Source: Candidatus Levybacteria bacterium GW2011_GWA1_37_16 (GTDB lineage: Bacteria > Patescibacteriota > Microgenomatia > Levybacterales > UBA12049). From it: a DNA stretch of 64,000 bases. The position numbers and the translations under genes are program-made. Location of the stretch: positions 306-64,305 of the forward strand of contig CALRGR010000002.1 in assembly GCA_943357985.1 (NCBI GenBank), written 5' to 3'. Of the stretch, positions 1 through 64,000 are shown in pieces (positions within the stretch are counted from its first letter, which is position 1; each line of letters starts with the position of its first letter). The notes beneath the pieces are model-generated. The model worked only from the letters and a program-made list of their open reading frames with translations, was not told the DNA's origin and searched no databases.

Positions 1-1292
1 CTTTTAACTTTTATTGTTGCGCCCGTGTAATTGTAATTGTCTGCATTTGCAGTTGTGGAAGCTTTGTATCCCAAGCTTTCTAGGAATGTGGAGGCTTTTC
101 CTGCAATTCCTTCCGCTCCGCTTCCGTTTTCAACAGTGATTGTCAACTTACTTCTATCAAGATTTGCAGCATTATTTGCAGGAGAATTATTTTTAAGCTC
201 GGTATTAACCTTATCAAGAAGTGTAGCTATTTGTTTTTCCTGATTTGATCCTTGTGGAAATTTATTTTTATTTTCTTCCAATAGCTTTTGGGCCTGGGAA
301 AAATTATCCATTGCCAGGTTTTTATTTAAATCTTTAAGGCTTTCTCCCTCTTCAAATTTCTTCTGCGCCTGCGGATAGAAAGCGTTAAAAGCTGTTTCTG
401 TTTTTCTATCATTTTGTTTTTTTACTCCCAAAATCACGCTTGTAACAAGTACTAAAAGTATTAAAGTTGCAATTGTCAGATAGATTTTTTTGGAGTGATT
501 TAAGCGTTCCGGAATTATTTTTTTAAATACTCCAAATAGGGGAAATATAAAACCGAGAGGATTCATTTTTTTGCTTTCATCCTCTTCGCTCGCTTTTTCA
601 ATATCTTCATCTCTGGATATGGTGTTTATCTCTGTGTCTTCCTCCGATACTGCAACGTGTGCTTCTGCTTCCTCTTTATAAGAAAGAATTATTGCCGCTG
701 CTCCTGCTTCATCTGACTCATGAATTGTAGGAGCTAAATTTTCCGCAATTTCAGATGGCACAATGCTTTCCGTGGATGCTATTAATTGATCTTTTGGGAT
801 TATGGTTGAAAAGCCTTCTGTTGCAAGAATTATTAAATCATCGTTTTGCAAAAATCCTGAGGCCAATACTATTTCTCTTGCATCTTGCGTAGATTCTAGA
901 ATAACTCCAAACTTATCCCCTCTTTTTATAAATACTCTTCCAACGCCCGATATGTAGGAGTAGAGAATGTTATTTGATAGAACCGTCACAATAAAAGAGA
1001 ATTCCAAATCTTCAGGTATTCCTTTGACAGTGGTTTCAATTGCAGCTTTTACGCTTTCAAGATTTTTTTCCTCTAAAGAGAAAAACTCAGTTTCAAGAGC
1101 ATCTAGGATATTTTTGCCTGATGCTTTAAGAGATCCGCCAACTGGCGGATTCTCACTTTCTGGTGAATCCTCAGAAGCCTCTTTTTTAAGAGATAAAACA
1201 GTAAATAATTTCCCTGCACTGTATGCTTGAGACCATGCAGTGTCTGTGGATGTTGCGGCAATTTTGCTAAAAACTACACTACCTTCTGGCAT
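1..1292 (-). CDS. Membrane protein with a C-terminal LytR_C (LytR/CpsA/Psr C-terminal) domain; partial, the 3' end runs off the window start
   Basis: By-eye translation of the minus strand from the ATG at 1292-1290 is open through position 1 (the ORF track omits it because no stop lies in the window). Sequence runs MPEGSVVFSKIAATST...TM helix...LDRSKLTITVENGSGAEGIAGKASTFLESLGYKA, ending in a LytR_C-like motif. Confidence 0.55.
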   Translation of the reverse strand, partial: MPEGSVVFSKIAATSTDTAWSQAYSAGKLFTVLSLKKEASEDSPESENPPVGGSLKASGKNILDALETEFFSLEEKNLESVKAAIETTVKGIPEDLEFSFIVTVLSNNILYSYISGVGRVFIKRGDKFGVILESTQDAREIVLASGFLQNDDLIILATEGFSTIIPKDQLIASTESIVPSEIAENLAPTIHESDEAGAAAIILSYKEEAEAHVAVSEEDTEINTISRDEDIEKASEEDESKKMNPLGFIFPLFGVFKKIIPERLNHSKKIYLTIATLILLVLVTSVILGVKKQNDRKTETAFNAFYPQAQKKFEEGESLKDLNKNLAMDNFSQAQKLLEENKNKFPQGSNQEKQIATLLDKVNTELKNNSPANNAANLDRSKLTITVENGSGAEGIAGKASTFLESLGYKASTTANADNYNYTGATIKVK

Positions 1293-1295
1293 TGT

Positions 1296-1502
1296 TTATA
1301 GTATAACAAGAGCCGCAATAAAAAGCGAAACAGCAAGAATAATATGAACAGTAGCAATAATTTTAAGTAAATTTGAGGCATGATTTAGCATCACTATCCT
1401 ATTCATAACTAGTACCTGATTAAAAATAACGAGTGTAAATATTACATAAAAACCAATAAGAGTGAGAGTTGTTATCTTTACAATAAGGGCTGTTAATTCC
1501 AT
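1296..1502 (-). CDS. Small hydrophobic membrane protein (68 aa), translationally coupled to the upstream gene
   Basis: ORF track; two predicted TM helices; ATGA overlap with the 1502..2143 gene. Confidence 0.35.
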   Translation of the reverse strand: MELTALIVKITTLTLIGFYVIFTLVIFNQVLVMNRIVMLNHASNLLKIIATVHIILAVSLFIAALVIL

Positions 1503-2143
1503 TATTTTTTTCCTCCAATAAGATTTGCAATAATTTTAGTTGCCTCTCTAGGCTTTGGAGCAGATAATGCTTCAAAATTTACTTCACTTCCTGCTGTTTG
1601 AACAAAAACATTCCCATAGTTAAAAATGGAGCTTATGAATCCAACTTGGGTGTAATTTACATCATGAATATGAGTCATTTTAGTTTCTGCAACATTGTGA
1701 ATTACAGTATTTGAATAATCAATGTCCACAATCCTTTGCTCCGTGACAATAAAAATATTGTAAAACCAAGTCATAAAACTCACTAAAGCGTAGGAAAAAA
1801 TAGCAAGATAATAAAAGAGGAAAGATATTGTTATAAGGCCGGTGGGAACAAAGGAAATGTTCAGATTAAGAAGCGGGAAGAGAAAAGGAATAAGAACAGG
1901 AATGAGAGTAAGTAAAATTGTTATAAATATCCAGGAGATGTTGGTAATGAAATGTCTACGCAGAAATAGAAGTATTTTTTCATCTTCCTCCTGGTTTTCA
2001 AAATGAACATCATGTGGATCTGTACAAAAAGAAGAAAATAGATGAGCGTGATGCTTTGTTATTAGCTCAGGCTCTATGTCTTGGCGGGTCATCGGCGCGT
2101 CTTCTTTTTTTGAATGATGAGGCGATACAAATATATCCTCCAT
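1502..2143 (-). CDS. Membrane protein with a bacterial PH (bPH_2, YdbS/YdbT-like) domain
   Basis: Two TM helices followed by the motif ...TEQRIVDIDYS..., typical of bPH_2/DUF304 proteins. Confidence 0.5.
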   Translation of the reverse strand: MEDIFVSPHHSKKEDAPMTRQDIEPELITKHHAHLFSSFCTDPHDVHFENQEEDEKILLFLRRHFITNISWIFITILLTLIPVLIPFLFPLLNLNISFVPTGLITISFLFYYLAIFSYALVSFMTWFYNIFIVTEQRIVDIDYSNTVIHNVAETKMTHIHDVNYTQVGFISSIFNYGNVFVQTAGSEVNFEALSAPKPREATKIIANLIGGKK

Positions 2144-2145
2144 AA

Positions 2146-3873
2146 TCAGTTTAGTTCTATATTATACAACGGACCAACAATTTGTATATTAGCAGGCGCT
2201 CTAAGGTTAAAGTATGTCTTAAAGAAGCTTCCTGAAAATGCTGGATCGGGGGCGTTCCCGCTAATATGAACTGCTGAAACTTTTCCGCTGCCCCAGTCTA
2301 CGTCTACACTAATTCCCGATACGGAATTAAACGGAGTAATTCCTCTATTGCTTAATTCTTGTTTTATTTTTCCGGCATCCCATGTGTCTGTTCCAGCCGG
2401 ATTTGGTTTATCCGTTTGATATAAGTGTTCGTTAATAGATGAATCTACTGAAGCAAGCTTTACAACATTTGCAATATCTGCCATTTCGGTGGCAGTAAGC
2501 CAGGCTGTTCCTCCATAAGAACTTCTTGAGCCCCAGTCGCAATAAAACCAAGGAGAATCTCTGTCATATGCATTGTTTTTTAGATCTGAAAAACTAGAGA
2601 CGTCTCCTGACGTGTCTCGAGCATTCTTAGTCCATGAAGTCCCGTTCCATCCGATATCTCCTGATGAATGAATGTATCCTCCGTGGGTTGAAGAGAACCA
2701 TGCTTTAATAGGGCTTCCTCCTTGAACCATTACTTTTCCCGCTGTATCATTGACTGCTTTCTCCCAATTTCCTCCCTTAGGGTCTGGCTTAAAAACCTGA
2801 CATTGTTCGGTTGTGCAAATAGAGCCAGAACCATTATTTGTATATGCTAAGGCATAACTTCTTGCGGCAATCGCCTGGGCTTTTAACGCTTCCATGCCAT
2901 CCTGATCTCCCCATGAATCTGGAACTTCATAAATACGCTTCACATATTCATCCAAAGAATAACTACTGTATCCCTGTACATTTATTTGCGCATCTCTTAC
3001 TTCTATTGAATCAAAGTTATAATAAGCTCTAAGAATTTCTTCATAACCTTGTTTTGCTTTTGCTCTCCCCCATGCTCCGTACTGATTAAGACCAACTCTG
3101 TTTGGGACTCCATATGTAAATAGTCCAAATCCTCCGCTGAATCCTGCGCTTTTACCGTTTGTTAAGTCGCTTGAGCAACTTCCTCCCGAGCTTGCAAAAA
3201 GAGGAATTCCAAGACTTGAAAGTCTTTGGGCTAAGATTTGCTGCTGGCGTGCAGATAAAGATGCGATTTGGCTTGAAAGGGTACTTTGGTAGGCAAGGGA
3301 ATCGGCGACTACTTTGTCCAATTTTACTTTTACAGCTGCAAGGCCTATTTTTTCTGCTTCCAAATCCTTTTTTTGGACCTGAAGTTCTCTTACTAAAATT
3401 GCAGCATTTGTGATAAGCGCTTTATTTTGGTCTATGCTTACTTGTTGATATGCCCTAATTTTAGTGAAGTCAGATATTGAAGGACTTAGAAGGAGCTCAC
3501 AGAATGGACAATCTCCCTGAGTTGCTATGTACAATTTTCTTATAGCATCATTTAAAACTTCCATTAATTTTACCAATCTTGCCTCCCCGTCTGATATTTG
3601 TTTTTGTTTTATCGGAATATCATTTTCTATTTGGGCTACTCTTGCTCTTATGCCGTCGACTTGTTTTTTAACTCCTGCTGTTGCCGCAACAGACTGATTT
3701 TTTGCCCGGGTTAAATTGCCGATGCAATCGCTTAGTTCGCTTGGATTCATGTCTTTTACGGCGTTTGGATCGGCGCATCTACTGTTTTGGGCAAGTGTGG
3801 GAACAAAAACATTTAAAAAGAGTACAAATGCTAAGAAAATGCTCGTTAAGAAGATTGGTAAAAGCTTTTTCAT
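2146..3873 (-). CDS. Secreted SpoIID/LytB-domain protein with an N-terminal coiled-coil region
   Basis: Signal/TM N-terminus, a long coiled-coil, and the SpoIID/LytB signature ...EALKAQAIAARSYALAYT.... Confidence 0.75.
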   Translation of the reverse strand: MKKLLPIFLTSIFLAFVLFLNVFVPTLAQNSRCADPNAVKDMNPSELSDCIGNLTRAKNQSVAATAGVKKQVDGIRARVAQIENDIPIKQKQISDGEARLVKLMEVLNDAIRKLYIATQGDCPFCELLLSPSISDFTKIRAYQQVSIDQNKALITNAAILVRELQVQKKDLEAEKIGLAAVKVKLDKVVADSLAYQSTLSSQIASLSARQQQILAQRLSSLGIPLFASSGGSCSSDLTNGKSAGFSGGFGLFTYGVPNRVGLNQYGAWGRAKAKQGYEEILRAYYNFDSIEVRDAQINVQGYSSYSLDEYVKRIYEVPDSWGDQDGMEALKAQAIAARSYALAYTNNGSGSICTTEQCQVFKPDPKGGNWEKAVNDTAGKVMVQGGSPIKAWFSSTHGGYIHSSGDIGWNGTSWTKNARDTSGDVSSFSDLKNNAYDRDSPWFYCDWGSRSSYGGTAWLTATEMADIANVVKLASVDSSINEHLYQTDKPNPAGTDTWDAGKIKQELSNRGITPFNSVSGISVDVDWGSGKVSAVHISGNAPDPAFSGSFFKTYFNLRAPANIQIVGPLYNIELN

Positions 3874-3907
3874 GAGGGTTCTATTATAGCAAAACTCATT
3901 ATTTTAC

Positions 3908-3935
3908 TTGACAAGACAAGATAATATGTTATACT
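3908..3935 (+). promoter_or_regulatory. Sigma70-like promoter (TTGACA-16 nt-TATACT) for the LytR_C gene at 3949
   Basis: TTGACA at 3908-3913 and TATACT at 3930-3935, 13 nt upstream of the ATG. Confidence 0.5.
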
Positions 3936-3948
3936 TTTTCCAGAAATC

Positions 3949-4542
3949 ATGGAAGGTTTAACTTTTGAACAAACACCTTCTGCCCCAATAGGATCTCCTA
4001 AAAGAAATGCAAAGAGATTTTTTTACCTTTTAGCCACAATTGTCGTAATTGGACTTTTGCTTTTTGGAGGATTTAAACTTTTTGGAGGAAGCAATAAATC
4101 CGCAACATCAGAAATAACTCCTACTCCAACAGAATTTATAACGGAAACTCCATTTCCAACTGAGTCAACAACACCAACACCAACATCAACGCCAACAGCA
4201 ACAAAGACTCCTACTCCAACAGTTAAGGCAAATCCGGTAGATAGTGCAACCGGACTTGATAGAAGTACATTGGATGTTTCCATTCAAAATGGAAGTGGGG
4301 AAACGGGAGTCGCCAAGACTGCATCGGATTACCTTTCCGGCCTTGGATATAATATTGTGTCAACCGGAAATGCAGCAACGACAAATTTTACAAACATAAC
4401 CATTCAGGTAAAAAGCACTACAAAGAGCGGTTTTCTCACTCTTCTTAAAAACGACCTGTCCGCAAAATATACAGTTGGAACCACTTCTTCGGATCTATCT
4501 GCAAGTTCCTCGACTGATGCATTGGTTGTTATTGGAAAATAG
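3949..4542 (+). CDS. LytR_C-domain protein with an N-terminal TM helix and a Thr/Pro-rich linker
   Basis: TM helix, then the TPTPT-repeat linker TPTPTEFITETPFPTESTTPTPTSTPTATKTPTPT, then LDRSTLDVSIQNGSGETGVAKTASDYLSGLGYNI (LytR_C). Confidence 0.6.
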   Translation: MEGLTFEQTPSAPIGSPKRNAKRFFYLLATIVVIGLLLFGGFKLFGGSNKSATSEITPTPTEFITETPFPTESTTPTPTSTPTATKTPTPTVKANPVDSATGLDRSTLDVSIQNGSGETGVAKTASDYLSGLGYNIVSTGNAATTNFTNITIQVKSTTKSGFLTLLKNDLSAKYTVGTTSSDLSASSSTDALVVIGK

Positions 4543-4556
4543 TGTAATATTAGGTT

Positions 4557-5489
4557 ATGGATTTTGACCTTATTGCCGTTGGTAATGCCACTATCGATCA
4601 GTTTCTAACTCTTCATAACGCTACGGATTATATAAGCCTAGATTCATCAACTCGCGAATTAAAAATAAAAGCAGGAGAAAAAATTCCCGTTGATTCATGC
4701 GAGTTTCTTTTGGGAGGAAATGCTTCAAACGTTTCAGTTGGAATTGCCAGAGCAGGTTTTAAAGCGGCACTTGTGGCTGAAATAGGAACAGATGAATTTT
4801 CGGAAAAAATTACCAATGGTCTTAAAAAAGAAGGAGTGTCGGAGAGTTTAATTAAGAAGAATCCAAATCTTCCCTCATCTTTTAGTGTAATTTTAAATTT
4901 TGCGGGAGAAAGGACCATTTTTTCGGAGCATGTTAAAAAAGAGCATGATTTTTCATTCGATAATGTTTCCACAAAATGGGTTTATTTAACCTCTTTGGGT
5001 GAACAGTGGAGGGATGCGTATAAAAATGTTTTGGAGTATGTCAAAAAAAGCGGATCTAAGCTTGCTTATAATCCGGGGACTCTTCAGATGGAAGCAGGAA
5101 AGGAAGCTCTTGAAGATGTTTTATCTTGCGCAGAGATTGTCTTCTTTAACAAAAGCGAAGCAAAAGATTTAGTTGGAAGCGAAAATATCGAAGAAGCTCT
5201 TGACGAACTTAAAAAACTTGGACCAAAAATTGTTGTTATTACAGATGGTGAGAATGGCTCGTTTCTTTTGTCGGAGGATGGTCAGGTTTTAAAGCACGGA
5301 ATCGTTCAGACTCAAGTTATTGAAAAAACCGGAGCTGGAGATGCTTACTCAAGTGGATTTTTGAGCGCTGTTTTATCAGGGAAAAATTTGGAAAAGGCAA
5401 TGGAATGGGGAACTAAAAATGCGGCATCTGTTATCAGCAAAGTAGGAGCGCAAACAGGTCTACTTACTAAAGAACAATTGACAATATGA
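4557..5489 (+). CDS. PfkB-family carbohydrate kinase (ribokinase-like)
   Basis: GAGDAYSSGF PfkB signature; stop overlaps the rpiB start (ATGA). Confidence 0.8.
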   Translation: MDFDLIAVGNATIDQFLTLHNATDYISLDSSTRELKIKAGEKIPVDSCEFLLGGNASNVSVGIARAGFKAALVAEIGTDEFSEKITNGLKKEGVSESLIKKNPNLPSSFSVILNFAGERTIFSEHVKKEHDFSFDNVSTKWVYLTSLGEQWRDAYKNVLEYVKKSGSKLAYNPGTLQMEAGKEALEDVLSCAEIVFFNKSEAKDLVGSENIEEALDELKKLGPKIVVITDGENGSFLLSEDGQVLKHGIVQTQVIEKTGAGDAYSSGFLSAVLSGKNLEKAMEWGTKNAASVISKVGAQTGLLTKEQLTI

Positions 5490-5938
5490 AGGTTTATTTA
5501 GCATCAGATCATGCAGGGCTCGAACTTAAAGATAAGATAAAGATTTATCTTGAAGGAGCAGAATATGAGGTAGTTGACTGTGGAGCTTTTGATTTTGATA
5601 AGGATGACGACTATCCAGATTTTATAACAGCCGCTGCAGAGAAAGTTTCCAAGGACGAAGGCTCTCTTGGAATTGTTTTGGGAAAATCAGGGGCAGGGGA
5701 GGCAATTGTTGCAAATAAAATAAAAGGCATCCGCGCAGTTTTAGGTTTTAATAGGGAAAATATTTTACTTGCAAGGACTCACAATGATGCAAATGTTTTG
5801 TCTTTGGGGTCTGCTTTTGTAAATGAGGAAGAGGCAAGAGAGTTGGTAAAGTTATTTTTAGAAACACCATTTTCGGGTGACGAAAGACACAAGAGAAGAA
5901 TAGAAAAGATTACCGAGCTAGAGCGAGTGTCATCCTGA
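5486..5938 (+). CDS. rpiB: Ribose-5-phosphate isomerase B (RpiB/LacAB family)
   Basis: MKVYLASDHAGLELK... is a typical RpiB N-terminus; ~150 aa. Confidence 0.85.
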   Translation: MKVYLASDHAGLELKDKIKIYLEGAEYEVVDCGAFDFDKDDDYPDFITAAAEKVSKDEGSLGIVLGKSGAGEAIVANKIKGIRAVLGFNRENILLARTHNDANVLSLGSAFVNEEEARELVKLFLETPFSGDERHKRRIEKITELERVSS

Positions 5939-5995
5939 GCAGAGCGAAGGATCCCATCGGTAACAAGAAGATTCTTCGTTGGCACTCAGAATGAC
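5929..5995. repeat. Imperfect inverted repeat (two inverted copies of the GTCATyCTGAGC..CGAAGrATC unit) that supplies the rpiB stop codon; candidate terminator
   Basis: GTCATCCTGAGCAGAGCGAAGGATC at 5929-5953 and GATTCTTCGTTGGCACTCAGAATGAC at 5970-5995. Confidence 0.6.
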
Positions 5996-6009
5996 ATTAA
6001 GAATTACTT

Positions 6010-6645
6010 ATGGAGATTATTCCCGGAATTTTAGAAAAAGATTGGTCTGAAATTGAAAAAAAGATAGAGCTTGTCCGTCCATTTGCAAATACTATTCATA
6101 TAGATATTATTGACGGCAAATTTGCTCCTAATACTACTTTTTTGGACCCGGCTCCTTTTAAAAAATATACAAGTCCTTCGGCGGGCTCAGGATTATTTTT
6201 TGAACTTCATATGATGGTAGAAGACCCGATTTCGTATCTGGATAAGTGGGCAGAGGCAGGTTTTGGGAGATTTTTAGGTCATATTGAGAAAATGACGGAT
6301 CAAGTAGAATTTGTTGCAAAAGCGCAGCTGCTCGGCGAGGTAGGGTTAGCAATAGACATGAAAACTCAGATAGAAGAAATAAAAGTGCCGTTTGAAGATT
6401 TAGATAGCATGCTTCTTATGTCTGTTAATGCCGGATTTTCAGGGCAAAAGTTTAACCCAGCGGTTATAGAAAAAATAAAAGAAGTCACGGACAAAACATT
6501 TATTCCAATTGAAGTTGACGGCGGAATAAACGATTCAAACATCTTTGATATTAAGCAAGCGGGAGTATTAAGCTGTGTTTCCACAGGTTTTATTTTTGGC
6601 GGAAACCCACAGGATCAATACAAGAAACTCCAAAGTTTATCTTAA
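6010..6645 (+). CDS. rpe: Ribulose-phosphate 3-epimerase
   Basis: IHIDIIDGKFAPN...LHMMVEDP...VDGGIN motifs. Confidence 0.85.
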   Translation: MEIIPGILEKDWSEIEKKIELVRPFANTIHIDIIDGKFAPNTTFLDPAPFKKYTSPSAGSGLFFELHMMVEDPISYLDKWAEAGFGRFLGHIEKMTDQVEFVAKAQLLGEVGLAIDMKTQIEEIKVPFEDLDSMLLMSVNAGFSGQKFNPAVIEKIKEVTDKTFIPIEVDGGINDSNIFDIKQAGVLSCVSTGFIFGGNPQDQYKKLQSLS

Positions 6646-8817
6646 AGCAGTTGTTGTTGGAGAGGGGACAGGAGCCGCGCCGCAACTGACAGTATTTTCT
6701 GTCCCTTTTACAAAATATTCATTTCTTCCAATGCAGTATTTTTGAACAATATTTGCAGGTGTGGCAATCTTCTCATCAGGATTTTTTATGAGAAGCATTG
6801 TCATAATCCTATTCCATATTGGGGTTGCTCCCGTAATTCCGGAAGCTAAGGCCTGACTCATGGGGCTGTTGTCATTATTTCCTACCCACGTGGCAACCAG
6901 ATATGAAGGAGTATACCCAATTGTCCAGTTATCTCTTTTGTTGTCAGATGTTCCGGTTTTAACGGAAACAGTATGGCCGGGAATATTAAGGATTGAATTT
7001 GGCCCAAACGCTTGTGCTCTGGCGCCTCTATCAGCCAGGATATTGGAAAGTATAAAGGCAACTCCCTGGTCAAGTACGTTTTTTGGTTTAAGTTCTTTTT
7101 TTTCAACAATATTTCCTTTTGGATCTGTAATCTCAAGAATTGGATTTACGTCTACTCTTTGTCCTGCATTTGCCAAAACTCCATAAACTTGGGCCATTTC
7201 TGTCATTTTGACTTCAGCTGCCCCGAGTGTTATTGAAAGACCATAATTTTCCGGATTATTCCATGTTGTTATCCCCATTTTTTTGGCTAAATCTATCATA
7301 TTTGCAACGCCTATTTTATCAATAGTCTTTACGGCGGGAATATTAAAAGAATTGGCAAGGGCAATTCTTAAAGAAACTCTCCCATGAAATTGACCATCGT
7401 AATTAACGGGTGAGTATGGAGCACCACCTGGATTAGGAAATGTAATAGGTGAGTCATCAATAATTGTTGCGGCTGTGTAGCCATTTGTAAGTGCAACGCT
7501 GTAAGTTACGGGCTTTATGGAAGAACCAGGCTGCCTTAGTGATGTTGTTAAATTCACAGCTCCTCCGTTTTGATCTGAATAATCTTTACTCCCAACCATA
7601 GCTAATATCTCGCCGGTTTTAGGATTTGTTATAAGAGCCGCACCATTTGAAATATTAAGACTTGAAGCTTTTTGAACTTCATCGGTTACTATATCCTGAG
7701 CTTTTTGCTGTAAGGATAGGTCTAGAGTGGTTGTAACTTTCAGTCCTCCTTTTTCAACCATTTCAAGTCCATATTTGCGTACTAATAGATCTTTTACGTA
7801 CATCACGAAATGAGGAGTTTGTATTGGAATTTGCGGCGTATTGAATTCCAGATTTTGGGAAAGAGCATCTTTTTCCTGATTTTTTGTTATGTATCCCAAT
7901 TCCCTCATTCTCCTTAAGACTTCTTTTTGTCTTTCTTGCCATGAATTGGGATAAAGTCCGTAAGGAGAATAAGTGGAGGGGGCTTTGGGGAGGCCTGCTA
8001 GAAAAGCACTTTGAGCCAGATTTAAATCTTTTACATCTTTTCCAAAATAGGTTTGCGCGCCGGCCTGCGCTCCCCAGGCTGTTCCTCCATATGGAACCTG
8101 ATTAAAATACATTTCTAAAATTTGACTTTTACTATAAATGCGCTCGGCCCAAAGTGCCAAGATTAGTTCCTTAACTTTCCTTTTTATGCTTCTCTCAGGA
8201 GTAAGTAGCGTTGATTTAATTAATTGCTGAGTTATTGTTGATCCGCCTTGAAGATGATTTCCCTGTAAATCTGAAATTGCAGCTCTTGTAATTGCCATTG
8301 CGTCAAATCCCGGATTTTTGTAGAAATTTTTATCTTCAATTGATATTGTTGCGTTTTGAAAATCTTTGGGAATAGAGGAAAGTGGAACAGATGTTCTATT
8401 CTGTGCGGCATAAATCTGGAAAAGAAGTTTCCCTTTTCTGTCAAAGATTTTTGTTGTTTGAGTACTCTGCGTGTTTGAAAGAATAACAGGATTAGGTAAG
8501 TCTTGTACAAAGATTAGTATTAGAAGAGGAGCGAAAATAAAAAGAAAGGCAAAGAAAGTCCCAAAGGTAAAGTATTTTATTTTTATGCCAATTGGAAGAG
8601 GAAAGATTTTGATTTCTTTATATTTTTTCTTTTTTTGAGAAACGTGCCATTTTGACTTTATTTTAAAGCTGTTTTTGACAACTTTTAATAAATAAATTAC
8701 AAAAAGATATACTTTTCTAAATAAATTATTTGTGAATTTTCCCAGAAGAAGTACAAAATCTCCAATGTAGATAAGAGTTTTTAATAGTAAGGCAATAACA
8801 TCAATTAAAAACAGCAT
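6637..8817 (-). CDS. Bifunctional class A penicillin-binding protein (PBP1a-like: GT51 transglycosylase plus transpeptidase)
   Basis: N-terminal TM helix; GT51 motifs (IEDKNFYKNPGFD...GGSTITQQL); transpeptidase with KTGT. An extra Lys-rich ~80-aa stretch at the N-terminus may not be real. Confidence 0.85.
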   Translation of the reverse strand: MLFLIDVIALLLKTLIYIGDFVLLLGKFTNNLFRKVYLFVIYLLKVVKNSFKIKSKWHVSQKKKKYKEIKIFPLPIGIKIKYFTFGTFFAFLFIFAPLLILIFVQDLPNPVILSNTQSTQTTKIFDRKGKLLFQIYAAQNRTSVPLSSIPKDFQNATISIEDKNFYKNPGFDAMAITRAAISDLQGNHLQGGSTITQQLIKSTLLTPERSIKRKVKELILALWAERIYSKSQILEMYFNQVPYGGTAWGAQAGAQTYFGKDVKDLNLAQSAFLAGLPKAPSTYSPYGLYPNSWQERQKEVLRRMRELGYITKNQEKDALSQNLEFNTPQIPIQTPHFVMYVKDLLVRKYGLEMVEKGGLKVTTTLDLSLQQKAQDIVTDEVQKASSLNISNGAALITNPKTGEILAMVGSKDYSDQNGGAVNLTTSLRQPGSSIKPVTYSVALTNGYTAATIIDDSPITFPNPGGAPYSPVNYDGQFHGRVSLRIALANSFNIPAVKTIDKIGVANMIDLAKKMGITTWNNPENYGLSITLGAAEVKMTEMAQVYGVLANAGQRVDVNPILEITDPKGNIVEKKELKPKNVLDQGVAFILSNILADRGARAQAFGPNSILNIPGHTVSVKTGTSDNKRDNWTIGYTPSYLVATWVGNNDNSPMSQALASGITGATPIWNRIMTMLLIKNPDEKIATPANIVQKYCIGRNEYFVKGTENTVSCGAAPVPSPTTTALR

Positions 8818-8908
8818 AAAACGTAGATTGATAATAAAAATAAGGGCAGGGGACCCGCTTCAATCGGGATTAGCCAGATTATACTATATTATGGGTAGGT
8901 AAAAAAGC

Positions 8909-11077
8909 TTAAGGTGTTGGCGTTGGAGTAGCTTGATCCGGATGAGCGCAATTTACGCAGTATGTTCCGCCTCCCGGTTCTGTCACTAGGACTGATTCTT
9001 TTTCCTCAACATCTTCTGTCTGTCCAGCCTTTGCGGGTGTATTTGTTTTTTTATCAATGAAAATCTTTTGATTTCCAAGATCAGTCATCTTAGGCTCCGT
9101 TCCTTTTATGAAGTATTCAAATCTTGTAGGACAGCCGCTGTTGCCGGGTAAAAGTCCTGATATTGAGCAAATAGCTTTTTGAACAATATTAAATGATTTT
9201 TGAAACGGTTCAGCAGTCTTTTTTTCCAGCATGTGCGCCATTAAGACGTGCCAAATAGGAGCTGCCCCTGTAATTCCTGATACAAGTCCGCTCATAGGTT
9301 TATTGTCATTATTGCCTACCCAGACAACCACAACGTAAGAAGGCGTATATCCGATTGTCCAGTTATCTCTATAGTCATTTGTTGTTCCTGTTTTTACTGC
9401 AACAGGTAAATTGCCAATTCTAAGTGGAGAGTTTGTTCCAAATGCCATAGCGCGGGCGTCATTATCAGATAAGATGCTTGAAATTATATATGAAACGCCT
9501 TCCGGCAAAGCCTTTTTACCAAATATTGGAGAAGTCAAAGGTTTATATTCTTCCAAGGTTTTTCCCTTACTATCGGTAACTTTAATAATGGGATGTAAGT
9601 CAATTCTGTATCCTCCGTTTGCAAAGACGCCATAAGCTGTTGCCATATCAAGCATGGTAACCTCTCCCCCTCCTAGTGTTAGAGAAAGACCATAGCGGCT
9701 AGGATTTGTGAAAGTTGAAATTCCCATAGCCGAAGCAGTTGAAATCATAGACTGAGTGCCATTTAGCTTAAGCATTTTTACAGCCGGAATATTTATGGAG
9801 TTTGCAAGGGCAAATCTCATTTGGATTACTCCGCGAAATTTTCCATCATAATTTACAGGACAATATGGAGGCTCTCCAATATTCGGATAGCAAATCTTCT
9901 CATCTATAAAAGGCGTTGCTGCCGTGTAATTGTGTATCAAGCCCACAGCGTAGTTAATTGGTTTTATGGAGGAACCTGGCTGTCTGTATGCCAGGGCGAT
10001 ATTCACGTTTCCGTCAATTGTTGGAGAAAAGTAATCCGTACTCCCAACCATAGCTAATATCTCGCCTGTTTTGGGACTTGTTATTACCGCGGCACCATTT
10101 GAAGCGTTATATCTTTTAAGACTTGTAACTTCTGCCGAAACTGAAGCCTGCGCGTACTCTTGAAGTATTAAGTCAAGACTGGTTGTCACTTTAAGTCCGC
10201 CTTCCTCAACTACTTTTTGTCCATATTTTTTAACAAGTAAGTCTTTAACATATAAAACAAAATGTGGAGCTTTAATATTATTTGATAATTTTTGGAAGTT
10301 GAGTTTCTCTTTTAAAGCTTTTTCTTGTTCATCACGGGTTATGTATCCCTGCTCATACATATTTCTAATAACTTCCTCTTGTCTTTGTTTTGCCAATTCC
10401 GGATGTGCTCCAAATGGAGAGTAGGTGGTTGGTGCTTCTGGGAGTCCTGCAAGAAGTGCGCTTTCTGCAATATCTAGTTCTTGTACATGTTTTCCGAAAT
10501 ACATTTGAGATGCTGCTTCAACTCCATAGGCAGTTCCTCCATAGGGAACTTGATTTAGATACATTTCCAGAATCTTGCTTTTGGAGTAAACTGCTTCGGT
10601 TGCAAAAGAAAGTATCACTTCTTTTATTTTTCTTGTTATGGTTCGCTCCGGTGTAAGAAGGCTTGTTTTAACCAATTGTTGAGTTAGCGTTGAACCCCCT
10701 TGAAGCTGTTTTTTAAAAACAATTGAATAAGCCGCCCTTGCAATTCCTTTTATATCTATTGCCCCATGCTGATAAAAACTTCTGTCTTCTATAGCAATTG
10801 TTGCTTTCTGCATATATTTGGGTATTGAGTTCAAAGAAACAAAACTCTGATTTTTGTTGGCATAAATTGCGTAAAGAAGTTTTCCGTTTCTGTCATAAAT
10901 CTGAGTGGATTGGGGAATAGAGGAGCTTGCCAGCCTTGTAGGCGAAGGGATATCTTTAAAAATAAAAAGTAAAAAAGTAGCGGCAAATAGAATACCAAAA
11001 ACTGCAGGAATAGAATATCTTTTTTTTCTTATGAGCCTCTTAAAAACTTTTTTAAGCCCTTTTATATCTAATTTCAT
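8909..11077 (-). CDS. Second class A PBP (PBP1a paralog), in tandem with the preceding one
   Basis: Same architecture (IEDRSFYQHGAID...GGSTLTQQL...KTGT); paralogous to the 6637..8817 gene. Confidence 0.85.
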   Translation of the reverse strand: MKLDIKGLKKVFKRLIRKKRYSIPAVFGILFAATFLLFIFKDIPSPTRLASSSIPQSTQIYDRNGKLLYAIYANKNQSFVSLNSIPKYMQKATIAIEDRSFYQHGAIDIKGIARAAYSIVFKKQLQGGSTLTQQLVKTSLLTPERTITRKIKEVILSFATEAVYSKSKILEMYLNQVPYGGTAYGVEAASQMYFGKHVQELDIAESALLAGLPEAPTTYSPFGAHPELAKQRQEEVIRNMYEQGYITRDEQEKALKEKLNFQKLSNNIKAPHFVLYVKDLLVKKYGQKVVEEGGLKVTTSLDLILQEYAQASVSAEVTSLKRYNASNGAAVITSPKTGEILAMVGSTDYFSPTIDGNVNIALAYRQPGSSIKPINYAVGLIHNYTAATPFIDEKICYPNIGEPPYCPVNYDGKFRGVIQMRFALANSINIPAVKMLKLNGTQSMISTASAMGISTFTNPSRYGLSLTLGGGEVTMLDMATAYGVFANGGYRIDLHPIIKVTDSKGKTLEEYKPLTSPIFGKKALPEGVSYIISSILSDNDARAMAFGTNSPLRIGNLPVAVKTGTTNDYRDNWTIGYTPSYVVVVWVGNNDNKPMSGLVSGITGAAPIWHVLMAHMLEKKTAEPFQKSFNIVQKAICSISGLLPGNSGCPTRFEYFIKGTEPKMTDLGNQKIFIDKKTNTPAKAGQTEDVEEKESVLVTEPGGGTYCVNCAHPDQATPTPTP

Positions 11078-11164
11078 ACTTCGGCAAGCTCAGCACAAGT
11101 ATCCTAATGATATCATTGAACCATTCCTATGACAATGATACTGTAAGTTTTATATAATAAAACC

Positions 11165-12187
11165 ATGAACGCTTTTGAATTACTTCTTTCAATCATAAAA
11201 TCGACTACTTCTCAATATAACTGGGTTGATATTTTAATTATCTTTATTTTTGCTTTTTATATTATTGAGGGCTACGCCGTAGGTTTTATAAATGGAGTCA
11301 TAGATTTTTTGAGTTTTTTTCTTTCATTTATTGTAGCGATAAAATACTATGCAATTGTTGCTGCATTTTTGGTAAAAGTTTTTTCTTTGTCTATTGGTTT
11401 TTCCAACGCTTTGGGCTTTATGCTGGCAGCATTTATAAGCGAGATTATAATAGCCTTTATCTTTAAAAAATTTGTAGTTTCATCATTTTCAAAAAATATA
11501 TTATCAAGACTTGAGTTTGTTAGAATAAATAATTTCTTAGGTATTGTTCCGGGTTTTTTATCAAGTCTTATTTTAATTACATTCTTTTTAACGCTTATTG
11601 TCTCTCTTCCACTTTCTCCAACACTTAAAGATAATATTTTTTCCTCAAAAATAGGAAGCTTTCTAACCTCAAATAGTCAGGGTTTTGAAAAAAATCTCAA
11701 TAATGTTTTTGGTGGAGCTGTCTCGGACACTTTAAACTTTATAACAGTAGAGCCTAAAAGTGATGAATCTGTAAATCTTCACTTTACAACAAATAAATTT
11801 TCTACTGATTACAAAACGGAACAGGAAATGCTTGCGCTTCTAAACCAAGAAAGAGAAAAAAAAGGGTTTCCTAAACTAACTTTTAGTAACGACCTTGCGC
11901 AGGTAGGCAGAGAACATTGTGAAAATATGTTTGAAAGAGGATATTTTTCTCATTTTACTCCAGAGGGACTTTCCACTTTTGATAGAATGGATAAGGCAGG
12001 AATCTCTTACTCTTATGCGGGAGAAAACCTAGCTCTTGCGCCAAATGTAGCAATTGCAATGCAGGGACTTATGCAAAGCCTGGGACATAAAGCAAATATT
12101 TTGTCACCAAATTTTGGCCAAGTTGGAATTGGAGTCATTGACGGGGAAATATATGGAGAAATGTTTTGTCAGGAGTTCACAGATTAG
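11165..12187 (+). CDS. CvpA-family membrane protein fused to a C-terminal CAP/SCP (YkwD-like) domain
   Basis: Four TM helices typical of CvpA at the N-terminus; the C-terminus YFSHFTPEG...YAGENLA...GHKANIL matches a CAP/SCP domain. Confidence 0.55.
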   Translation: MNAFELLLSIIKSTTSQYNWVDILIIFIFAFYIIEGYAVGFINGVIDFLSFFLSFIVAIKYYAIVAAFLVKVFSLSIGFSNALGFMLAAFISEIIIAFIFKKFVVSSFSKNILSRLEFVRINNFLGIVPGFLSSLILITFFLTLIVSLPLSPTLKDNIFSSKIGSFLTSNSQGFEKNLNNVFGGAVSDTLNFITVEPKSDESVNLHFTTNKFSTDYKTEQEMLALLNQEREKKGFPKLTFSNDLAQVGREHCENMFERGYFSHFTPEGLSTFDRMDKAGISYSYAGENLALAPNVAIAMQGLMQSLGHKANILSPNFGQVGIGVIDGEIYGEMFCQEFTD

Positions 12188-12235
12188 CGTTTAGAGAATA
12201 CCTGCCTGCCGGCAGGCAGTGCGTATAGCGTTTAG
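12187..12235. repeat. Direct repeat AGCGTTTAG x2 flanking a perfect 18-bp palindrome CTGCCTGCCGGCAGGCAG; candidate terminator or MITE-like element
   Basis: Read directly from the sequence between the cvpA-like gene and pgk. Confidence 0.6.
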
Positions 12236-12237
12236 TT

Positions 12238-13287
12238 ATGAAATTACCAAATATTAAAAATGCTCAAGTTTCCGGGAAAAAAGTCTTTCTTAGGGCAGAC
12301 TTGGATGTTCCGGTTGTCAATGAAAAAGTAATGGATGAGGCAAGGCTTAGAGCTTGGTTTCCGACTCTTCATTATCTTCTAAATAATAGGGCAAAGGTAA
12401 TTCTTGCCGGACATTTGGGAAGGCCAAAAGGAATAGCTAATAAAGAATTTAGTTTGGAGCCGGTTGCAAAATGGCTCGGAGTACAGACAAAGTTAAAAGC
12501 CAAGATGGCCGAGCTCGATGATTTTCCGGGATGGAAATTTGCAGATAACTTATTTTTGCTTGAAAACTTAAGATTTTATAAAGAGGAAGAGGATCCTTTG
12601 GTTAGTTCAGGACAAGTTTTTGCAAAGAGGTTGGCAGGCCTTGCCGATATTTACGTAAATGATGCTTTCGCCGTGTCTCATAGAAACCAGGCATCTGTCT
12701 CTGGTATTCCAAAATACTTGCCTCATTTTGCCGGATTTAGACTTGAAGAAGAAGTTAAAATTTTATCCGAGCTCATGAAAGATCCAAAAAGACCCTTGGT
12801 TGTCATAGTAGGGGGCGCAAAAATAGAAACAAAACTTCCTTTAATTGATAAAATGCATGATTTTGCAGACTATGTTTTGGTGGGAGGAAAACTTGTCACA
12901 GAAGCCACAACTCTTATGAAGCTTCAGCACGAAAAGCAGGATAAAATTCGCTCTGCGCTTTTAGTCTCTGAGATGCAGGATTCAGGTATGGATATTACTC
13001 CTGAGAGTACAGAAAACTTTCTGCAGATTATAAAACTTGCTAAAACCGTTGTTTGGAATGGCCCGGTAGGCAAAGTTGAAGATTCAAAGTTTTCTGAGCA
13101 GTCCAGAAGGCTAGCTAAGGGAATTATTAAAAGTGGTGCCTATACTGTTGTAGGTGGAGGAGATACTATCGCATTTTTAGATAAAGAAAAACTTCTTGAT
13201 AAATTTTCTTTTTATTCAATAGGTGGGGGAGCAATGCTTGCGTTTCTCTCCGGAGATAAGCTTCCAGGCCTCGAAGCCCTCAGTTAA
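12238..13287 (+). CDS. pgk: Phosphoglycerate kinase
   Basis: KKVFLRADLDVPV, a typical PGK N-terminus; 349 aa. Confidence 0.85.
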   Translation: MKLPNIKNAQVSGKKVFLRADLDVPVVNEKVMDEARLRAWFPTLHYLLNNRAKVILAGHLGRPKGIANKEFSLEPVAKWLGVQTKLKAKMAELDDFPGWKFADNLFLLENLRFYKEEEDPLVSSGQVFAKRLAGLADIYVNDAFAVSHRNQASVSGIPKYLPHFAGFRLEEEVKILSELMKDPKRPLVVIVGGAKIETKLPLIDKMHDFADYVLVGGKLVTEATTLMKLQHEKQDKIRSALLVSEMQDSGMDITPESTENFLQIIKLAKTVVWNGPVGKVEDSKFSEQSRRLAKGIIKSGAYTVVGGGDTIAFLDKEKLLDKFSFYSIGGGAMLAFLSGDKLPGLEALS

Positions 13288-13288
13288 T

Positions 13289-13525
13289 CTATTTTTGCTT
13301 ATGTCTTTGGTATGCGAGAGTAAGCCATAATGCTGTTGTAACAAAAGTTGATACTGCACTCATCCAAAGCTGTAGGCTTAAATAAGTCAGGGCAAATATA
13401 AAAAGAACAGTTCCTGTCATGAAACTTGTTGAGAATTCAGGTTTTTGTTTTCCGCGAACCGTGGGGATTAAAGCGATTACGAATATCCAAGTACCTATAG
13501 AGAGAACCAAATCCTGCCAAGGCAT
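13289..13525 (-). CDS. Small membrane protein (hypothetical)
   Basis: ORF track; hydrophobic, with two or three predicted TM helices. Confidence 0.3.
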   Translation of the reverse strand: MPWQDLVLSIGTWIFVIALIPTVRGKQKPEFSTSFMTGTVLFIFALTYLSLQLWMSAVSTFVTTALWLTLAYQRHKQK

Positions 13526-13546
13526 AAATAAATTATAGCAGAAGTT

Positions 13547-15196
13547 TTACCAGTTTGTGCGGATGTGAGACATCGCGTAATCTAAGCTTCCACCAACTTT
13601 TTTCCTTGGATTGAATATGTTTTGTGGATCAAAAATCTTTTTAGTTTCGGCAAAAAGATCAGTTATTTTTTTGCCGTACATCTTTTCAAGATAGGGAGTT
13701 CTTATAAGCCCATCATTATGTTCTCCAGTTATCGAGCCTCCATGTTTTATTACAATGTCGTAAACTTGGTCAGCAATAACAGGAATTGCATCCCTTACTT
13801 TCTTGTCTTGAATATCAACAAGCGGAATAATGTGGAAGTTTCCATTTCCAATGTGTCCTGCAATGGTAAAAATAAAACCCTTGTATTTTTTTATAATATT
13901 TACTATCTGGGGCAAAACTTCCGCGGCATCTGCCGGGTTTAGCACAAAGTCATCAATAAAAGGTGCAGTGTGCATGTTTGTTACGTGCTGTCTTAGTAGG
14001 TTGAAACTTTCCCTGCGGATTGTCCAGTATTTTTGTTCCTCTTTGTCAATTGCAATGCTGGTTTTTAGCTTCAATGGTTTTAATTTTTCGGCAAGTTTAT
14101 CAATTTTGTTTGCAAGCTCATCTGGATCATCTCCTGTAAAATCAACCTGCAGGATTAATTTCGGCAGTCCCCCAAATGCGAGCATAAAAAACTCGGGTAA
14201 AAAGTAAAAAGCAGTTTGTAATATCCCTTTTGTTCCAAGAAGTTTTGCAAAAGCAGGGAAAAATTTAAGAGCAAGCTTAAGAGTATTGTCATCATATGAT
14301 TCAAAGCTTTCAGGTTTAAGAGGTAGAACGGCATCTATAACTTCATTTAAATGAGAGTAATCTTTAAGGAATATAATCATCATTTCGCTGTGCTTGTGAA
14401 CCGGTACAAGTTCTATATCAGCTTCCAAAAGCATTCCCAGAGTTCCCTGTGAGCCTACCCAGAGTTTGCTCAAGTCAAAAATTCCATTTTCTTTATCCCA
14501 AACATTCCATAAGAAATATCCGGCGGAGTTTTTAGAAACCTGAGGCTTGGAATCAGTTAATAGTTTGTAGTTAGTAGTTATTAGTTGAAACATTTTTCTG
14601 TAGATTTCTCCCTCGAGGTTTTTTAATTCCATTTTCTTTTTAAGTTCAGCTTCGGTCACTTGTTTAAATTCACAGATGCTTCCGTCAGACAAAACTACTT
14701 TCACTCTTTTTACGTAACGTTCAGTTTTTCCATATTGCAGGGATTTTTCTCCACCTGCATTATTATTTATAATTCCTCCTATTGCGCAAATTTCCCGTGA
14801 TGCAGGGTAGGAGGGGAAGATTAAGTTGCTTTTTAAAGTTTCCTTTTCAAAATCTCTGTAGTAAACTCCAGGCTCTGTTGTGGCTATGATTCCATTAATT
14901 GTTGGTAACTTATTAAACCTTTCAAAGGAAATTATGATGGAATCGTTAATTGGTCCACCGCTCATATCAGTTCCTGCACAGCGTGCAGTTAAGGAAAGAT
15001 TTGGATAGTCTTTCTTATTTTCAGAAACAAATTTAACAAGATTTTCAATCTCTTTTTCAGTTTTTGGATAAACAATTACTTGAGGTTTTACTTCAAATAG
15101 GGAAGCATCATGGGAAAACTCATCCAAAGCTTGCTCATCTGTTGATATGTCTCCTTTGAATGATTTTTTAAATTCATTTAAAAGCTTTGGATTCAT
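13547..15196 (-). CDS. FAD-linked oxidase (GlcD/D-lactate dehydrogenase-like: FAD_binding_4 plus a C-terminal oxidase domain)
   Basis: 549 aa; N-terminal FAD-binding PCMH-type domain pattern. Confidence 0.65.
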   Translation of the reverse strand: MNPKLLNEFKKSFKGDISTDEQALDEFSHDASLFEVKPQVIVYPKTEKEIENLVKFVSENKKDYPNLSLTARCAGTDMSGGPINDSIIISFERFNKLPTINGIIATTEPGVYYRDFEKETLKSNLIFPSYPASREICAIGGIINNNAGGEKSLQYGKTERYVKRVKVVLSDGSICEFKQVTEAELKKKMELKNLEGEIYRKMFQLITTNYKLLTDSKPQVSKNSAGYFLWNVWDKENGIFDLSKLWVGSQGTLGMLLEADIELVPVHKHSEMMIIFLKDYSHLNEVIDAVLPLKPESFESYDDNTLKLALKFFPAFAKLLGTKGILQTAFYFLPEFFMLAFGGLPKLILQVDFTGDDPDELANKIDKLAEKLKPLKLKTSIAIDKEEQKYWTIRRESFNLLRQHVTNMHTAPFIDDFVLNPADAAEVLPQIVNIIKKYKGFIFTIAGHIGNGNFHIIPLVDIQDKKVRDAIPVIADQVYDIVIKHGGSITGEHNDGLIRTPYLEKMYGKKITDLFAETKKIFDPQNIFNPRKKVGGSLDYAMSHIRTNW

Positions 15197-15299
15197 AATT
15201 TCAAATTTCTAATTTCTAATTTCTAATCAAATCCAAATGTTTTAAAATTTAAATATTAAAAATTGAATAAAAATTAAGAATTAAAAATTTCAAATTAGG

Positions 15300-16289
15300 T
15301 TATTTTCTTGAAATAACCTTCTTTACGGCTTCTTTGATTGAGTTTTTGCCCATTCCATATTTTTCAATTAATTCGTCAGGTTTTCCGCTTTCGGCAAATG
15401 TATCTTGCAAGCCTATAAATTCTATTGGAGCAGGCATATTCTTAGCTAAAATTTCTGCGATAAGTCCTCCAAGTCCTCCGGCAACTTGATGATCTTCAAC
15501 GGTAACCACAGCACCCGTTTCTTTTACGGCAGAGAGAATTCCTTTTTCATCTGCAGGTTTTATGGTTGCAACATTTAAAACAAGCGTTTTTATGCCTTCT
15601 TCTTCCAGTTCTTTTGCAGCAAGTAGCGCGTGATAGAGGATATATCCGGTTGCAAAAATTGAAACCTGTGGAGACTCGCTTGTCCAAAAAGTTTGCACTT
15701 TCCCAGACTCAAATGGAGTTTCCTCAGTTGTAATTATTGGGCTTTTATCACGGCTATACCTTAAATAGACAGGTCCTTTAATCCTTCCAGCCTCTATAGT
15801 TGTTTTTTTTGCTTCGACAGCATCACATGGAACAAATACTATTATTCCGGGCCATGGGCGGGTTATAGCAATATCTTCTGTTGCCTGGTGAGTTGCACCG
15901 TCCGGTCCTGTCATAATTCCAGCGTGATGACCTGCAATTTTTACATTTGCTTGATTGTAAATAATAGTGGTTCTTATTGTTTCCCAGTTTTTTCCAGGGG
16001 AAAAAGTTGCATAAGAGGAAATAAATGGAATTTTTCCGCCTTCCGAAAGTCCTGCTGCAATTGCAGCCATGTTTTGTTCTGCTACTCCGCATTCAAAAAA
16101 TCTTTCTGGAAACTTTTTTGCAAAACCATCAGTTCTTGTTGACTCGGATAAATCTCCAGTTAGCACAACTACATCTTTATTTGCTTCTCCGAGTTCCACA
16201 AGCGCCTTTCCAAAGCCGTCCCTTGTTGCTTTTTTTTCTACATCCTGATCAAATATTTTAGGACTTAAGTTTAAATGTGGATTTAACAT
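15300..16289 (-). CDS. Transketolase, C-terminal (pyrimidine-binding) subunit
   Basis: Split-transketolase organisation; adjacent and co-oriented with the N-terminal subunit. Confidence 0.85.
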   Translation of the reverse strand: MLNPHLNLSPKIFDQDVEKKATRDGFGKALVELGEANKDVVVLTGDLSESTRTDGFAKKFPERFFECGVAEQNMAAIAAGLSEGGKIPFISSYATFSPGKNWETIRTTIIYNQANVKIAGHHAGIMTGPDGATHQATEDIAITRPWPGIIVFVPCDAVEAKKTTIEAGRIKGPVYLRYSRDKSPIITTEETPFESGKVQTFWTSESPQVSIFATGYILYHALLAAKELEEEGIKTLVLNVATIKPADEKGILSAVKETGAVVTVEDHQVAGGLGGLIAEILAKNMPAPIEFIGLQDTFAESGKPDELIEKYGMGKNSIKEAVKKVISRK

Positions 16290-16299
16290 ATTCTAGTTG

Positions 16300-17142
16300 C
16301 TAGCCACTAGTCGCTAGTTGCTTCAGTTCTGTCATTGCTTTTTCTGCTTCTTCTTTTGTCGGCGGTTTGCCATGCCATGTATAATCATTTTCCATAAAAC
16401 TTACTCCTTTGCCTGGGACAGTATTGGTCAGAATGAAAACCGGCTTATCAATTATCTTTTTGGCTTCTTCTACAGCCTCAATAAAAGCTTTGATATCATT
16501 TCCGTCAACTTCAACTACATGCCAATTAAAAGCTTCATACTTTTCTTTTAATGGTTCAAGCGGCATTATGTTTTCCGTATTTCCGTCAATTTGAATGTTA
16601 TTTCTATCTATTACATTGATGATGTTAACTTTATATTTGCCCGCAAACATTATTGCTTCCCATGTATTTCCTTCCTGATGTTCTCCGTCTGAGGTTATGC
16701 AATAAACTTGAAATTTCTTGCCATCCAATTTTGCAGCCAAGGCAATACCAATTGCTTGAGAAAGTCCCTCTCCTAGCGGTCCGGATGTTGTCTCAAGACC
16801 GGGTAGGGAAGCGGCATGGGGATGTCCCTGTAGCCTTGAGTTAATTTTTCGCAAGGTCTTTAGTTCCTCAATAGGAAAATATCCTGCAAGCGCCATTGTG
16901 GCATAGCGGACAGGGACAATATGGCCATTTGAAAGAATAAGTCTGTCTCTGTCTGGCATATCCGGATTTTTAGGATCGTGGTTTAGTATATGAAAGTAAA
17001 AAGCGGTAAAAATATCTGCCATCCCCAAAGGCCCTGCCGAGTGGCCGCTTCCTGCCTCAACAAGCATTTCAATAATAAGCTGCCTTATCTTATTTGCCTT
17101 AACTTCTAAATCTTTTAATTTTTCTTCGCTTAACTCTCCCAC
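16300..17142 (-). CDS. Transketolase, N-terminal (TPP-binding) subunit
   Basis: GSGHSAGPLGMADIFTAFYFHILNHDPKNP... is the TPP-binding motif of transketolase. Confidence 0.85.
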   Translation of the reverse strand: MGELSEEKLKDLEVKANKIRQLIIEMLVEAGSGHSAGPLGMADIFTAFYFHILNHDPKNPDMPDRDRLILSNGHIVPVRYATMALAGYFPIEELKTLRKINSRLQGHPHAASLPGLETTSGPLGEGLSQAIGIALAAKLDGKKFQVYCITSDGEHQEGNTWEAIMFAGKYKVNIINVIDRNNIQIDGNTENIMPLEPLKEKYEAFNWHVVEVDGNDIKAFIEAVEEAKKIIDKPVFILTNTVPGKGVSFMENDYTWHGKPPTKEEAEKAMTELKQLATSG

Positions 17143-17196
17143 AACTCTATCTTATCAAATTTGTAAAGAGTATTAATATAGTAGTATGCTAATACT

Positions 17197-17613
17197 ATGC
17201 CAGAAGGTAATAGTGTCCCTGAAATAAATAATCCATCTCCCGTTATTCAGAAAGAAGTATCAGCTAATGAAGGTCAAGCCTTAAGGTCTGAATATGTAGC
17301 TACTATTATTAGTAGAAAAAAATGGCTGCAATTTCCTCAAACTGGTGTTTCCACAGATGAAAGAGGCTCTAGGACAGTACCAACAGTAGCAGCGGATCTT
17401 GTTGCTGCAGATAATGCAAGGCTTGAAGCTCTAAGAACTCAACTAATTGCTGATGGTATTTCTATTCCAAGCGAATTACAAGTCCAAATCGCCGAATTAC
17501 GTGAAAAGATTACACATCTGCCTGACGGTTCGGTTGTAAATAACGATTACAATAGAGAAATAGCCGATCAAATCAAACAATTAGAAGCCCAAGACTCTAC
17601 GCAAAGCGACTAG
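17197..17613 (+). CDS. Hypothetical protein with a coiled-coil C-terminal half
   Basis: ORF track only. Confidence 0.3.
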   Translation: MPEGNSVPEINNPSPVIQKEVSANEGQALRSEYVATIISRKKWLQFPQTGVSTDERGSRTVPTVAADLVAADNARLEALRTQLIADGISIPSELQVQIAELREKITHLPDGSVVNNDYNREIADQIKQLEAQDSTQSD

Positions 17614-18908
17614 TATTTATAGACCACTATTAGGTCGGAGACGTTGCTGGGGAGGCGGCCGGTCAATATCGTATCGCCTGTTTTTTCAAAAAATTCAAGA
17701 GTATTATTATCTTTTAAATACTGTCTAATATCTAAATTTTGAGTTTTAGCCGCTGCTGCGGTTTGCAAATCTCCAATTGCTCCTGCCGCGCTGCAATTGT
17801 CCCAACCGTCTGAGTCAAAAGATGCAATAGTTACGTCCCCTTTTAGGTAGCGAAGAGAGTTAAGAACGACTTCAAGATTTCTTCCGCCAATTCCATTTCC
17901 GCTTACTCTAAGTGTTGTTTCGCCCCCTATTAAAAGTATTTCTGCCTTTTGAGTCTCTGTTATTAATTGCTGCCCGACTTCTCTTGCGTCTCCTTGAAAT
18001 TTATCGGAGAGAATTCTGGCATTTACTCCTAATTCCTTTGCTTTATTTGTCATGGCCTTAAGTGCGGTTTGGTTAGAAAGCATTAAAAAAGTAGTAACAT
18101 TTTCAAAATATTTGTCTTCTTTTGGCGGCTCCACTAATTTATCTACAATATTTGTGTCGATGCCGTATTTATCAATAATACTTTTTGCATCTGCAATAGT
18201 TGATCTGTCTTTGGTTATAGGACCGGACGCGATAACATATAGATCATTTCCTGGAACATCAGAAAATATGAGACCTACAATATGGGCAGGATATAGTTCT
18301 TTTGCAAGCCCGCCGCCTTTGACTTTGGATAAATGTTTTCTTAAAACATTCATCTCCTCAATTGTCGCGCCGGATTTCAAAAGCTGCTTATTTACTTCAA
18401 TCTTCTGTTCCAGAGTTATGCCCTCCTGAGGAGAAACAAGCATCGCAGAGCCGCCCCCGCAGACAACGATAATTACTAAATCTTTTTCTGAGAGGCCGCC
18501 TAGGTTTTGCAAAACATTTTGAGTAAAATCAAGATTTGCCTGAGACGGTAGGGGATGGGTGCCAATCGTCTCTTTGATTTTTGTGAAGTTTTCCTGCACG
18601 CCATCTATTACAAAACCATCTGTCAATTTATCTCCCAGTAAATTTTCAATAATTTTTGATATTCTGGCAGAGCCTTTGCCAATTCCAAGTAAAAATACCT
18701 TCTCAAACTCGCCTAAATTAAAATTGTTATCCATAATCCTTAAAATCCCATCCGTAAACTTCAAATTTTGAGCCAAAATTTTCTCCGGTTGAATTGAGGT
18801 GAGACATTCTTCAATAATATCCAATACTATTTTTCTCTGAGGAGTTTTGCATAGCTGCTCGAAGTTTTTAATGAGTGTCATGACTACTATACATAGTAGC
18901 ACAATCAT
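17610..18908 (-). CDS. Glycerate 2-kinase (MOFRL family). Start taken at MIVLL; the N-terminal extension in the ORF track is probably spurious
   Basis: DUF4147/MOFRL-like sequence (...IVVCGGGSAML...GGETTLRVSGNGIGGRNLE...). Confidence 0.55.
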   Translation of the reverse strand: MIVLLCIVVMTLIKNFEQLCKTPQRKIVLDIIEECLTSIQPEKILAQNLKFTDGILRIMDNNFNLGEFEKVFLLGIGKGSARISKIIENLLGDKLTDGFVIDGVQENFTKIKETIGTHPLPSQANLDFTQNVLQNLGGLSEKDLVIIVVCGGGSAMLVSPQEGITLEQKIEVNKQLLKSGATIEEMNVLRKHLSKVKGGGLAKELYPAHIVGLIFSDVPGNDLYVIASGPITKDRSTIADAKSIIDKYGIDTNIVDKLVEPPKEDKYFENVTTFLMLSNQTALKAMTNKAKELGVNARILSDKFQGDAREVGQQLITETQKAEILLIGGETTLRVSGNGIGGRNLEVVLNSLRYLKGDVTIASFDSDGWDNCSAAGAIGDLQTAAAAKTQNLDIRQYLKDNNTLEFFEKTGDTILTGRLPSNVSDLIVVYKY

Positions 18909-19169
18909 TTTCTTTCTTCTTTTGTGTCGGCAAAACCATTTCTTGTACTTTCGTTCCGGCGAAAGTACGCAAAGCCTCTCGCCAAGTCTAGCCCCGTGCT
19001 TTCTAAATCTCACTCATTCACTAAAAACGACGGACTTCGCCTTGCCCGTTTTTAGGGCGTTCATTTCATTCAATTTCTCATGCACTACGCTTCGAGTTGG
19101 CGATTTATGGATTCAACTATACGCTAAACGCTATTTTCTATACGCTAGTTGCTGTGTTATACTTTTCCT

Positions 19170-20189
19170 ATGATTAGGGTTGCAATAAACGGTTATGGAA
19201 GAATAGGAAGAGTAGCGCATAGAGTAATTCTTGAGAAATACACCTCGGAAATTGAAGTTGTTGCAATTAATGCGGGTTCATCTTCAGATATTAAAGGATG
19301 GTTAAATCTTTTAAAATATGACTCGGTTTATGGAATGCTCAGTGGCCACTCTTTGGAGGCCAAAAATGATGCTTTTGTCATAGACGGAAAAGAAATAAAA
19401 ATTTTCTCAGAAAAAGAGCCGACAAAACTTCCGTGGCAGGCACTAGATATAGATGTAGTTATTGAATCAACAGGTAAATTTATAACAGAAGATAAATTGC
19501 AGGCGCATTTAACAGCAGGCGCTAAGAAAGTAATACTTGCTACGCCTGCCAAGGGCGGAAATGTTTCTACCTTTGTAATATCCGTTAACGATAAAGATTA
19601 TAAGGGCGAGAATTTAATAAACAATGCATCTTGTACTACAAATTGCATAGCTCCCGTTGCTAAAATAATGGCTTCTTCTTTTGGCGTAGAGAAGGCAATG
19701 ATGACAACAATTCACGCCTATACTTCCGACCAAAGACTTCAAGACGGAGGACACAAAGATCCAAGAAGGGCCCGAGCAGCAGCGTTTAATATAGTTCCCA
19801 CTTCAACAGGCGCAACAACTGCGGCAGGACAGGTAGTGCCTGAGCTTTCCGGCATTTTTTCAGGGCTTTCAATTAGGGTTCCAGTGCCGGTTGGCTCACT
19901 TTCCGACTTTACGTTTCTTCTTAAAAAAGACACAACTGTAGAGGAAATAAACTCTATCTTTAAAAAGGAAGCGGAAAAACCGGAATACAAAGGAATACTT
20001 GAGGTAACAGAGGAGCCTATTGTAAGCTCCGATATTATTGGAAATCCGCACTCTGCAATAATTGACTTGTCTCTTACCCAGGTAGTTGGCGGTAATATGG
20101 TAAAAGTAATTGCTTGGTATGACAATGAGTACGGCTATGCAAATAGGCTTGTTGAACAAGCTATAATGGTGGGGGGAAGTAACTTGTGA
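19170..20189 (+). CDS. gap: Glyceraldehyde-3-phosphate dehydrogenase, type I
   Basis: MIRVAINGYGRIGR...SCTTNC. The start is placed at the ATG at 19170 because an extended -10 (TGtTATACT) lies 6 nt upstream. Confidence 0.9.
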   Translation: MIRVAINGYGRIGRVAHRVILEKYTSEIEVVAINAGSSSDIKGWLNLLKYDSVYGMLSGHSLEAKNDAFVIDGKEIKIFSEKEPTKLPWQALDIDVVIESTGKFITEDKLQAHLTAGAKKVILATPAKGGNVSTFVISVNDKDYKGENLINNASCTTNCIAPVAKIMASSFGVEKAMMTTIHAYTSDQRLQDGGHKDPRRARAAAFNIVPTSTGATTAAGQVVPELSGIFSGLSIRVPVPVGSLSDFTFLLKKDTTVEEINSIFKKEAEKPEYKGILEVTEEPIVSSDIIGNPHSAIIDLSLTQVVGGNMVKVIAWYDNEYGYANRLVEQAIMVGGSNL

Positions 20190-20758
20190 AGACAGGTATT
20201 AGAAACATTACAATCTCCGGAAGAATCGGCAGCGGACAAACAACCTTGGCCAAGAAACTCGCGGAAAAACTAAACTGGAAAATTCTTGAAGGAGGAGAGT
20301 TGTTTGAAAAAATACACAAAGAACTTAACCTGACGGAGCTTGAGGTAAATCAAAGACCGGACAATTTTGACATTGAGTTTGAAGAGAAAATAAAGAAAAT
20401 GCTCCGTGAGGAAGAAAACCACATAATACAAAGCCATCTTGTAGGATTTGATGCGCAGGGAATTGACGGAGTTTTTAAGATTCTTCTTGTTGTTGAAGAT
20501 GATGACGGTAAGGATAAAATAGATATTAGAATTGATAGGCTTGTAAATAGCCGCGGATTTTCAATTGAGCAAGCAAAGGAAGAGGCAGTTTTAAGAGAGG
20601 CAAGAAATCTTGATAAATGGAGAAGATTGTATGTGAATAATGATTCTGGCTGGGTTAATTGGGATAAGAAATACTACGATTTAGTAATTAATACTTATTC
20701 CCACAACGCCGATCAATCCCTCAAAATCGCCCTTGAGGCGCTAGGAGTTAAAAATTAA
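20186..20758 (+). CDS. P-loop nucleotide/nucleoside kinase (cytidylate-kinase-like family)
   Basis: Walker A motif ISGRIGSGQTTLAKKL; ATGA overlap with gap. Confidence 0.4.
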   Translation: MKTGIRNITISGRIGSGQTTLAKKLAEKLNWKILEGGELFEKIHKELNLTELEVNQRPDNFDIEFEEKIKKMLREEENHIIQSHLVGFDAQGIDGVFKILLVVEDDDGKDKIDIRIDRLVNSRGFSIEQAKEEAVLREARNLDKWRRLYVNNDSGWVNWDKKYYDLVINTYSHNADQSLKIALEALGVKN

Positions 20759-21846
20759 TTTTCCCAATTGAAATTAGCTGAATTAAGCGATTTTGTAAAA
20801 CCATATGTAATTAATTCTCTGAGCAAAGGCTTTGAATTTGCTACTACCAAAAATGGAACTCTATCTGTGTTATAGCGGTCAGGGTTTTTTAAATAGAAAT
20901 CTACATCAAATTTATATTCTTCATATGATCCGTCCTCTGGGTTGACGCTAGCCACGATATATCCTGCGTCTCTCGCAAACGCTAGCCCCTGAACAAGCTC
21001 TGATATTGGCTCACCGAACATAATATATGCGCTGGCTGCTCCAGTTGCTATTTCCTCGCCATAAATATGCGAACCAGCTATTCCATGAAGCGGCATATCT
21101 TGATTTCTATCCCTGTCTACGGCATCAAAATTTGCCCGGAAAGGATGTGTGTATTTATATTTTCCGCCATAGCTAATAGGGACAAAAGTGGGATCTTTTA
21201 TACTCTCTACTTTTTTAGGGACAGGTAATTCTATGAGATATTTTTCATTTGGATTATATATGTAATTTTTGCCATTGCGATTTATCGTAATGTGACCTGT
21301 TAATAAGTTTGCTACGCCAGCTGCTATTGGATTACCATTTGTATCCATAAGTCCAAGCGCTAAATATGGAGGCGTATTTAAGCCTATTTGATGATCGAGA
21401 GAATCGTCAATAGGATCAAAGCTTCCTACGACTTGAGGAACATCTCCTATTTTTAAATGTTCATGTTCTGAAAAAACAAACAAACTAAGTCCATTTTGCT
21501 CAGCAGACCTGGTTATTATTTTGTATGCAAGCTTTTCTGCCTCTCCATCAATTACTATTTTTTTATCTTCATCCTCTCTGCCTAAAACCGTTCCCTGTAT
21601 TGCTCTTCCAAAACCTAAGTCTACTGCTTTACGAAGGGGTGGAGTAGAGCCAAACATTAAATCTAGAACAATTTCATTTGCTCTATCTTGAATTGATGAA
21701 TTAATTACATTTTCTGGTCTCGCCCAAACATCTGGACGAGGATATGGTCTTTTCCTTCGCCAACTTTCAATGGGCTCTGATGCTACGCGTAATGATTCAG
21801 TTTTTGCATTCATATTAGAATTTATAAAGCCAGCGGAATATATCAT
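20755..21846 (-). CDS. fbp: Fructose-1,6-bisphosphatase, class I-like (FIG superfamily)
   Basis: REDEDKKIVIDGE aligns with E. coli Fbp SEEEDEIVVFEG; FDPIDDSLDHQIG aligns with DPLDGSSNID. Confidence 0.55.
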   Translation of the reverse strand: MIYSAGFINSNMNAKTESLRVASEPIESWRRKRPYPRPDVWARPENVINSSIQDRANEIVLDLMFGSTPPLRKAVDLGFGRAIQGTVLGREDEDKKIVIDGEAEKLAYKIITRSAEQNGLSLFVFSEHEHLKIGDVPQVVGSFDPIDDSLDHQIGLNTPPYLALGLMDTNGNPIAAGVANLLTGHITINRNGKNYIYNPNEKYLIELPVPKKVESIKDPTFVPISYGGKYKYTHPFRANFDAVDRDRNQDMPLHGIAGSHIYGEEIATGAASAYIMFGEPISELVQGLAFARDAGYIVASVNPEDGSYEEYKFDVDFYLKNPDRYNTDRVPFLVVANSKPLLRELITYGFTKSLNSANFNWEN

Positions 21847-21973
21847 ACTCTATTGCCATTTTGCAAATACACATAAAATTTGCAAAAAAATTAATTTATG
21901 GTAACATAGGACTTGGAAAAATTGGGGAATTCCATATAGCCCAAAATTGTGTGGAATTTTGTTATAATTATAT

Positions 21974-23059
21974 ATGATACAAGAAGGAGAAATTTTTAGA
22001 AGACCTGTTAAAGATATGAAACCTTATAGCCCGCCTATTGAGGGAAGAAGCGCTCCGAATTTTCTTCGATTGGATTTTAATGAAAGAACTAGACCACCCC
22101 ACCATATAGTACAAGAGGCTGTAAGGGATTATGCTGCAAGAGGAGAATTTCAAATTTATCCTGAATATGGAGATTTAAATGAAGTAATAGCAAATTTTGC
22201 AGGAGTGACGTCAGAAGAGGTAATTCCAGCCGTTGGAGGAGATCAGGCAATAGATATTATAACTAGACTTTTAGTTAAAGACGGAGACGGTGTTATAATC
22301 CCTGCTCCAACTTTTGCGATGCTTGAGGAGTCATCTCATGTGCAAGGGGCAAATATTATTGCTCCTCGTTATAGTGGCCCTAACTTGAAGTTCCCTTTTG
22401 ATGAAGTAATGGAAGCGATTAAGCCTGGCGTGAAACTTGTTGTTGTATGTAACCCCAACAATCCTACCGGAACACCTGTTCCCAAGGAACAAGTAGAGGC
22501 GATAATCGAAAAAGCTGCTAAAGTTAGTGCCGGAGTTTTGGTGGATGAGGCATATAATGATTTTGCTCCAGAGCTTACCGTTGTTGGTGACATAGGTAAA
22601 TATTCTAATTTATTCATTGTAAGAAGTTTATCAAAAAACATGGGAATATCAGCTCTTAGAGCAGGTTATGTTATATCTCGTGCAGAAAACATTGCAGAGT
22701 TAAGGAAGATAAGAGGCCCTTATGATCTACCTACGGTAACTGCATTAGCGATAAAAACATTAAGAAATCCTGAAGTTGTCGCAGATATTGATGCTTATGT
22801 TTCGGAAGTAATGACTGATTCAAAACCAATGCTTGAAGATTTTTACCGAAGAAACAATATCAAGTTTTTCCCAAGCAGTGCCGGATTCCACCTATTAGAA
22901 GAACCACCAGGTTTTATTGACTTTCTCAGAGCAAGAAATATTCTAGTAAGAAGAAGGCCAGATCCTTTAGGAACTGTGCGAGTGAGCATAGGAACAAAAG
23001 AAGATACGCAAGCATACATAAAAGTGGTCGAAGAATTTTTAAGAGCACGTGATAAATAG
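21974..23059 (+). CDS. Class I/II PLP-dependent aminotransferase (HisC-like)
   Basis: LRLDFNE...CNPNNPTG...SLSKNMG pattern. Confidence 0.6.
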   Translation: MIQEGEIFRRPVKDMKPYSPPIEGRSAPNFLRLDFNERTRPPHHIVQEAVRDYAARGEFQIYPEYGDLNEVIANFAGVTSEEVIPAVGGDQAIDIITRLLVKDGDGVIIPAPTFAMLEESSHVQGANIIAPRYSGPNLKFPFDEVMEAIKPGVKLVVVCNPNNPTGTPVPKEQVEAIIEKAAKVSAGVLVDEAYNDFAPELTVVGDIGKYSNLFIVRSLSKNMGISALRAGYVISRAENIAELRKIRGPYDLPTVTALAIKTLRNPEVVADIDAYVSEVMTDSKPMLEDFYRRNNIKFFPSSAGFHLLEEPPGFIDFLRARNILVRRRPDPLGTVRVSIGTKEDTQAYIKVVEEFLRARDK

Positions 23060-23148
23060 AAAAGAATATACTTCTTCTATGAGTAAGGTACATTTCTCCT
23101 TGAATTTTTTATTTTTTAATGTTAAAGTAGTGCTGCTCTAAGGTTAAT

Positions 23149-24411
23149 ATGAAAGTTGCAGATGTAATGTCCGCCCACGTAGATTTTGTATCAAAAGATA
23201 CGAAGATAAAAGACGTAGTTCTTCTAATTTTTGGCCGTGGTATAAATGGAGTCCCCGTTTGCGAAAATAAAAAGGTAATAGGATTTATCACAGAAAAAGA
23301 TATACTTGCTAAATTCTATCCCTCGGAAAAAGAATATTTTGAAGATCCGTTCAGAGAAGGCAACTTTGAGTTAATGGAGGAAAAAACATCCGAAATTTTT
23401 TCCATGATTGCAGAAAAAGTAATGAGCACAAAAATCACGGCGGTGAAAGCTGATACTCAGCTACTTCATGCCCAGTCTCTTATGTTTGTTAATAAAGTAG
23501 GTCGACTTCCCGTTATTGACGATAAAGGTAACTTGATAGGAATAATTTCTAATGGCGACATTTTCAGTTCCTTAGTTGGAGATAGGCTAGCATTTAATGA
23601 GGATGCAGATTACAACGATTGGCTTTCAAAGTCATATTATGCGGCCGTAGACATAGAAGATAGATTAAAACACGAAATGCCTGATTTAATGAAAATTTTT
23701 TCTGAAAATAAGGTAAGAAATGTGATGGATATTGGATGTGGAACAGGGGACCATGTAATAGAATTTGCAAGAAGAGGGATTGTGTCTAATGGGACAGATA
23801 GAAGCTTGGATATGATTAAGGAAGCAGCTAAGAGAAAATTAAAATTATCAAAAGCTCAAATGCAAAATGCAGGTTTTTATTATGGAGAGGCAGAGCCAAT
23901 TCTAGCTAAGCTTAAAACAAATTTTGATGCAATAACTTTTCTAGGAAATACTCTTTCTCATAATCCAGGTACTTTTGAAAAACTTATCAAAATATCTTCT
24001 CAATACATGTCTAGTAGGGGAGTAATGGTTCTTCAAATTACTAATTTTGAAAAAGTAATAAAGACTAAGAAAAGATTTTTAAGTTTTGGTTTTGCAAAAT
24101 TGAAAAATGGAGTAGAGAAGGAATATGGGTTTTTGGAATTTTATGATGAGCCTAATTTGAAGGATAAAACAATTCAAAAAACTTTCGCAATTTTACGATC
24201 TGCTAATAATAGGTGGAAATGGTTGGGAGTCAGAAACAGTACCATGGCCTATGTTACTAAGGATAGCATAAAAAGAGTACTTGAAAAAAATGGATTTTCA
24301 AAAATTTCATTTTATGGAGGTTCTTTTGATGGAAGAAGCTGGGACTATCTATTTAGAAAACCCTTTAAGCCCTTGGAAAGTGACTGGTTAAACGTAGTTG
24401 CAAAGAGATAA
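23149..24411 (+). CDS. Fusion of a tandem CBS pair to a class I SAM-dependent methyltransferase
   Basis: Two CBS-like modules (aa 1-140), then VMDIGCGTGDHVIEFARRG (SAM-binding motif I). Confidence 0.55.
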   Translation: MKVADVMSAHVDFVSKDTKIKDVVLLIFGRGINGVPVCENKKVIGFITEKDILAKFYPSEKEYFEDPFREGNFELMEEKTSEIFSMIAEKVMSTKITAVKADTQLLHAQSLMFVNKVGRLPVIDDKGNLIGIISNGDIFSSLVGDRLAFNEDADYNDWLSKSYYAAVDIEDRLKHEMPDLMKIFSENKVRNVMDIGCGTGDHVIEFARRGIVSNGTDRSLDMIKEAAKRKLKLSKAQMQNAGFYYGEAEPILAKLKTNFDAITFLGNTLSHNPGTFEKLIKISSQYMSSRGVMVLQITNFEKVIKTKKRFLSFGFAKLKNGVEKEYGFLEFYDEPNLKDKTIQKTFAILRSANNRWKWLGVRNSTMAYVTKDSIKRVLEKNGFSKISFYGGSFDGRSWDYLFRKPFKPLESDWLNVVAKR

Positions 24412-24958
24412 GATCATGAAAAAGTTGGTATTAGCTTTAACTCTTTTTAGCTTCTTTTTAATTTCGACTTATTCTTTTGCTCAAGAGAATTCGAGTTCGG
24501 ATTCGGCTCAAACATCCGTTGATTACATACTTCCATATCCTGGTCTTTTACCGGATAGTCCATTTTATTTTCTGCGTGCAACTCGTGACCGCGTTATTTC
24601 ATTTTTAATTACAGAACCATTGAAAAAAGCAGAGTTTGATTTGCTCCAGGCGGACAAGATGCTTTCTGCGGGAATATATCTGGGAGATAAAAAGAAGTAT
24701 GAGTTGGCAGTAACAAGTATTTCAAAGGGAGAAAATTATTTTGAATCAGCTATTGCTCAAGCAGTTCAAGCAAGAAAAGAAGGCAAGCCGGTAGGAGATA
24801 TTGCGGCTCAACTTTATAATTCGGCAAGAAAACATCAGGAAGTTTTAAAAGAATTAGAAACTAAAACCAGTGGCAGTTTAAGGGCGAGTTTTGTTGAGGA
24901 AGAGAAGAGAGCTGCAGTTTTTGAAAAAAAAGCAAAGTTAATTCTTTCTCAGAAATAG
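24398..24958 (+). CDS. Secreted hypothetical protein (signal peptide; DUF5667-like YILPYPGLLPDSPFYFL motif)
   Basis: ORF track; the real start is probably MKKLVL at ~24416. Confidence 0.35.
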   Translation: MQRDKIMKKLVLALTLFSFFLISTYSFAQENSSSDSAQTSVDYILPYPGLLPDSPFYFLRATRDRVISFLITEPLKKAEFDLLQADKMLSAGIYLGDKKKYELAVTSISKGENYFESAIAQAVQARKEGKPVGDIAAQLYNSARKHQEVLKELETKTSGSLRASFVEEEKRAAVFEKKAKLILSQK

Positions 24959-25138
24959 GAATAAATTGCATAGATTGTACATAAAATATACTCTCCATTC
25001 TTTGATTTTTGGAAGTTAAGCCCGGTTATTTTTGCTTTTGAGGCTAGATTTTAAGGTTGACCATTTTTGATATAGAAATTTCTAGTTGACACCGCATATT
25101 TAGTGCAATAAGCTGTGTCTTAGCACTAGATAGCTATT

Positions 25139-25588
25139 ATGAAATGTCCCTACTGCGGAGGAAGTGAAACAGAAGTTGTTGAAACAAGAGACAGCGAGGA
25201 CTTAGAAACCATAAGAAGAAGACGGTCTTGTCTTAAATGTGATAAGAGATTTACAACGTACGAGAGAATAGAAAATGTACATTTAGTCGTAATAAAGAAA
25301 GACGGAAGAAGAGAGCAGTTTACTAGAGATAAATTAAAAGCAGGACTTGCAAATGCAGCGCAGAAAACAAAAGTATCTCTGGAAAAAATAGATAAGCTGG
25401 TAACGGAAGTAGAAAGAGAGTTGCGTGGAGGAGACAGCGTAGAAGTAGAAAGTAAGAAAATAGGGCAACTGGTTGCAAATAAGTTAAAAAAGATAGACAA
25501 AGTTGCTTACATAAGATTTTCTAGCGTTTTTAGAAGATTTGTAGATGTTGAAGATTTTGAAAAGGAATTAAAAAGACTTATTAAATGA
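25139..25588 (+). CDS. nrdR: Transcriptional repressor NrdR (Zn ribbon plus ATP-cone)
   Basis: MKCPYCGGSETEVVETRDSEDLETIRRRRSCLKCDKRFTTYERIE is diagnostic of NrdR. Confidence 0.9.
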   Translation: MKCPYCGGSETEVVETRDSEDLETIRRRRSCLKCDKRFTTYERIENVHLVVIKKDGRREQFTRDKLKAGLANAAQKTKVSLEKIDKLVTEVERELRGGDSVEVESKKIGQLVANKLKKIDKVAYIRFSSVFRRFVDVEDFEKELKRLIK

Positions 25589-28032
25589 CAAGTGGAAAAA
25601 TAAATATGAAACTAGACGGAATAAGAGAAAAAGTATTTTTAGACAGGTACGCCTTGAAAGGCAAAGACGGGGAGCTTTTGGAGCATGAACCCGAAGAAAT
25701 GTGGAAGAGAGTAGCAAGGGGAATCGCAAAGAAAGAGAAAAAAGAAGTCCGCAAGCAGTGGGAAGACAAATTCTACAGCATTATGGAGGACTTCAAATTT
25801 GTTCCAGGCGGAAGAATCCTCTCGGGTGCAGGAACAGATTATCAGGTAACTTACTTTAACTGTTTTGTAATTCCCTCACCTAAAGATTCAAGAGAAGGAA
25901 TTCTTGACTCTTTAAAGCAATTGGTTGAAATTCAATCCCGTTCAGGTGGAGTAGGACTTAATCTCTCATCGCTACGGCCAAATGGGGCAAGAGTTAAAAA
26001 GGTAAATGGAACTTCATCTGGTCCTGTAACTTGGGCAGGACTTTTCTCCTACGCAACGCATGATGTTGTGCAACAGGGCGGAACCCGAAGAGGAGCAACG
26101 ATGATCATGCTTTGGGATTGGCATCCGGATATTGAGGAATTCATAACAGTTAAGCAGGATTTATCAAAAATTAATGGAGCAAATCTTTCAGTTTGTGTTT
26201 CGGATGACTTTATGCAAGCTGTAAAAGATGATGCAGATTGGAATTTAGTCTACCCGGATTTAGACGACCCGCGCTACGATTCTAAATGGAATGGAAACTT
26301 GGATGAGTGGAAGAAGATGGGAGGAAAAGTAAAAGTTTACAAAACCATAAAAGCAAGACAACTCTGGGATTTAATTTGTGAGGCAGCTTGGAAGTCTGCA
26401 GAGCCAGGTCTTCATTTCTTAGAGCGAAGCAACAAAAGAAGCAATACTTGGTATTTTGAGAAATTGATTGCAACAAATCCTTGCGGGGAGCAGCCTCTTG
26501 GTGGATGGGCAGTCTGTAATCTTGGAGCAATGAATTTATCTGCTTATGTAAGGCCTGCCTCGCTTGACGGCGGTCAAGGCGGGGATGAAGTATTTGATTT
26601 TGAAAACTTTGGAAAAGATGTAAAAGTAGCCATGAGATTTATGGATAATGTCATTGATTCAACCTATTATTTCTTTCCGGAGAATGAAAAATGCGCAAAG
26701 GACATAAGAAGAACCGGACTTGGAATAATGGGAATAGCGGATGCGCTTATTAAAATGAAGATCCGTTACGGGAGCGAAGAATCACTTCCTATTATTAGAA
26801 AGATTTTTGAGACACTCAGAAATAATTCTTATGAGGCATCAACAGAAGTTGCATCGGAAAAAGGCTCTTTTCCTAAATTTAACAAAGAAAAGTACCTTAA
26901 GGGATATCACATAAAAGCATTGCCAAAGTCTTTGAGAGATAAAATTGCAAAAAATGGAATAAGAAACGCGGTTTTACTTACAATTGCTCCAACGGGAACA
27001 ACAAGTCTCTTGGCAGGGGTTTCCTCTGGAATTGAGCCGGTTTACGAATTCACTTTCATAAGAAGGGACAGAACAGGGGAACATATGATGTATCATCCAC
27101 TATTTGAGCAGTGGAAAGAAGCAAATCCTGGAGCAGAAAGACCGGAATATTTTGTTTCGGCAAATGACTTAACTCCTCTTGAGCATACGATAGTTCAGGC
27201 AGCAGCTCAAGAATATATTGATTCTTCTATTTCAAAAACAGTAAATGCTCCAAATTCTCACACAATTGATGATGTTAAAACTCTTTACATGTCGGCATAT
27301 GACTTAGGTCTTAAAGGAGTAACTTACATGAGGGACGGTTCAAGAGAAGGAGTATTATCCAGAGTTGGGGATGCTTCGGCAAGCTCAGCACAAGCTAAAA
27401 AAGAAGAAGTTGTACCAAAAAAAGTAGCCCAAAGTAGGCCAATGATTCTTGAAGGATACACTTATCAGCTTGAAACACCAGTTGGAAGAACCTACGTAAC
27501 AATCAATCATAATGAAAATAGAGAACCGCTTGAAGTCTTTATAACTATTGGAAAGTCTGGATCCGATGTTGAGGCAATGGCAAATGCGTTGGGACGTATG
27601 ATTTCGTTATCTCTTAGGCTTGAAAGTGATGTAGCCCCCCGCGAAAAGGTAAGAAAAATAGTTGCACAGCTTTCAGGAATTGGTGGAGCAAGAAGCGTTG
27701 GATTTGGAAAAGACAGAGTTAGATCACTTCCTGATGCTTTGGCCAAAGTTTTGGCAAATCATCACGGGTTTGCAGTAAACGGACACGTTGAAGACAAGCC
27801 GGGATTTGTTTTTAACGGACACCAAAACAATCAGCAAAAAGTAGAAGAGACACCGGTACTGGTTGAAAATGTTATAATTTCTCCTCTTCCAATGATTGAA
27901 CCCGTACATGAATCTTTTGCGGAGGCTTCTACAACAGGACTTTTTGATATTTGTCCTGAGTGTGGAAGTGGAACTTTTGCATACGAAGAAGGCTGCCGCA
28001 AATGTTATGGCTGCGGATACGCCGAATGCTAG
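25585..28032 (+). CDS. nrdJ: Adenosylcobalamin-dependent ribonucleotide reductase (class II, NrdJ) with a C-terminal Zn ribbon
   Basis: Class II RNR motifs (..NPCGEQPL.., ..TVNAP..) and a C-terminal CPECG...CYGCG motif; follows nrdR. Confidence 0.85.
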   Translation: MTSGKINMKLDGIREKVFLDRYALKGKDGELLEHEPEEMWKRVARGIAKKEKKEVRKQWEDKFYSIMEDFKFVPGGRILSGAGTDYQVTYFNCFVIPSPKDSREGILDSLKQLVEIQSRSGGVGLNLSSLRPNGARVKKVNGTSSGPVTWAGLFSYATHDVVQQGGTRRGATMIMLWDWHPDIEEFITVKQDLSKINGANLSVCVSDDFMQAVKDDADWNLVYPDLDDPRYDSKWNGNLDEWKKMGGKVKVYKTIKARQLWDLICEAAWKSAEPGLHFLERSNKRSNTWYFEKLIATNPCGEQPLGGWAVCNLGAMNLSAYVRPASLDGGQGGDEVFDFENFGKDVKVAMRFMDNVIDSTYYFFPENEKCAKDIRRTGLGIMGIADALIKMKIRYGSEESLPIIRKIFETLRNNSYEASTEVASEKGSFPKFNKEKYLKGYHIKALPKSLRDKIAKNGIRNAVLLTIAPTGTTSLLAGVSSGIEPVYEFTFIRRDRTGEHMMYHPLFEQWKEANPGAERPEYFVSANDLTPLEHTIVQAAAQEYIDSSISKTVNAPNSHTIDDVKTLYMSAYDLGLKGVTYMRDGSREGVLSRVGDASASSAQAKKEEVVPKKVAQSRPMILEGYTYQLETPVGRTYVTINHNENREPLEVFITIGKSGSDVEAMANALGRMISLSLRLESDVAPREKVRKIVAQLSGIGGARSVGFGKDRVRSLPDALAKVLANHHGFAVNGHVEDKPGFVFNGHQNNQQKVEETPVLVENVIISPLPMIEPVHESFAEASTTGLFDICPECGSGTFAYEEGCRKCYGCGYAEC

Positions 28033-28203
28033 GGCAGCGTATAGTAAATAGTGTCTAGCGAATAGTTCAAACATAATTAAAATTTAGTTTGGAGTTCCGA
28101 AGTCTGTGTAAGTCAGACACTGTGCCGCAACCGTAAAAGTCGGGTCGAAGGCTTCAAATCAAAATTCTGTCTCCTTCGAGCAAAGGAAATACTTGTGTAA
28201 CCT

Positions 28204-28232
28204 TCTCGATTGAGAAGGTTTTTTATTTAATA
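28204..28232 (+). terminator. Rho-independent terminator (CCTTCTC-gatt-GAGAAGG followed by a U-tract) downstream of nrdJ
   Basis: Perfect 7-bp stem, 4-nt loop, TTTTTTATTT tail. Confidence 0.75.
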
Positions 28233-28234
28233 TC

Positions 28235-28780
28235 ATGCCAATTTATACAAGAACAGGAGACAAAGGTAAAACGGGCCTTTTTAATGGAAAAAGAGTTTAT
28301 AAAGATAGCCTCGTAATAGAAGCAGTAGGTTCCGTTGATGAATTAAATGCCGTGCTGGGCTTGGCCGCATCAAAAGTATCGAGTATTAAGTATTCAGTAG
28401 CAAGTATAAAAAAGGAATTGCAAGAAATTCAAAGTGATTTATTTGTTATTGGAGCTAATTTAGCAAATCCAAAATCAGCCTCAAAAATAGATTCTATCAA
28501 GCGGGCAAAAGAGTTTGAAAAACTGATCGATGACATGACAAGGCAACTCCCAAGACTCATGAACTTTATCTTGCCGGGCGGGGGGGAAGCAGGCGCAGCT
28601 TTGCATTTGGCAAGAACAGTTTCCAGACGAGCGGAAAGAAGAATAGTTAGTCTTTCTAAAAAAACTAAACTCGATTCAGGCATTTTAATCTATGTAAATA
28701 GACTATCTGACCTGCTTTTTACAATGGCCCGCTTTGTAAATTTGCTTGATAAGAAAAAGGAGACAATCTGGCGTGGCTAA
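28235..28780 (+). CDS. PduO-type ATP:cob(I)alamin adenosyltransferase
   Basis: MPIYTRTGDKGKTGLFNGKRVYKDSLVIEAVGSVDELNAVLG is a typical PduO/MMAB N-terminus. Confidence 0.8.
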   Translation: MPIYTRTGDKGKTGLFNGKRVYKDSLVIEAVGSVDELNAVLGLAASKVSSIKYSVASIKKELQEIQSDLFVIGANLANPKSASKIDSIKRAKEFEKLIDDMTRQLPRLMNFILPGGGEAGAALHLARTVSRRAERRIVSLSKKTKLDSGILIYVNRLSDLLFTMARFVNLLDKKKETIWRG

Positions 28781-29825
28781 AGAAGCATTTAGTGTAGGAC
28801 TGGAAGCAGCAGCATATCATAGAAAGCCTTTTGAAGGAGAACCTACGGAGGTTTTTGCAGCAAGGGAACAAGAGGCAAGAAATAATATGCTTAGGTACTT
28901 GGGAGAGTATAGGTTAGCTGTAAAATTTGATGAAATTTTTTATCAAGAAGGACAAAATTCCAGTGGTGAAAGGTTCCTTAGAGCAAAAGAAAATGCACCT
29001 GTCAGGGATATATTTAGAAATTTTATCAGACAAAAAGAAATAGACGGGCAAAGCTCAAAAAGGGAAGTTGCAGAGTGTTTAGGATTTGAAAAAGTTGAGG
29101 AGAAGTTTTTAGCAGGAGAAGATTTTCTTTTTCTTTGGATTTCTCCTCCGGGGGCAAAAGAGGATGGATACGGTGATTATAGCTTCACATTTGTAGGAGA
29201 GGTTAGAAATGGACAAATAAGGGAAATTCCTTATAGAAATAAACTTCAGCTTGAAGAACATAGGGAGATTATAAGATTGTTTTCGAATCAGGCGGATAGC
29301 TTCCAAATAGATGTTGACTTTCTGGCAAATCCTATATTTATCCCAAAAACAAAAAGTAGAAATTCCGCAGAAGATATTCTTGCAGAAATTGGCGAAAAAG
29401 AAGCTATTGATATTTCTTGGAAAAGTCGGCTGGAAACAAGGCTTGCCAGTCTAATGGATATTTTTATTGATGCGGTAAAAAGGAATGCGCCCGAGCATGA
29501 ACTTAATAAAATAAAAAGAGCAATAGAAAATTTTACAATAAATAAAAAGAATGAAATTGTTTCAGGAGAATTTACTCATTATGATTTGAACACTAAGAAT
29601 TTGATAGATACTTATGGAAGCTATGCTCCTCCTGTTGTTGGGGGGAGTTGTGGTAATTCTTCATCCAGTACTCTTATGGAATTTCAGCAGGAATTTAATC
29701 TGGAACCAGATAAGTATGGAGACAGAAAATTTGACTGTCCGCAGTGTGGAGAGACAAATGTAAGGCCAAAAGATCAACTTCTTACAAAATGTCAACATTG
29801 TGGCAGCAAAAAGGTAGCCTGTTAA
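28746..29825 (+). CDS. Hypothetical protein with a C-terminal zinc ribbon (CPQCG...CQHCG); start uncertain (may be MLRYL at ~28887)
   Basis: ORF track; no recognisable family; C-terminal CxxC-x17-CxxC. Confidence 0.4.
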   Translation: MIRKRRQSGVAKEAFSVGLEAAAYHRKPFEGEPTEVFAAREQEARNNMLRYLGEYRLAVKFDEIFYQEGQNSSGERFLRAKENAPVRDIFRNFIRQKEIDGQSSKREVAECLGFEKVEEKFLAGEDFLFLWISPPGAKEDGYGDYSFTFVGEVRNGQIREIPYRNKLQLEEHREIIRLFSNQADSFQIDVDFLANPIFIPKTKSRNSAEDILAEIGEKEAIDISWKSRLETRLASLMDIFIDAVKRNAPEHELNKIKRAIENFTINKKNEIVSGEFTHYDLNTKNLIDTYGSYAPPVVGGSCGNSSSSTLMEFQQEFNLEPDKYGDRKFDCPQCGETNVRPKDQLLTKCQHCGSKKVAC

Positions 29826-29890
29826 CCGTTAGTCTTTTGTGAGGCTTTTATAATGACACGCTTGGCATTGCGTGATATGATGAATGCATT

Positions 29891-30331
29891 ATGAATCCTA
29901 CTGCCGATCCGGTTCAAGCAGTCCCAAATATTCAGACTGATCCATCCATAATCCTAGCATCTCCTATTCTCCCAGTTCCTGTTGTGTCTGGTTCTGGTGT
30001 GCATAAGGAGGAAGGCCCTGTAATTTCGTTTGCAAGTTCAGCAGAAACAGTTCCTATGATAAGTAAAGAGCTTGGAGAGATAGGAATCAAGACGCCTGTC
30101 CAGCATGATAATCCAAATTTGACAGTTGAGCATAATCAGGTAGGAATGACTATTTCTCCTTCAGCCCAGCCTGTTCCGGTGAAGCTTTCGGAAAATCCAT
30201 TTACTATGACTCCAGCACAAGCAAAATTTGAACAGAAAGGTTCTATAGAAAATTCTAGTTCATGGCTTGCAAAATTGTGGAATAAATTTTTTACACCTAA
30301 GCCACAAGTAATGAAAGGAGGATTGTCTTAA
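29891..30331 (+). CDS. Hypothetical Pro/Val-rich small protein, translationally coupled (ATGA) to the downstream ATPase
   Basis: ORF track; overlaps the start of the 30331 gene. Confidence 0.3.
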   Translation: MNPTADPVQAVPNIQTDPSIILASPILPVPVVSGSGVHKEEGPVISFASSAETVPMISKELGEIGIKTPVQHDNPNLTVEHNQVGMTISPSAQPVPVKLSENPFTMTPAQAKFEQKGSIENSSSWLAKLWNKFFTPKPQVMKGGLS

Positions 30332-32712
30332 TGAATCCGGTATCATTTTCCTTAGATAGTCTTGTTCAGTTTTTGACGGCCTTTTTAATAGGCCTTGCTC
30401 TTTCTATAGTTTTAGTAGGTCTTGCGGCTTTAGGAGTTTATCTACTTAGTGTCTGGTATAGAAATAGAGAAAGAGAGAAGTATTCTTTGGACTCAACTCT
30501 TCTTCAGGTTTCCCTAGCGCGGGACAATGAGATAAAAATAGATGCAGCAGAACAGCTTTTCTCTTCTCTTGCATCATTTAGAAAAAGCGGAAGGTTTTCT
30601 TTTTTGCATCTTCAGCCGCACATTTCTTTTGAAATAGTAGGAATGCCTGCCGATATAAGGTTTTATATATACGTTCCTAATAAACTTAAGGACTTTGTAG
30701 AAAAGCAAATAAACGGAGCATATCCTGATGCTGAGATAAAAACTGTAGAAGAAAAATCTTCAATGAGAGAAGGTTATACAGTAGGAAATGAATACAATAT
30801 TTTTTCAAAAGAAGGAAAGGTAGCTTTTGCCAGCTTAAAGCTTAAAAAGTCTGATTATATGCCAATTAAAGTTTATAAAGATTTGGCTACAGATCCACTC
30901 TCTTCAATTACTTCAGTACTTGCCAAAATGACAGAAGGAGAGGGAGCAGCAATTCAAATTTTAATTTCTCCTGCTGAGGGAAAATGGAAGAAATTTGGAC
31001 GGACACATCTTTCCAAAGTTAAAAAAGCAGAAGCAAATCCGGAAACAGCAAAATATTCGGCAGATCCTAAGGAGCTTGAAGGAATCGAGAATAAAATCGG
31101 GAAATCAGGCTTTGATACCGTAGTTAGAATTGTTGTCAGCTCAAGCACAAAAGAGGCAGCGGATGCTCATCTGGGAAATATAGTGAACGCTTTTAATCAG
31201 TTTTCCGGAGCAAATTCCTTTACAAAAAATAAATTAAGACTTAAAGGAATGTTTATGGCTGATTTTATCTATAGATATCTTCCAATGAGAAAAGGGCAGA
31301 CTTCGGTTCTTTCAAGTGAAGAATTGGCAACTGTTTTCCATCTTCCAAATAAGTCTGTTGCAACTCCTCATATTTTCTGGGTAAGTTCAAAAAGAGCGCC
31401 GGCCCCCTCCCAAATCCCCGATCATGGTCTTTTTCTTGGGAGAAGTACCTATAGGGGCCTTTCTAAGCCCGTCCATATAGACATAGATGATAGGCGCAGA
31501 CACATGTATATTATTGGAAAAACAGGAACTGGAAAATCTGAGTTTCTTAAGGCTATGATAATGCAGGATATTAATAATGGCGAAGGTCTTGCTGTTATTG
31601 ATCCGCATGGAGATTTAATTGATGACATTTTACAGCTTATTCCTTCAAATAGGGCAGAAGATGTTATTTTATTTGATCCATCAGATACAACCCGTCCGAT
31701 GGGTTTTAATATGCTAGAAGCCTCAACGGAGGAGCAAAAGCATTATGTTGTAACCTCAATCATCGGCCTCATGTATAAACTTTTTGACCCAAACAAAACC
31801 GGAATTATCGGGCCTCGCTTTGAGCATGCTATAAGAAACGCAATGCTAACGGTTATGTATGATCCAGGAGCTACTTTTATTGAAGTTGTAAGAGTTTTAA
31901 CAGATGCAAATTTTGTACAGGAACTTTTGCCAAAAGTCCAAGATCCAATTATTAGGAGATACTGGACAGACCAGATAGCACAAACTAGTGATTTCCATAA
32001 GTCTGAAGTGCTAGATTACATTGTTTCTAAATTTGGCCGTTTTGTTACAAATAAAATGATAAGAAATATCATTGGTCAATCTTATAGTTCTTTTAACTTC
32101 AGGCAGGTAATGGATGAGAAGAAAATTTTACTTGTTAATCTTTCAAAAGGAAAAATTGGGGAAGAGAATTCAAATTTCTTGGGGCTAATACTTGTTCCTA
32201 AAATTCTAATTGCTGCAATGAGCCGTCAAGATGTGCCACAAGACCAGAGAAAAGACTTCTTTTTATACGTTGATGAGTTCCAAAACTTTGCAACTCCTGA
32301 CTTTGCTCAAATACTTTCCGAAGCCCGAAAATACAGACTTAATTTAATTGTTGCAAACCAGTTTGTTGGACAAATGGATGAGGAAGTGAAAAATGCTATA
32401 TTTGGAAATGTTGGAACGGTTGCCTCTTTTAGAGTTGGAGTTACGGATGCAAACTATCTGCAGCATGAATTCCAGCCAACGTTTACAGAAGCAGATCTTA
32501 TAAATATTGACAGATTTAATACTTATATTAAAACTATTGTTGGAGGGGAGCCTGTGCCGCCTTTCTCTATGGATTTAACACGCGATATGACAGCAGAAAA
32601 AGCAATGGCAAATCCAAGAATTGCCGAGCTTATAAAAGAACTTTCACGTCTAAAATATGGACGCGATGCGATTCAGATTGAAGCAGAAATAGGGCAGCGC
32701 GCAAAGCTTTAG
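30331..32712 (+). CDS. Membrane-anchored FtsK/HerA-superfamily P-loop ATPase, TraD/VirD4 (T4SS coupling-protein)-like
   Basis: N-terminal TM segment, a ~350-aa N-domain, then Walker A IIGKTGTGKSEF, VIDPHGDL, Walker B LYVDEFQNF, and an ARKYRLNLIVANQ...VKNAIFGNVGTVASFRV C-terminal pattern shared by T4CP and FtsK motors. Confidence 0.6.
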   Translation: MNPVSFSLDSLVQFLTAFLIGLALSIVLVGLAALGVYLLSVWYRNREREKYSLDSTLLQVSLARDNEIKIDAAEQLFSSLASFRKSGRFSFLHLQPHISFEIVGMPADIRFYIYVPNKLKDFVEKQINGAYPDAEIKTVEEKSSMREGYTVGNEYNIFSKEGKVAFASLKLKKSDYMPIKVYKDLATDPLSSITSVLAKMTEGEGAAIQILISPAEGKWKKFGRTHLSKVKKAEANPETAKYSADPKELEGIENKIGKSGFDTVVRIVVSSSTKEAADAHLGNIVNAFNQFSGANSFTKNKLRLKGMFMADFIYRYLPMRKGQTSVLSSEELATVFHLPNKSVATPHIFWVSSKRAPAPSQIPDHGLFLGRSTYRGLSKPVHIDIDDRRRHMYIIGKTGTGKSEFLKAMIMQDINNGEGLAVIDPHGDLIDDILQLIPSNRAEDVILFDPSDTTRPMGFNMLEASTEEQKHYVVTSIIGLMYKLFDPNKTGIIGPRFEHAIRNAMLTVMYDPGATFIEVVRVLTDANFVQELLPKVQDPIIRRYWTDQIAQTSDFHKSEVLDYIVSKFGRFVTNKMIRNIIGQSYSSFNFRQVMDEKKILLVNLSKGKIGEENSNFLGLILVPKILIAAMSRQDVPQDQRKDFFLYVDEFQNFATPDFAQILSEARKYRLNLIVANQFVGQMDEEVKNAIFGNVGTVASFRVGVTDANYLQHEFQPTFTEADLINIDRFNTYIKTIVGGEPVPPFSMDLTRDMTAEKAMANPRIAELIKELSRLKYGRDAIQIEAEIGQRAKL

Positions 32713-32754
32713 CTTGCTCTTGCCTTCCTCTCTTGATAGAATAGCAAGCAATCA

Positions 32755-32826
32755 GGGTGCGTAGCTCAGTGGTAGAGCGCTACTCTTATAAAGTAGATGT
32801 CCTTGGTCCGATCCCAAGCGCACCCA
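32755..32826 (+). tRNA. tRNA-Ile (anticodon UAU)
   Basis: Hand-folded cloverleaf. Acceptor GGGTGCG/CGCACCC, D-arm GCTC-AGTGGTA-GAGC, anticodon stem CTACT/AGTAG with loop CTTATAA, T-arm CTTGG-TCCGATC-CCAAG, discriminator A. Confidence 0.7.
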
Positions 32827-32828
32827 CA

Positions 32829-34043
32829 ATGATTTTTGTCCCCAGATTTATTAAAACCTCTGCCCTTAAGTTAACGCGTGATAGAGGATACGTCCTCAAT
32901 AAATTTTTGCTGCATACTTTTCCCAAAGGTTATCCACAAGTACAAACTGTAATTATCTTGAAAAACAAACCGGAGAAAGATGATGTAAATATTTCAAGAA
33001 GGCTTTTGAAAGCATATAAGCTGGCAAAAGCTACTGATGAAGTTAAAAAGCCTGTCTTGCTCGTCTCGCTGCGAAGCGGGCCTGCAGGCAGGGAGAAGGA
33101 TATTTGGACAGATTTAGCTATGTCTGACCATAGAGAATTTATAGAAGTTTTGGAAAGTGATGATCCAAAACTTCTTGCCAATTATTTATTTGGTGTTCAC
33201 GCAAGAGGAATTTCTCAGGGACTTGTGCAGGGGGAAAAAGAATATGAAAAAATCCGTGCCTCTCAAATTTTTAGAAGGTTTTTAGGAGTTAATACTAAAG
33301 ATAAGCTTATATCTTTAGCAGAATATTTGGGAGTTTTGTCTTATGAGAATCCGGAACAGGGAAGAAATGGCGAAAACATTTACAAGAATGTAAATAAAAT
33401 AGTTTCTGAAATTGAGAAAAAACTTGGTTTTGAAATTACAACTGCAGATTTTGAAAACGCTCTTTTGAAGCTGAAACTTAAAAAAGGCTCGATTCATATA
33501 CGTGATATTTATGCACTTTATACAGCTTTTCGTTTGGCCGAAATAGCAGGCAAAAAAGCAAAGGTGGCAGAAATTGGCGGAGGAGTTGGAAAAGCAGCTT
33601 ACTATGCTTACAAATTAGGAATTGCCGATTACAGCATTTTTGATTTGCCATATATAAATGTTTTGCAAGGATATTTTTTACTTAAAACCTTACCTATTGG
33701 TTCGATTTCTCTTTTTGGGGAAAAAGAAAAAGCTATAAAGATTTTGCCGGACTTTGAATTCTCAAAAGTGGCAAAAAACAGGTTTGATATAGCTTTAAAT
33801 TCTGATTCTTTCCCAGAGATAAATAAAAAGATAGTTAAGAAATATCTATCTGATATTAAAAAGAATACGAAGAAATATTTACTAAGCATAAATCAAGAAG
33901 GGGAGAGTAGCTTTGCCGCCATAAAACAATCTGTTGTCGGCAAAATCATTTCTGAAATTGGTGGATTTAAGAGAGAATACAGGTTTCCATTTTGGGTAAG
34001 AAAAGGTTATATTGAAGAGCTTTATAGTATAATTAAAGTATGA
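32829..34043 (+). CDS. Hypothetical protein, possibly a Rossmann-fold methyltransferase (AEIGGGVGKAAYYA); start uncertain because the ORF track starts it inside the tRNA
   Basis: ORF track; glycine-rich Rossmann-like motif. Confidence 0.35.
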   Translation: MIFVPRFIKTSALKLTRDRGYVLNKFLLHTFPKGYPQVQTVIILKNKPEKDDVNISRRLLKAYKLAKATDEVKKPVLLVSLRSGPAGREKDIWTDLAMSDHREFIEVLESDDPKLLANYLFGVHARGISQGLVQGEKEYEKIRASQIFRRFLGVNTKDKLISLAEYLGVLSYENPEQGRNGENIYKNVNKIVSEIEKKLGFEITTADFENALLKLKLKKGSIHIRDIYALYTAFRLAEIAGKKAKVAEIGGGVGKAAYYAYKLGIADYSIFDLPYINVLQGYFLLKTLPIGSISLFGEKEKAIKILPDFEFSKVAKNRFDIALNSDSFPEINKKIVKKYLSDIKKNTKKYLLSINQEGESSFAAIKQSVVGKIISEIGGFKREYRFPFWVRKGYIEELYSIIKV

Positions 34044-34735
34044 AAAACAAAATAATTTTAGCCATTGGCGCGCATCCTGATGATACGGATTTTGGAGCAT
34101 CCGGAACAATTGCAAAGTGGGTGGAAGAAGGAGCAACCGCTTGTTATGTTATCTGTACAGACGGCAGCAGAGGCTCGGAAGACCCTAGGATGACACATAA
34201 GAAACTGGCTGCAATCCGTAAATCGGAGCAGGAGGAAGCAGCAAAAGTTTTGGGAGTTAAAAAGGTCTTCTTTTTAAATCATCCGGATACTCAGCTTGTT
34301 TCCGATTTAAAACTTAAGGAAGAGTTGGTTAGGGTCATAAGAACCGTTAAGCCTAATATTGTAATAACTATGGACCCCACTTTTTATTACTCCGAAGAAT
34401 TTATAAATCATACGGATCATAGGGCAGCAGCTGTGGCTGCAATGGATGCTGTTTTTCCTCTTTCCCGTGATAGACTTACATTCTTGGAGCATGAGAAAGT
34501 AGGACTGAGGCCTCACAAAGTTGAAGAAATATTATTTGTCAGCTTTGGAGGAGGAGAGTTTTTTGTAGATATTAGCAAAACAATAGAGAAAAAAATAAAA
34601 GCACTAGCACTTCATAAGAGCCAGTTTGAAAACTTTGCCGATGTTGAAAAAAGAGTAAGAAAAAGAGCAAAAATGCTTGGAAAAAAGGGTGGTTATAAAG
34701 CTGCCGAAAGCTTCAAAAGAGTAGTAATCCGCTAA
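34040..34735 (+). CDS. PIG-L/LmbE-family N-acetylglucosaminyl deacetylase
   Basis: LAIGAHPDDTDFGASGTIAKW (AHPDD motif) and the HxDH region; ATGA overlap with the upstream gene. Confidence 0.8.
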   Translation: MKNKIILAIGAHPDDTDFGASGTIAKWVEEGATACYVICTDGSRGSEDPRMTHKKLAAIRKSEQEEAAKVLGVKKVFFLNHPDTQLVSDLKLKEELVRVIRTVKPNIVITMDPTFYYSEEFINHTDHRAAAVAAMDAVFPLSRDRLTFLEHEKVGLRPHKVEEILFVSFGGGEFFVDISKTIEKKIKALALHKSQFENFADVEKRVRKRAKMLGKKGGYKAAESFKRVVIR

Positions 34736-34736
34736 A

Positions 34737-35597
34737 TTATAGTTCGGACATTATTGCGGTTTCTTTTGCTCTGTCAGGAACAAAATCAAGATATCTTTCG
34801 GTTGTTGAGAGTCTTTTATGGCCCAAAAGCTTGGAAAGTAAGACCAAAGAAATGCCGTGGCGCAAGTGATGTGCAACAAAAGTGTGCCTTAAATCATTTA
34901 CTTTGGCGTTTTTAATTTCCGCAATTCTAAAGTAGCGCTCAATTGCAGTTCTAATATTTCTAACCAAGAATGATTTTCCTGACTTGGTCACAAAAAGCGG
35001 CCCGCTTTCAATCTTGGGTCTAATTTCAAGATAGCGTCTTAAAGCCTCACGGGAACGGGCATTGAGAGGAACATCTCTTTCTTCATGTTTTTCAACTGCT
35101 GGAATATGAAGAGAATCTTTTTTAACATCTTCCATTTTTAAAGCTGCAAGTTCTCCAATTCTAATTCCTGTTTGAAGTAAGATCTCAATAATGGCATACA
35201 TTCTGGCATCATTTTGAGCCGCATCTCTTAGTGCTCTATATTCCGTAGGAGTTAAAATTCTAGGTGGAGCTAAGTGATATTGTGGATGATCAACTAAAAG
35301 AGAAGGGTCGTCTGTTATATATTCATTGATTTTCAAAAACCTATAGAAAGTACGGGTGGAATTGAGCTTTCTTGAGATTGATTTAGCTGTGTAACCGTTT
35401 TTGCTCATTGAGGCTAAAAAGGCATCAATGTCTTCTTTATCTACTTCATGAATATGGTTCTTTTTAAGCTCATTTAAGAACGTTACAAGCTGTTCCACAT
35501 CCTTACCGTATGCTACAATAGTAGCACTTGAGTTTTTGTTGCCTTTAAGATAATTTCTGAACTCTTCATTTGCGTCCGAAAGCTTTATGATTTTCAT
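34737..35597 (-). CDS. Tyrosine site-specific recombinase (XerC/XerD-like); start taken at MKIIKL
   Basis: C-terminal catalytic region ...LRHTFVAHHLRHGISLVLLSKLLGHKRLSTTERYLDF (R..H..R..Y). The first 20 codons in the ORF track come from a repeat element. Confidence 0.8.
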   Translation of the reverse strand: MKIIKLSDANEEFRNYLKGNKNSSATIVAYGKDVEQLVTFLNELKKNHIHEVDKEDIDAFLASMSKNGYTAKSISRKLNSTRTFYRFLKINEYITDDPSLLVDHPQYHLAPPRILTPTEYRALRDAAQNDARMYAIIEILLQTGIRIGELAALKMEDVKKDSLHIPAVEKHEERDVPLNARSREALRRYLEIRPKIESGPLFVTKSGKSFLVRNIRTAIERYFRIAEIKNAKVNDLRHTFVAHHLRHGISLVLLSKLLGHKRLSTTERYLDFVPDRAKETAIMSEL

Positions 35598-35712
35598 AGT
35601 TCGATATATCAATCTTCGATTTCGCTCAGCATCCTGAGCTTGCCGAAGGATAAACAATATCCTATAATATCAAGAATGAAGCTAATAGTCAAGAAGCATT
35701 TATAAAAGGCTT

Positions 35713-36054
35713 ATGAAAAGAATTATATTCGCAATTTTAGTTTTCAGCTTAAGCTTAGTAATCGTTGGTCTTGCCCGTTCAATATATGACCTTTGGAAAA
35801 AGCAAGATTTGGTTATTTCTTATCAAAAACAGCTTGTAAAACAGAAAAATGAGAATCAGACACTAAAACAAAAGCTTTCATTAACAAATAACCCTAAATT
35901 TGTAGAACAGCAGGCAAGAGACAATCTTTTCCTGTCAAAACCGGGGGAACAGAATATACTTATTCCCAGCGGGCTTCTTATAAGTAGTAGTTCCGCAAGG
36001 CCTATAGAAGACCTAATTCCAAATTGGAAGAAATGGTGGAACCTGTTTTTCTAG
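35713..36054 (+). CDS. Septum formation initiator (FtsB/DivIC family)
   Basis: N-terminal TM helix, coiled-coil, then FVEQQARDNLFLSKPGEQNILIP, a DivIC-like motif. Confidence 0.6.
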   Translation: MKRIIFAILVFSLSLVIVGLARSIYDLWKKQDLVISYQKQLVKQKNENQTLKQKLSLTNNPKFVEQQARDNLFLSKPGEQNILIPSGLLISSSSARPIEDLIPNWKKWWNLFF

Positions 36055-36296
36055 AATTTCAAATTTAAAACTTTTATTTTCTTAGTCTTATCCCAGCCCT
36101 TAATTTGGCTTTCTCTTTTTAAAGCTTCAGATTGGGAACTAAGCTCCTCTAGGTAAACTTTCTTAATAGGTTTATGAGATCTTGTGTATCTTCCACCCTT
36201 GCCGTTTTTATGGTCGGAAAATCTTCTGTCTGGATTGTTCGAGGAGCCAGTATAAAGACTTCCGTCTGAACACAAAAGTATATAAACAAACCACAT
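36051..36296 (-). CDS. GIY-YIG (URI-domain) nuclease, UPF0213-like; start taken at MWFVYILLC
   Basis: FVYILLCSDGSLYTGSSNNPDRRFSDHKNG...YTRSHKP is the GIY-YIG motif. Confidence 0.7.
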   Translation of the reverse strand: MWFVYILLCSDGSLYTGSSNNPDRRFSDHKNGKGGRYTRSHKPIKKVYLEELSSQSEALKRESQIKGWDKTKKIKVLNLKF

Positions 36297-36742
36297 AGAA
36301 AAGTGCTTGCACTGAACTGAGCGAAGCAATGAAATCGCACTTGCCCTTCGACGCGATTTTCGCATGTGCTCAAGTCTTGCTCAGGACACTTCATCTGTGC
36401 TTCGCCCAGCTGAAGTGTTGCGGGGCTGGGAGTTGGACCCAGCCTACAAGATTATGCAATCTGTTTCTCCGGTTACCCAGAGTGTCGGACTATATCATCA
36501 TCCTTGATAAATCTAGGATGTTCAGCGTATAGTCTCTACGGGGTCAATCTCGATTAAATCGGGACGACTTCCCTCGGTATTGCCCTTTGTCTAGGGTTTC
36601 ACCGATATAGCTAAATTCTCTTTTATACGTTGCCGTATAAAGGGCCCATTTTTGAGCCTCGTGTGCACCGTACACTACCCCGCGCGTTTGAACATTATAC
36701 AATTTGATTTAAGGCTCGTCAACCTGATAAAATAGGTGGCAA

Positions 36743-36815
36743 GCCAGGGTAGCTCAGTGGTTAGAGCACAAGATTCATATCCTTGCGGTCGTGGGTTCAA
36801 CTCCCACCCCTGGTA
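36743..36815 (+). tRNA. tRNA with anticodon CAU (elongator Met; an Ile2/lysidine type cannot be excluded)
   Basis: Hand-folded. Acceptor GCCAGGG/CCCTGGT with G1-U72, D-arm GCTC-AGTGGTTA-GAGC, anticodon loop TTCATAT, T-arm GTGGG-TTCAACT-CCCAC. Confidence 0.7.
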
Positions 36816-36821
36816 CTTTTT

Positions 36822-38117
36822 ATGGCAGATTTTAAAGGTAAAAAAATTGCAGTTTTGGGACTTGGAGTAGAAGGGGAGTCTTCGGTTGAATTTTTCAAAA
36901 AACAAGGCGCTCAGGTTTCAGTTCTTGATATTAAAGATAATAAAGGCTATCTCAAAGATTTAAATCAGTATGACATTATTGTAAGAAGTCCGGGAGTAAG
37001 ACTCGATAATCTCGAGATCCTTGAAGGAAAAGTTACATCTCAAACAAAATTATTTTTTGACCTTTGTCCTTGTTCAATAATTGGCGTGACAGGTACAAAA
37101 GGGAAGGGAACAACATCATCTCTTATTTATGAAATGTTAAAAACAGAAGGAAAAGATGCATACCTTGGTGGAAATATCGGAGTTCCTCCCCTCACTTTTC
37201 TCGAAAAACTAACATCAGGTAGTATTGTTGTCTTAGAACTTTCCAGTTTCCAGTTGATCGATTTGTCTAAGAGTCCGCATATTGCAGTTATGCTTATGAC
37301 AACAAGCGAACATTTAGATTGGCACAAAGATGTTTTGGAATATATAGATGCAAAAAGGAATATTTTAAGACATCAAGTAGAGAGTGACTTTGCAATTGTA
37401 AATAAAGATTATCCTGCAAGCAGGGAATCTGATGTTTACTCGTCAGCACAGATTTTTTATGTCTCACGGGAAGACGAAGTCATGGAAGGATGCTTTGTTA
37501 AAAATGAGAATGTAACTGTTAGAAGAGGAGGGGTTGAACAGGAAATCATCGAAACTGCCGAGATTCTTTTGCCGGGAAAACATAATTTGGAAAATGTTTG
37601 TGCGGCAGCCATGGCGGCAATCTTAGCCGGAGTTTCCAGAAAAAATATTGCCCAAGTACTCCGCACTTTTAAAGGCTTGGAACACCGCCTGGAGCTTGCC
37701 CGTGAAGTCAACGGAGTCAGATACTATGACGATTCATTTTCAACAACGCCCGAAACTGCAATAGCTGCAATAGAAGCTTTTACGGAGCCTGAAATATTAA
37801 TTCTTGGCGGGTCCAGTAAGAAATCAGACTTCAAAGAATTGGGGCAACTTATTTTTGAAAAGCCAAATATAAAAGCAATTATTGGAATAGGCGTTGAATG
37901 GGAGAGGATTAAGGAATCTATTGGGCATCAAAGAGCAGGTTTAACATACATAGAAGATTGTAAGAATATGACTGAAATTATCATTGCAGTCTCAAAAATC
38001 GCGGAAGATGGAGACGTAGTTCTTCTTTCTCCTGCTTGTGCAAGTTTTGGAATGTTTGAAAATTATAAAGACCGCGGTGAGCAATTCAAAAAAGAAGTTA
38101 ATAATTTGCTAAGTTGA
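36822..38117 (+). CDS. murD: UDP-N-acetylmuramoylalanine--D-glutamate ligase
   Basis: KKIAVLGLGVEGES..., Mur-ligase middle and C-terminal domains; start moved to the ATG after the tRNA. Confidence 0.85.
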   Translation: MADFKGKKIAVLGLGVEGESSVEFFKKQGAQVSVLDIKDNKGYLKDLNQYDIIVRSPGVRLDNLEILEGKVTSQTKLFFDLCPCSIIGVTGTKGKGTTSSLIYEMLKTEGKDAYLGGNIGVPPLTFLEKLTSGSIVVLELSSFQLIDLSKSPHIAVMLMTTSEHLDWHKDVLEYIDAKRNILRHQVESDFAIVNKDYPASRESDVYSSAQIFYVSREDEVMEGCFVKNENVTVRRGGVEQEIIETAEILLPGKHNLENVCAAAMAAILAGVSRKNIAQVLRTFKGLEHRLELAREVNGVRYYDDSFSTTPETAIAAIEAFTEPEILILGGSSKKSDFKELGQLIFEKPNIKAIIGIGVEWERIKESIGHQRAGLTYIEDCKNMTEIIIAVSKIAEDGDVVLLSPACASFGMFENYKDRGEQFKKEVNNLLS

Positions 38118-38147
38118 AAAAGATTTGTCAGGTGCTATAATTGCCCT

Positions 38148-38423
38148 ATGGTATTTGATAGACTTGATGCCGCTGAAAGACTTCCCGAGAATAGGCAAGA
38201 CCCTGTTAAAAGCAGAGCAATAAAAGCCGCAAGACAATTATTAAAAGCTGCAGAAGTTACAGATCCTGGTCCATTAGTCCTGGTTACTAATAATGATAGG
38301 AAAGAAGTGGTTGATTTAGCTCCAGCTCAAGAAAGGGCAAATAATCTGCTCCAGCAATACGCTGAATTGTATCCAGATCTTTCAGAAGTAAGCTTATCTG
38401 ATTTTCTATCCAATCCCGGATAA
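38148..38423 (+). CDS. Hypothetical small protein; first of three same-frame ORFs separated by single TAA codons
   Basis: ORF track; see findings. Confidence 0.3.
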   Translation: MVFDRLDAAERLPENRQDPVKSRAIKAARQLLKAAEVTDPGPLVLVTNNDRKEVVDLAPAQERANNLLQQYAELYPDLSEVSLSDFLSNPG

Positions 38424-38585
38424 GCATCCTCTTTCCCAGAAAACATAGAAGCTTTTATCGGGTCTCCTGATTTATTTAAAGATATTCCTGCTACCCAGCG
38501 CGTAGTAAAATATCTTATAGATCAAGAGAAAGAAGTTCTCTCTAAGATGGACTTATTTTAAGAAGAAAAGATTGGCGTAGATGAA

Positions 38586-38885
38586 TTGGGTCTTCAAAGT
38601 GCAGTAATAACCGCTTTTCGCTATAAAAGAGCTTATGGCAAAAATAATGGGAATATCGAAATCGACCACAGACACCCCTGGGGTCTTAATGATTTCATGC
38701 ACCATCATTCGGTTTCAAGTGCACCATATTTTCTAGATAATGCCGGTGCATTATCTATGAATCGGGCTGAAGATTTACTTAGAATTAATAATTTTGGACC
38801 CAAAAAGCTAGAAAATGTAATGCAACAACTTGCAGCTCATGGTCTAGCGCTAGCTACTAAAGCACCTACACCGGGACAGAAATAA
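38586..38885 (+). CDS. Small protein with a C-terminal HhH motif resembling RNA polymerase alpha-subunit CTD (LLRINNFGPKKLENVMQQLAAHGLAL)
   Basis: ORF track; similar to the alpha-CTD consensus [21 protein letters not shown]. Confidence 0.3.
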   Translation: MGLQSAVITAFRYKRAYGKNNGNIEIDHRHPWGLNDFMHHHSVSSAPYFLDNAGALSMNRAEDLLRINNFGPKKLENVMQQLAAHGLALATKAPTPGQK

Positions 38886-38907
38886 AAGATTTTGCTACAA
38901 TAGAAAA

Positions 38908-39894
38908 ATGGATAAGGTAATTTTTTCAGGAGTTCAGCCGTCAGGAAATTTACACATAGGAAATTATGTCGGCGCGCTTAAGCAATGGGTTACGATGCAG
39001 GAGGGTAGAGATGCCATTTTTTGCATTGTAGATTTACACACGATAACTGTTCCGCAAGATCCAAAAGTTCTGCGTGAGAAAATACTGGAAATGACAGCTT
39101 TATATATTGCCTGCGGAATTGACCCTGAAAAAGCTCATATTTTTGTGCAGAGCGAAAATCCAAACCATACGCAGCTTGGTTGGATTTTAAATACAATTAC
39201 TTCATTTGGACAGCTTGAAAGAATGACACAATTTAAGGAGAAATCCCAAAAATACGGTGAAAATGTGGGCCTTTTTGATTATCCGGTTTTAATGGCCGCA
39301 GATATTTTGCTCTATCAAACAGACGAAGTACCTGTTGGAGAAGATCAAAAACAGCATTTAGAACTAGCAAGAGATTTAGCAAAAAAATTTAATAAGCAAT
39401 TCGGAGAAGTTTTTAAATTGCCAATTCCTGTTATTGGAAAAGAAGCAGCGCGCGTTATGAGTCTTCAAGCGCCAACTTCAAAAATGAGCAAATCAGACGT
39501 TAATCAGCTTGGAACCGTTTATTTACTTGATTCAGAAGATCAAATTAGAGAGAAAATTAAAAAAGCAGTAACGGATTCGCAAACGCATATTTCAAAAGAT
39601 AGAGGCTCGGAAGGACTTTCTAATCTTTTAACAATTTATTCGGCTTTTAAAAATCAGACTTTAACAGATTCTTATAACCAGCTTGAAGGAAAATCTTATG
39701 GAGAATTTAAAACTTTGCTTGCGGATTTGGTTGTTTTAGATTTGTCTCAAATAAAAAAGAAATATGAAGAAATTAGAGGGAATGAAGAATATTTAAATCA
39801 AATTTTGGATGGAGGACGCGACTTTGCAATAGAAAAATCAAATGAAACAATGCAAAAAGTATTAGACGCGCTAGGATTAGGCAGGACTGCTTGA
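38908..39894 (+). CDS. trpS: Tryptophanyl-tRNA synthetase
   Basis: Class I aaRS motifs: HIGN (HIGH) and KMSKS; ~330 aa. Confidence 0.9.
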   Translation: MDKVIFSGVQPSGNLHIGNYVGALKQWVTMQEGRDAIFCIVDLHTITVPQDPKVLREKILEMTALYIACGIDPEKAHIFVQSENPNHTQLGWILNTITSFGQLERMTQFKEKSQKYGENVGLFDYPVLMAADILLYQTDEVPVGEDQKQHLELARDLAKKFNKQFGEVFKLPIPVIGKEAARVMSLQAPTSKMSKSDVNQLGTVYLLDSEDQIREKIKKAVTDSQTHISKDRGSEGLSNLLTIYSAFKNQTLTDSYNQLEGKSYGEFKTLLADLVVLDLSQIKKKYEEIRGNEEYLNQILDGGRDFAIEKSNETMQKVLDALGLGRTA

Positions 39895-39930
39895 AAATAG
39901 GCTCCTTCTAGTGGTATACTACGGTCTACG

Positions 39931-41775
39931 ATGGCAGCCTTAACCCCAAGCAAAAGAAAAAAGTCAAAAATTATAAGAGTAAATCTTTCTTGGAAAAACG
40001 CGCTTATCTACGGTTTTGTCTTACTTTTTATTGCTTTCACTTTTTTTGGATTTAATCAGTCAGTTGAACCCAAGAAGGTAGTCCCAATTTCTCAGATAAT
40101 TAGTGATGTAAGACAAGGAAAGGTTTCTGAAATTAAGGTATCTGATATTGTTCTTACAGTTACCGAAAAAGATAAGATACTTACTAGTACAAAAGAGCCT
40201 GGTCAAAACGTTTACCAGCTCTTCAAAGATGCTGGAGTGTCACTTGATAAGACAAAAGTCATTATTAAGGATGACACTGGTCTTAATTCTTGGATAAATA
40301 TTCTCTCTTCCGTTTTGCCAATACTTTTGATGGTTGGATTTTTCTACTTTATCTTTAGACAAGCCAGGGGTGCGCAGGAAAATATATTTTCCTTTGGTCA
40401 GTCGCGTGCAAAGCTTTTTAGCAAAGACACTCCTAGAATTAAATTTTCCGATGTAGCCGGAGTAGACGAAGCAAAACAGGAGTTAGCCGAGATTGTAGAT
40501 TTTCTAAAGCACCCTGAAAAATATAAAGCAATGGGAGCAAGGACTCCAAAGGGAGTACTTATGGTAGGACCTGCAGGAACAGGAAAAACTCTTTTGGCAC
40601 GTGCTACTGCAGGAGAAGCAAATGTACAATTCTTTTCAATAGCAGGATCTGAATTTATGGAGATGTTGGTTGGAGTTGGGGCTTCAAGAGCACGGGACCT
40701 TTTTGCTACTGCAAAAAAATCACAGCCGGCAATAATCTTTATTGATGAAATTGATGCAATTGGAAGACAGCGTGGAGCCGGATTTATGGGAGGACACGAT
40801 GAGAGGGAACAGACTCTTAATCAAATTCTTGTTGAAATGGACGGATTTACTCCAAATGAGCAACTTATTGTTATGGCAGCAACCAATAGGCCAGATGTAT
40901 TGGATCCGGCACTCATAAGGCCAGGAAGATTTGATAGGCGTGTAATTTTGGATATGCCGGATATTGTTGGAAGAAAGGCAATTTTAGCCATTCATGCACG
41001 TGGCAAGCCCTTTGTTAAAAACCTTGATTGGGATAAAGTTGCAAGACGTACAGTTGGGTTTTCTGGAGCTGATATTGAAAACATGTTAAATGAGGCGGCA
41101 ATTCTAGCTGCAAGACTTGAGAAAAAGGCAATTGATATGAAAGATCTTGAAGAAGCGGCAACAAAAGTAAAGCTTGGGCCGGAAAAAAGACGTCTTCAGT
41201 CAGATGAGGATAAGAAAATGACCGCGTATCACGAAGCAGGACATGCTTTGGTTTCTTGGCAAATGCCGCATTTGGACCCGATTCACAGAATTTCAATTGT
41301 TGGCCGTAGCGAATCTTTGGGGCAGACAGAAATTGCGCCCGAAGACAGAGTTCATGAGACGAAAACAAGGTTAATTGAGCAGATTGCAATGGCAATGGGA
41401 GGAAGAGCTGCCGAAAGTGTGGTCTTTTCCGAAATGACAACAGGAGCGTCAAGTGATTTGAAAAAGGCAACAAGACTGGCGCGTCTTATGGTTGTTGAAT
41501 TTGGAATGAGTGATCTGGGGCCAATGACTTTTGATGAAGATACTAAGTCTTATTATGAAAGTAACCAGACTTCTGAAAACATGAGCGCCAAAATTGATGA
41601 GCAGATTAAAAAAATAACAGATGTAGCCTACAAGCAAGCAATAGCAATCATATCTAAATTTAGAGATAAGCTTGATATTCTAGCGGAAGAGCTTTTGAAA
41701 AAAGAAACTTTGGAATCTGAAGAATTCTTGGCTCTCATGGGTCCCCGCAAGGCATTCTCTTTTGCCAAAGCCTAG
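39931..41775 (+). CDS. ftsH: ATP-dependent zinc metalloprotease FtsH
   Basis: N-terminal TM helices, AAA module ([13 protein letters not shown]), HEAGH Zn site. Confidence 0.9.
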
Positions 41776-42134
41776 TTGATATCCATAAGTCTTTTGATAT
41801 ACTTAGTTTAGTGGATAACAATTCAGCAAATAATCAAACTCCCGCTCAGGTGGCTCCGCAAACAGTTCCACCAGTTCCATGAATTCCTGCTCCAGCCGCA
41901 CCAAGTTCACCTGCAGGCAAGACTTTCTCAAGTTCCGAAGCGATAAAGTTTGGATTTGAATTATTTAAGAAAAATGTAGTTAATTTCCTTAAAATTGCCG
42001 GAATTTTAATTCTTATTAATATAGCACTAAGTATAATCGGGAGTATATTCGGTCATAATAATATTCTTGCTTTTGTATGGGGGATAATAGTAGCGGTAGT
42101 CTGGGTTATAATATACATAGGAGTTTTTAGAATC

Positions 42135-42536
42135 ATGTTTGATCTCTACGACGGAAAACCTCTCGTCTTATCTAATTTCTATTCTCAGAACCGTCTTTTG
42201 ATCCCAATTTTTATAGCTTCGATTTTATCCGTACTCATGATTGCAGCGGGTATTGTTCTTCTTATAATTCCAGGGATTTACTTATCTCTTAAATTTACCT
42301 TTTTTAGCTATTTTATAGTTGATAAGAATGCTGGAATAATGGATTCTTTCAAGAAGAGTTCATCGCTCACCGAAGGAGTAAAACTAAGAATTCTTCTATT
42401 TCAATTTATAGTTGGTTTAGTAAATATAATTGGGTTTCTTCTTTTAGGAGTCGGGCTTTTTGTTACTATTCCAACGACTATGATGGCATTAATTCATGTC
42501 TACCGAAAACTCCTATCCCAAACCCCCGGAATTTAG
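42135..42536 (+). CDS. Membrane protein (hypothetical). Coding signal continues upstream to ~41880 with no ATG, so the start is unresolved
   Basis: ORF track; see findings. Confidence 0.35.
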   Translation: MFDLYDGKPLVLSNFYSQNRLLIPIFIASILSVLMIAAGIVLLIIPGIYLSLKFTFFSYFIVDKNAGIMDSFKKSSSLTEGVKLRILLFQFIVGLVNIIGFLLLGVGLFVTIPTTMMALIHVYRKLLSQTPGI

Positions 42537-42559
42537 ATCTTTGATGTTATAATACCTTC

Positions 42560-43489
42560 ATGGATGTTGATAAAGAGGTTTTTATTCTTGTTGATGGCTC
42601 TGCGATTGTGCACCGTGCATATCATGCAATGCCACCCCTTAGACGCCTCGACGGGACTCCTACGGGAGCTGTACAGGGATTTTTTTCAATGATTCTTAAA
42701 GTGATGCAGGAATTTAAGCCTGAGCATATCGCAATAGCTTTTGACAGGCCGAGCCCAAATTTCCGTAAAGAATTATTCAAGGGTTACCAGTCTCAGCGTC
42801 CCGCAATGGATAGCGATTTATCTCCTCAGTTTGGAATAATCCAAAAGATTTTAGAAGCAGCGAAAATTTCTATTTATGGAGTTGACGGGCTTGAAGCAGA
42901 CGATATTATAGGTACAATTGCCGAGAAAGCTAAAGCAACAGGACATTTGGTTTACATATTAACGGGGGATAGAGATATGCTTCAGCTTGTAAACGGAAGG
43001 ACTAAGGTTTTGGCGCCTCTTAAGGGAATTTCTGAAATGACTTTATATGATGAAGACAAAGTTAAAGAAAAATATGGAATCCCAGCTCAGGAATTTATTG
43101 AAATGAAGGCGCTAATGGGGGACGCGTCGGACAATTATCCCGGAGTTGCCGGTATTGGTCCCAAAACCGCGACGGATTTAATAAATGAATATCATTCCGT
43201 TACCAATATTTACAAAAGCTTGGACAAACTGCGGCTCAAAAATCCCAAATTAGCAGAAAAATTAGAAAATGGAAAAGCCAATGCTCTACTTGCTCACCAG
43301 CTGGCAACAATACTTACGAATGCACCTTTTAAATATGACTTTGCCGATTGTTCTTTGAAAAATCTCGACGTCCCCGGATTTAAAAAGGCACTTGAAGCTT
43401 ACGATTTTAAGACTTTGCCAAAAAGGCTTGATGAGGTTTTTAAAAACGGTGGAATTGCCGATTCAATGAATCAAATAAAATTACTATAA
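42560..43489 (+). CDS. 5'-3' exonuclease (stand-alone PolI N-terminal/FEN-like domain)
   Basis: ILVDGSAIVHRAYHAMPPL...GLEADDIIGT...LTGDRDMLQLV; acidic metal-binding residues conserved. Confidence 0.75.
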   Translation: MDVDKEVFILVDGSAIVHRAYHAMPPLRRLDGTPTGAVQGFFSMILKVMQEFKPEHIAIAFDRPSPNFRKELFKGYQSQRPAMDSDLSPQFGIIQKILEAAKISIYGVDGLEADDIIGTIAEKAKATGHLVYILTGDRDMLQLVNGRTKVLAPLKGISEMTLYDEDKVKEKYGIPAQEFIEMKALMGDASDNYPGVAGIGPKTATDLINEYHSVTNIYKSLDKLRLKNPKLAEKLENGKANALLAHQLATILTNAPFKYDFADCSLKNLDVPGFKKALEAYDFKTLPKRLDEVFKNGGIADSMNQIKLL

Positions 43490-43493
43490 AATT

Positions 43494-44240
43494 ATGCCAG
43501 AAGTAACAGGTCAGTTAGGAGAAATGAAAACAGTAGGGGTTAATGTTAGAGATTTGATAGTAGATCGGCTAGGGATAGATTTTAATCATCCCCCCAAAGA
43601 AATATCCGGAAGTTTAATAAACAGAATAATCCATTTTAGAATGACTAAAGAGTTGCGTGGGGATATGGGAATTTATTTTCCTGAAAAAAACGCTTTCATC
43701 TACAATCCAAATTTAAGCCCGAAAGATAAATTTGAAACCCGAATTCACGAGGGAATGCACGGGCTTTTTAAGGAGGTAAACCCGGATTATTTTGAAACAA
43801 TAAAAACCCTGCTTGATTCATCTACTAATCCTACAATTGGAATTGCATTTGGCAATGCTTTAATTCGGGGACAGATAGATGAAGAAAAATATTTAAGAGC
43901 CATGAGTCATATAGGAAGATTTGAAGACGTTCTTATAGCATTTAATATAGTTACGGAAGGAATTGCAGAATGGGGACGACTGGAAATGCGTGCAGACCAT
44001 GTCATTACAACACGTGAGCATTTAAATGACATAGAAGAAGAGATGCGAATATCCGCGGAGGATAAAAAAATGGACCCCTATTTTAGGGGAAACAGATTTG
44101 TAACTTCGGCTATCGATTATTTAGAGCGGAAAGGCATCCCAAGAGGAGAAGCACTCCTGTGCTTAATGTCTAATCCGCCTCTTATTGTTGCGGATATTTC
44201 TGTGGGTGGAGCGCAATATGCTATCGAGAATCTGATTTAA
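43494..44240 (+). CDS. Hypothetical protein with a HExxH-like motif (IHEGMHG)
   Basis: ORF track. Confidence 0.3.
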   Translation: MPEVTGQLGEMKTVGVNVRDLIVDRLGIDFNHPPKEISGSLINRIIHFRMTKELRGDMGIYFPEKNAFIYNPNLSPKDKFETRIHEGMHGLFKEVNPDYFETIKTLLDSSTNPTIGIAFGNALIRGQIDEEKYLRAMSHIGRFEDVLIAFNIVTEGIAEWGRLEMRADHVITTREHLNDIEEEMRISAEDKKMDPYFRGNRFVTSAIDYLERKGIPRGEALLCLMSNPPLIVADISVGGAQYAIENLI

Positions 44241-44241
44241 T

Positions 44242-45402
44242 ATGAAAATTGCAATTGTTCACGATTACATAAAAGAGTACGGTGGCGCTGAACGAGTTCT
44301 GGAAGAGTTAATTAAGTTATATCCTAAAGCAACTGTATATACAACGGTATATTTGCCTAAATATTTAGGACCTCATAGGCAAAGGTTTAGTGAATACAAA
44401 ATTAGAACATCTTTCTTGCAATATCTTCCTTTTAAAGCCAAATTAATTTCGCCTTTTAGACTCTTATCTCCTTTAGCTTTTAAGCTTTTCAACTTCTCGG
44501 ATTTTGATTTAATAATTACATCTCAAACCGGTGCATACTTCCCAAATATCCTAGATAAGGAAAAAGCCGTGCTTATCTCTTACACCCACACGCCTCCAAG
44601 ATATCTATATGGGTTTGCAACAGCAAGGGAGTGGAAGAAAAACCCTGTTTTGAGATTTTTAGGAGAGCTTGCTAACCATTTCCTGCGTCTTTTAGATTAT
44701 AAAGCCGCACAAAATGTAGATTATTTTATAGCAAATTCAAAAAATGTAGCAGGAAGAATTAAAAAGTTCTATAGACGTGATGCTGTTGTAATTTATCCTC
44801 CGGTGGGTGTTCAGGAATCAGGAATAGGGAATAAGGAATCAAGAAAAAAAATTCATAATTCAAAATTCATAATTCCTAATTCATATTATCTGGCAGGAGG
44901 TAGGCTTGCACGGCCAAAACATATAGAGCTTATTGTTATGACTTTTACAAAATTAAGAATTCCTTTAAAAATCTTTGGTAAGGAATTTGCGGGATACGGT
45001 GATTCTCTTAGACGCATTGCCGGTAAAAACGTGGATTTTTTAGGTGAAATATCAGACGAGGAAAAGCTCGATCTAATGAAAAACGCCAAAGCATATATTT
45101 TTGCGGCAGAGGATGAGGATTTTGGGATTACTCCAGTTGAAGCAATGATGGTTGGCACTCCTGTTATAGCTTACAAGTCAGGGGGAGTTATAGAGACCGT
45201 AGTAGACCCTTCGGCAGGCTCAGGGCAAGTGGCGACAGGTGTATTTTTTGATAGGCTTTCCGCGGGACCGCTTACCATGGCACTTAATAAATTTAAAACA
45301 ATAGATTTTGATAAAAATGCTATCATAAAACATGCCAAAAAGTTTTCCGCGGAAAACTTTGATAGGGAATTGAAGAAGTTTATTTCTAAAGTGACTAAAT
45401 GA
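44242..45402 (+). CDS. Glycosyltransferase family 4 (GT-B, 'group 1')
   Basis: C-terminal EDFGITPVEAMMVGTPVIAYKSGG motif. Confidence 0.75.
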   Translation: MKIAIVHDYIKEYGGAERVLEELIKLYPKATVYTTVYLPKYLGPHRQRFSEYKIRTSFLQYLPFKAKLISPFRLLSPLAFKLFNFSDFDLIITSQTGAYFPNILDKEKAVLISYTHTPPRYLYGFATAREWKKNPVLRFLGELANHFLRLLDYKAAQNVDYFIANSKNVAGRIKKFYRRDAVVIYPPVGVQESGIGNKESRKKIHNSKFIIPNSYYLAGGRLARPKHIELIVMTFTKLRIPLKIFGKEFAGYGDSLRRIAGKNVDFLGEISDEEKLDLMKNAKAYIFAAEDEDFGITPVEAMMVGTPVIAYKSGGVIETVVDPSAGSGQVATGVFFDRLSAGPLTMALNKFKTIDFDKNAIIKHAKKFSAENFDRELKKFISKVTK

Positions 45403-45947
45403 GCAAAAATAAGGCTATAATTACCACGGGACTGGCAACATTTTTCTTTGGTTTTGGAGCAGGCGCGATCCTTAATTTATATCTGATTTCAATTAAATCT
45501 CCTCTAGTTGCTAATCTTCGCAGTAGTTTGAGCTTTAAGTCTTCAATCTATGGGGACGGAATTCTTCTTCCGATTGTGAATATGGTTATGGTTGCCTTTC
45601 TTTACAAAAAGAGAGAGTTTGTCCATAAATATAGCTTAAGGGCGGGTTTCCTTGGAGGATTTGTAATAACTGCATATTTTCATATAATTCAAGCTTTGCA
45701 AGGATTAGTGAATTGGACAATGCCAACGCCGTGGCATTGGAATATTTTGGGATTTTGGCATGCTTTGTATATGTTTTCTGTCGCAAGTTTAATAACGCTT
45801 TTTTTTGTAGTTTCTGTCCTGTCTTTTAGAAAACAGAAAAAACTTGATAAGGAGATTTACATTGTAATTGCCGGGATAATTTTCTTTCTCTTGCTTCTTA
45901 AATCTGATTATATGGACGTAAATCTTTTAAGCTTAATCCCGCGTTGA
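45399..45947 (+). CDS. Polytopic membrane protein (hypothetical)
   Basis: ORF track; several TM helices; ATGA overlap. Confidence 0.35.
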   Translation: MSKNKAIITTGLATFFFGFGAGAILNLYLISIKSPLVANLRSSLSFKSSIYGDGILLPIVNMVMVAFLYKKREFVHKYSLRAGFLGGFVITAYFHIIQALQGLVNWTMPTPWHWNILGFWHALYMFSVASLITLFFVVSVLSFRKQKKLDKEIYIVIAGIIFFLLLLKSDYMDVNLLSLIPR

Positions 45948-47215
45948 ATATGAGTTTTAAATTACCCACTATTTTTAAAAACAGTCAATTTATGTCTCTT
46001 TGGGGAAATCAAGTTCTTCTTCAAGTCTCTTTTAATATGTGCAACTATACGGCACTTCTTATTCTTGCAGACAGGACTCATTCTCCATTTGTACAAGCTC
46101 AGCTTTATGCAGCTTTAACTCTTCCTGCTTTTATCTTTGGAATAGTGGCTGGTCCCGTTGTTGATATGGTGGACAGAAAAAAATTAATGCTTATAACGGA
46201 TGCTTTACTAGCTTTTCTTTTTCTTTCTTATGCATTTGCGGGAGCAAATACAGTAATTATTATGGTAATTGCTTTTTTAACGTCTTCCGTTGCAAGATTT
46301 TTTATCCCGGCAGAAGCAGCGACAATTCCCCTTATGGTGTCAGAGGAGACATTAGAGCATGCTAATACTTTTTTTCTTTTTACTCTTATGGGTTCTGTGC
46401 TTTTGGGATATGCGATAGCAGGACCTATCATTCAGCTTTTTGGAGGGCTTGGAAGTTTTGGGGAAATAGTGCCTTTTATATTAAGCAGCGTTCTTCTTGT
46501 TGTTGGATTTATTCTTCGCTTAAGTCTTAAGAAAGTTGAGATGGTAAGACCTCAACTTCCAAATGGCACAATTTTTAAAAAAACCTTTCATTTATTTAAG
46601 CAGACTATTGGAGAAGTAAAAAGCCATGAAAACATTTATATTCCTATTACGCTTTTGGTTTTTGTTGAGTTTATCGTAGGAGCTATGAGTATTTTACTTT
46701 TAGAATTTGTGAGTAGATACTTAAGGCTTGAAATTACATCGGTTAGTTATGTTTTAATGGGGCCGCTTGTTGTAGGTCTAATTTTAGGAGTGTCTTTGCT
46801 ATCTAGAATTGAGAAGATAATGGGACATATAAAATCTATATTTGCAGCTTGTTTTGGCGTAGGATTAATATTGTTTATCTTTGGCTTGACACCGTTTATA
46901 GCTGGAGTTCTAATCACAAGAATTACTACTATTGCAGGTGCGTTTTTTCTGGGGATAGCTATAGTTGTTATTGCGGTGCAGGCAAGAACAATTTTACAGA
47001 TTAATGCAAAAGTTGAGATGCATGGAAGAATATTCTCATTTTTAGATATTATGATAGCATTTATTACGCCTGTTCCGGTTTTAATCCTAGGATTTTTGGC
47101 AGATAAAATTAGCATTTTGGTTATACTTTCTATGATTGGATTTTTAATAATCACAACTACGTTTCTAATTAGTAGGAGAAGAGGGGGATTATATGTCAGA
47201 TCTCCCGGAAGTTGA
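45944..47215 (+). CDS. MFS-type transporter
   Basis: ~12 TM helices; MFS-like loop motif (VVDMVDRKKLML). Confidence 0.55.
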   Translation: MNMSFKLPTIFKNSQFMSLWGNQVLLQVSFNMCNYTALLILADRTHSPFVQAQLYAALTLPAFIFGIVAGPVVDMVDRKKLMLITDALLAFLFLSYAFAGANTVIIMVIAFLTSSVARFFIPAEAATIPLMVSEETLEHANTFFLFTLMGSVLLGYAIAGPIIQLFGGLGSFGEIVPFILSSVLLVVGFILRLSLKKVEMVRPQLPNGTIFKKTFHLFKQTIGEVKSHENIYIPITLLVFVEFIVGAMSILLLEFVSRYLRLEITSVSYVLMGPLVVGLILGVSLLSRIEKIMGHIKSIFAACFGVGLILFIFGLTPFIAGVLITRITTIAGAFFLGIAIVVIAVQARTILQINAKVEMHGRIFSFLDIMIAFITPVPVLILGFLADKISILVILSMIGFLIITTTFLISRRRGGLYVRSPGS

Positions 47216-47263
47216 TTTTGCTGCATTTACAGGTAAGGGTAGATAATTTGCTATAATCCCCAC

Positions 47264-47410
47264 ATGCCAGAGTTACCAGAAGTAGACCCATTCGGCTTCG
47301 CTCAGGGCAAGAACATTGAGAATCGGCAGCCGCGGTACCTACTTTTGTCCCAATTGTCAGAAATAAATCTATTGTATTTTTATAACCCCTATGCTACTAT
47401 CCTATTCTAG
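47264..47410 (+). pseudogene. Decayed remnant of formamidopyrimidine-DNA glycosylase (Fpg/Nei): MPELPEVD...RYLLL retained, the rest lost
   Basis: Leaderless ATG 6 nt after a TATAAT at 47253-58. It encodes MPELPEVD (the Fpg N-terminus with catalytic Pro2/Glu3), then a repeat-derived linker, then RQPRYLLLSQL (compare the Fpg RAKYLLLEL motif), then a stop. Confidence 0.4.
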
Positions 47411-47513
47411 CACCCTCTTTTGCTGAAGCTTCAGTTGGCGAGGCCAAGTGCTAGTTTTTTATGCCCATTCGCAGTCGAAAACTGCTCAGGACATAATAAG
47501 TTATAATTGAATT

Positions 47514-48221
47514 ATGGCAAACGGCTATACAGAAAAGATTGTAATGTCCATTGGGGGCTCCCTTGTTGTTCCCGACGGAGGAATTGATACAGATTTCCTT
47601 TCAAGACTTAATAAATTTATCCGTGAACATCTGGCTAAAAATCCCCACCGCCAGTTTTTTTTGGTTATAGGAGGAGGTTCAATTGCCCGTAACTACCGTG
47701 ATGCAGGCAGGGATGTTATAGGTCATGAGCTAAACCGTGATGATTTGGACTGGCTTGGAATTCATGCAACAAAATTAAACGCGCATTTAGTCCGCACCAT
47801 TTTTAGAGATATTGCACATCCATATGTTATTAAGCATTACGAAATTATAAGAAAGGCAACAGAGCCTGTTGTTGTTGCCGCAGGATGGAAGCCGGGTTGG
47901 TCAACTGACTATTGCGCTGCTCTTTTATGTGAGGATTATGGAATAAAATCAATGATAAATCTTTCAAATGTTGATAAAGTTTATGACAAAGATCCTAAGC
48001 AATTTGAAGATGCAAAGCCGATGGACAAGATATCTTGGTTAGAGTTCAGGAAAATAGTTGGAGATGAATGGAAGCCCGGAATGAATGTGCCTTTTGATCC
48101 TATTGCCGCACAAAAATCAGAAGAATTAGAACTTAAAGTTGCAGTTTTGAATGGAAATAACTTTGAAAATGTTGCTAAATATATAGCTGGTGAAAATTTT
48201 GTGGGAACTGTGATAAAGTAG
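47514..48221 (+). CDS. pyrH: UMP kinase (amino-acid kinase family)
   Basis: KIVMSIGGSLV...LVIGGGSIARNY...VVVAAGW pattern. Confidence 0.7.
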   Translation: MANGYTEKIVMSIGGSLVVPDGGIDTDFLSRLNKFIREHLAKNPHRQFFLVIGGGSIARNYRDAGRDVIGHELNRDDLDWLGIHATKLNAHLVRTIFRDIAHPYVIKHYEIIRKATEPVVVAAGWKPGWSTDYCAALLCEDYGIKSMINLSNVDKVYDKDPKQFEDAKPMDKISWLEFRKIVGDEWKPGMNVPFDPIAAQKSEELELKVAVLNGNNFENVAKYIAGENFVGTVIK

Positions 48222-48229
48222 AGGGCGCA

Positions 48230-49291
48230 ATGTTACTTAAAAGTTTAGCTCTCTCAAGCTTTAGAAACCATCCAAAAGCCTCGTTTGAATTTTCCAATAA
48301 AACTACTTTTATAGTGGGTCCCAATACTTCCGGTAAGACAAATCTTTTAGAATCTATCTCATATTTAACAACCGGGAAAAGTTTTAAAGGTGCAAAAGAT
48401 GAGGATGTAGTAAAAAAAGGTGAAGGTGTGGTAAAGATTAAAGGTGAAACATCGGATGTTGAGCTTGAAGTTTTAATGGTTGCTGGTTCTTCTGAGCAAG
48501 AAAGAGTGAGGAAGAAATATTTGGTCAACGGAGTTTCAAAAAGTAGAATAAATTTTTCAGGAAACTTGACTTCAATAATATTTTCCCCATCGGATTTGGA
48601 CATAATAACTGGTTCACCGCATTTAAGACGGGAGTTCTTGGATGCAGTTTTGGAGCAATCGGACAAAGATTATAGGTACGCAAGTTCCGCTTATGTAAAA
48701 GCCCTAAGGCAAAGAAACGCGCTTTTGGATTTGGCGAGAGGCACGGGACAAAGAAATGAAAAACAATTTGACTATTGGGATACGCTTCTTATAAATACGG
48801 GTTCGATTGTTACTCAAAAAAGAGAAGAGTTTATTGAGTTTATAAATAAGGCCAAAAAAGATATTTTTGACTTTATTGTCACTTATGATAAAAGTGTTAT
48901 TTCGGAGGCTAGGCTATTGCAATATAAAGATGCGGAACTCTCTTCGGCCGTGACTTTGGTTGGCCCGCATAGAGATGATTTTGCGGTCTCGATGTTTGAC
49001 AATGCAACAAATGCAACATCAGATGTAAAGAGTTTTGGTTCAAGAGGGCAACAGCGTCTCGTTATCTTACAGCTCAAGCTTTTACAGCTTGATTTTATAG
49101 AAAAAACGCTCGGTCATCGTCCGTTACTCCTTCTTGATGATATATTCTCCGAGCTTGACGGTGGCCACATAAAACTAGTAACGGAAATGATAGATAAACA
49201 GCAGTCTATAGTGACCACAACGCATAGGGAGTTCATAGGCAGTAAATTAAAAGGCTCTGTGATAGAATTGAAAAAAGATGGAAAAGTTTGA
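48230..49291 (+). CDS. recF: DNA replication and repair protein RecF
   Basis: LSSFRNH...FIVGPNTSGKTNLLESI (Walker A), C-terminal LLLDDIFSELD (Walker B). Confidence 0.85.
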   Translation: MLLKSLALSSFRNHPKASFEFSNKTTFIVGPNTSGKTNLLESISYLTTGKSFKGAKDEDVVKKGEGVVKIKGETSDVELEVLMVAGSSEQERVRKKYLVNGVSKSRINFSGNLTSIIFSPSDLDIITGSPHLRREFLDAVLEQSDKDYRYASSAYVKALRQRNALLDLARGTGQRNEKQFDYWDTLLINTGSIVTQKREEFIEFINKAKKDIFDFIVTYDKSVISEARLLQYKDAELSSAVTLVGPHRDDFAVSMFDNATNATSDVKSFGSRGQQRLVILQLKLLQLDFIEKTLGHRPLLLLDDIFSELDGGHIKLVTEMIDKQQSIVTTTHREFIGSKLKGSVIELKKDGKV

Positions 49292-50093
49292 TAGTTCGGT
49301 ACTAAAAAACCTATACAAACCGGAGCACGATTCTCATAAGGGACAGAATGGGAAACTTCTTTTAATTGGTGGTTCAAAACTCTTTCATGCAGCATCTCTA
49401 TGGTCACTACAGGTTGCATCGCGAATTGTAGATATGGTTTTTTATGCTTCAATTCCTGAAAATAATCAATTGGTACAAGCCGCAAAAGAGGAATTTAGAA
49501 ATGGAATTGTAATTCCGCGTTCAAAAATCGATGATTATATAAAAGAGGTTGATTGCATCTTGATTGGTCCGGGGCTTCCGCGTGAGAGTGGAATTGAAGA
49601 AGGGGATGATGATACAAAAGAGTTAACGGAAACCCTTCTTAAGGCATACCCGGACAAGAAATGGGTAATAGACGGAGGAAGTTTGCAGGTTATCTCGCCT
49701 CAAGTTTTGCCAAAGAATGCAATTGTGACGCCTCACCACATGGAGTTTGAAAAGTTGTTTGGAACAGCGGGTAATGAAAATACAATTGTGGAAATGGCAA
49801 AGAAATATAACGTAGTAATTTTGGCGAAGGGGGAGAGGGACATTGTTGCCTCGCCGAGTGAGTCGGTCGAAATCTCTGGCGGTAATGAAGGGATGACAAA
49901 GGGCGGAACAGGAGACGTTTTAGCGGGACTCGTAGGAGCATTATATTGTAAGAATGATGCATTTTTGGCCGCAAGTGCGGGAAGTTATATAAACAAAAAA
50001 GCAGGAGATTCTCTGTTCACGAAGGTCGGACCTTATTTCAGCGCCTCAGACCTCGCTTTCGAAATCCCTCAATTAATGAAAAGATTGATTTAG
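49278..50093 (+). CDS. nnrD: ADP-dependent NAD(P)H-hydrate dehydratase (YjeF C-terminal domain family)
   Basis: HKGQNGKLLLIGGS...GGTGDVLAGLVGAL. Confidence 0.75.
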   Translation: MEKFDSSVLKNLYKPEHDSHKGQNGKLLLIGGSKLFHAASLWSLQVASRIVDMVFYASIPENNQLVQAAKEEFRNGIVIPRSKIDDYIKEVDCILIGPGLPRESGIEEGDDDTKELTETLLKAYPDKKWVIDGGSLQVISPQVLPKNAIVTPHHMEFEKLFGTAGNENTIVEMAKKYNVVILAKGERDIVASPSESVEISGGNEGMTKGGTGDVLAGLVGALYCKNDAFLAASAGSYINKKAGDSLFTKVGPYFSASDLAFEIPQLMKRLI

Positions 50094-50120
50094 TTATTAT
50101 TTTGTTGTATATTTTTCGTT

Positions 50121-50354
50121 ATGGTTGAAAATAATAACGGTAAGTCTAATCCAAATATTCCATGGCGTCGTCTTTCAGATGGTACAAAAATAGTTGATGC
50201 AGAGTTTTTCACTAGGGTTTGGTCTGATTACCAAGATAGAATAGATAATCCTGTTCAAAAGCCTCCAAAGACAATAGAGCAAGAAAGACAGGAAAGATTG
50301 GATTCTGGTCATGCAAGAGTTATTGAACCTCGAATTAAGTTTCGTACTAGATAG
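50121..50354 (+). CDS. Hypothetical small protein
   Basis: ORF track only. Confidence 0.25.
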   Translation: MVENNNGKSNPNIPWRRLSDGTKIVDAEFFTRVWSDYQDRIDNPVQKPPKTIEQERQERLDSGHARVIEPRIKFRTR

Positions 50355-50621
50355 TTAATTTTCGTTTTGTAGTTTTTCGGAGAGAGAAGAGAGTTGGTAA
50401 GTTACAAAAACTGCAAGTCCCGTTATAACCAAAGCATAAATAAGAAGAGAAATGATTCCACTTTCCGGAAACCACTTTCTGATGTAGTTATTTACAAATT
50501 CCTGAATAAGATTATTCCAAGCAAGCGCTGCTACAAGGCCAAAACCGCTTGTTGCAAGGATTAGCATTTGTCTCACAAGCTCTACATGGAGTCTTTTCTT
50601 GCTTCGGGAATTATTCGGCAT
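50355..50621 (-). CDS. Small membrane protein (two TM helices), hypothetical
   Basis: ORF track; hydrophobic profile. Confidence 0.35.
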   Translation of the reverse strand: MPNNSRSKKRLHVELVRQMLILATSGFGLVAALAWNNLIQEFVNNYIRKWFPESGIISLLIYALVITGLAVFVTYQLSSLSEKLQNEN

Positions 50622-50693
50622 ATAATGATATAATTATAGCAGTTTTACTAAGCAACTAGCCACTAGTAGCTAGAAACTAGTCGCTGCATTTCT

Positions 50694-51740
50694 ATGTACA
50701 TACCTAAATTTGCTATTACTAACAGGATACTAAAGAATATTGGGATTATTGAAGCCTCAAAAGAGGTTATAGATCACGCGCCACTTCTTCCGTATTATGA
50801 GAAAAGATTTCAAAATGAAGCAATAGTAAGAGCCGTTCATTTTGGAACTCATATTGAGGGAAATGAACTCAATCTTTCTCAGGCGGAAAAAGTTTTAGAG
50901 GGTATAGATGTTGTCGGCCGGGACCGGGATATTCAAGAAGTTATAAATTACAGAAAAGCAATGGATTTTATAGGAGTTGAAGAGAATGAGAAGAATATAG
51001 TTTCGGAAGAGCTGATAAGATACATCCATAAATTGACAGTTAATAAAATTTTAGAGTCTGGACAATGTGGAGAGTTTAGAAAAACTCAGGTTGTAGTCAA
51101 AAATAGCGCAACTGGGGAAGTTTCATTTCGTCCGCCACTTGCCATAGCTATTCCTTTCCAAGTTAAGGATCTTTTGGCATTCATAAATAGCTCGGAGGAT
51201 TTGGATACTCATCCTGTTTTGAGTAGTGGAATTGTTCATTATGAGCTGGTAAGAATTCATCCATTTATTGATGGAAATGGGCGAGTAGCCCGTGCTTTAT
51301 CAACCCTTATCCTTTTTCAAAACGGTTATGACATAAGAAAATTCTTTTCTTTGGAGGAATACTTTGATTCCGACTCCGGCGCATATTACGAAGCACTCCA
51401 AAGCGTTGAAAAGAATGGGGGAGATTTAACCCGATGGCTTGAATACTTTACTCAGGGGTTAGCAATAGAACTGTCAAAGATAAAAGAAAAGGTAGAAAGA
51501 GTGTCAATTGATGCAAAGCTTAAATCAAAACTTGGCGGTACACCACTAATGCTTTCGGAGCGTCAGCTCAAGATTATTGAATATATTCAAAAAACAGGAC
51601 ACTTGCAGAATAAAGGATTTCCACAGCTTTTTCCAATGGTATCCGAGGACACAATTCTAAACGAATTGAAAGCTCTTATAAAGAATGGTATTATCACCAA
51701 GAGCGGAAGCACCAAGGGCGCAAAGTATATAATGAAATAA
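50694..51740 (+). CDS. Fic-family protein (AMPylation domain) with a C-terminal winged-helix
   Basis: Canonical FIC motif HPFIDGNGRVARAL; an N-terminal THIEGN segment resembles the class II inhibitory helix. Confidence 0.85.
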   Translation: MYIPKFAITNRILKNIGIIEASKEVIDHAPLLPYYEKRFQNEAIVRAVHFGTHIEGNELNLSQAEKVLEGIDVVGRDRDIQEVINYRKAMDFIGVEENEKNIVSEELIRYIHKLTVNKILESGQCGEFRKTQVVVKNSATGEVSFRPPLAIAIPFQVKDLLAFINSSEDLDTHPVLSSGIVHYELVRIHPFIDGNGRVARALSTLILFQNGYDIRKFFSLEEYFDSDSGAYYEALQSVEKNGGDLTRWLEYFTQGLAIELSKIKEKVERVSIDAKLKSKLGGTPLMLSERQLKIIEYIQKTGHLQNKGFPQLFPMVSEDTILNELKALIKNGIITKSGSTKGAKYIMK

Positions 51741-51866
51741 TATGGGTGAAGGACAAGACAATAAAGAAGTAAAAGAAAAAGAAGAATTATTAGATATATT
51801 TGGCTCCTATATTCTGAAGCCGACAGAAGCGGTAGGGAAGCCACGCGTTTTGTCATTTAAATTTGT

Positions 51867-53642
51867 ATGACGTTTAAAAATTTATCCTTATATCTTGAAA
51901 AACTTGATAATACTTCATCCCGTCTTGCTTTGATAGACATACTTTCAGACCTATTCAAAAGTTCTTCAAAGGCAGAAATTTCCATGATTTGCTACTTGGT
52001 TCAAGGGAGAATTGCTCCATTTTTTAAGCCTGTTGAGATTGGAATGGCAGAAAAAACAGTAGCCCAGTCTATTGCCATTTCCTACGGTAGTTCGAAAGAT
52101 GAGGTTTTAAAACTTTATGGAAAACTTGGGGACATGGGACTAGTTGCTTCGCAACTTAATTCAAAATTCAAAGTTCAGAATTCAAAATTAACAGTAGCAC
52201 AAGTTTTTGAAATTTTAACTCAAATTGCAGGTACAAATGGGGAGGGGACAGTGGAGAAGAGGCTAAAACTTCTCTCTGACTTATTAAAGAAACTCGACTC
52301 AATCTCGGCAAAATATCTTGTTAGAATCCCTCTCGGAAATTTGCGTTTGGGAATTGGCGATCCCACAATTTTAGAAGGTCTTTCTGTGGCAAAATTTAAT
52401 GATAGGAGCAAGAAAAAGATATTGGAGGGGGCATATAACAGGACTTCCGATTTGGGGCTAATTGCGCAGATTTTATGGGAAAAGGGACTGCCGGCTGTTG
52501 AAAAGCTTGAGGTAAAAGTCGGATATCCAATTAGGTCTGAACTTTGCGAAAGGCTTCCGACCCCTCAAAAAGCAATTGAAAAGATGGGAACCGTTGACGT
52601 GCAGTATAAATATGATGGTTTTAGGGTTCAAATCCACAAAGACGGAGACAATGTTTCTATGTTTTCCAGAAATCTTGAAAATATGACTCATATGTTCCCT
52701 GAGCTTATTGAGGGAACACTAAAGCAAGTAAAAGCAAAAACTGCGATTTTAGATTCGGAAGCTCTTGCATACAGCCCTGAGTCTGAAGAATTTTTGCCTT
52801 TTCAGGAAACAACAAAAAGAAGAAGAAAGCACGGAATTGAGGAAATGGCTGCAAAACTTCCTCTTAAAGCATTTGTTTTTGACATTTTATATAAAGACGG
52901 AAAATCTTTAATAGATAGCCCATTGACGGAGCGCATTAAAGCTTTAAAAAGCACGATTGAAGAGGATGGAACGCTTATTCCGACAATTACTCAGACAATT
53001 TCAGACCCCAAAGAGTTGGGAATTATGTTGGAAGATGCAATTTCCAAAGGTTTGGAAGGAGTTGTTATTAAGAAACTGGATAGTAAATATGAAGCTGGAG
53101 GACGTAATTTTAATTGGGTAAAGCTTAAAAGGCATTCGGCTGGAGAATTGCACGACACTATTGATTGCGTAATTTTGGGATATATTTTTGGAAAAGGTAA
53201 GAGGGCGGATTTTGGAGCCGGAGCGCTTTTGGTTGGTGTTTATGATAGTAAAAAAGATGAATTTGTTACTGTTTCAAGAATTGGAACAGGCCTTACGGAT
53301 GATGAATGGCGCGAAATTCACAAAAGAGCGGACAAAATAAAAGTTGATCATAAACCTGCGCGTGTCAGCTCGCTTATTACGCCTTCTGTTTGGATTAGAC
53401 CGGAGATTGTAATTGAAGTATTAGCGGATGAAATAACCCGTTCCCCAATTCACACGGCCGGTCGTTCGACTCTGAGGGATGAGCCCTCAGGCTCAGACTC
53501 GAAGAGCAAGACCGAAACAGAGCCCGGATATGCTTTGCGTTTTCCAAGGCTTGTCTCTTTTAGAGATAAAGATAAGAAAGCAGAAGACGCAACATCTGTT
53601 AAAGAACTCGCCGAGATGTTTTTCCAGCAGTATAAAAAGTAA
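51867..53642 (+). CDS. ATP-dependent DNA ligase
   Basis: Adenylation motif I VQYKYDGFR (KxDG), OB-fold region, N-terminal DNA-binding domain. Confidence 0.85.
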   Translation: MTFKNLSLYLEKLDNTSSRLALIDILSDLFKSSSKAEISMICYLVQGRIAPFFKPVEIGMAEKTVAQSIAISYGSSKDEVLKLYGKLGDMGLVASQLNSKFKVQNSKLTVAQVFEILTQIAGTNGEGTVEKRLKLLSDLLKKLDSISAKYLVRIPLGNLRLGIGDPTILEGLSVAKFNDRSKKKILEGAYNRTSDLGLIAQILWEKGLPAVEKLEVKVGYPIRSELCERLPTPQKAIEKMGTVDVQYKYDGFRVQIHKDGDNVSMFSRNLENMTHMFPELIEGTLKQVKAKTAILDSEALAYSPESEEFLPFQETTKRRRKHGIEEMAAKLPLKAFVFDILYKDGKSLIDSPLTERIKALKSTIEEDGTLIPTITQTISDPKELGIMLEDAISKGLEGVVIKKLDSKYEAGGRNFNWVKLKRHSAGELHDTIDCVILGYIFGKGKRADFGAGALLVGVYDSKKDEFVTVSRIGTGLTDDEWREIHKRADKIKVDHKPARVSSLITPSVWIRPEIVIEVLADEITRSPIHTAGRSTLRDEPSGSDSKSKTETEPGYALRFPRLVSFRDKDKKAEDATSVKELAEMFFQQYKK

Positions 53643-53672
53643 ATTAAATTTTTGTGTTAGAATAAACTCCAA

Positions 53673-54983
53673 GTGGAATTTGTAACAGATTTACATTTGC
53701 ATAGTAAATACTCCAGGGCTGTTTCTCCAAGCATGACGCTTCCTTTTATGGCTGCGTGGGCAGTAAAAAAGGGAATAGATGTTTTGTCAGCAACGGATTT
53801 TACACATCCATTGTGGTTTAAGGAAATTAAAGCTTTGCTAGAAGAAGATGGGGAAGGAGTTTATAAACTAAAAAATATCGATAACAAGACGAAATTTATG
53901 CTTTCAACAGAAATTGCGAGCATTTTTAAGCAAGGAGAAAAACTAAGAAGAATTCATAATTTATTGTTTGCGCCAAATTTAGAAATCGCTGAAAAAATTA
54001 ACAAAGAATTAATAAGAAGAGGTTGTAATATTGCGTCTGACGGTAGACCGATTGTTGGCCTTTCCTCAAAACAGCTTTTGGAAATGGCGCTGTCTATTGA
54101 CAAAAAAGTCATTCTTATTCCGTGTCACGTCTGGACACCTCACTTTGGACTTTACGGTTCTGCAAGCGGCTTTGATACTATAGAGGAAGCATTTGGCGAT
54201 CTCTCAAAATACATCTACGGAATTGAAACGGGAATTTCCTCTGATCCTTTTATGAATTGGCAGATTCCTGAGCTTGAAAAGCGCGCAATACTTTCTTTTT
54301 CCGATGCTCATTCTGCCCCAAAAATGGGAAGAGAAGCAACGGTTTTTAAATTGCCAAAATTATCATATTCTGAATTTGGAAAAGCCCTTGCAATGCTAGA
54401 TGAAGAATCAAAAGTTTCTCATACGATTGAATTTTATCCTGAAGAAGGGAAATATCATTACACCGGACACAGGAATTGTGGAGTTTCTCTTTCCCCAAAA
54501 GATGTAAAAGAAAAAGGAGCAATTTGTCCTGTTTGCAAAAGAAAATTAATAGAGGGAGTAATGTTTAGAGTCCAGCAGGTTGCAGGCCGTGAGGTTTCAA
54601 CCGATGAGCCGATTCCTCAACCGGATGAAAATGGAGTCAATTGGATAAAAGATCCAAAAAATATTCATCCTCCTTTTGTAAAACTTGTACCACTTCTTGA
54701 AATTGTTGCCGAAGGTCTTGACTCGACGACCTCGTCTGAAAAAGTAAAGATGCTTTTTGATAAATTATGCGATGAACTCGGCTCAGAACTTAAAGTATTG
54801 TTAAAAACTCCGCTGGATGACATAAAAAGAGTTGGGGGAGAGAGAGTTGCCGAGGGAGTTTTGAAAGTAAGACGTGGAGATATCTCAATTACGCCCGGAT
54901 TTGATGGTGAATATGGAAAAGTTGCAATATGGTCCGCCTCGTCCGGCGAGCGGGCGAGTCGAGACGGGTCCGATAAAATTTAA
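53673..54983 (+). CDS. PHP-domain protein with an internal Zn ribbon; endonuclease Q-like (TIGR00375-type), putative
   Basis: N-terminal DLHLHSKYS (a PHP motif), CPVCKRK Zn-binding segment, ~436 aa like EndoQ; lies next to the DNA ligase. Confidence 0.45.
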   Translation: MEFVTDLHLHSKYSRAVSPSMTLPFMAAWAVKKGIDVLSATDFTHPLWFKEIKALLEEDGEGVYKLKNIDNKTKFMLSTEIASIFKQGEKLRRIHNLLFAPNLEIAEKINKELIRRGCNIASDGRPIVGLSSKQLLEMALSIDKKVILIPCHVWTPHFGLYGSASGFDTIEEAFGDLSKYIYGIETGISSDPFMNWQIPELEKRAILSFSDAHSAPKMGREATVFKLPKLSYSEFGKALAMLDEESKVSHTIEFYPEEGKYHYTGHRNCGVSLSPKDVKEKGAICPVCKRKLIEGVMFRVQQVAGREVSTDEPIPQPDENGVNWIKDPKNIHPPFVKLVPLLEIVAEGLDSTTSSEKVKMLFDKLCDELGSELKVLLKTPLDDIKRVGGERVAEGVLKVRRGDISITPGFDGEYGKVAIWSASSGERASRDGSDKI

Positions 54984-55028
54984 GAAGTTAAGAAAGAGCA
55001 AATAGAACTTTTCTGATATAATCCGAAT

Positions 55029-55658
55029 ATGAAATTAATAGTGGGGCTTGGTAATCCGGGAGAGAAATACGCAAAAACACGTCATAACTTGGGGTTTATG
55101 ATTGTTGATCAGTTTTTGAAAGATTTTGAGCCTCAAAAAGATACCGTTTGGAATGATAGTAAAAAATTCAAAAGTGATATTGCCCAGATAGAATGGCACC
55201 GCCGTTCGGCAGGTTCGTCAAGCTCACTGCGAGCAAGCTCAGGCCAAGCAATCATGGAAAAAGTTATTCTTGTTAAGCCTAAAACCTACATGAATAACTC
55301 CGGCATGGCTGTTTCTCTTATTTCAAAGTTTTATAAAATTAAACCTGAAGATATTTGGATTGTCCATGACGATATAGATTTTCAAGTTGGAAATTTAAAA
55401 ATCAGATTTGGTGGAGGAGACGCAGGGCACAATGGAGTTGCGTCAGTTACAAAGAGTCTTGGTACGGATAAATTTTGGAGAGTAAGGCTTGGAATTGAAT
55501 TTGGGGAAAAGATTGTTGTGGAAGATTTTGTTTTGCGAAATTTTTCGCCCAAAGAGAAGGGGAAAGTTAAAAAAGTTATAAAAAATGCATCAGATGCTTT
55601 GCAAGAAGTTTTAGAAAATGGAACAGACGTTGCAATGAACAAATTTAATACAAGGTGA
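55029..55658 (+). CDS. pth: Peptidyl-tRNA hydrolase, with a ~19-aa Ser/Ala-rich in-frame insertion
   Basis: MKLIVGLGNPGEKYAKTRHNLGF...HDDIDF...GHNG; extra segment HRRSAGSSSSLRASSGQA relative to E. coli Pth. Confidence 0.85.
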   Translation: MKLIVGLGNPGEKYAKTRHNLGFMIVDQFLKDFEPQKDTVWNDSKKFKSDIAQIEWHRRSAGSSSSLRASSGQAIMEKVILVKPKTYMNNSGMAVSLISKFYKIKPEDIWIVHDDIDFQVGNLKIRFGGGDAGHNGVASVTKSLGTDKFWRVRLGIEFGEKIVVEDFVLRNFSPKEKGKVKKVIKNASDALQEVLENGTDVAMNKFNTR

Positions 55659-55685
55659 CCCATTCGACTAATCCTCAGGGTCATA

Positions 55686-55985
55686 GTGAGTGAAATCGAA
55701 TCTATGAAGACGGTTAAACAAATTCTAGAAAACTTTTCGCCTGTTGAGGATAAATATATTTCCCGTGAATTTCAGTCCTTTGGTATCTATTTGGCAGAAC
55801 AGCTTGATGATTATAAGCATAGAGCGCTTTTTATAAAATTGGCAAAGACTGTTCATCGTTCAATTTTAGAAAAAGCTCTTTCTTTTGCCGTAGACAGCAA
55901 TGCAAGAAATAAAGGTGCACTTTTCATGTGGAAGCTTAAGGAATTTAAAGAGGTGGTAAAAGGCAAACAAAATGTTAAAAAATAA
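55686..55985 (+). CDS. Hypothetical protein
   Basis: ORF track only. Confidence 0.3.
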   Translation: MSEIESMKTVKQILENFSPVEDKYISREFQSFGIYLAEQLDDYKHRALFIKLAKTVHRSILEKALSFAVDSNARNKGALFMWKLKEFKEVVKGKQNVKK

Positions 55986-56493
55986 ATATACTCTCTATTT
56001 TCTCACCTTTGGCTCTTCAATACTCTTGATTATCCTTACTTTTTTATTTCAGGATAAACTTATTCATCTAAAAACGTGGGGAATATTGGGAGTATTTCTC
56101 ATCAATTTTTTCTCAACCGCTACTCTTTTTGTGCCTAACTTTTCCCTTGTAACAGTTATAGCGGGTGGGTCAGTTTACAATCCAATCTTGGTTGCTATTG
56201 TGGCAACTTTGGGAGGAGTTTTGGGGGACTCAACTAGTTATTTATTGGGGCATAGTGGTAAACATATATTTGTAAGGCATGAAAGTGAATTGTTCCAAAA
56301 AGTAGTGCGCGTTTTTGATAGACATGGATTAATTGTTATTTTTGCTCTTGCGCTTATTCCAAATCCTATCTTTGATGCAATTGGAATTATGGCTGGAAGT
56401 ACTGGTTATAATTTCAAGAGATATATGGTAGCTATGTTTGCAGGAAGAATTATAAGAAACCTACTTCTTGCTTATGTCGGTAAGGCTCTATGA
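55972..56493 (+). CDS. DedA/TVP38-family membrane protein
   Basis: Polytopic; ...GGVLGDSTSYLLGHSGK... motif. Confidence 0.6.
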   Translation: MLKNKYTLYFLTFGSSILLIILTFLFQDKLIHLKTWGILGVFLINFFSTATLFVPNFSLVTVIAGGSVYNPILVAIVATLGGVLGDSTSYLLGHSGKHIFVRHESELFQKVVRVFDRHGLIVIFALALIPNPIFDAIGIMAGSTGYNFKRYMVAMFAGRIIRNLLLAYVGKAL

Positions 56494-56551
56494 CACATTC
56501 GATACATTCGATAAAGCTCAGGGTCTTCGTCACCAAGTCAGACTTGGCTCC

Positions 56552-56580
56552 TTGACAAATGCAACTTAGTTGCATATAAT
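56552..56580 (+). promoter_or_regulatory. Consensus sigma70 promoter (TTGACA-17 nt-TATAAT) whose spacer is a perfect 17-bp palindrome ATGCAACTtAGTTGCAT; candidate Zur/Fur operator
   Basis: TTGACA at 56552-57; palindrome at 56559-75; TATAAT at 56575-80; ATG 7 nt downstream. Confidence 0.65.
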
Positions 56581-56587
56581 CATTAAG

Positions 56588-56971
56588 ATGAACTCAATTA
56601 GCAGAACACCGGCAAGAGCTACTATTGTTGAATTTCTATCCAAATCCTATTCTCCCGTAGACGTTTCTCAGATTGTTAATTTCTTAAGGGCAAAAAATTT
56701 AAGTACAAATAAAGTAACCGTTTACAGAGTCATGGACTTTCTTTTAGAAAAAGGTTTTATAGATAAGGTTGAGTTTAGAGAAGGGAAGTTTAGATACGAA
56801 ATCAAAAGAGATGACCACCACCACTTTATTTGCCAAAACTGTGATGTAGTAGAGGACATTTCGGATTGTAATATTTCTGTGCTTGTTGAGGAAATCCAAA
56901 AAAAGAAAGGCATTCTAATTAAAAAACATTCTTTGGAGTTTTTTGGAATATGCAAGAATTGTCAACTTTAG
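56588..56971 (+). CDS. zur: Fur-family metalloregulator (probably Zur); start moved to the ATG at 56588 (leaderless)
   Basis: wHTH, HHHF, CQNC...CKNC metal sites; followed by zupT. The TTG start in the ORF track lies upstream of the -10 box. Confidence 0.75.
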   Translation: MNSISRTPARATIVEFLSKSYSPVDVSQIVNFLRAKNLSTNKVTVYRVMDFLLEKGFIDKVEFREGKFRYEIKRDDHHHFICQNCDVVEDISDCNISVLVEEIQKKKGILIKKHSLEFFGICKNCQL

Positions 56972-57705
56972 TTAACATATTACTGGCGACTTTTATGGGC
57001 AGCATAGCCGCTCTTATTGGCGGAATTATTCTTTTATCCAAGGAAAAGTTAGCCCTAAAAATTTCTCATTTTCTAGCTTCATTTGCAGCCGGAATACTGC
57101 TTGGTACCGCATTCTTTGATCTTCTTCCTGAGGCATTGCATGGGGGTGGGGAAGATGTGCTATTCTGGACGCTTTTTGGAATTATATTGTTCTTTCTAAT
57201 TGAAAGATTTATTCATTGGTTTCACCATCATGAACAGTTTGAAGGAGAAAGAGAATCAAAAACCACACTGCCGCTTATAGTAATTGGAGATACTGTGCAT
57301 AATTTTATTGACGGAGTTGTTATTGCTGCAACTTTTATGACAAGTCCGGCTCTTGGAATTGCAACTACGCTTGCCGTATTTGCTCATGAGATGCCGCAGG
57401 AAATAGGAGATTTTGGGTTAATGTTGCATAAGGGAATGGCAAGAAGAAAGATAATCATAGTTAACATAGCAAGCGCCGTAATATCATTTGCAGGCGCTAT
57501 CTTAACTTTTCTACTAGGGAATTTTCTTGAGCCTTATATACCAGTACTTCTGGCAATTACAGCAGGATTTTTTATCTATATTGCTTCTTCTGATTTAATT
57601 CCTGAGATTCATTATGAAAAGAGACACGGATTTGCCGCAGTCGAAAGTCTTCTTCTGGTCTTGGGAGTTGTTATTATGTGGATTGTTGCTTCAGCGATTA
57701 TTTAA
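56950..57705 (+). CDS. zupT: ZIP-family zinc transporter
   Basis: HNFIDGVVIAA...AHEMPQEIGDF motifs; 8 TM helices. Confidence 0.85.
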   Translation: MQELSTLVNILLATFMGSIAALIGGIILLSKEKLALKISHFLASFAAGILLGTAFFDLLPEALHGGGEDVLFWTLFGIILFFLIERFIHWFHHHEQFEGERESKTTLPLIVIGDTVHNFIDGVVIAATFMTSPALGIATTLAVFAHEMPQEIGDFGLMLHKGMARRKIIIVNIASAVISFAGAILTFLLGNFLEPYIPVLLAITAGFFIYIASSDLIPEIHYEKRHGFAAVESLLLVLGVVIMWIVASAII

Positions 57706-58489
57706 GAAGTTTATCGATGGCTGCTGTTATAGATTCTTTAGGTTGAGCTCCAACTATTGCCTCTCCTTTTCCATCCCGATCTATTATAAAGCTTGTTGGT
57801 GTGCCAGTTACTCCTGCTGCCGAGCCTTCCGCAAACTGATCCTGAACTTTTTTAGTGTACTTTCCAGTATCAAGACAGCTTTGGAAGGATTGCTGATTGA
57901 CTCCTACTTCTGCTGCCAAAGGTCCTAGTTTATCTAGAGCAAATCCTGTTCCGTTTGAAGTAGTTCTTTCAAATAACTTGTCAATAAAATTCCAAAAGGA
58001 ATCATTTCCGCCTAACTCCGCAACGCATTCTGAGGCTTCTGCTTCTTTTTGTGCATTTGCATGAAATGAGAGAGGATAGTGTCTGTATACAAGCTTTACC
58101 TTGTCTGGGTAAGTTTTTAATATGTCATTTACGTTTGGGTGGAAAGTTTTGCAGAAAGGACACTCTAGGTCCGAATATTCAATTATAGCCACTTTTGCAT
58201 CCTTATTTCCTCTTATATGGTCACTGTCGGAAATCGGTTTTACTTTATCTACAGCCAATGTGGGAGCAGCTCTTGGGGGAGCGGCTTGAGGAACGGCTTG
58301 TCCAACAGCTGTTCCAATTGTAGCGCCTTTTTTAAGATATTCAACTTGGCTTGAAAGTCTTCCCAGGAAAAAAGATGCAATAAGAAGAAGAACCATAAGA
58401 ACGGGAAGGTAGGAAGTGTTTTTCAAAGAGAGTTTTGGAACTCTGATACTATAACTTTCTGAACTTTTTGAGGAAGCTTTTGTTACCAT
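57698..58489 (-). CDS. DsbA-like thiol:disulfide oxidoreductase (membrane-anchored, CPFC active site)
   Basis: N-terminal TM helix; thioredoxin fold with CPFC. Confidence 0.7.
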   Translation of the reverse strand: MVTKASSKSSESYSIRVPKLSLKNTSYLPVLMVLLLIASFFLGRLSSQVEYLKKGATIGTAVGQAVPQAAPPRAAPTLAVDKVKPISDSDHIRGNKDAKVAIIEYSDLECPFCKTFHPNVNDILKTYPDKVKLVYRHYPLSFHANAQKEAEASECVAELGGNDSFWNFIDKLFERTTSNGTGFALDKLGPLAAEVGVNQQSFQSCLDTGKYTKKVQDQFAEGSAAGVTGTPTSFIIDRDGKGEAIVGAQPKESITAAIDKLLK

Positions 58490-58555
58490 AGGAATATCTT
58501 ATTCTAAAGATTTGGCAAAAGGATTGTCAAGCCCCAAACTGTCTGCACAATTGAG

Positions 58556-58720
58556 TCAAGAGGTAGGTTTCACTTTTCCATGTGTTGATTTCTGTGTTCT
58601 GCTAGTCTCATTTTGCTTTTTTGTCACAAAGCACTCTTTAAGAGACTTAAATGATATTACTTCATGAAAATTTATAGGCATTGGCCATGATTCTAAAAAT
58701 GCTCCCGATGTTTTATTCAT
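58556..58720 (-). CDS. Unannotated small ORF (~54 aa) with a strong RBS (AAAGGAGGTGA-atc-ATG) upstream of the DsbA gene
   Basis: Read from the minus strand: MNKTSGAFLESWPMPINFHEVISFKSLKECFVTKKQNETSRTQKSTHGKVKPTS; below the ORF-track length cutoff. Confidence 0.3.
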   Translation of the reverse strand: MNKTSGAFLESWPMPINFHEVISFKSLKECFVTKKQNETSRTQKSTHGKVKPTS

Positions 58721-58847
58721 GATTCACCTCCTTTCATAAGATGATTTTAAGACGATATGTAAATAGTTACAGTGATGTTTATTACTAAAAATTTGTGAGA
58801 TTTTTAACAATTATTGATTAATTGCTTTTATTGTTCTAGAATTAGGA

Positions 58848-59504
58848 TTGGTGGACAGAGAAGAATCCTCTAGGAAAATTATAGATTTCTTCGAGAATTT
58901 TCGCCTTTTACATTATAAAAAGGGTGAAATAATACTGCGTCCTTTTGAAACGCCTCAAGGAGTTTTTTATCTAAAAAGCGGTTATGTTAGGCTCTATTCA
59001 GTGTCAGAAGATGGTCAAGAACTTTCTCTGATAATCTTCAAGCCTGGAGATTTTTTTCCTGTGATTTGGCTTATAAATAACACACAAAATGAGTATTACG
59101 TAGATTCACTTACTTCTTCATCTTTGCTTCTTGTACCAAAAGATAAATTTCTGCAGTTTATACATAGAGATAAAGACATATTATTTGAGTTAACATCAAG
59201 GGCTCTTACCCGTCTTGGGGGACTTTTGGAAAGAATGAATTATCTGGTTTACGGTAATGCCGGCCAAAAGCTTGCTTCAATAATTTTAATTCTAGTAGAG
59301 CGTTTTGGAGAGAAAAAAGGAAAAGAGATAGAGATACCAATTTCAATGACGCATAAAGACATAGCAGCGCTCCTTGGCGTAGCCAGGGAAACCGTAAGCA
59401 TAGAACTTAAAAAATTGGAAAGAAAGGGCCTAATAGAAATCAAAAATAGACATCTAATTGTCAAAAAGAAAGAGTTACTTGAGAAAGAAGCTTTATTGTC
59501 TTAA
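58848..59504 (+). CDS. Crp/Fnr-family transcriptional regulator
   Basis: cNMP-binding beta-barrel plus C-terminal HTH (HKDIAALLGVARETVSIELKKLERKG). Confidence 0.75.
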   Translation: MVDREESSRKIIDFFENFRLLHYKKGEIILRPFETPQGVFYLKSGYVRLYSVSEDGQELSLIIFKPGDFFPVIWLINNTQNEYYVDSLTSSSLLLVPKDKFLQFIHRDKDILFELTSRALTRLGGLLERMNYLVYGNAGQKLASIILILVERFGEKKGKEIEIPISMTHKDIAALLGVARETVSIELKKLERKGLIEIKNRHLIVKKKELLEKEALLS

Positions 59505-59510
59505 GTCTAA

Positions 59511-60161
59511 TTACTTAAGGAGAGCATCAATTTTGCTTTTTAGGTCATTGAAAGAGGCAAGTCCCGTTACTTTCTCCCCGTTTAAATAAAAGGTGGGGGT
59601 AGAATTAACTCCAAGACTAACTCCATCATTTATGTCTGCCTTAATTTTGTCTGAATATTTATTTCCTTCTACATCATTTTTGAATTTATCGGTGTCAAGC
59701 CCAATGCTTTTTGCATATTCGGTAAACATGTCAAGTGGGTTACTACTGCTACTCCATGCGCTTTGGTTTTCAAATAGCATATCGTGCATCTGCCAATATT
59801 TTCCTTGCGCGCCGGCTGCCTCTGCAGCCTCTGCTGCAATTTTAGAATTTTGGTGTATTGATAAAGGGAAGTTTCTGTATACAAATAAAACTTTATCTTT
59901 GTAATCATTTATTATCTGTTTTATTATTGGATAAGCTGCGCCGCAAGCTGGACATTGGTAGTCGCTAAATTCAACAAGTGTGACTTTTGCTGACGCGCTC
60001 CCCAGTTTATCACTGTCGCTTCTGAATAAAATTTTAGGATCTGCTTTTGTAGTAGAAGTTATTGGAGTAGACGTGTTACCGCTTAAAAGAACTACTGCTC
60101 CAACAAGGATTGCAATAGCTACTGCTCCAACTCCCAAAAGTATTTTTGCTTCTTGTTTCAT
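59511..60161 (-). CDS. DsbA-like thiol:disulfide oxidoreductase (CPAC active site), second paralog
   Basis: Signal/TM N-terminus; YQCPACG. Confidence 0.75.
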   Translation of the reverse strand: MKQEAKILLGVGAVAIAILVGAVVLLSGNTSTPITSTTKADPKILFRSDSDKLGSASAKVTLVEFSDYQCPACGAAYPIIKQIINDYKDKVLFVYRNFPLSIHQNSKIAAEAAEAAGAQGKYWQMHDMLFENQSAWSSSSNPLDMFTEYAKSIGLDTDKFKNDVEGNKYSDKIKADINDGVSLGVNSTPTFYLNGEKVTGLASFNDLKSKIDALLK

Positions 60162-60631
60162 TTTGTTTTTTTCTTAAGCACTAAAACCATGCAAAAAGTT
60201 ATTATAGCAAAAGAAATAAAAGAGAGAAGGGGAATTGTTACAAATCCAAAAAGTTCAAGCTGTTTTTGTGTGCAAGAAGCGCCAATCGTGCAGGGACTTA
60301 TTGTTTCCGGAATTAAACCGTAATATAAAAGGTTATGATAGGAAGCAACAATTAGCCCCCCGATACTTAAAGGAAGAGCGTAAAACGGCATGTTTTTATC
60401 TTTTCTTAAAATTCCAACTGCTATTACTACCACAAGCGGAAACATAAGTGCGCGCTGGTACCAGCATAATTCGCATGGAGGAAAATGTAGAAACCTACTC
60501 ATAAATAGACTTCCTAAAGTTGCAAGAAGTGCTTGTGTCCAGGCTACATAAGAAAATGTTTTCACAAATGATAGTATAGCAAAAATATCATTGACAGGAA
60601 CTCTTCTTGTTTGGTATTCTAAAACTCTCAT
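60158..60631 (-). CDS. Disulfide bond formation protein DsbB-like; start uncertain (taken at MRVLEY)
   Basis: PPCELCWYQR resembles E. coli DsbB CVLCIYER; 4 TM helices; ATGA overlap with dsbA. Confidence 0.6.
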   Translation of the reverse strand: MRVLEYQTRRVPVNDIFAILSFVKTFSYVAWTQALLATLGSLFMSRFLHFPPCELCWYQRALMFPLVVVIAVGILRKDKNMPFYALPLSIGGLIVASYHNLLYYGLIPETISPCTIGASCTQKQLELFGFVTIPLLSFISFAIITFCMVLVLKKKTK

Positions 60632-60641
60632 AAATAAAAAT

Positions 60642-60962
60642 ATGTCGGATATTATATTTACAGATAACAATTTTGAACAAGAGGTGTTGAAATCCGATAC
60701 TCCTGTTCTTGTTGATTTTTGGGCCCCTTGGTGCGCTCCTTGCAGCATTGTTACCCCAATTGTTGAAGAGTTGGCAAAAGAATATGAAGGCAAAATAAAA
60801 ATATGCAAAGTTAATGTTGATGAAAATCCTAAGGCTGCTCAGAACTTTTCTGTCATGAGTATTCCAACTGTTATTCTATTCAAAGCAGGAAAACCGGGAA
60901 AGACAATAATTGGTGCACAAAGCAAAGATAACTACAAAAAGGCAATTGAAGAATTGCTCTAA
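60642..60962 (+). CDS. trxA: Thioredoxin
   Basis: MSDIIFTDNNFEQEVL...VDFWAPWCAPC (WCxPC). Confidence 0.85.
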   Translation: MSDIIFTDNNFEQEVLKSDTPVLVDFWAPWCAPCSIVTPIVEELAKEYEGKIKICKVNVDENPKAAQNFSVMSIPTVILFKAGKPGKTIIGAQSKDNYKKAIEELL

Positions 60963-60968
60963 TACCAC

Positions 60969-61892
60969 ATGGACGAAAAACTATTTGACGTAATCATCAT
61001 TGGTTCCGGCCCCTCCGGCCTCACAGCAGCCATTTATACAACCCGTGCAAACCTAAAAACTCTAATTGTTGCTGGAGGAAGATGGGGTGGGCAGTTAATG
61101 CTTACAACTCTTGTTGAGAATTTTCCGGGCTTTCCAGAGGGAATTCAAGGACCCGATTTAATGCTTGCAATGCGAAAACAGGCGGAGAAGTTTGGTACTC
61201 AAATAGTTGAAGAAGACTTTGTAGAAGGGGATTTTTCTAAGTCACCACTTGTTGTAAAAACCGGATCCAACTCTTATGAGGGCAAGACTGTTATTATTGC
61301 AACTGGAGCTGACACTAAATGGCTTGACGCTCCCGGTGAAAAAGAAAAAATAGGCCGGGGAGTTTCAAGTTGTGCACCATGTGACGCTCCATTCTTCCGC
61401 AATCTTGACGTAATTGTTGTCGGCGGTGGAGATTCTGCCATGGAAGAAGCCACGGTTTTGACCAAATTTGCAAAGGCCGTAAATGTAGTCTATCGAGGTG
61501 AAACTCTCCGTGCCTCCCAAATAATGCAAGAAAGAGCCAAGAAAAACCCAAAAATTAAGTTCATTTTCAATAGCGAAGTCACAGAAATTTTAGGAGAAGA
61601 GAAGGTAGCGGGTGTAAAAATTAAAAATAATAAAACCAACGAGGAGTCGCAGATGCTAGTTCAGGGAGTTTTTGTAGCAATAGGGCACATACCAAACACG
61701 ACGGTTTTCAAAGGAATTGATTTAGATGAGCATGGATTTATAAAAGTTTATGATCATACAAAAACAAACCTTGACAGGGTTTATGTTGCAGGAGATGTGC
61801 ATGATAATACTTATAAACAGGCAGTAACAGCAGCAGGATTTGGAACTATGGCCGCACTAGACGTAGAAAAATTCCTCCGCGAGCAAGAATAG
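60969..61892 (+). CDS. trxB: Thioredoxin reductase (NADPH)
   Basis: FAD motif IIGSGPSGLTAA, redox-active CAPC, NADPH motif VVGGGDSAMEEA. Confidence 0.85.
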   Translation: MDEKLFDVIIIGSGPSGLTAAIYTTRANLKTLIVAGGRWGGQLMLTTLVENFPGFPEGIQGPDLMLAMRKQAEKFGTQIVEEDFVEGDFSKSPLVVKTGSNSYEGKTVIIATGADTKWLDAPGEKEKIGRGVSSCAPCDAPFFRNLDVIVVGGGDSAMEEATVLTKFAKAVNVVYRGETLRASQIMQERAKKNPKIKFIFNSEVTEILGEEKVAGVKIKNNKTNEESQMLVQGVFVAIGHIPNTTVFKGIDLDEHGFIKVYDHTKTNLDRVYVAGDVHDNTYKQAVTAAGFGTMAALDVEKFLREQE

Positions 61893-61913
61893 CTTGACAA
61901 GATAGACTTAATA

Positions 61914-62702
61914 GTGCTTAATCAGCTTATGGCAGACGGAACTCCAACCCCAGAATCAGGTTCTCAAGATCAGAAAGGATTTCTTCAAAAGCGTATAACC
62001 CGTAGGCAAGTATTAAGCGGAATTAAAGAAGTAGGAAAAGGCGTTGCTGCAGTAGCATTAGTAAGTGCAATTCCAAGCGTTGCTGTTGGAGGTTTGGCTG
62101 CCGCCGATGCCGTAAACAGACATAATGCAGAAGTGACATCGAGAAAATATGAAGAGATTAAGAATAGTAAGGAAGTGAGCCTAGTTGATAAAGAACTCGT
62201 TCCTCAAGATTCAGCCAAAAAAGACGTAAGAAGGATAGTAGTTGAAGACTTATTTCCGCGTTTAGGGCTGGGAGATATTCCTAATGTGCGCGGTGTTGAA
62301 TTTCCAATTGCTCACAAACTTCCTGATTTTATGCGCCAGCGTGGGACTGAAGCAGAGGCTACAAACAGAATAAACGCCAGACATAAGGCATCATTTACGA
62401 TTGGCGGATTAGATATATCCACACGAGCTGTCTATTATCCAGGTGGTAATACTATAGATGAAGTTAGAGTAAGCTTCACGGATGAATCCGGTGAAAAGAT
62501 TAATCTTAATTTTGGTAGAGACAATAGTGATTATGTAGGCCCTGGTTACTCTAAAAATGATGCCTATACAAAGCCTCTTAGAAAAGCAATGCCACATACT
62601 TTACTAAAAGCAATGAATGATGCAATAGTTAATAGATCTAAGATTGCCGTAAGGGAATCATACATGGTAGAAGTGCAGGCGCCTTCAGCCCCAAAAGTCT
62701 AA
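61914..62702 (+). CDS. Hypothetical exported protein with a twin-arginine-like signal (TRRQVLSG)
   Basis: ORF track; RR motif followed by a hydrophobic stretch. Confidence 0.35.
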   Translation: MLNQLMADGTPTPESGSQDQKGFLQKRITRRQVLSGIKEVGKGVAAVALVSAIPSVAVGGLAAADAVNRHNAEVTSRKYEEIKNSKEVSLVDKELVPQDSAKKDVRRIVVEDLFPRLGLGDIPNVRGVEFPIAHKLPDFMRQRGTEAEATNRINARHKASFTIGGLDISTRAVYYPGGNTIDEVRVSFTDESGEKINLNFGRDNSDYVGPGYSKNDAYTKPLRKAMPHTLLKAMNDAIVNRSKIAVRESYMVEVQAPSAPKV

Positions 62703-62901
62703 TTTCTTATCTACTTTGTACCCCTTGACAGCCTCCACGTTAAATTGTAAAATAGATTTTACCTTTTGGGAAATTTAGATATTTATGATTTTGATAAAAA
62801 ATTAACTTCAATACATTCGCCTAGGCGAATCCCTATTGGTCTCTTCGTGTCTTAGTTTCTCTATAAAGGTTTGAAAATTTAGTGTTGGACTTGAGTCTTA
62901 C

Positions 62902-62974
62902 GGGCCCGAAGTTTACCCGGTTGAACGCCTCGTTTGCAACGAGGAGGTAGGGAGTTCGACTCTCCTCGGGTCCA
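62902..62974 (+). tRNA. tRNA-Ala (anticodon UGC)
   Basis: Hand-folded. Acceptor GGGCCCG/CGGGTCC with the G3-U70 Ala identity pair, D-arm GTTT-ACCCGGTT-GAAC, anticodon loop TTTGCAA, T-arm GGGAG-TTCGACT-CTCCT. Confidence 0.85.
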
Positions 62975-63271
62975 CCCAGATAGGGAATAGGGATTAGCGT
63001 ATAGGGTATAGTTTCTTGACGCTTTGAGTTTAGAATTTACTAAACGCTAAACGCTAGCAACTAAAACCTAATTTTAGTCATTGCTTTTTGGTCTTCGTTA
63101 CGCAAGTTCTGCGTCAAGACCAGAAAATAGTGACTAAGTCTTAAATTAGCTCTTTAACAAGCGAAGAGAAGAAATGTAAGCCTACGTTCACTGGGGTGAA
63201 CGTAGCATAGTAAGTAATTACCTACTAAATTGTACGTCTGGATTAATAGGATTCAGGGAGCGATTTAATAG

Positions 63272-64000
<729 letters not shown>

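Follow-up and report, generated by a model that had tools for sequence, protein, structure and literature searches.

The question raised by this locus is why peptidyl-tRNA hydrolase, an essential enzyme, carries in frame a segment that resembles a dispersed repeat of the surrounding DNA, and whether that segment is a working part of the protein or a passenger in it. The DNA analysed here (the window) is a 64,000-nt stretch of a Levybacteria genome. It is AT-rich, with a GC content of approximately 38%. The assignment to Levybacteria rests on the genomes that gave the best matches to the window's Pth and on the syntenic loci. Levybacteria belong to the Microgenomates, in the Candidate Phyla Radiation (CPR).

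The pth gene and its enlarged loop

The pth gene is located at 55029..55658 on the + strand and encodes a peptidyl-tRNA hydrolase of the Pth1 family (209 aa), as identified by its open reading frame, Pfam, PDB and alignment. The product matched PF01195 over profile positions 1-183 of 183 (E=1.9e-60; 204 bits, cut-off 27), and PDB structures of Pth matched it with E values down to 2.8e-41. N9, H19, N89, D114 and H134 were invariant in an alignment of 52 homologues, and the catalytic residues are intact. By alignment, the first four are what we take to be Asn10, His20, Asn68 and Asp93 in the E. coli numbering.

In an alignment that also included E. coli, M. tuberculosis and 120 homologues, the conserved strands ..KSDIAQIEW and EKVILVKPKTYMN of the window's Pth enclose WH-RRSAGSSSSLRASSGQA-IMEK. 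The closest relatives, L082 and L087, have an unexpanded loop and read WQPKHGKMEK at this position. The codon alignment, GC content, shuffles and AlphaFold define a repeat-derived, in-frame segment at 55200..55250 (+ strand), and the peptide it encodes, RRSAGSSSSLRASSGQA, stands where the beta2-beta3 hairpin otherwise has its PKHG turn. Where L082 and L087 have 12 nt, the window has 51 repeat-derived nt, a net difference of 39 nt (13 aa). The first-pass annotation had described an in-frame insertion of approximately 57 nt and a loop approximately 19 residues longer than that of E. coli Pth. The codon alignment with L082 and L087 confirmed the frame, and the 19 residues are correct by alignment. 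The figure of 57 nt holds against E. coli, but not against the relatives, where the net gain is smaller and a four-residue turn is replaced. The DNA string quoted in that annotation occurs once, at 55204-55245, within pth. The GC content of the insert was 63%, versus 35% for the rest of pth, and its codons include CGC, CGT, TCG and GGC, which make up 8%, 11%, 8% and 17% of their synonymous sets, respectively.

The insert is composed of one repeat unit and a 24-nt partial unit, hence two tandem 15-nt units. Direct reading places these units, AAGCTCACTGCGAGC and AAGCTCAGGCCAAGC, at 55220..55249 (+ strand); they are identical at 11/15 positions and read SSLRA|SSGQA. In this form, the two tandem partial copies reported earlier were recovered. 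Loci L085 and L008 carry CGCCGTTCGGCAGG|CTCAGGCCAAGCA without the extra 24 nt of the window. The window's insert equals the L085 sequence with 24 nt (TTCGTCAAGCTCACTGCGAGCAAG; 55214..55237, + strand) added between ..GGCAGG and CTCAGG.., where they separate the boxes of the base unit and form a second, incomplete copy of the repeat. The peptide SSSSLRAS occurred in 0/120 Pth homologues, which indicates that the 24-nt addition is private to the window's genome. Several samples yielded the identical Pth protein, on 8 contigs in total, and the DNA of the window's insert recurs unchanged in L081, an independent Logan assembly. Therefore, the pth insert is not an assembly artefact.

The AlphaFold2 model of Pth, built on a 52-sequence alignment, had a mean pLDDT of 91 and a pTM of 0.89. 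The model has strands at residues 49-57 and 76-84 and a loop at residues 58-75, with pLDDT below 50 at residues 62-67. It places the insert where the beta2-beta3 hairpin turns, at its tip, in a surface loop that is predicted to be disordered. The surface position proposed earlier thus agrees with the model, at low local confidence. The catalytic Asn89 (TYMN motif) is at the far end of the nine-residue strand 76-84 from the insert, and the hairpin tip would be remote from the active site and the tRNA surface. Folding against shuffles gave no significant secondary structure for the pth copy (z=-0.53), and 'palindromic' is therefore an unfit label for it. A hairpin or riboregulator in the insert was rejected, since the insert folds no better than shuffles.

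The dispersed repeat in the window and in public data

Approximately ten copies of the repeat (C)CCTTCG(G/A)C-N2-3-GCTCAG(G/C)NCAAG are present in the window. The repeat is built from two conserved boxes, CCTTCGGC and GCTCAGGNCAAG, with a short variable spacer between them, and its core is CCTTCGGCARGCTCAGGRCAAG. The TTCG..CTCAG motif occurred 11 times in the window versus 2.6 times expected. Against six other window copies, the pth insert reached a best local score of 24, whereas 2000 shuffles of matched composition reached 12 (p=0.0005). For two segments, the score against the window copies was 45 versus 22 in shuffles (p<0.0005). The pth fragments scored weakly (4.4 and 3.8 bits) with a profile HMM made from nine non-pth window copies, and the repeat identity therefore rests on the shuffle test and on the clean one-unit version in relatives. 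That one-unit form, CGTTCGGCAGGCTCAGGCCAAGC, matches the window copy at 45205, CCTTCGGCAGGCTCAGGGCAAGT, at 20/23 positions. On these two grounds, the original claim that the insert is made of the dispersed TTCG..GCTCAGG repeat was borne out.

The repeat profile was also run on 88 pth genes, where 11/14 matches were in the beta2-beta3 loop. In nine divergent filled alleles, the rare codons CGC CGT .. GGC were fixed, and codon identity at invariant residues was 0.68 inside the insert versus 0.47 outside (p=0.02). The shared codons argue for identity at the DNA level, not conservation at the protein level, and would fit a recent common DNA origin or nucleotide-level constraint. Raised conservation at synonymous sites is also compatible with nucleotide-level selection. 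Rfam 15 at the gathering score gave no match at or near the pth insert or the other repeat copies, and the full palindromic copy gave generic hairpin matches only.

Three further copies in the window are translated in frame. The copy at 45205..45232 (+ strand; CCTTCGGCAGGCTCAGGGCAAG) reads PSAGSGQVA in a family-4 glycosyltransferase (44242-45399; motif, HMM and Pfam GT1/GT4), where it forms a 7-residue insertion relative to the PDB homologue. The copy at 27370..27395 (+ strand; HMM, Pfam) reads ASASSAQA in the linker between barrel and TSCPD domain of ribonucleotide reductase (25585-28029). The copy at 6173..6197 (+ strand; motif, HMM, Pfam) reads PSAGSG in ribulose-phosphate 3-epimerase (6010-6642), and the loop carrying it is just approximately 2 residues longer than in PDB homologues. 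A GC-rich, in-frame insertion in the ATP-dependent DNA ligase (53463..53525, + strand; RSTLRDEPSGSDSKSKTETEP, with the palindrome TTCGACTCTGAGGGATGAGCCCTCAGGCTCAGACTCGAA) adds 16 residues relative to the syntenic relative L082. It was unmatched by the repeat HMM, and it is assigned to the repeat family with less certainty.

The other copies are intergenic. Two inverted units form a full palindromic repeat at 35611..35652 (nhmmer, both strands), just 5' of a XerC/D-like recombinase gene. This hairpin had an RNA folding z of -3.07, and 0/200 shuffles folded equally well. Single copies were detected at the 5' end of a PBP1-type gene (11076..11103, + strand; HMM), at 47289..47313 (+ strand; TTCGGCTTCGCTCAGGGCAAG, a variant with a 3-nt spacer; motif, HMM), between a VTT-domain gene and fur (56503..56531, + strand; motif, HMM), and at the rpiB/rpe boundary (5926..5953, - strand; motif, HMM), with a weaker inverted copy at 5975. 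A weaker look-alike of the repeat begins at 55663. The density of the repeat was approximately 0.17 per kb in the window and 0.035 per kb, near background, in the pth flanks (6 kb) of other Levybacteria.

The exact 22-mer CCTTCGGCARGCTCAGGRCAAG was found in more than 120 metagenome contigs, a lower bound, and in 12 viral contigs; the site statistics that follow refer to the matches listed. The GC content of these listed contigs ranged from 0.31 to 0.73, which implies, as judged from composition, that the 22-mer is present in many phyla. Among the matches listed, conservation extended beyond the 22-mer by 1 nt upstream and 2-4 nt downstream. An inverted partner was present at 7/131 of the listed sites, and 9/131 of them were in the loop of a host hairpin. 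For example, in L103 the 22-mer is a 26-nt insertion in the hairpin loop of an Acido-Lenti-1 RNA, and the same loop has 4-5 nt in a sister copy. The 22-mer as a part of the Acido-Lenti-1 family itself was rejected, as it is inserted in that loop.

In AT-rich contigs, 17/35 of the listed 22-mer sites were within ORFs of at least 200 codons, all in the sense direction. Among these 17 listed ORF sites, 11 read PSA(S/G)SGQ and 6 read LRQAQGK, with 0 in the third frame and 0 antisense. The Pfam families hosting the in-frame 22-mer in the listed matches were class II aaRS, FtsK, TypA/BipA, YchF, an IleRS-type synthetase, Ddl, an RluA-type synthase, LepA, a glycosyltransferase and an HMA/DsbD protein, ten families in total. 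The insertion in an essential enzyme had been regarded as unusual. The loop is probably a tolerated one, but the case is no isolated oddity, because AT-rich uncultured bacteria carry the 22-mer in frame in many housekeeping genes, and at least 4 other genes of the window carry the repeat. The repeat was absent from the plasmid collection searched, and lone 22-mer copies without an inverted arm showed no enrichment near tRNA genes. A tRNA/T-loop origin of the TTCGAC box was considered on one 10-nt match and not adopted. No description of the repeat was found in the literature searched for peptide motifs, Rickettsia palindromic elements (RPE) and CPR repeats, of which coverage was incomplete.

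History of the loop in Levybacteria Pth

Among the 120 Levybacteria Pth, the turn is short in 68 (consensus WQPKHGxLE), and the loop is enlarged in 52. The old conserved loop of equal length, unlike the repeat, that had been considered as an alternative at the outset was not found. Approximately 36/120 carry the RRS..SGQA kind of repeat, and the spacer between the boxes varies in length. The nearest relatives, P0003 and P0004, have 81% identity to the window's Pth outside the loop, and their syntenic loci are L087 and L082. The loop DNA of L087 and L082 is TGG CAG CCA AAG CAT GGG AAA ATG GAA (WQPKHGKME), and that of L085 is TGG CAG CGC CGT TCA GCA GGC TCA GGC CAA GCA ATT ATG GAA (WQRRSAGSGQAIME). 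The empty, one-unit and two-unit alleles align codon for codon. As for the lineage-specificity that was to be checked, the extra 24 nt are private and the insert is absent in the nearest relatives, but the base unit is present in approximately one third of Levybacteria Pth.

Different frames of the repeat were read in the same loop. In L008, CGT TCG GCA GGC TCA GGC gives RRSAGSGQA, followed by RHD, a remnant of KHG. In L006, TCC TTC GGC TCC GCT CAG GAT gives SFGSAQD, followed by KHGK. In L090, TCC ATT CGG CAG GCT CAG GAC AAA gives IRQAQDK. Three reading frames in one loop indicate at least three separate entries of the repeat. A second Pth loop holds the repeat in L020, where it reads TLRLRSGQE. 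On a loop-masked Pth gene tree, the long or short state required 25 changes (22-30 over 200 bootstraps), and a short-loop sequence was the nearest neighbour of 19/52 long-loop Pth.

The RRS..SGQA alleles all share a Pth-specific 5' junction, CGC CGT TCG, in contrast to the generic (G/A)AY-CCTTCGG junction in other genes. The common junction suggests that these alleles probably have a single origin in one event, and it weakens the idea of a hot spot with many insertions. Their scattered distribution fits spread by recombination, and for a part of the patchy pattern, recombination between pth alleles may be a better explanation than new insertions. The last 412 nt are 100% identical in L088 (filled) and L089 (empty), but a patch of approximately 85 nt around the loop, both flanking strands included, differs. 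L088 is a 701-bp contig and is possibly a chimeric assembly. This patch may be either a recombination tract or the product of a chimeric short contig. Neither in L088/L089, the only near-isogenic pair, nor at the pth junctions compared with relatives was it possible to define a sharp insertion boundary or a target-site duplication. The remaining close pairs were approximately 77% identical, so their junctions are ambiguous. Our reading of the loop history is that a few true insertions would have been followed by recombinational spread of the filled cassette, and then by decay and local growth. Decayed copies, changed towards AT, were observed in L028, L036 and L038, and locally grown copies in the window, L084 and L088.

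Origin of the insert, related systems and a candidate partner gene

We consider it very probable that 55200-55250 holds a copy, now translated, of a short dispersed repeat, carried as a tolerated passenger and not as an evolved functional part of Pth. A sequence-identical short element is located at many unrelated sites, and in genes only frames and positions tolerated by the protein were seen. The repeat itself we read as selfish or neutral. One unit (CGCCGTTCGGCAGG|CTCAGGCCAAGCA, RRSAGSGQA) would have taken the place of the four-residue turn in some ancestor, giving the one-unit allele, which many other Levybacteria also carry. The window's genome would have gained a further 24-nt partial unit between the boxes, resulting in two tandem 15-nt units. 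The source of these 24 nt may have been nested copying from another repeat copy, or slippage. Other copies would serve as templates for new ones, and homologous recombination over a short stretch of pth would carry the allele across lineages. The insert is presumably neutral for Pth. We assume that it persists because it is in frame and stop-free, because every residue read in its frame is small or polar (S, A, G, Q, R, L), and because it is located in a flexible surface turn.

Selection at the nucleotide level would give the same peptide as a by-product, if the repeat were a functional DNA or RNA site such as a nuclease site, a protein-binding site or an uptake-type signal. The 22-mer is identical across contigs of 31-73% GC, and its conservation falls sharply 1-4 nt outside among the matches listed. 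Divergent pth alleles keep the rare codons, and a conserved GIY-YIG nuclease gene has a copy directly 5' of it in the window and L097, as well as in 12/16 upstream-extended homologues (see below). We nevertheless regard this explanation as unlikely. Copies in L028, L036 and L038 have decayed towards AT, the density is low in the window and near background in the other Levybacteria pth flanks, the pth copy has no significant structure, and no Rfam family matches. The two benign frames are also precisely the outcome expected if selfish DNA had passed through a filter of selection alone.

An old functional loop of Levybacteria Pth, serving as an Arg-rich tRNA patch or an RRxS phosphorylation site and resembling the repeat by coincidence, would account for the RRS..SGQA peptide in approximately 36/120 homologues and for the two arginines and the Ser that are invariant among filled alleles. 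It is very improbable, given the short PKHG turn in 68/120 homologues, including the two closest relatives, and the scattered distribution, for which the tree requires at least 22 changes. One DNA motif gives unrelated peptides in three frames of the same loop, identical DNA is found in unrelated genes, the insert stands out from pth as foreign in base composition (GC) and codon usage, and the loop is predicted to be disordered. Local tandem duplication, slippage or an assembly artefact, unrelated to the dispersed repeat, would be suggested by the two tandem 15-nt units (11/15 identical) and by the source, a metagenome-assembled genome. We give it hardly any credence. The same DNA was recovered in an independent assembly and the same protein on 8 contigs from several samples, the similarity to copies 10-50 kb away is significant, and the relatives' one-unit form agrees with the 45205 copy. 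Slippage may account for the second unit but cannot account for the first.

Among known systems, the passenger reading can be compared with the RPE of Rickettsia. RPE are palindromic elements of approximately 100-150 bp, in frame in many genes and confined to Rickettsia (Ogata et al. 2000, summarised in PMC10969869). The Levybacteria repeat is likewise translated in frame in unrelated conserved genes at sites tolerated by the fold, and in both systems presence or absence differs among orthologues of close relatives. The Levybacteria unit differs in its length of approximately 22-27 nt (51 nt in pth) versus approximately 100-150 bp, and it mostly lacks an inverted partner (present at 7/131 sites listed), although one intergenic copy folds (z=-3.07). 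RPE are confined to one genus, whereas the 22-mer is in contigs of 31-73% GC. The likeness is one of behaviour, and no sequence similarity is expected.

REP elements are extragenic by definition and form species-specific families with a GTAG head and RAYT transposases. The Levybacteria repeat is similar to REP/BIME as a short, GC-rich dispersed repeat, of which some intergenic copies are imperfect palindromic hairpins (35611-35652). It differs in being intragenic at 17/35 of the AT-rich sites listed and in at least 4 window copies, in occurring mostly as single arms without the GTAG head, and in having a core common to several phyla. REP was ruled out by the frequent intragenic location and the single arms; no RAYT was seen within the window. 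A MITE, of 50-500 bp with terminal inverted repeats and a target-site duplication, was also ruled out: the repeat is too short and lacks inverted ends, its flanks are conserved over only 1-4 nt, and no target-site duplication is visible at the pth junctions. Mobile GC-rich clusters and hairpin elements of AT-rich mitochondrial genomes are short and invade protein genes in frame. The repetitive hairpin elements of sponge mitochondria are an example (PMC2800124). They resemble the Levybacteria repeat as short, GC-rich invaders of AT-rich genomes, in-frame positions included. They differ in being organellar and hairpin-forming, and there is no sign of kinship with the Levybacteria repeat. Short conserved motifs in genes, preference for tolerant frames and positions, and spread by recombination are features shared with DNA uptake sequences (USS/DUS). 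These are species-specific, occur approximately once per kb and are located in coding regions. A DNA uptake sequence was ruled out by the 11 motif matches in 64 kb (approximately 0.17 per kb) and by a core common to unrelated phyla.

For pth itself, the result means that an essential enzyme appears to tolerate a floppy 17-residue loop, which is presumably benign. The wider interest is a sequence of approximately 25 nt, unchanged between bacteria that differ strongly in base composition, that stands in frame within core genes of uncultured, ultra-small bacteria, among them genes for tRNA synthetases, translational GTPases, FtsK and Ddl. Read in this way, the repeat offers a second, independent system besides the Rickettsia RPE for how selfish DNA shapes protein surfaces. 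Annotators should be warned that SGQA, LRQAQ or SLSKG-type peptides in such proteomes are repeat-derived.

How the repeat is mobilised points to one lead. No transposase or Y1/RAYT was present among the approximately 55 ORFs of the 64-kb window. A UPF0213-type GIY-YIG nuclease gene (36054..36296, - strand; 81 aa; PF01541, E=2.6e-21; PDB 1zg2/1ywl, annotated UPF0213) is a concrete candidate for the partner gene of the repeat. Directly 5' of it, at 36300..36390 (- strand), direct reading showed a split antisense copy, GTCCTGAGCAAG..hairpin..TCGAAGGGCAAG, and a partial sense copy, with weak nhmmer matches at 36375-36390 and 36304-36328. In L097, the GIY-YIG gene is flanked by a split antisense copy (5') and an exact sense 22-mer (3'). 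In antisense copies the split is always between the two boxes, where the pth copies differ in length. The GIY-YIG homologues included none in the viral contigs searched. We can imagine that the UPF0213 GIY-YIG nuclease and the repeat form one previously unrecognised mobile or DNA-editing system, with the repeat as its cis element (end, target or footprint), but we hold this to be doubtful, and the link to the repeat is a lead only. If it were true, such a system would seed short templated insertions into DNA hairpin loops, and after selection these would be left in surface turns of housekeeping proteins across CPR and other phyla.

In 16/120 close GIY-YIG homologues, the ORF call extends upstream of the start. 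Of these, 12/16 read through repeat-derived peptides, a count that is indicative only, as the list of peptide motifs was drawn up after the data had been seen. The read-through peptides were ALSLPKG (the exact antisense translation of CCCTTCGGCAAGCTCAGGGC), SLSKD, CPEQ..SRRRA and FDSLRSL. In both the window and L097, the GIY-YIG gene is located just 3' of a tRNA gene. In the homologue P0225, the N-terminal extension resembles, by eye, a translation through the 3' end of a tRNA.

Permissive loops of Pth and neighboring GC-rich segments

The repeat is not confined to the first loop of peptidyl-tRNA hydrolase (Pth), the β2-β3 hairpin tip that it fills in the window. In another Levybacteria Pth (L020, 2523-2546), the repeat occupies a second loop, where it is read as TLRLRSGQE before ..YVEDYVL, and the first loop is empty. 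The Pth of L089 carries a different GC-rich palindrome at this same second-loop position. These observations suggest two permissive loops in Pth. The pth genes of L088 and L089 are 100% identical over 412 nt and strongly divergent in a patch of approximately 85 nt around the loop; either recombination exchanged a short tract here, or a 701-bp contig is chimeric.

Two further GC-rich segments lie near pth in the window, both on the plus strand. Compared with L082, a syntenic locus with an empty Pth loop, the ATP-dependent DNA ligase has a 16-residue GC-rich in-frame insertion (53463-53525), which holds a 39-nt palindrome with the ends TTCGA...TCGAA. The MJ0043_C-domain protein has a GC-rich C-terminal tail (SASSGERASRDGSDKI, 54933-54980) that is common to the window, where it is cut by a stop codon, and L086; L082 and L087, the nearest relatives, have an unrelated AT-rich tail in its place.

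Repeat copies in hairpin loops and in a synthetase gene

An Acido-Lenti-1 RNA hairpin in the metagenome contig L103 (12175-12244, minus strand) contains the 22-mer in its terminal loop. This loop measures 26 nt, whereas that of another Acido-Lenti-1 copy in L103 measures 4-5 nt. Nine further 22-mer sites also fall in the loops of host hairpins, a hint that the repeat preferentially targets the loops of DNA hairpins. In L160 (3084-6653), the repeat is in frame within an IleRS-type class I tRNA synthetase. According to Pfam, a histidine-phosphatase domain (PF00300, residues 522-686) is also inserted in the catalytic domain of this enzyme.

The GIY-YIG nuclease gene and its upstream neighbor

The UPF0213-type GIY-YIG nuclease gene, a candidate partner of the repeat, was found with an upstream repeat in the window (36054-36390, minus strand) and with repeat copies on either side in L097 (3640-4045). 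In both, a split antisense repeat copy precedes the gene, and a tRNA gene, putative in the window, lies a short distance 5' of the nuclease gene. Upstream read-through of GIY-YIG homologues gave repeat-derived peptides in 12 of 16, an indicative count, as the motif list was drawn up after viewing the data.

A group I intron is located at 36466-36664 of the window on the minus strand (Rfam RF00028, 84.6 bits). It interrupts a putative tRNA gene in the region 36395-36700 (minus strand), with the acceptor halves GCGGGGT... and ...CCCCGCA on either side of the intron and the break point in the anticodon loop. ARAGORN made no call at this gene, and its trial splicing yielded no clean tRNA identity.

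Other features of the window

A 31-nt inverted pair (CTAGTTGCTAGCCACTAGTCGCTAGTTGCTT; 16293-16323 and 50650-50680), 90% complementary with 34 kb between its members, is a second dispersed repeat, unrelated to the 22-mer. Next to each other on the minus strand, at 6640-8817 and 8912-11077, lie two paralogues of class A penicillin-binding protein, each with transglycosylase and transpeptidase; they share approximately 71-75% DNA identity across aligned stretches of 115-241 nt.

Follow-up and report, generated by a model that had tools for sequence, protein, structure and literature searches.

A perfect 17-bp palindrome fills the spacer of a consensus promoter in a contig of Candidatus Levybacteria bacterium GW2011_GWA1_37_16, upstream of a gene for a Fur-family metalloregulator that is followed by a gene for a ZIP-family metal importer. 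The arrangement raises the question of whether the palindrome is the operator through which the encoded regulator controls its own operon and, if so, which metal is sensed. We approached it through the stretch of DNA that was analysed (64,000 nucleotides, ‘the window’), homologous loci in related genomes and metagenome contigs carrying a matching box. On sequence evidence, we put at about 0.8 the probability that the locus is an autoregulated, leaderless Zur-type two-gene operon under an operator in the promoter spacer, with zinc as the most likely metal. Its features, in window coordinates, are as follows.

56552-56557, plus strand: −35 hexamer TTGACA, perfect consensus
56559-56575, unstranded: putative operator, the 17-bp palindrome ATGCAACTtAGTTGCAT, a perfect 8-1-8 repeat (ATGCAACT-t-AGTTGCAT)
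56575-56580, plus strand: −10 hexamer TATAAT, perfect consensus, its first base being the last base of the palindrome
G 56587 or A 56588, plus strand: predicted transcription start, placed from the position of the −10
56588-56590, plus strand: ATG start codon of the regulator gene, separated from the −10 by 7 nt (cattaag)
56588-56971, plus strand: Fur-family metalloregulator, 127 aa (PF01475, E = 2.3e-24), Zur-like by context
56950-57705, plus strand: ZIP-family divalent-metal importer, 251 aa (PF02535, E = 7e-43)

The sequence bears out the anatomy given in the original prediction: TTGACA and TATAAT are both perfect and stand 17 nt apart (spacer, 56558-56574), and the palindrome fills that spacer and overlaps the −10 by one base, its final T doubling as the first base of the hexamer. 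Relative to the predicted transcription start, it spans approximately −29 to −13. This 12/12 match to the sigma-70 consensus is the sole one in the window, where shuffled sequences lead to an expectation of 0.05. The upstream neighbour of the intergenic region that holds the promoter is a VTT/DedA-type gene (55972-56493). Promoter-like matches in general are no commoner in the window than in shuffles.

No Shine–Dalgarno sequence precedes the ATG at 56588. When 6–8 nt lie between a −10 and a start codon, transcription is expected to begin on the A of the AUG or 1 nt earlier, and the mRNA of the regulator operon is likely to be leaderless or to have a 1-nt leader. In 14 out of 14 orthologous single-operator loci the spacing is likewise 6–8 nt (the start codon being ATG, once GTG), which fits the leaderless start that had been predicted. 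Where there are two operators, the leader is about 20 nt long and made of the second operator, and there too a Shine–Dalgarno sequence is absent. ATG 56588 is also the start chosen by gene callers on public contigs, and the conserved N-terminal TPAR motif (regulator residues 7–10) requires it. We rejected TTG 56570 as a start codon because its position falls within the spacer of the promoter and because both homologue N-termini and gene callers favour ATG 56588. Leaderless mRNAs are common in Actinobacteria and Deinococcus-Thermus, and that of phage lambda cI is another; the present locus resembles them in having a −10 that ends 6–8 nt before the start codon, without a Shine–Dalgarno sequence. 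A rough survey of 57 long open reading frames in the window, with uncurated starts, found TAnnnT 5–8 nt before the first start codon in 18 and a Shine–Dalgarno-like sequence in just six; leaderless starts may be common in this genome.

Taken alone, the palindrome does not exceed what chance would give: one perfect 8-1-8 palindrome was observed in the window, and approximately two are expected from Markov-1 simulations. The case for an operator therefore rests on its placement in a perfect promoter and on conservation elsewhere. A search of the genome for other copies had been suggested as a check, and within the 64 kb searched it gave none: no second copy of the full palindrome with three or fewer mismatches is present, 0.48 being expected. 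The looser 6-5-6 core, with up to two mismatches, gave three further matches in the window, every one inside a coding region; these intragenic matches were taken as chance occurrences and rejected as operators. The tandem second operator that is found in relatives is absent from the window locus, which has a single site.

Conservation was assessed in homologous loci retrieved by protein similarity alone, with one genome per species. This returned 57 loci, some 42 of them from Patescibacteria, chiefly Levyibacteriota. In approximately 35 out of 40 Patescibacteria loci, whose upstream regions were subject to no selection on DNA similarity, the regulator gene is preceded by TTGACAa-ATGCAA-N5-TTGCAT-ATAAT/ATACT; that is, TTGACA lies directly 5′ of the operator in most orthologous loci, and TATAAT or TATACT occupies the same place as in the window. 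The half-sites are kept across loci, and the central N5 and the flanks vary, giving a family consensus of aTGCAA-N5-TTGCAt and, for the subgroup of the window, ATGCAAC-N3-GTTGCAT. The pairs G3C4 and G14C15 are present in 52–53 of the 53 operator instances behind the position weights, counts that are partly circular because instances were admitted at two or fewer mismatches. The 10 kb near regulator starts contain 37 sites with at most one mismatch, as against 12 in the other 484 kb, and the density of such sites is 147-fold higher adjoining the regulator gene (−200 to +30 of its start) than elsewhere; most of the 12 distant sites belong to similar promoter–operator modules before other genes. 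In many loci a second copy of the operator lies 23–24 nt downstream of the first, between the −10 and the ATG, which argues that the motif is a unit of its own and more than a conserved promoter spacer. Five related loci were scanned with Rfam for a leader RNA downstream of the operators, and no family was found.

The site itself has a precedent. In two Desulfovibrio genomes, a 17-bp palindrome that precedes znuABC-zur, ATGCAACNNNGTTGCAT, was predicted to be the site of Zur (Rodionov et al. 2004, Genome Biol 5:R90, PMC545781), and the window site, ATGCAACttaGTTGCAT, equals that palindrome at 14 out of 14 specified positions. The Desulfovibrio box, itself a computational prediction, is likewise attached to a Fur-family gene linked with zinc-uptake genes, although the gene order differs: there the regulator comes last, after znuABC, whereas in the window it comes first, with a ZIP gene. 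Our literature search for experimental work on the Desulfovibrio Zur found nothing specific.

We then scanned metagenome contigs for the exact Desulfovibrio pattern, and at least 120 contigs match. Among those listed, 25, with GC contents of 26–70%, have a Fur-family open reading frame within 0.8 kb of the box, and the box lies on its 5′ side in 20 of these 25; the remaining 460 kb of the listed contigs hold just one Fur open reading frame. The neighbours seen among the listed matches include a divergent COG0523/CobW GTPase with a GTP cyclohydrolase II-like gene (L073), a TonB-dependent receptor with COG0523 (L132), ZIP genes (L061 and L093) and ZnuA-type binding proteins (L122 and L127). One listed contig of 59% GC, L142, carries a complete box-znuA(His-rich)-znuC-znuB-fur operon, the Desulfovibrio arrangement. 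In the listed matches whose Fur protein has a readable recognition helix, that helix is mostly [D/N]-[R/K]-[V/T]-T-x-[Y/F]-R.

The recognition helix of the window regulator reads N41-K42-V43-T44-V45-Y46-R47; alignment of solved Fur, PerR and Zur proteins gives (G/S)(L/I/V)(A/S/T)(T/S)VY(R/N) for the same helix, and M. tuberculosis Zur (MtZur) has G-L-T-T-V-Y-R where the window has N-K-V-T-V-Y-R. Across the Patescibacteria loci, the residue at the helix position of K42 co-varies with the box. With R or K there, C at box position 7 or G at position 11 (C7/G11) is found in 36 out of 54 half-sites; with P, Q, S or E, it is found in 12 out of 94. Fisher's test gives p = 2e-11 with lineages treated as independent, and since they are not, this value is too strong. 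Even so, direct read-out by the R/K residue would produce such a pattern, which links the site to the Fur-family protein and not to another factor. We conclude that the palindrome is very probably the operator of the regulator encoded downstream. Three linked proposals of the original prediction have thus gained support, namely that the palindrome is an operator, that a dimer bound there would occlude the promoter, and that the downstream regulator is what binds it; the support comes from its occurrence at the same promoter position in approximately 35 related genomes, the 147-fold enrichment and the co-variation.

The identity of the regulator is clear at the level of the family. Its match to PF01475 scores 86 bits, the cut-off being 23, over profile positions 6–120 of 121. 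It has 407 homologues, and the few with source names, like the homologous genome loci, come almost all from Patescibacteria; the window's own protein is present on public contigs with identical gene order and start codon. It matches 23 solved Fur-family chains, the closest being Fur, followed in order by PerR and Zur and, with a much weaker match, by Nur. None of the NCBIfam equivalogs for Fur, Zur and PerR reaches its cut-off against the regulator: the Zur model NF008646 gives 62 bits where 167 are required, and the scores of the PerR and Fur models, though higher, likewise fall short. By its sequence, the regulator cannot be placed in Zur.

The metal sites were read from alignments. A structural Cys4 zinc site (C82, C85, C122 and C125) is invariant in 120 of 120 homologues, and its CxxC pairs align with those of PerR, HpFur and MtZur. 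The candidate sensing ligands, E71, H77, H78, H79, D90, H114 and E117, are invariant in the family and would make a site of N and O ligands throughout, as in Fur and PerR. Zur proteins carry a cysteine in the sensing site, and that of MtZur is reportedly an Asp/Cys/His/His site formed by D62, C76, H81 and H83. MtZur D62, H81, H83 and H118 align with D59, H77, H79 and H114 of the regulator, D59 being found in just 48 of 120 homologues; the position of C76 is a gap in the regulator alignment, beside the invariant E71, in a comparison for which MtZur is the only reference. Because the sensing site is without a cysteine, the sensed metal could differ from zinc.

Gene content gives a second line of evidence on the metal. 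The ZIP gene, second in the operon, shares its first 22 nt with the regulator gene, and a GGAG (56935-56938) lies 11 nt 5′ of its ATG. A Fur-family regulator followed by a ZIP importer is what had been predicted, and that holds, but the name zupT proved too specific, the protein scoring 61 bits against the NCBIfam equivalog for ZupT, whose cut-off is 252. In 24 of the 42 homologue loci scanned, a ZIP gene lies directly 3′ of the regulator gene; in most others the regulator is followed by genes for a ZnuA-family binding protein, an ABC ATPase and one or two ABC-3 permeases. A promoter with two operators stands directly before the binding-protein gene in L009, L010 and L039, and in relatives the promoter–operator module also precedes several uncharacterised genes. 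A gene for a YibE/F membrane protein is part of the locus in 19 of the 42, usually divergent from the regulator promoter; a literature search on YibE/F returned no functional data, just a fitness hit in S. aureus.

The binding proteins fall into two classes. In the first, the ligands are His-His-His with no Asp at the fourth position, and those of L022 and L042 have a His/Glu-rich loop; in the second, they are His-His-Glu, and the solved proteins closest to this class bind Mn/Fe. For this reading, the reference sequences of E. coli ZnuA and of PsaA are approximate, the N-terminal part of PsaA agreeing with the alignment. As judged from these ligands, the first class is of the zinc type and the second is manganese/iron-like. 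Control of zinc-acquisition genes is indicated by genomic association: ZIP in the operon, ZnuA with His3 and His-rich loops in relatives, and COG0523, a TonB-dependent receptor and znuABC beside the box in other phyla.

How far does the locus resemble known Zur systems? Classical Zur repressors shut off zinc importers through promoter-overlapping operators. Those of B. subtilis, M. tuberculosis (FurB), E. coli and S. coelicolor share with the window regulator the Fur-family fold and the Cys4 structural zinc site. The classical operator is AT-rich and of n-1-n layout, TAAATCGTAATnATTACGATTTA (PMC545781), and differs from the GC-cored TGCAAC type of the window. The window promoter has no box of the classical 7-1-7 kind of Fur, Zur and PerR (such as TGATAATnATTATCA and TCGTAATnATTACGA), the only palindrome there being the GC-cored one with TGCAAC. 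That the operator is unlike the classical AT-rich Fur/Zur boxes, as had been pointed out, is therefore correct, yet it was precedented by the Desulfovibrio box of 2004. The Desulfovibrio-type regulator of L142 resembles that of the window in its helix, N-R-V-T-V-Y-R, and in an S-P-V motif that replaces the classical Fur histidine. It differs in the His cluster before the CxxC, HPAHPHFH as against DDHHH in the window, and in an overall identity of 25%, which makes it no close orthologue.

Two other accounts of the palindrome itself can be weighed against this evidence. It might be a chance or structural feature of an AT-rich intergenic region, a hairpin or terminator with no regulatory role, and in its favour are the two or so perfect 8-1-8 palindromes expected per 64 kb of such composition and an overall number of promoter-like matches no greater than in shuffles. 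The conservation data already contradict this reading: in dozens of genomes the site occupies the same place in the promoter, with its half-sites kept and its centre variable, and relatives have tandem second copies. Moreover, no T-run follows the palindrome, and since it lies upstream of the predicted transcription start it would be absent from the RNA; we regard this account as scarcely credible. It might instead be the site of another transcription factor, its link to the Fur-family gene reflecting a shared neighbourhood, and a gene for a Crp/Fnr-type protein does lie 2.3 kb downstream (58848-59504). The site, however, tracks the Fur-family gene despite differing neighbours and across phyla with GC contents of 26–70%, and the Fur-family recognition helix co-varies with box positions 7 and 11. 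Sites for Crp/Fnr proteins are TGTGA-N6-TCACA and TTGAT-N4-ATCAA, and these do not fit the window palindrome. Binding by such a factor would be very improbable.

More weight attaches to the proposal that the architecture and the autoregulation are as described but that the metal sensed is Mn, Fe or Ni, the protein being Mur-, Fur- or Nur-like and the ZIP and ABC systems importing that metal. The sensing site, with N and O ligands throughout (E71, H77, H79 and D90) and no cysteine at the position of MtZur C76, is compatible with it, as are Fur and PerR being the best structural relatives, the His-His-Glu class of co-regulated binding proteins with its Mn/Fe relatives and the substrate range of ZIP transporters, which are not zinc-specific. 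The core of the site is also suggestive: TGCAA-N5/7-TTGCA recalls the Nur box of Streptomyces coelicolor, tTGCaa-N5-ttGCAA (An et al. 2009, PMC2691836), which shares with the family consensus aTGCAA-N5-TTGCAt its 6-5-6 layout, its TGCAA core and an unconserved centre. A TGCAA core may also occur in the alpha-proteobacterial Mur-responsive sequence, which played no part in our argument. But the targets of Nur are sodF and nik genes, its metal site is specific for nickel, the box of the window's subgroup is widened inward to 7-3-7, and the Nur structure (3eyy) is the weakest solved relative of the regulator (E = 1.6e-6). Near the operator sites examined, no nik, sodF/sodN or other sod, siderophore or iron genes were seen. 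The other class of binding proteins, with three His, no Asp and His-rich loops, speaks against Mn, Fe or Ni, and so do the COG0523 genes, ZnuA with a His-rich loop and TonB-dependent receptors that adjoin the box in other phyla, hallmark genes of Zur regulons, and the equality of the box with the predicted Zur box of Desulfovibrio (PMC545781). We therefore consider a sensor of one of these metals unlikely, and think that the regulator probably senses zinc, a conclusion drawn from comparison of genes, ligands and sites. The Zur identity claimed in the original prediction accordingly finds indirect support (ZIP, His3 ZnuA-type proteins, COG0523 and the Desulfovibrio box), and among the points against it is the missing MtZur-type sensing cysteine.

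For a Zur-type operon under autoregulation, we would envisage the following course of events. When metal, most likely zinc, is plentiful, the metal-loaded repressor dimer would bind ATGCAACTtAGTTGCAT. As the palindrome covers the whole spacer and touches the −10, the bound dimer would exclude RNA polymerase, and importer and repressor would both be switched off, the latter by negative autoregulation; we infer this occlusion from the geometry of the site (approximately −29 to −13) and the established behaviour of the Fur family. When metal is scarce, the repressor would leave and the consensus promoter would fire. The resulting leaderless mRNA, with its 5′ end at the AUG or 1 nt before it, would then be translated, the ZIP gene presumably through the overlap and its own GGAG.

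A broader reading, which we offer only tentatively, is that the regulator belongs to an unrecognised, cross-phylum specificity class of the Fur family, marked by a [D/N]-[R/K]-V-T-x-[Y/F]-R helix, a proline in place of the histidine ligand in the DNA-binding domain and an ATGCAAC-N3-GTTGCAT box whose positions 7 and 11 are read by the R/K residue. It would act as a main metal regulator in Patescibacteria, with uncharacterised proteins in its regulon. If so, those proteins could have hitherto unrecognised roles in acquiring or sparing metal; candidates are the YibE/F membrane protein, a 55-aa protein starting MxFYNVKTRQ, a His-rich protein of 621 aa and a MinD/CooC-like NTPase.

For the window itself, the finding amounts to an ordinary autoregulated metal-uptake operon. 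It provides a testable example of transcriptional metal control in the Patescibacteria (candidate phyla radiation), an uncultured group in which hardly any regulator or promoter has been characterised. It suggests that these bacteria use textbook sigma-70 promoters, that some of their mRNAs, at least, probably lack a leader, and that they use a type of Fur-family operator hitherto just predicted, in Desulfovibrio. The co-variation between recognition helix and box, in turn, offers a simple hypothesis for how specificity may be set within the Fur family.

Several genes other than the ZIP importer lie behind the same arrangement of promoter and operator in the Patescibacteria loci retrieved by similarity to the regulator (L-numbered here). 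L019, L026, L022, L024, L034 and L040 all encode a conserved ∼55-aa protein with the pattern MxFYNVKTRQ...DG.NLFK and no Pfam family, and four of its genes were placed as follows.

L019, 5675-5851
L026, 5686-5847
L022, 3877-4041
L024, 855-1022

The promoter with two operators lies immediately 5' of this gene in L019, L026 and L024, where a Shine-Dalgarno sequence is also present, and in L022 the gene is the second after such a promoter. The small protein may be a further, so far unlisted regulon member. Four further genes have the same promoter-operator module on their 5' side.

L028, 4032-5897: 621-aa protein without a Pfam family, with the His-rich N-terminus MTEHTHHHEQHH
L034, 3930-4805: CbiA/MinD/CooC-like P-loop NTPase
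L022, 3569-3880: 103-aa protein with an HExxH motif
L022, 4226-5254: 342-aa protein without a family

Of the 42 homologue loci, 19 carry a gene for a YibE/F-family membrane protein (PF07907), which in most cases runs divergently from the regulator promoter and starts only ∼40–80 nt from the operator; it is absent from the window. Loci in which it sits 5' of the regulator gene and points away from it are L004, L006, L011, L015, L017, L019, L023, L025, L026, L028, L030-L032 and L034. The protein may be a co-regulated metal transporter; we found no literature on YibE/F function.

About a quarter of the aligned regulator homologues (31/120) carry an N-terminal extension, seen among P0079-P0120 of the alignment and in L009-L042. 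Of these 31, 21 contain the motif H-[DNS]-C (as a rule HDCK), which might contribute extra metal ligands. The window regulator has no such extension.

Directly 3' of the second operator, the leaders of three loci have TTGATCTTG(A/T)A in common, a motif for which there was no Rfam match.

L011, about 5850-5870
L028, about 3992-4005
L034, about 3855-3870

In two high-GC metagenome contigs (L101, about 900-925; L109, about 6535-6560), an AT-rich palindrome, AAATGAAATTGAAATTCATTTTCAA, lies 3' of the ATGCAAC-N3-GTTGCAT box, upstream of a Fur-family gene. This palindrome looks like a classical Fur/Zur-type box, which would place two different Fur-family sites in a single promoter.

Two repeats lie a little 5' of the −35 in the window.

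56495-56512: tandem 9-mer, two copies of ACATTCGAT
56533-56547: 7-1-7 palindrome, CCAAGTC-a-GACTTGG, with no T-run after it

The stretch 56495-56547 is identical in three contigs of the same species. These repeats could weakly terminate transcription of the gene before them, or serve as a further binding site. In L023, an inverted repeat, GGAGATTT-aa-AAATCTCC, abuts the −35 on its 5' side and is preceded by a shared GGGTCTTCGTC.

Immediately 3' of the operon, two DsbA-like thioredoxin-fold genes, a DsbB-like gene and a Crp/Fnr-family regulator are clustered (57698-60808).

57698-58489, − strand: DsbA-like gene, sharing 8 nt with the end of the ZIP gene
58530-58501: its putative promoter, matching at 11 of 12 positions

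In a rough count across the window with uncurated starts, TAnnnT was present 5–8 nt 5' of the first start codon in 18 of 57 long ORFs, and a Shine-Dalgarno-like sequence in only six of the 57. These counts hint that translation in this genome commonly starts on leaderless mRNAs or without a Shine-Dalgarno sequence.
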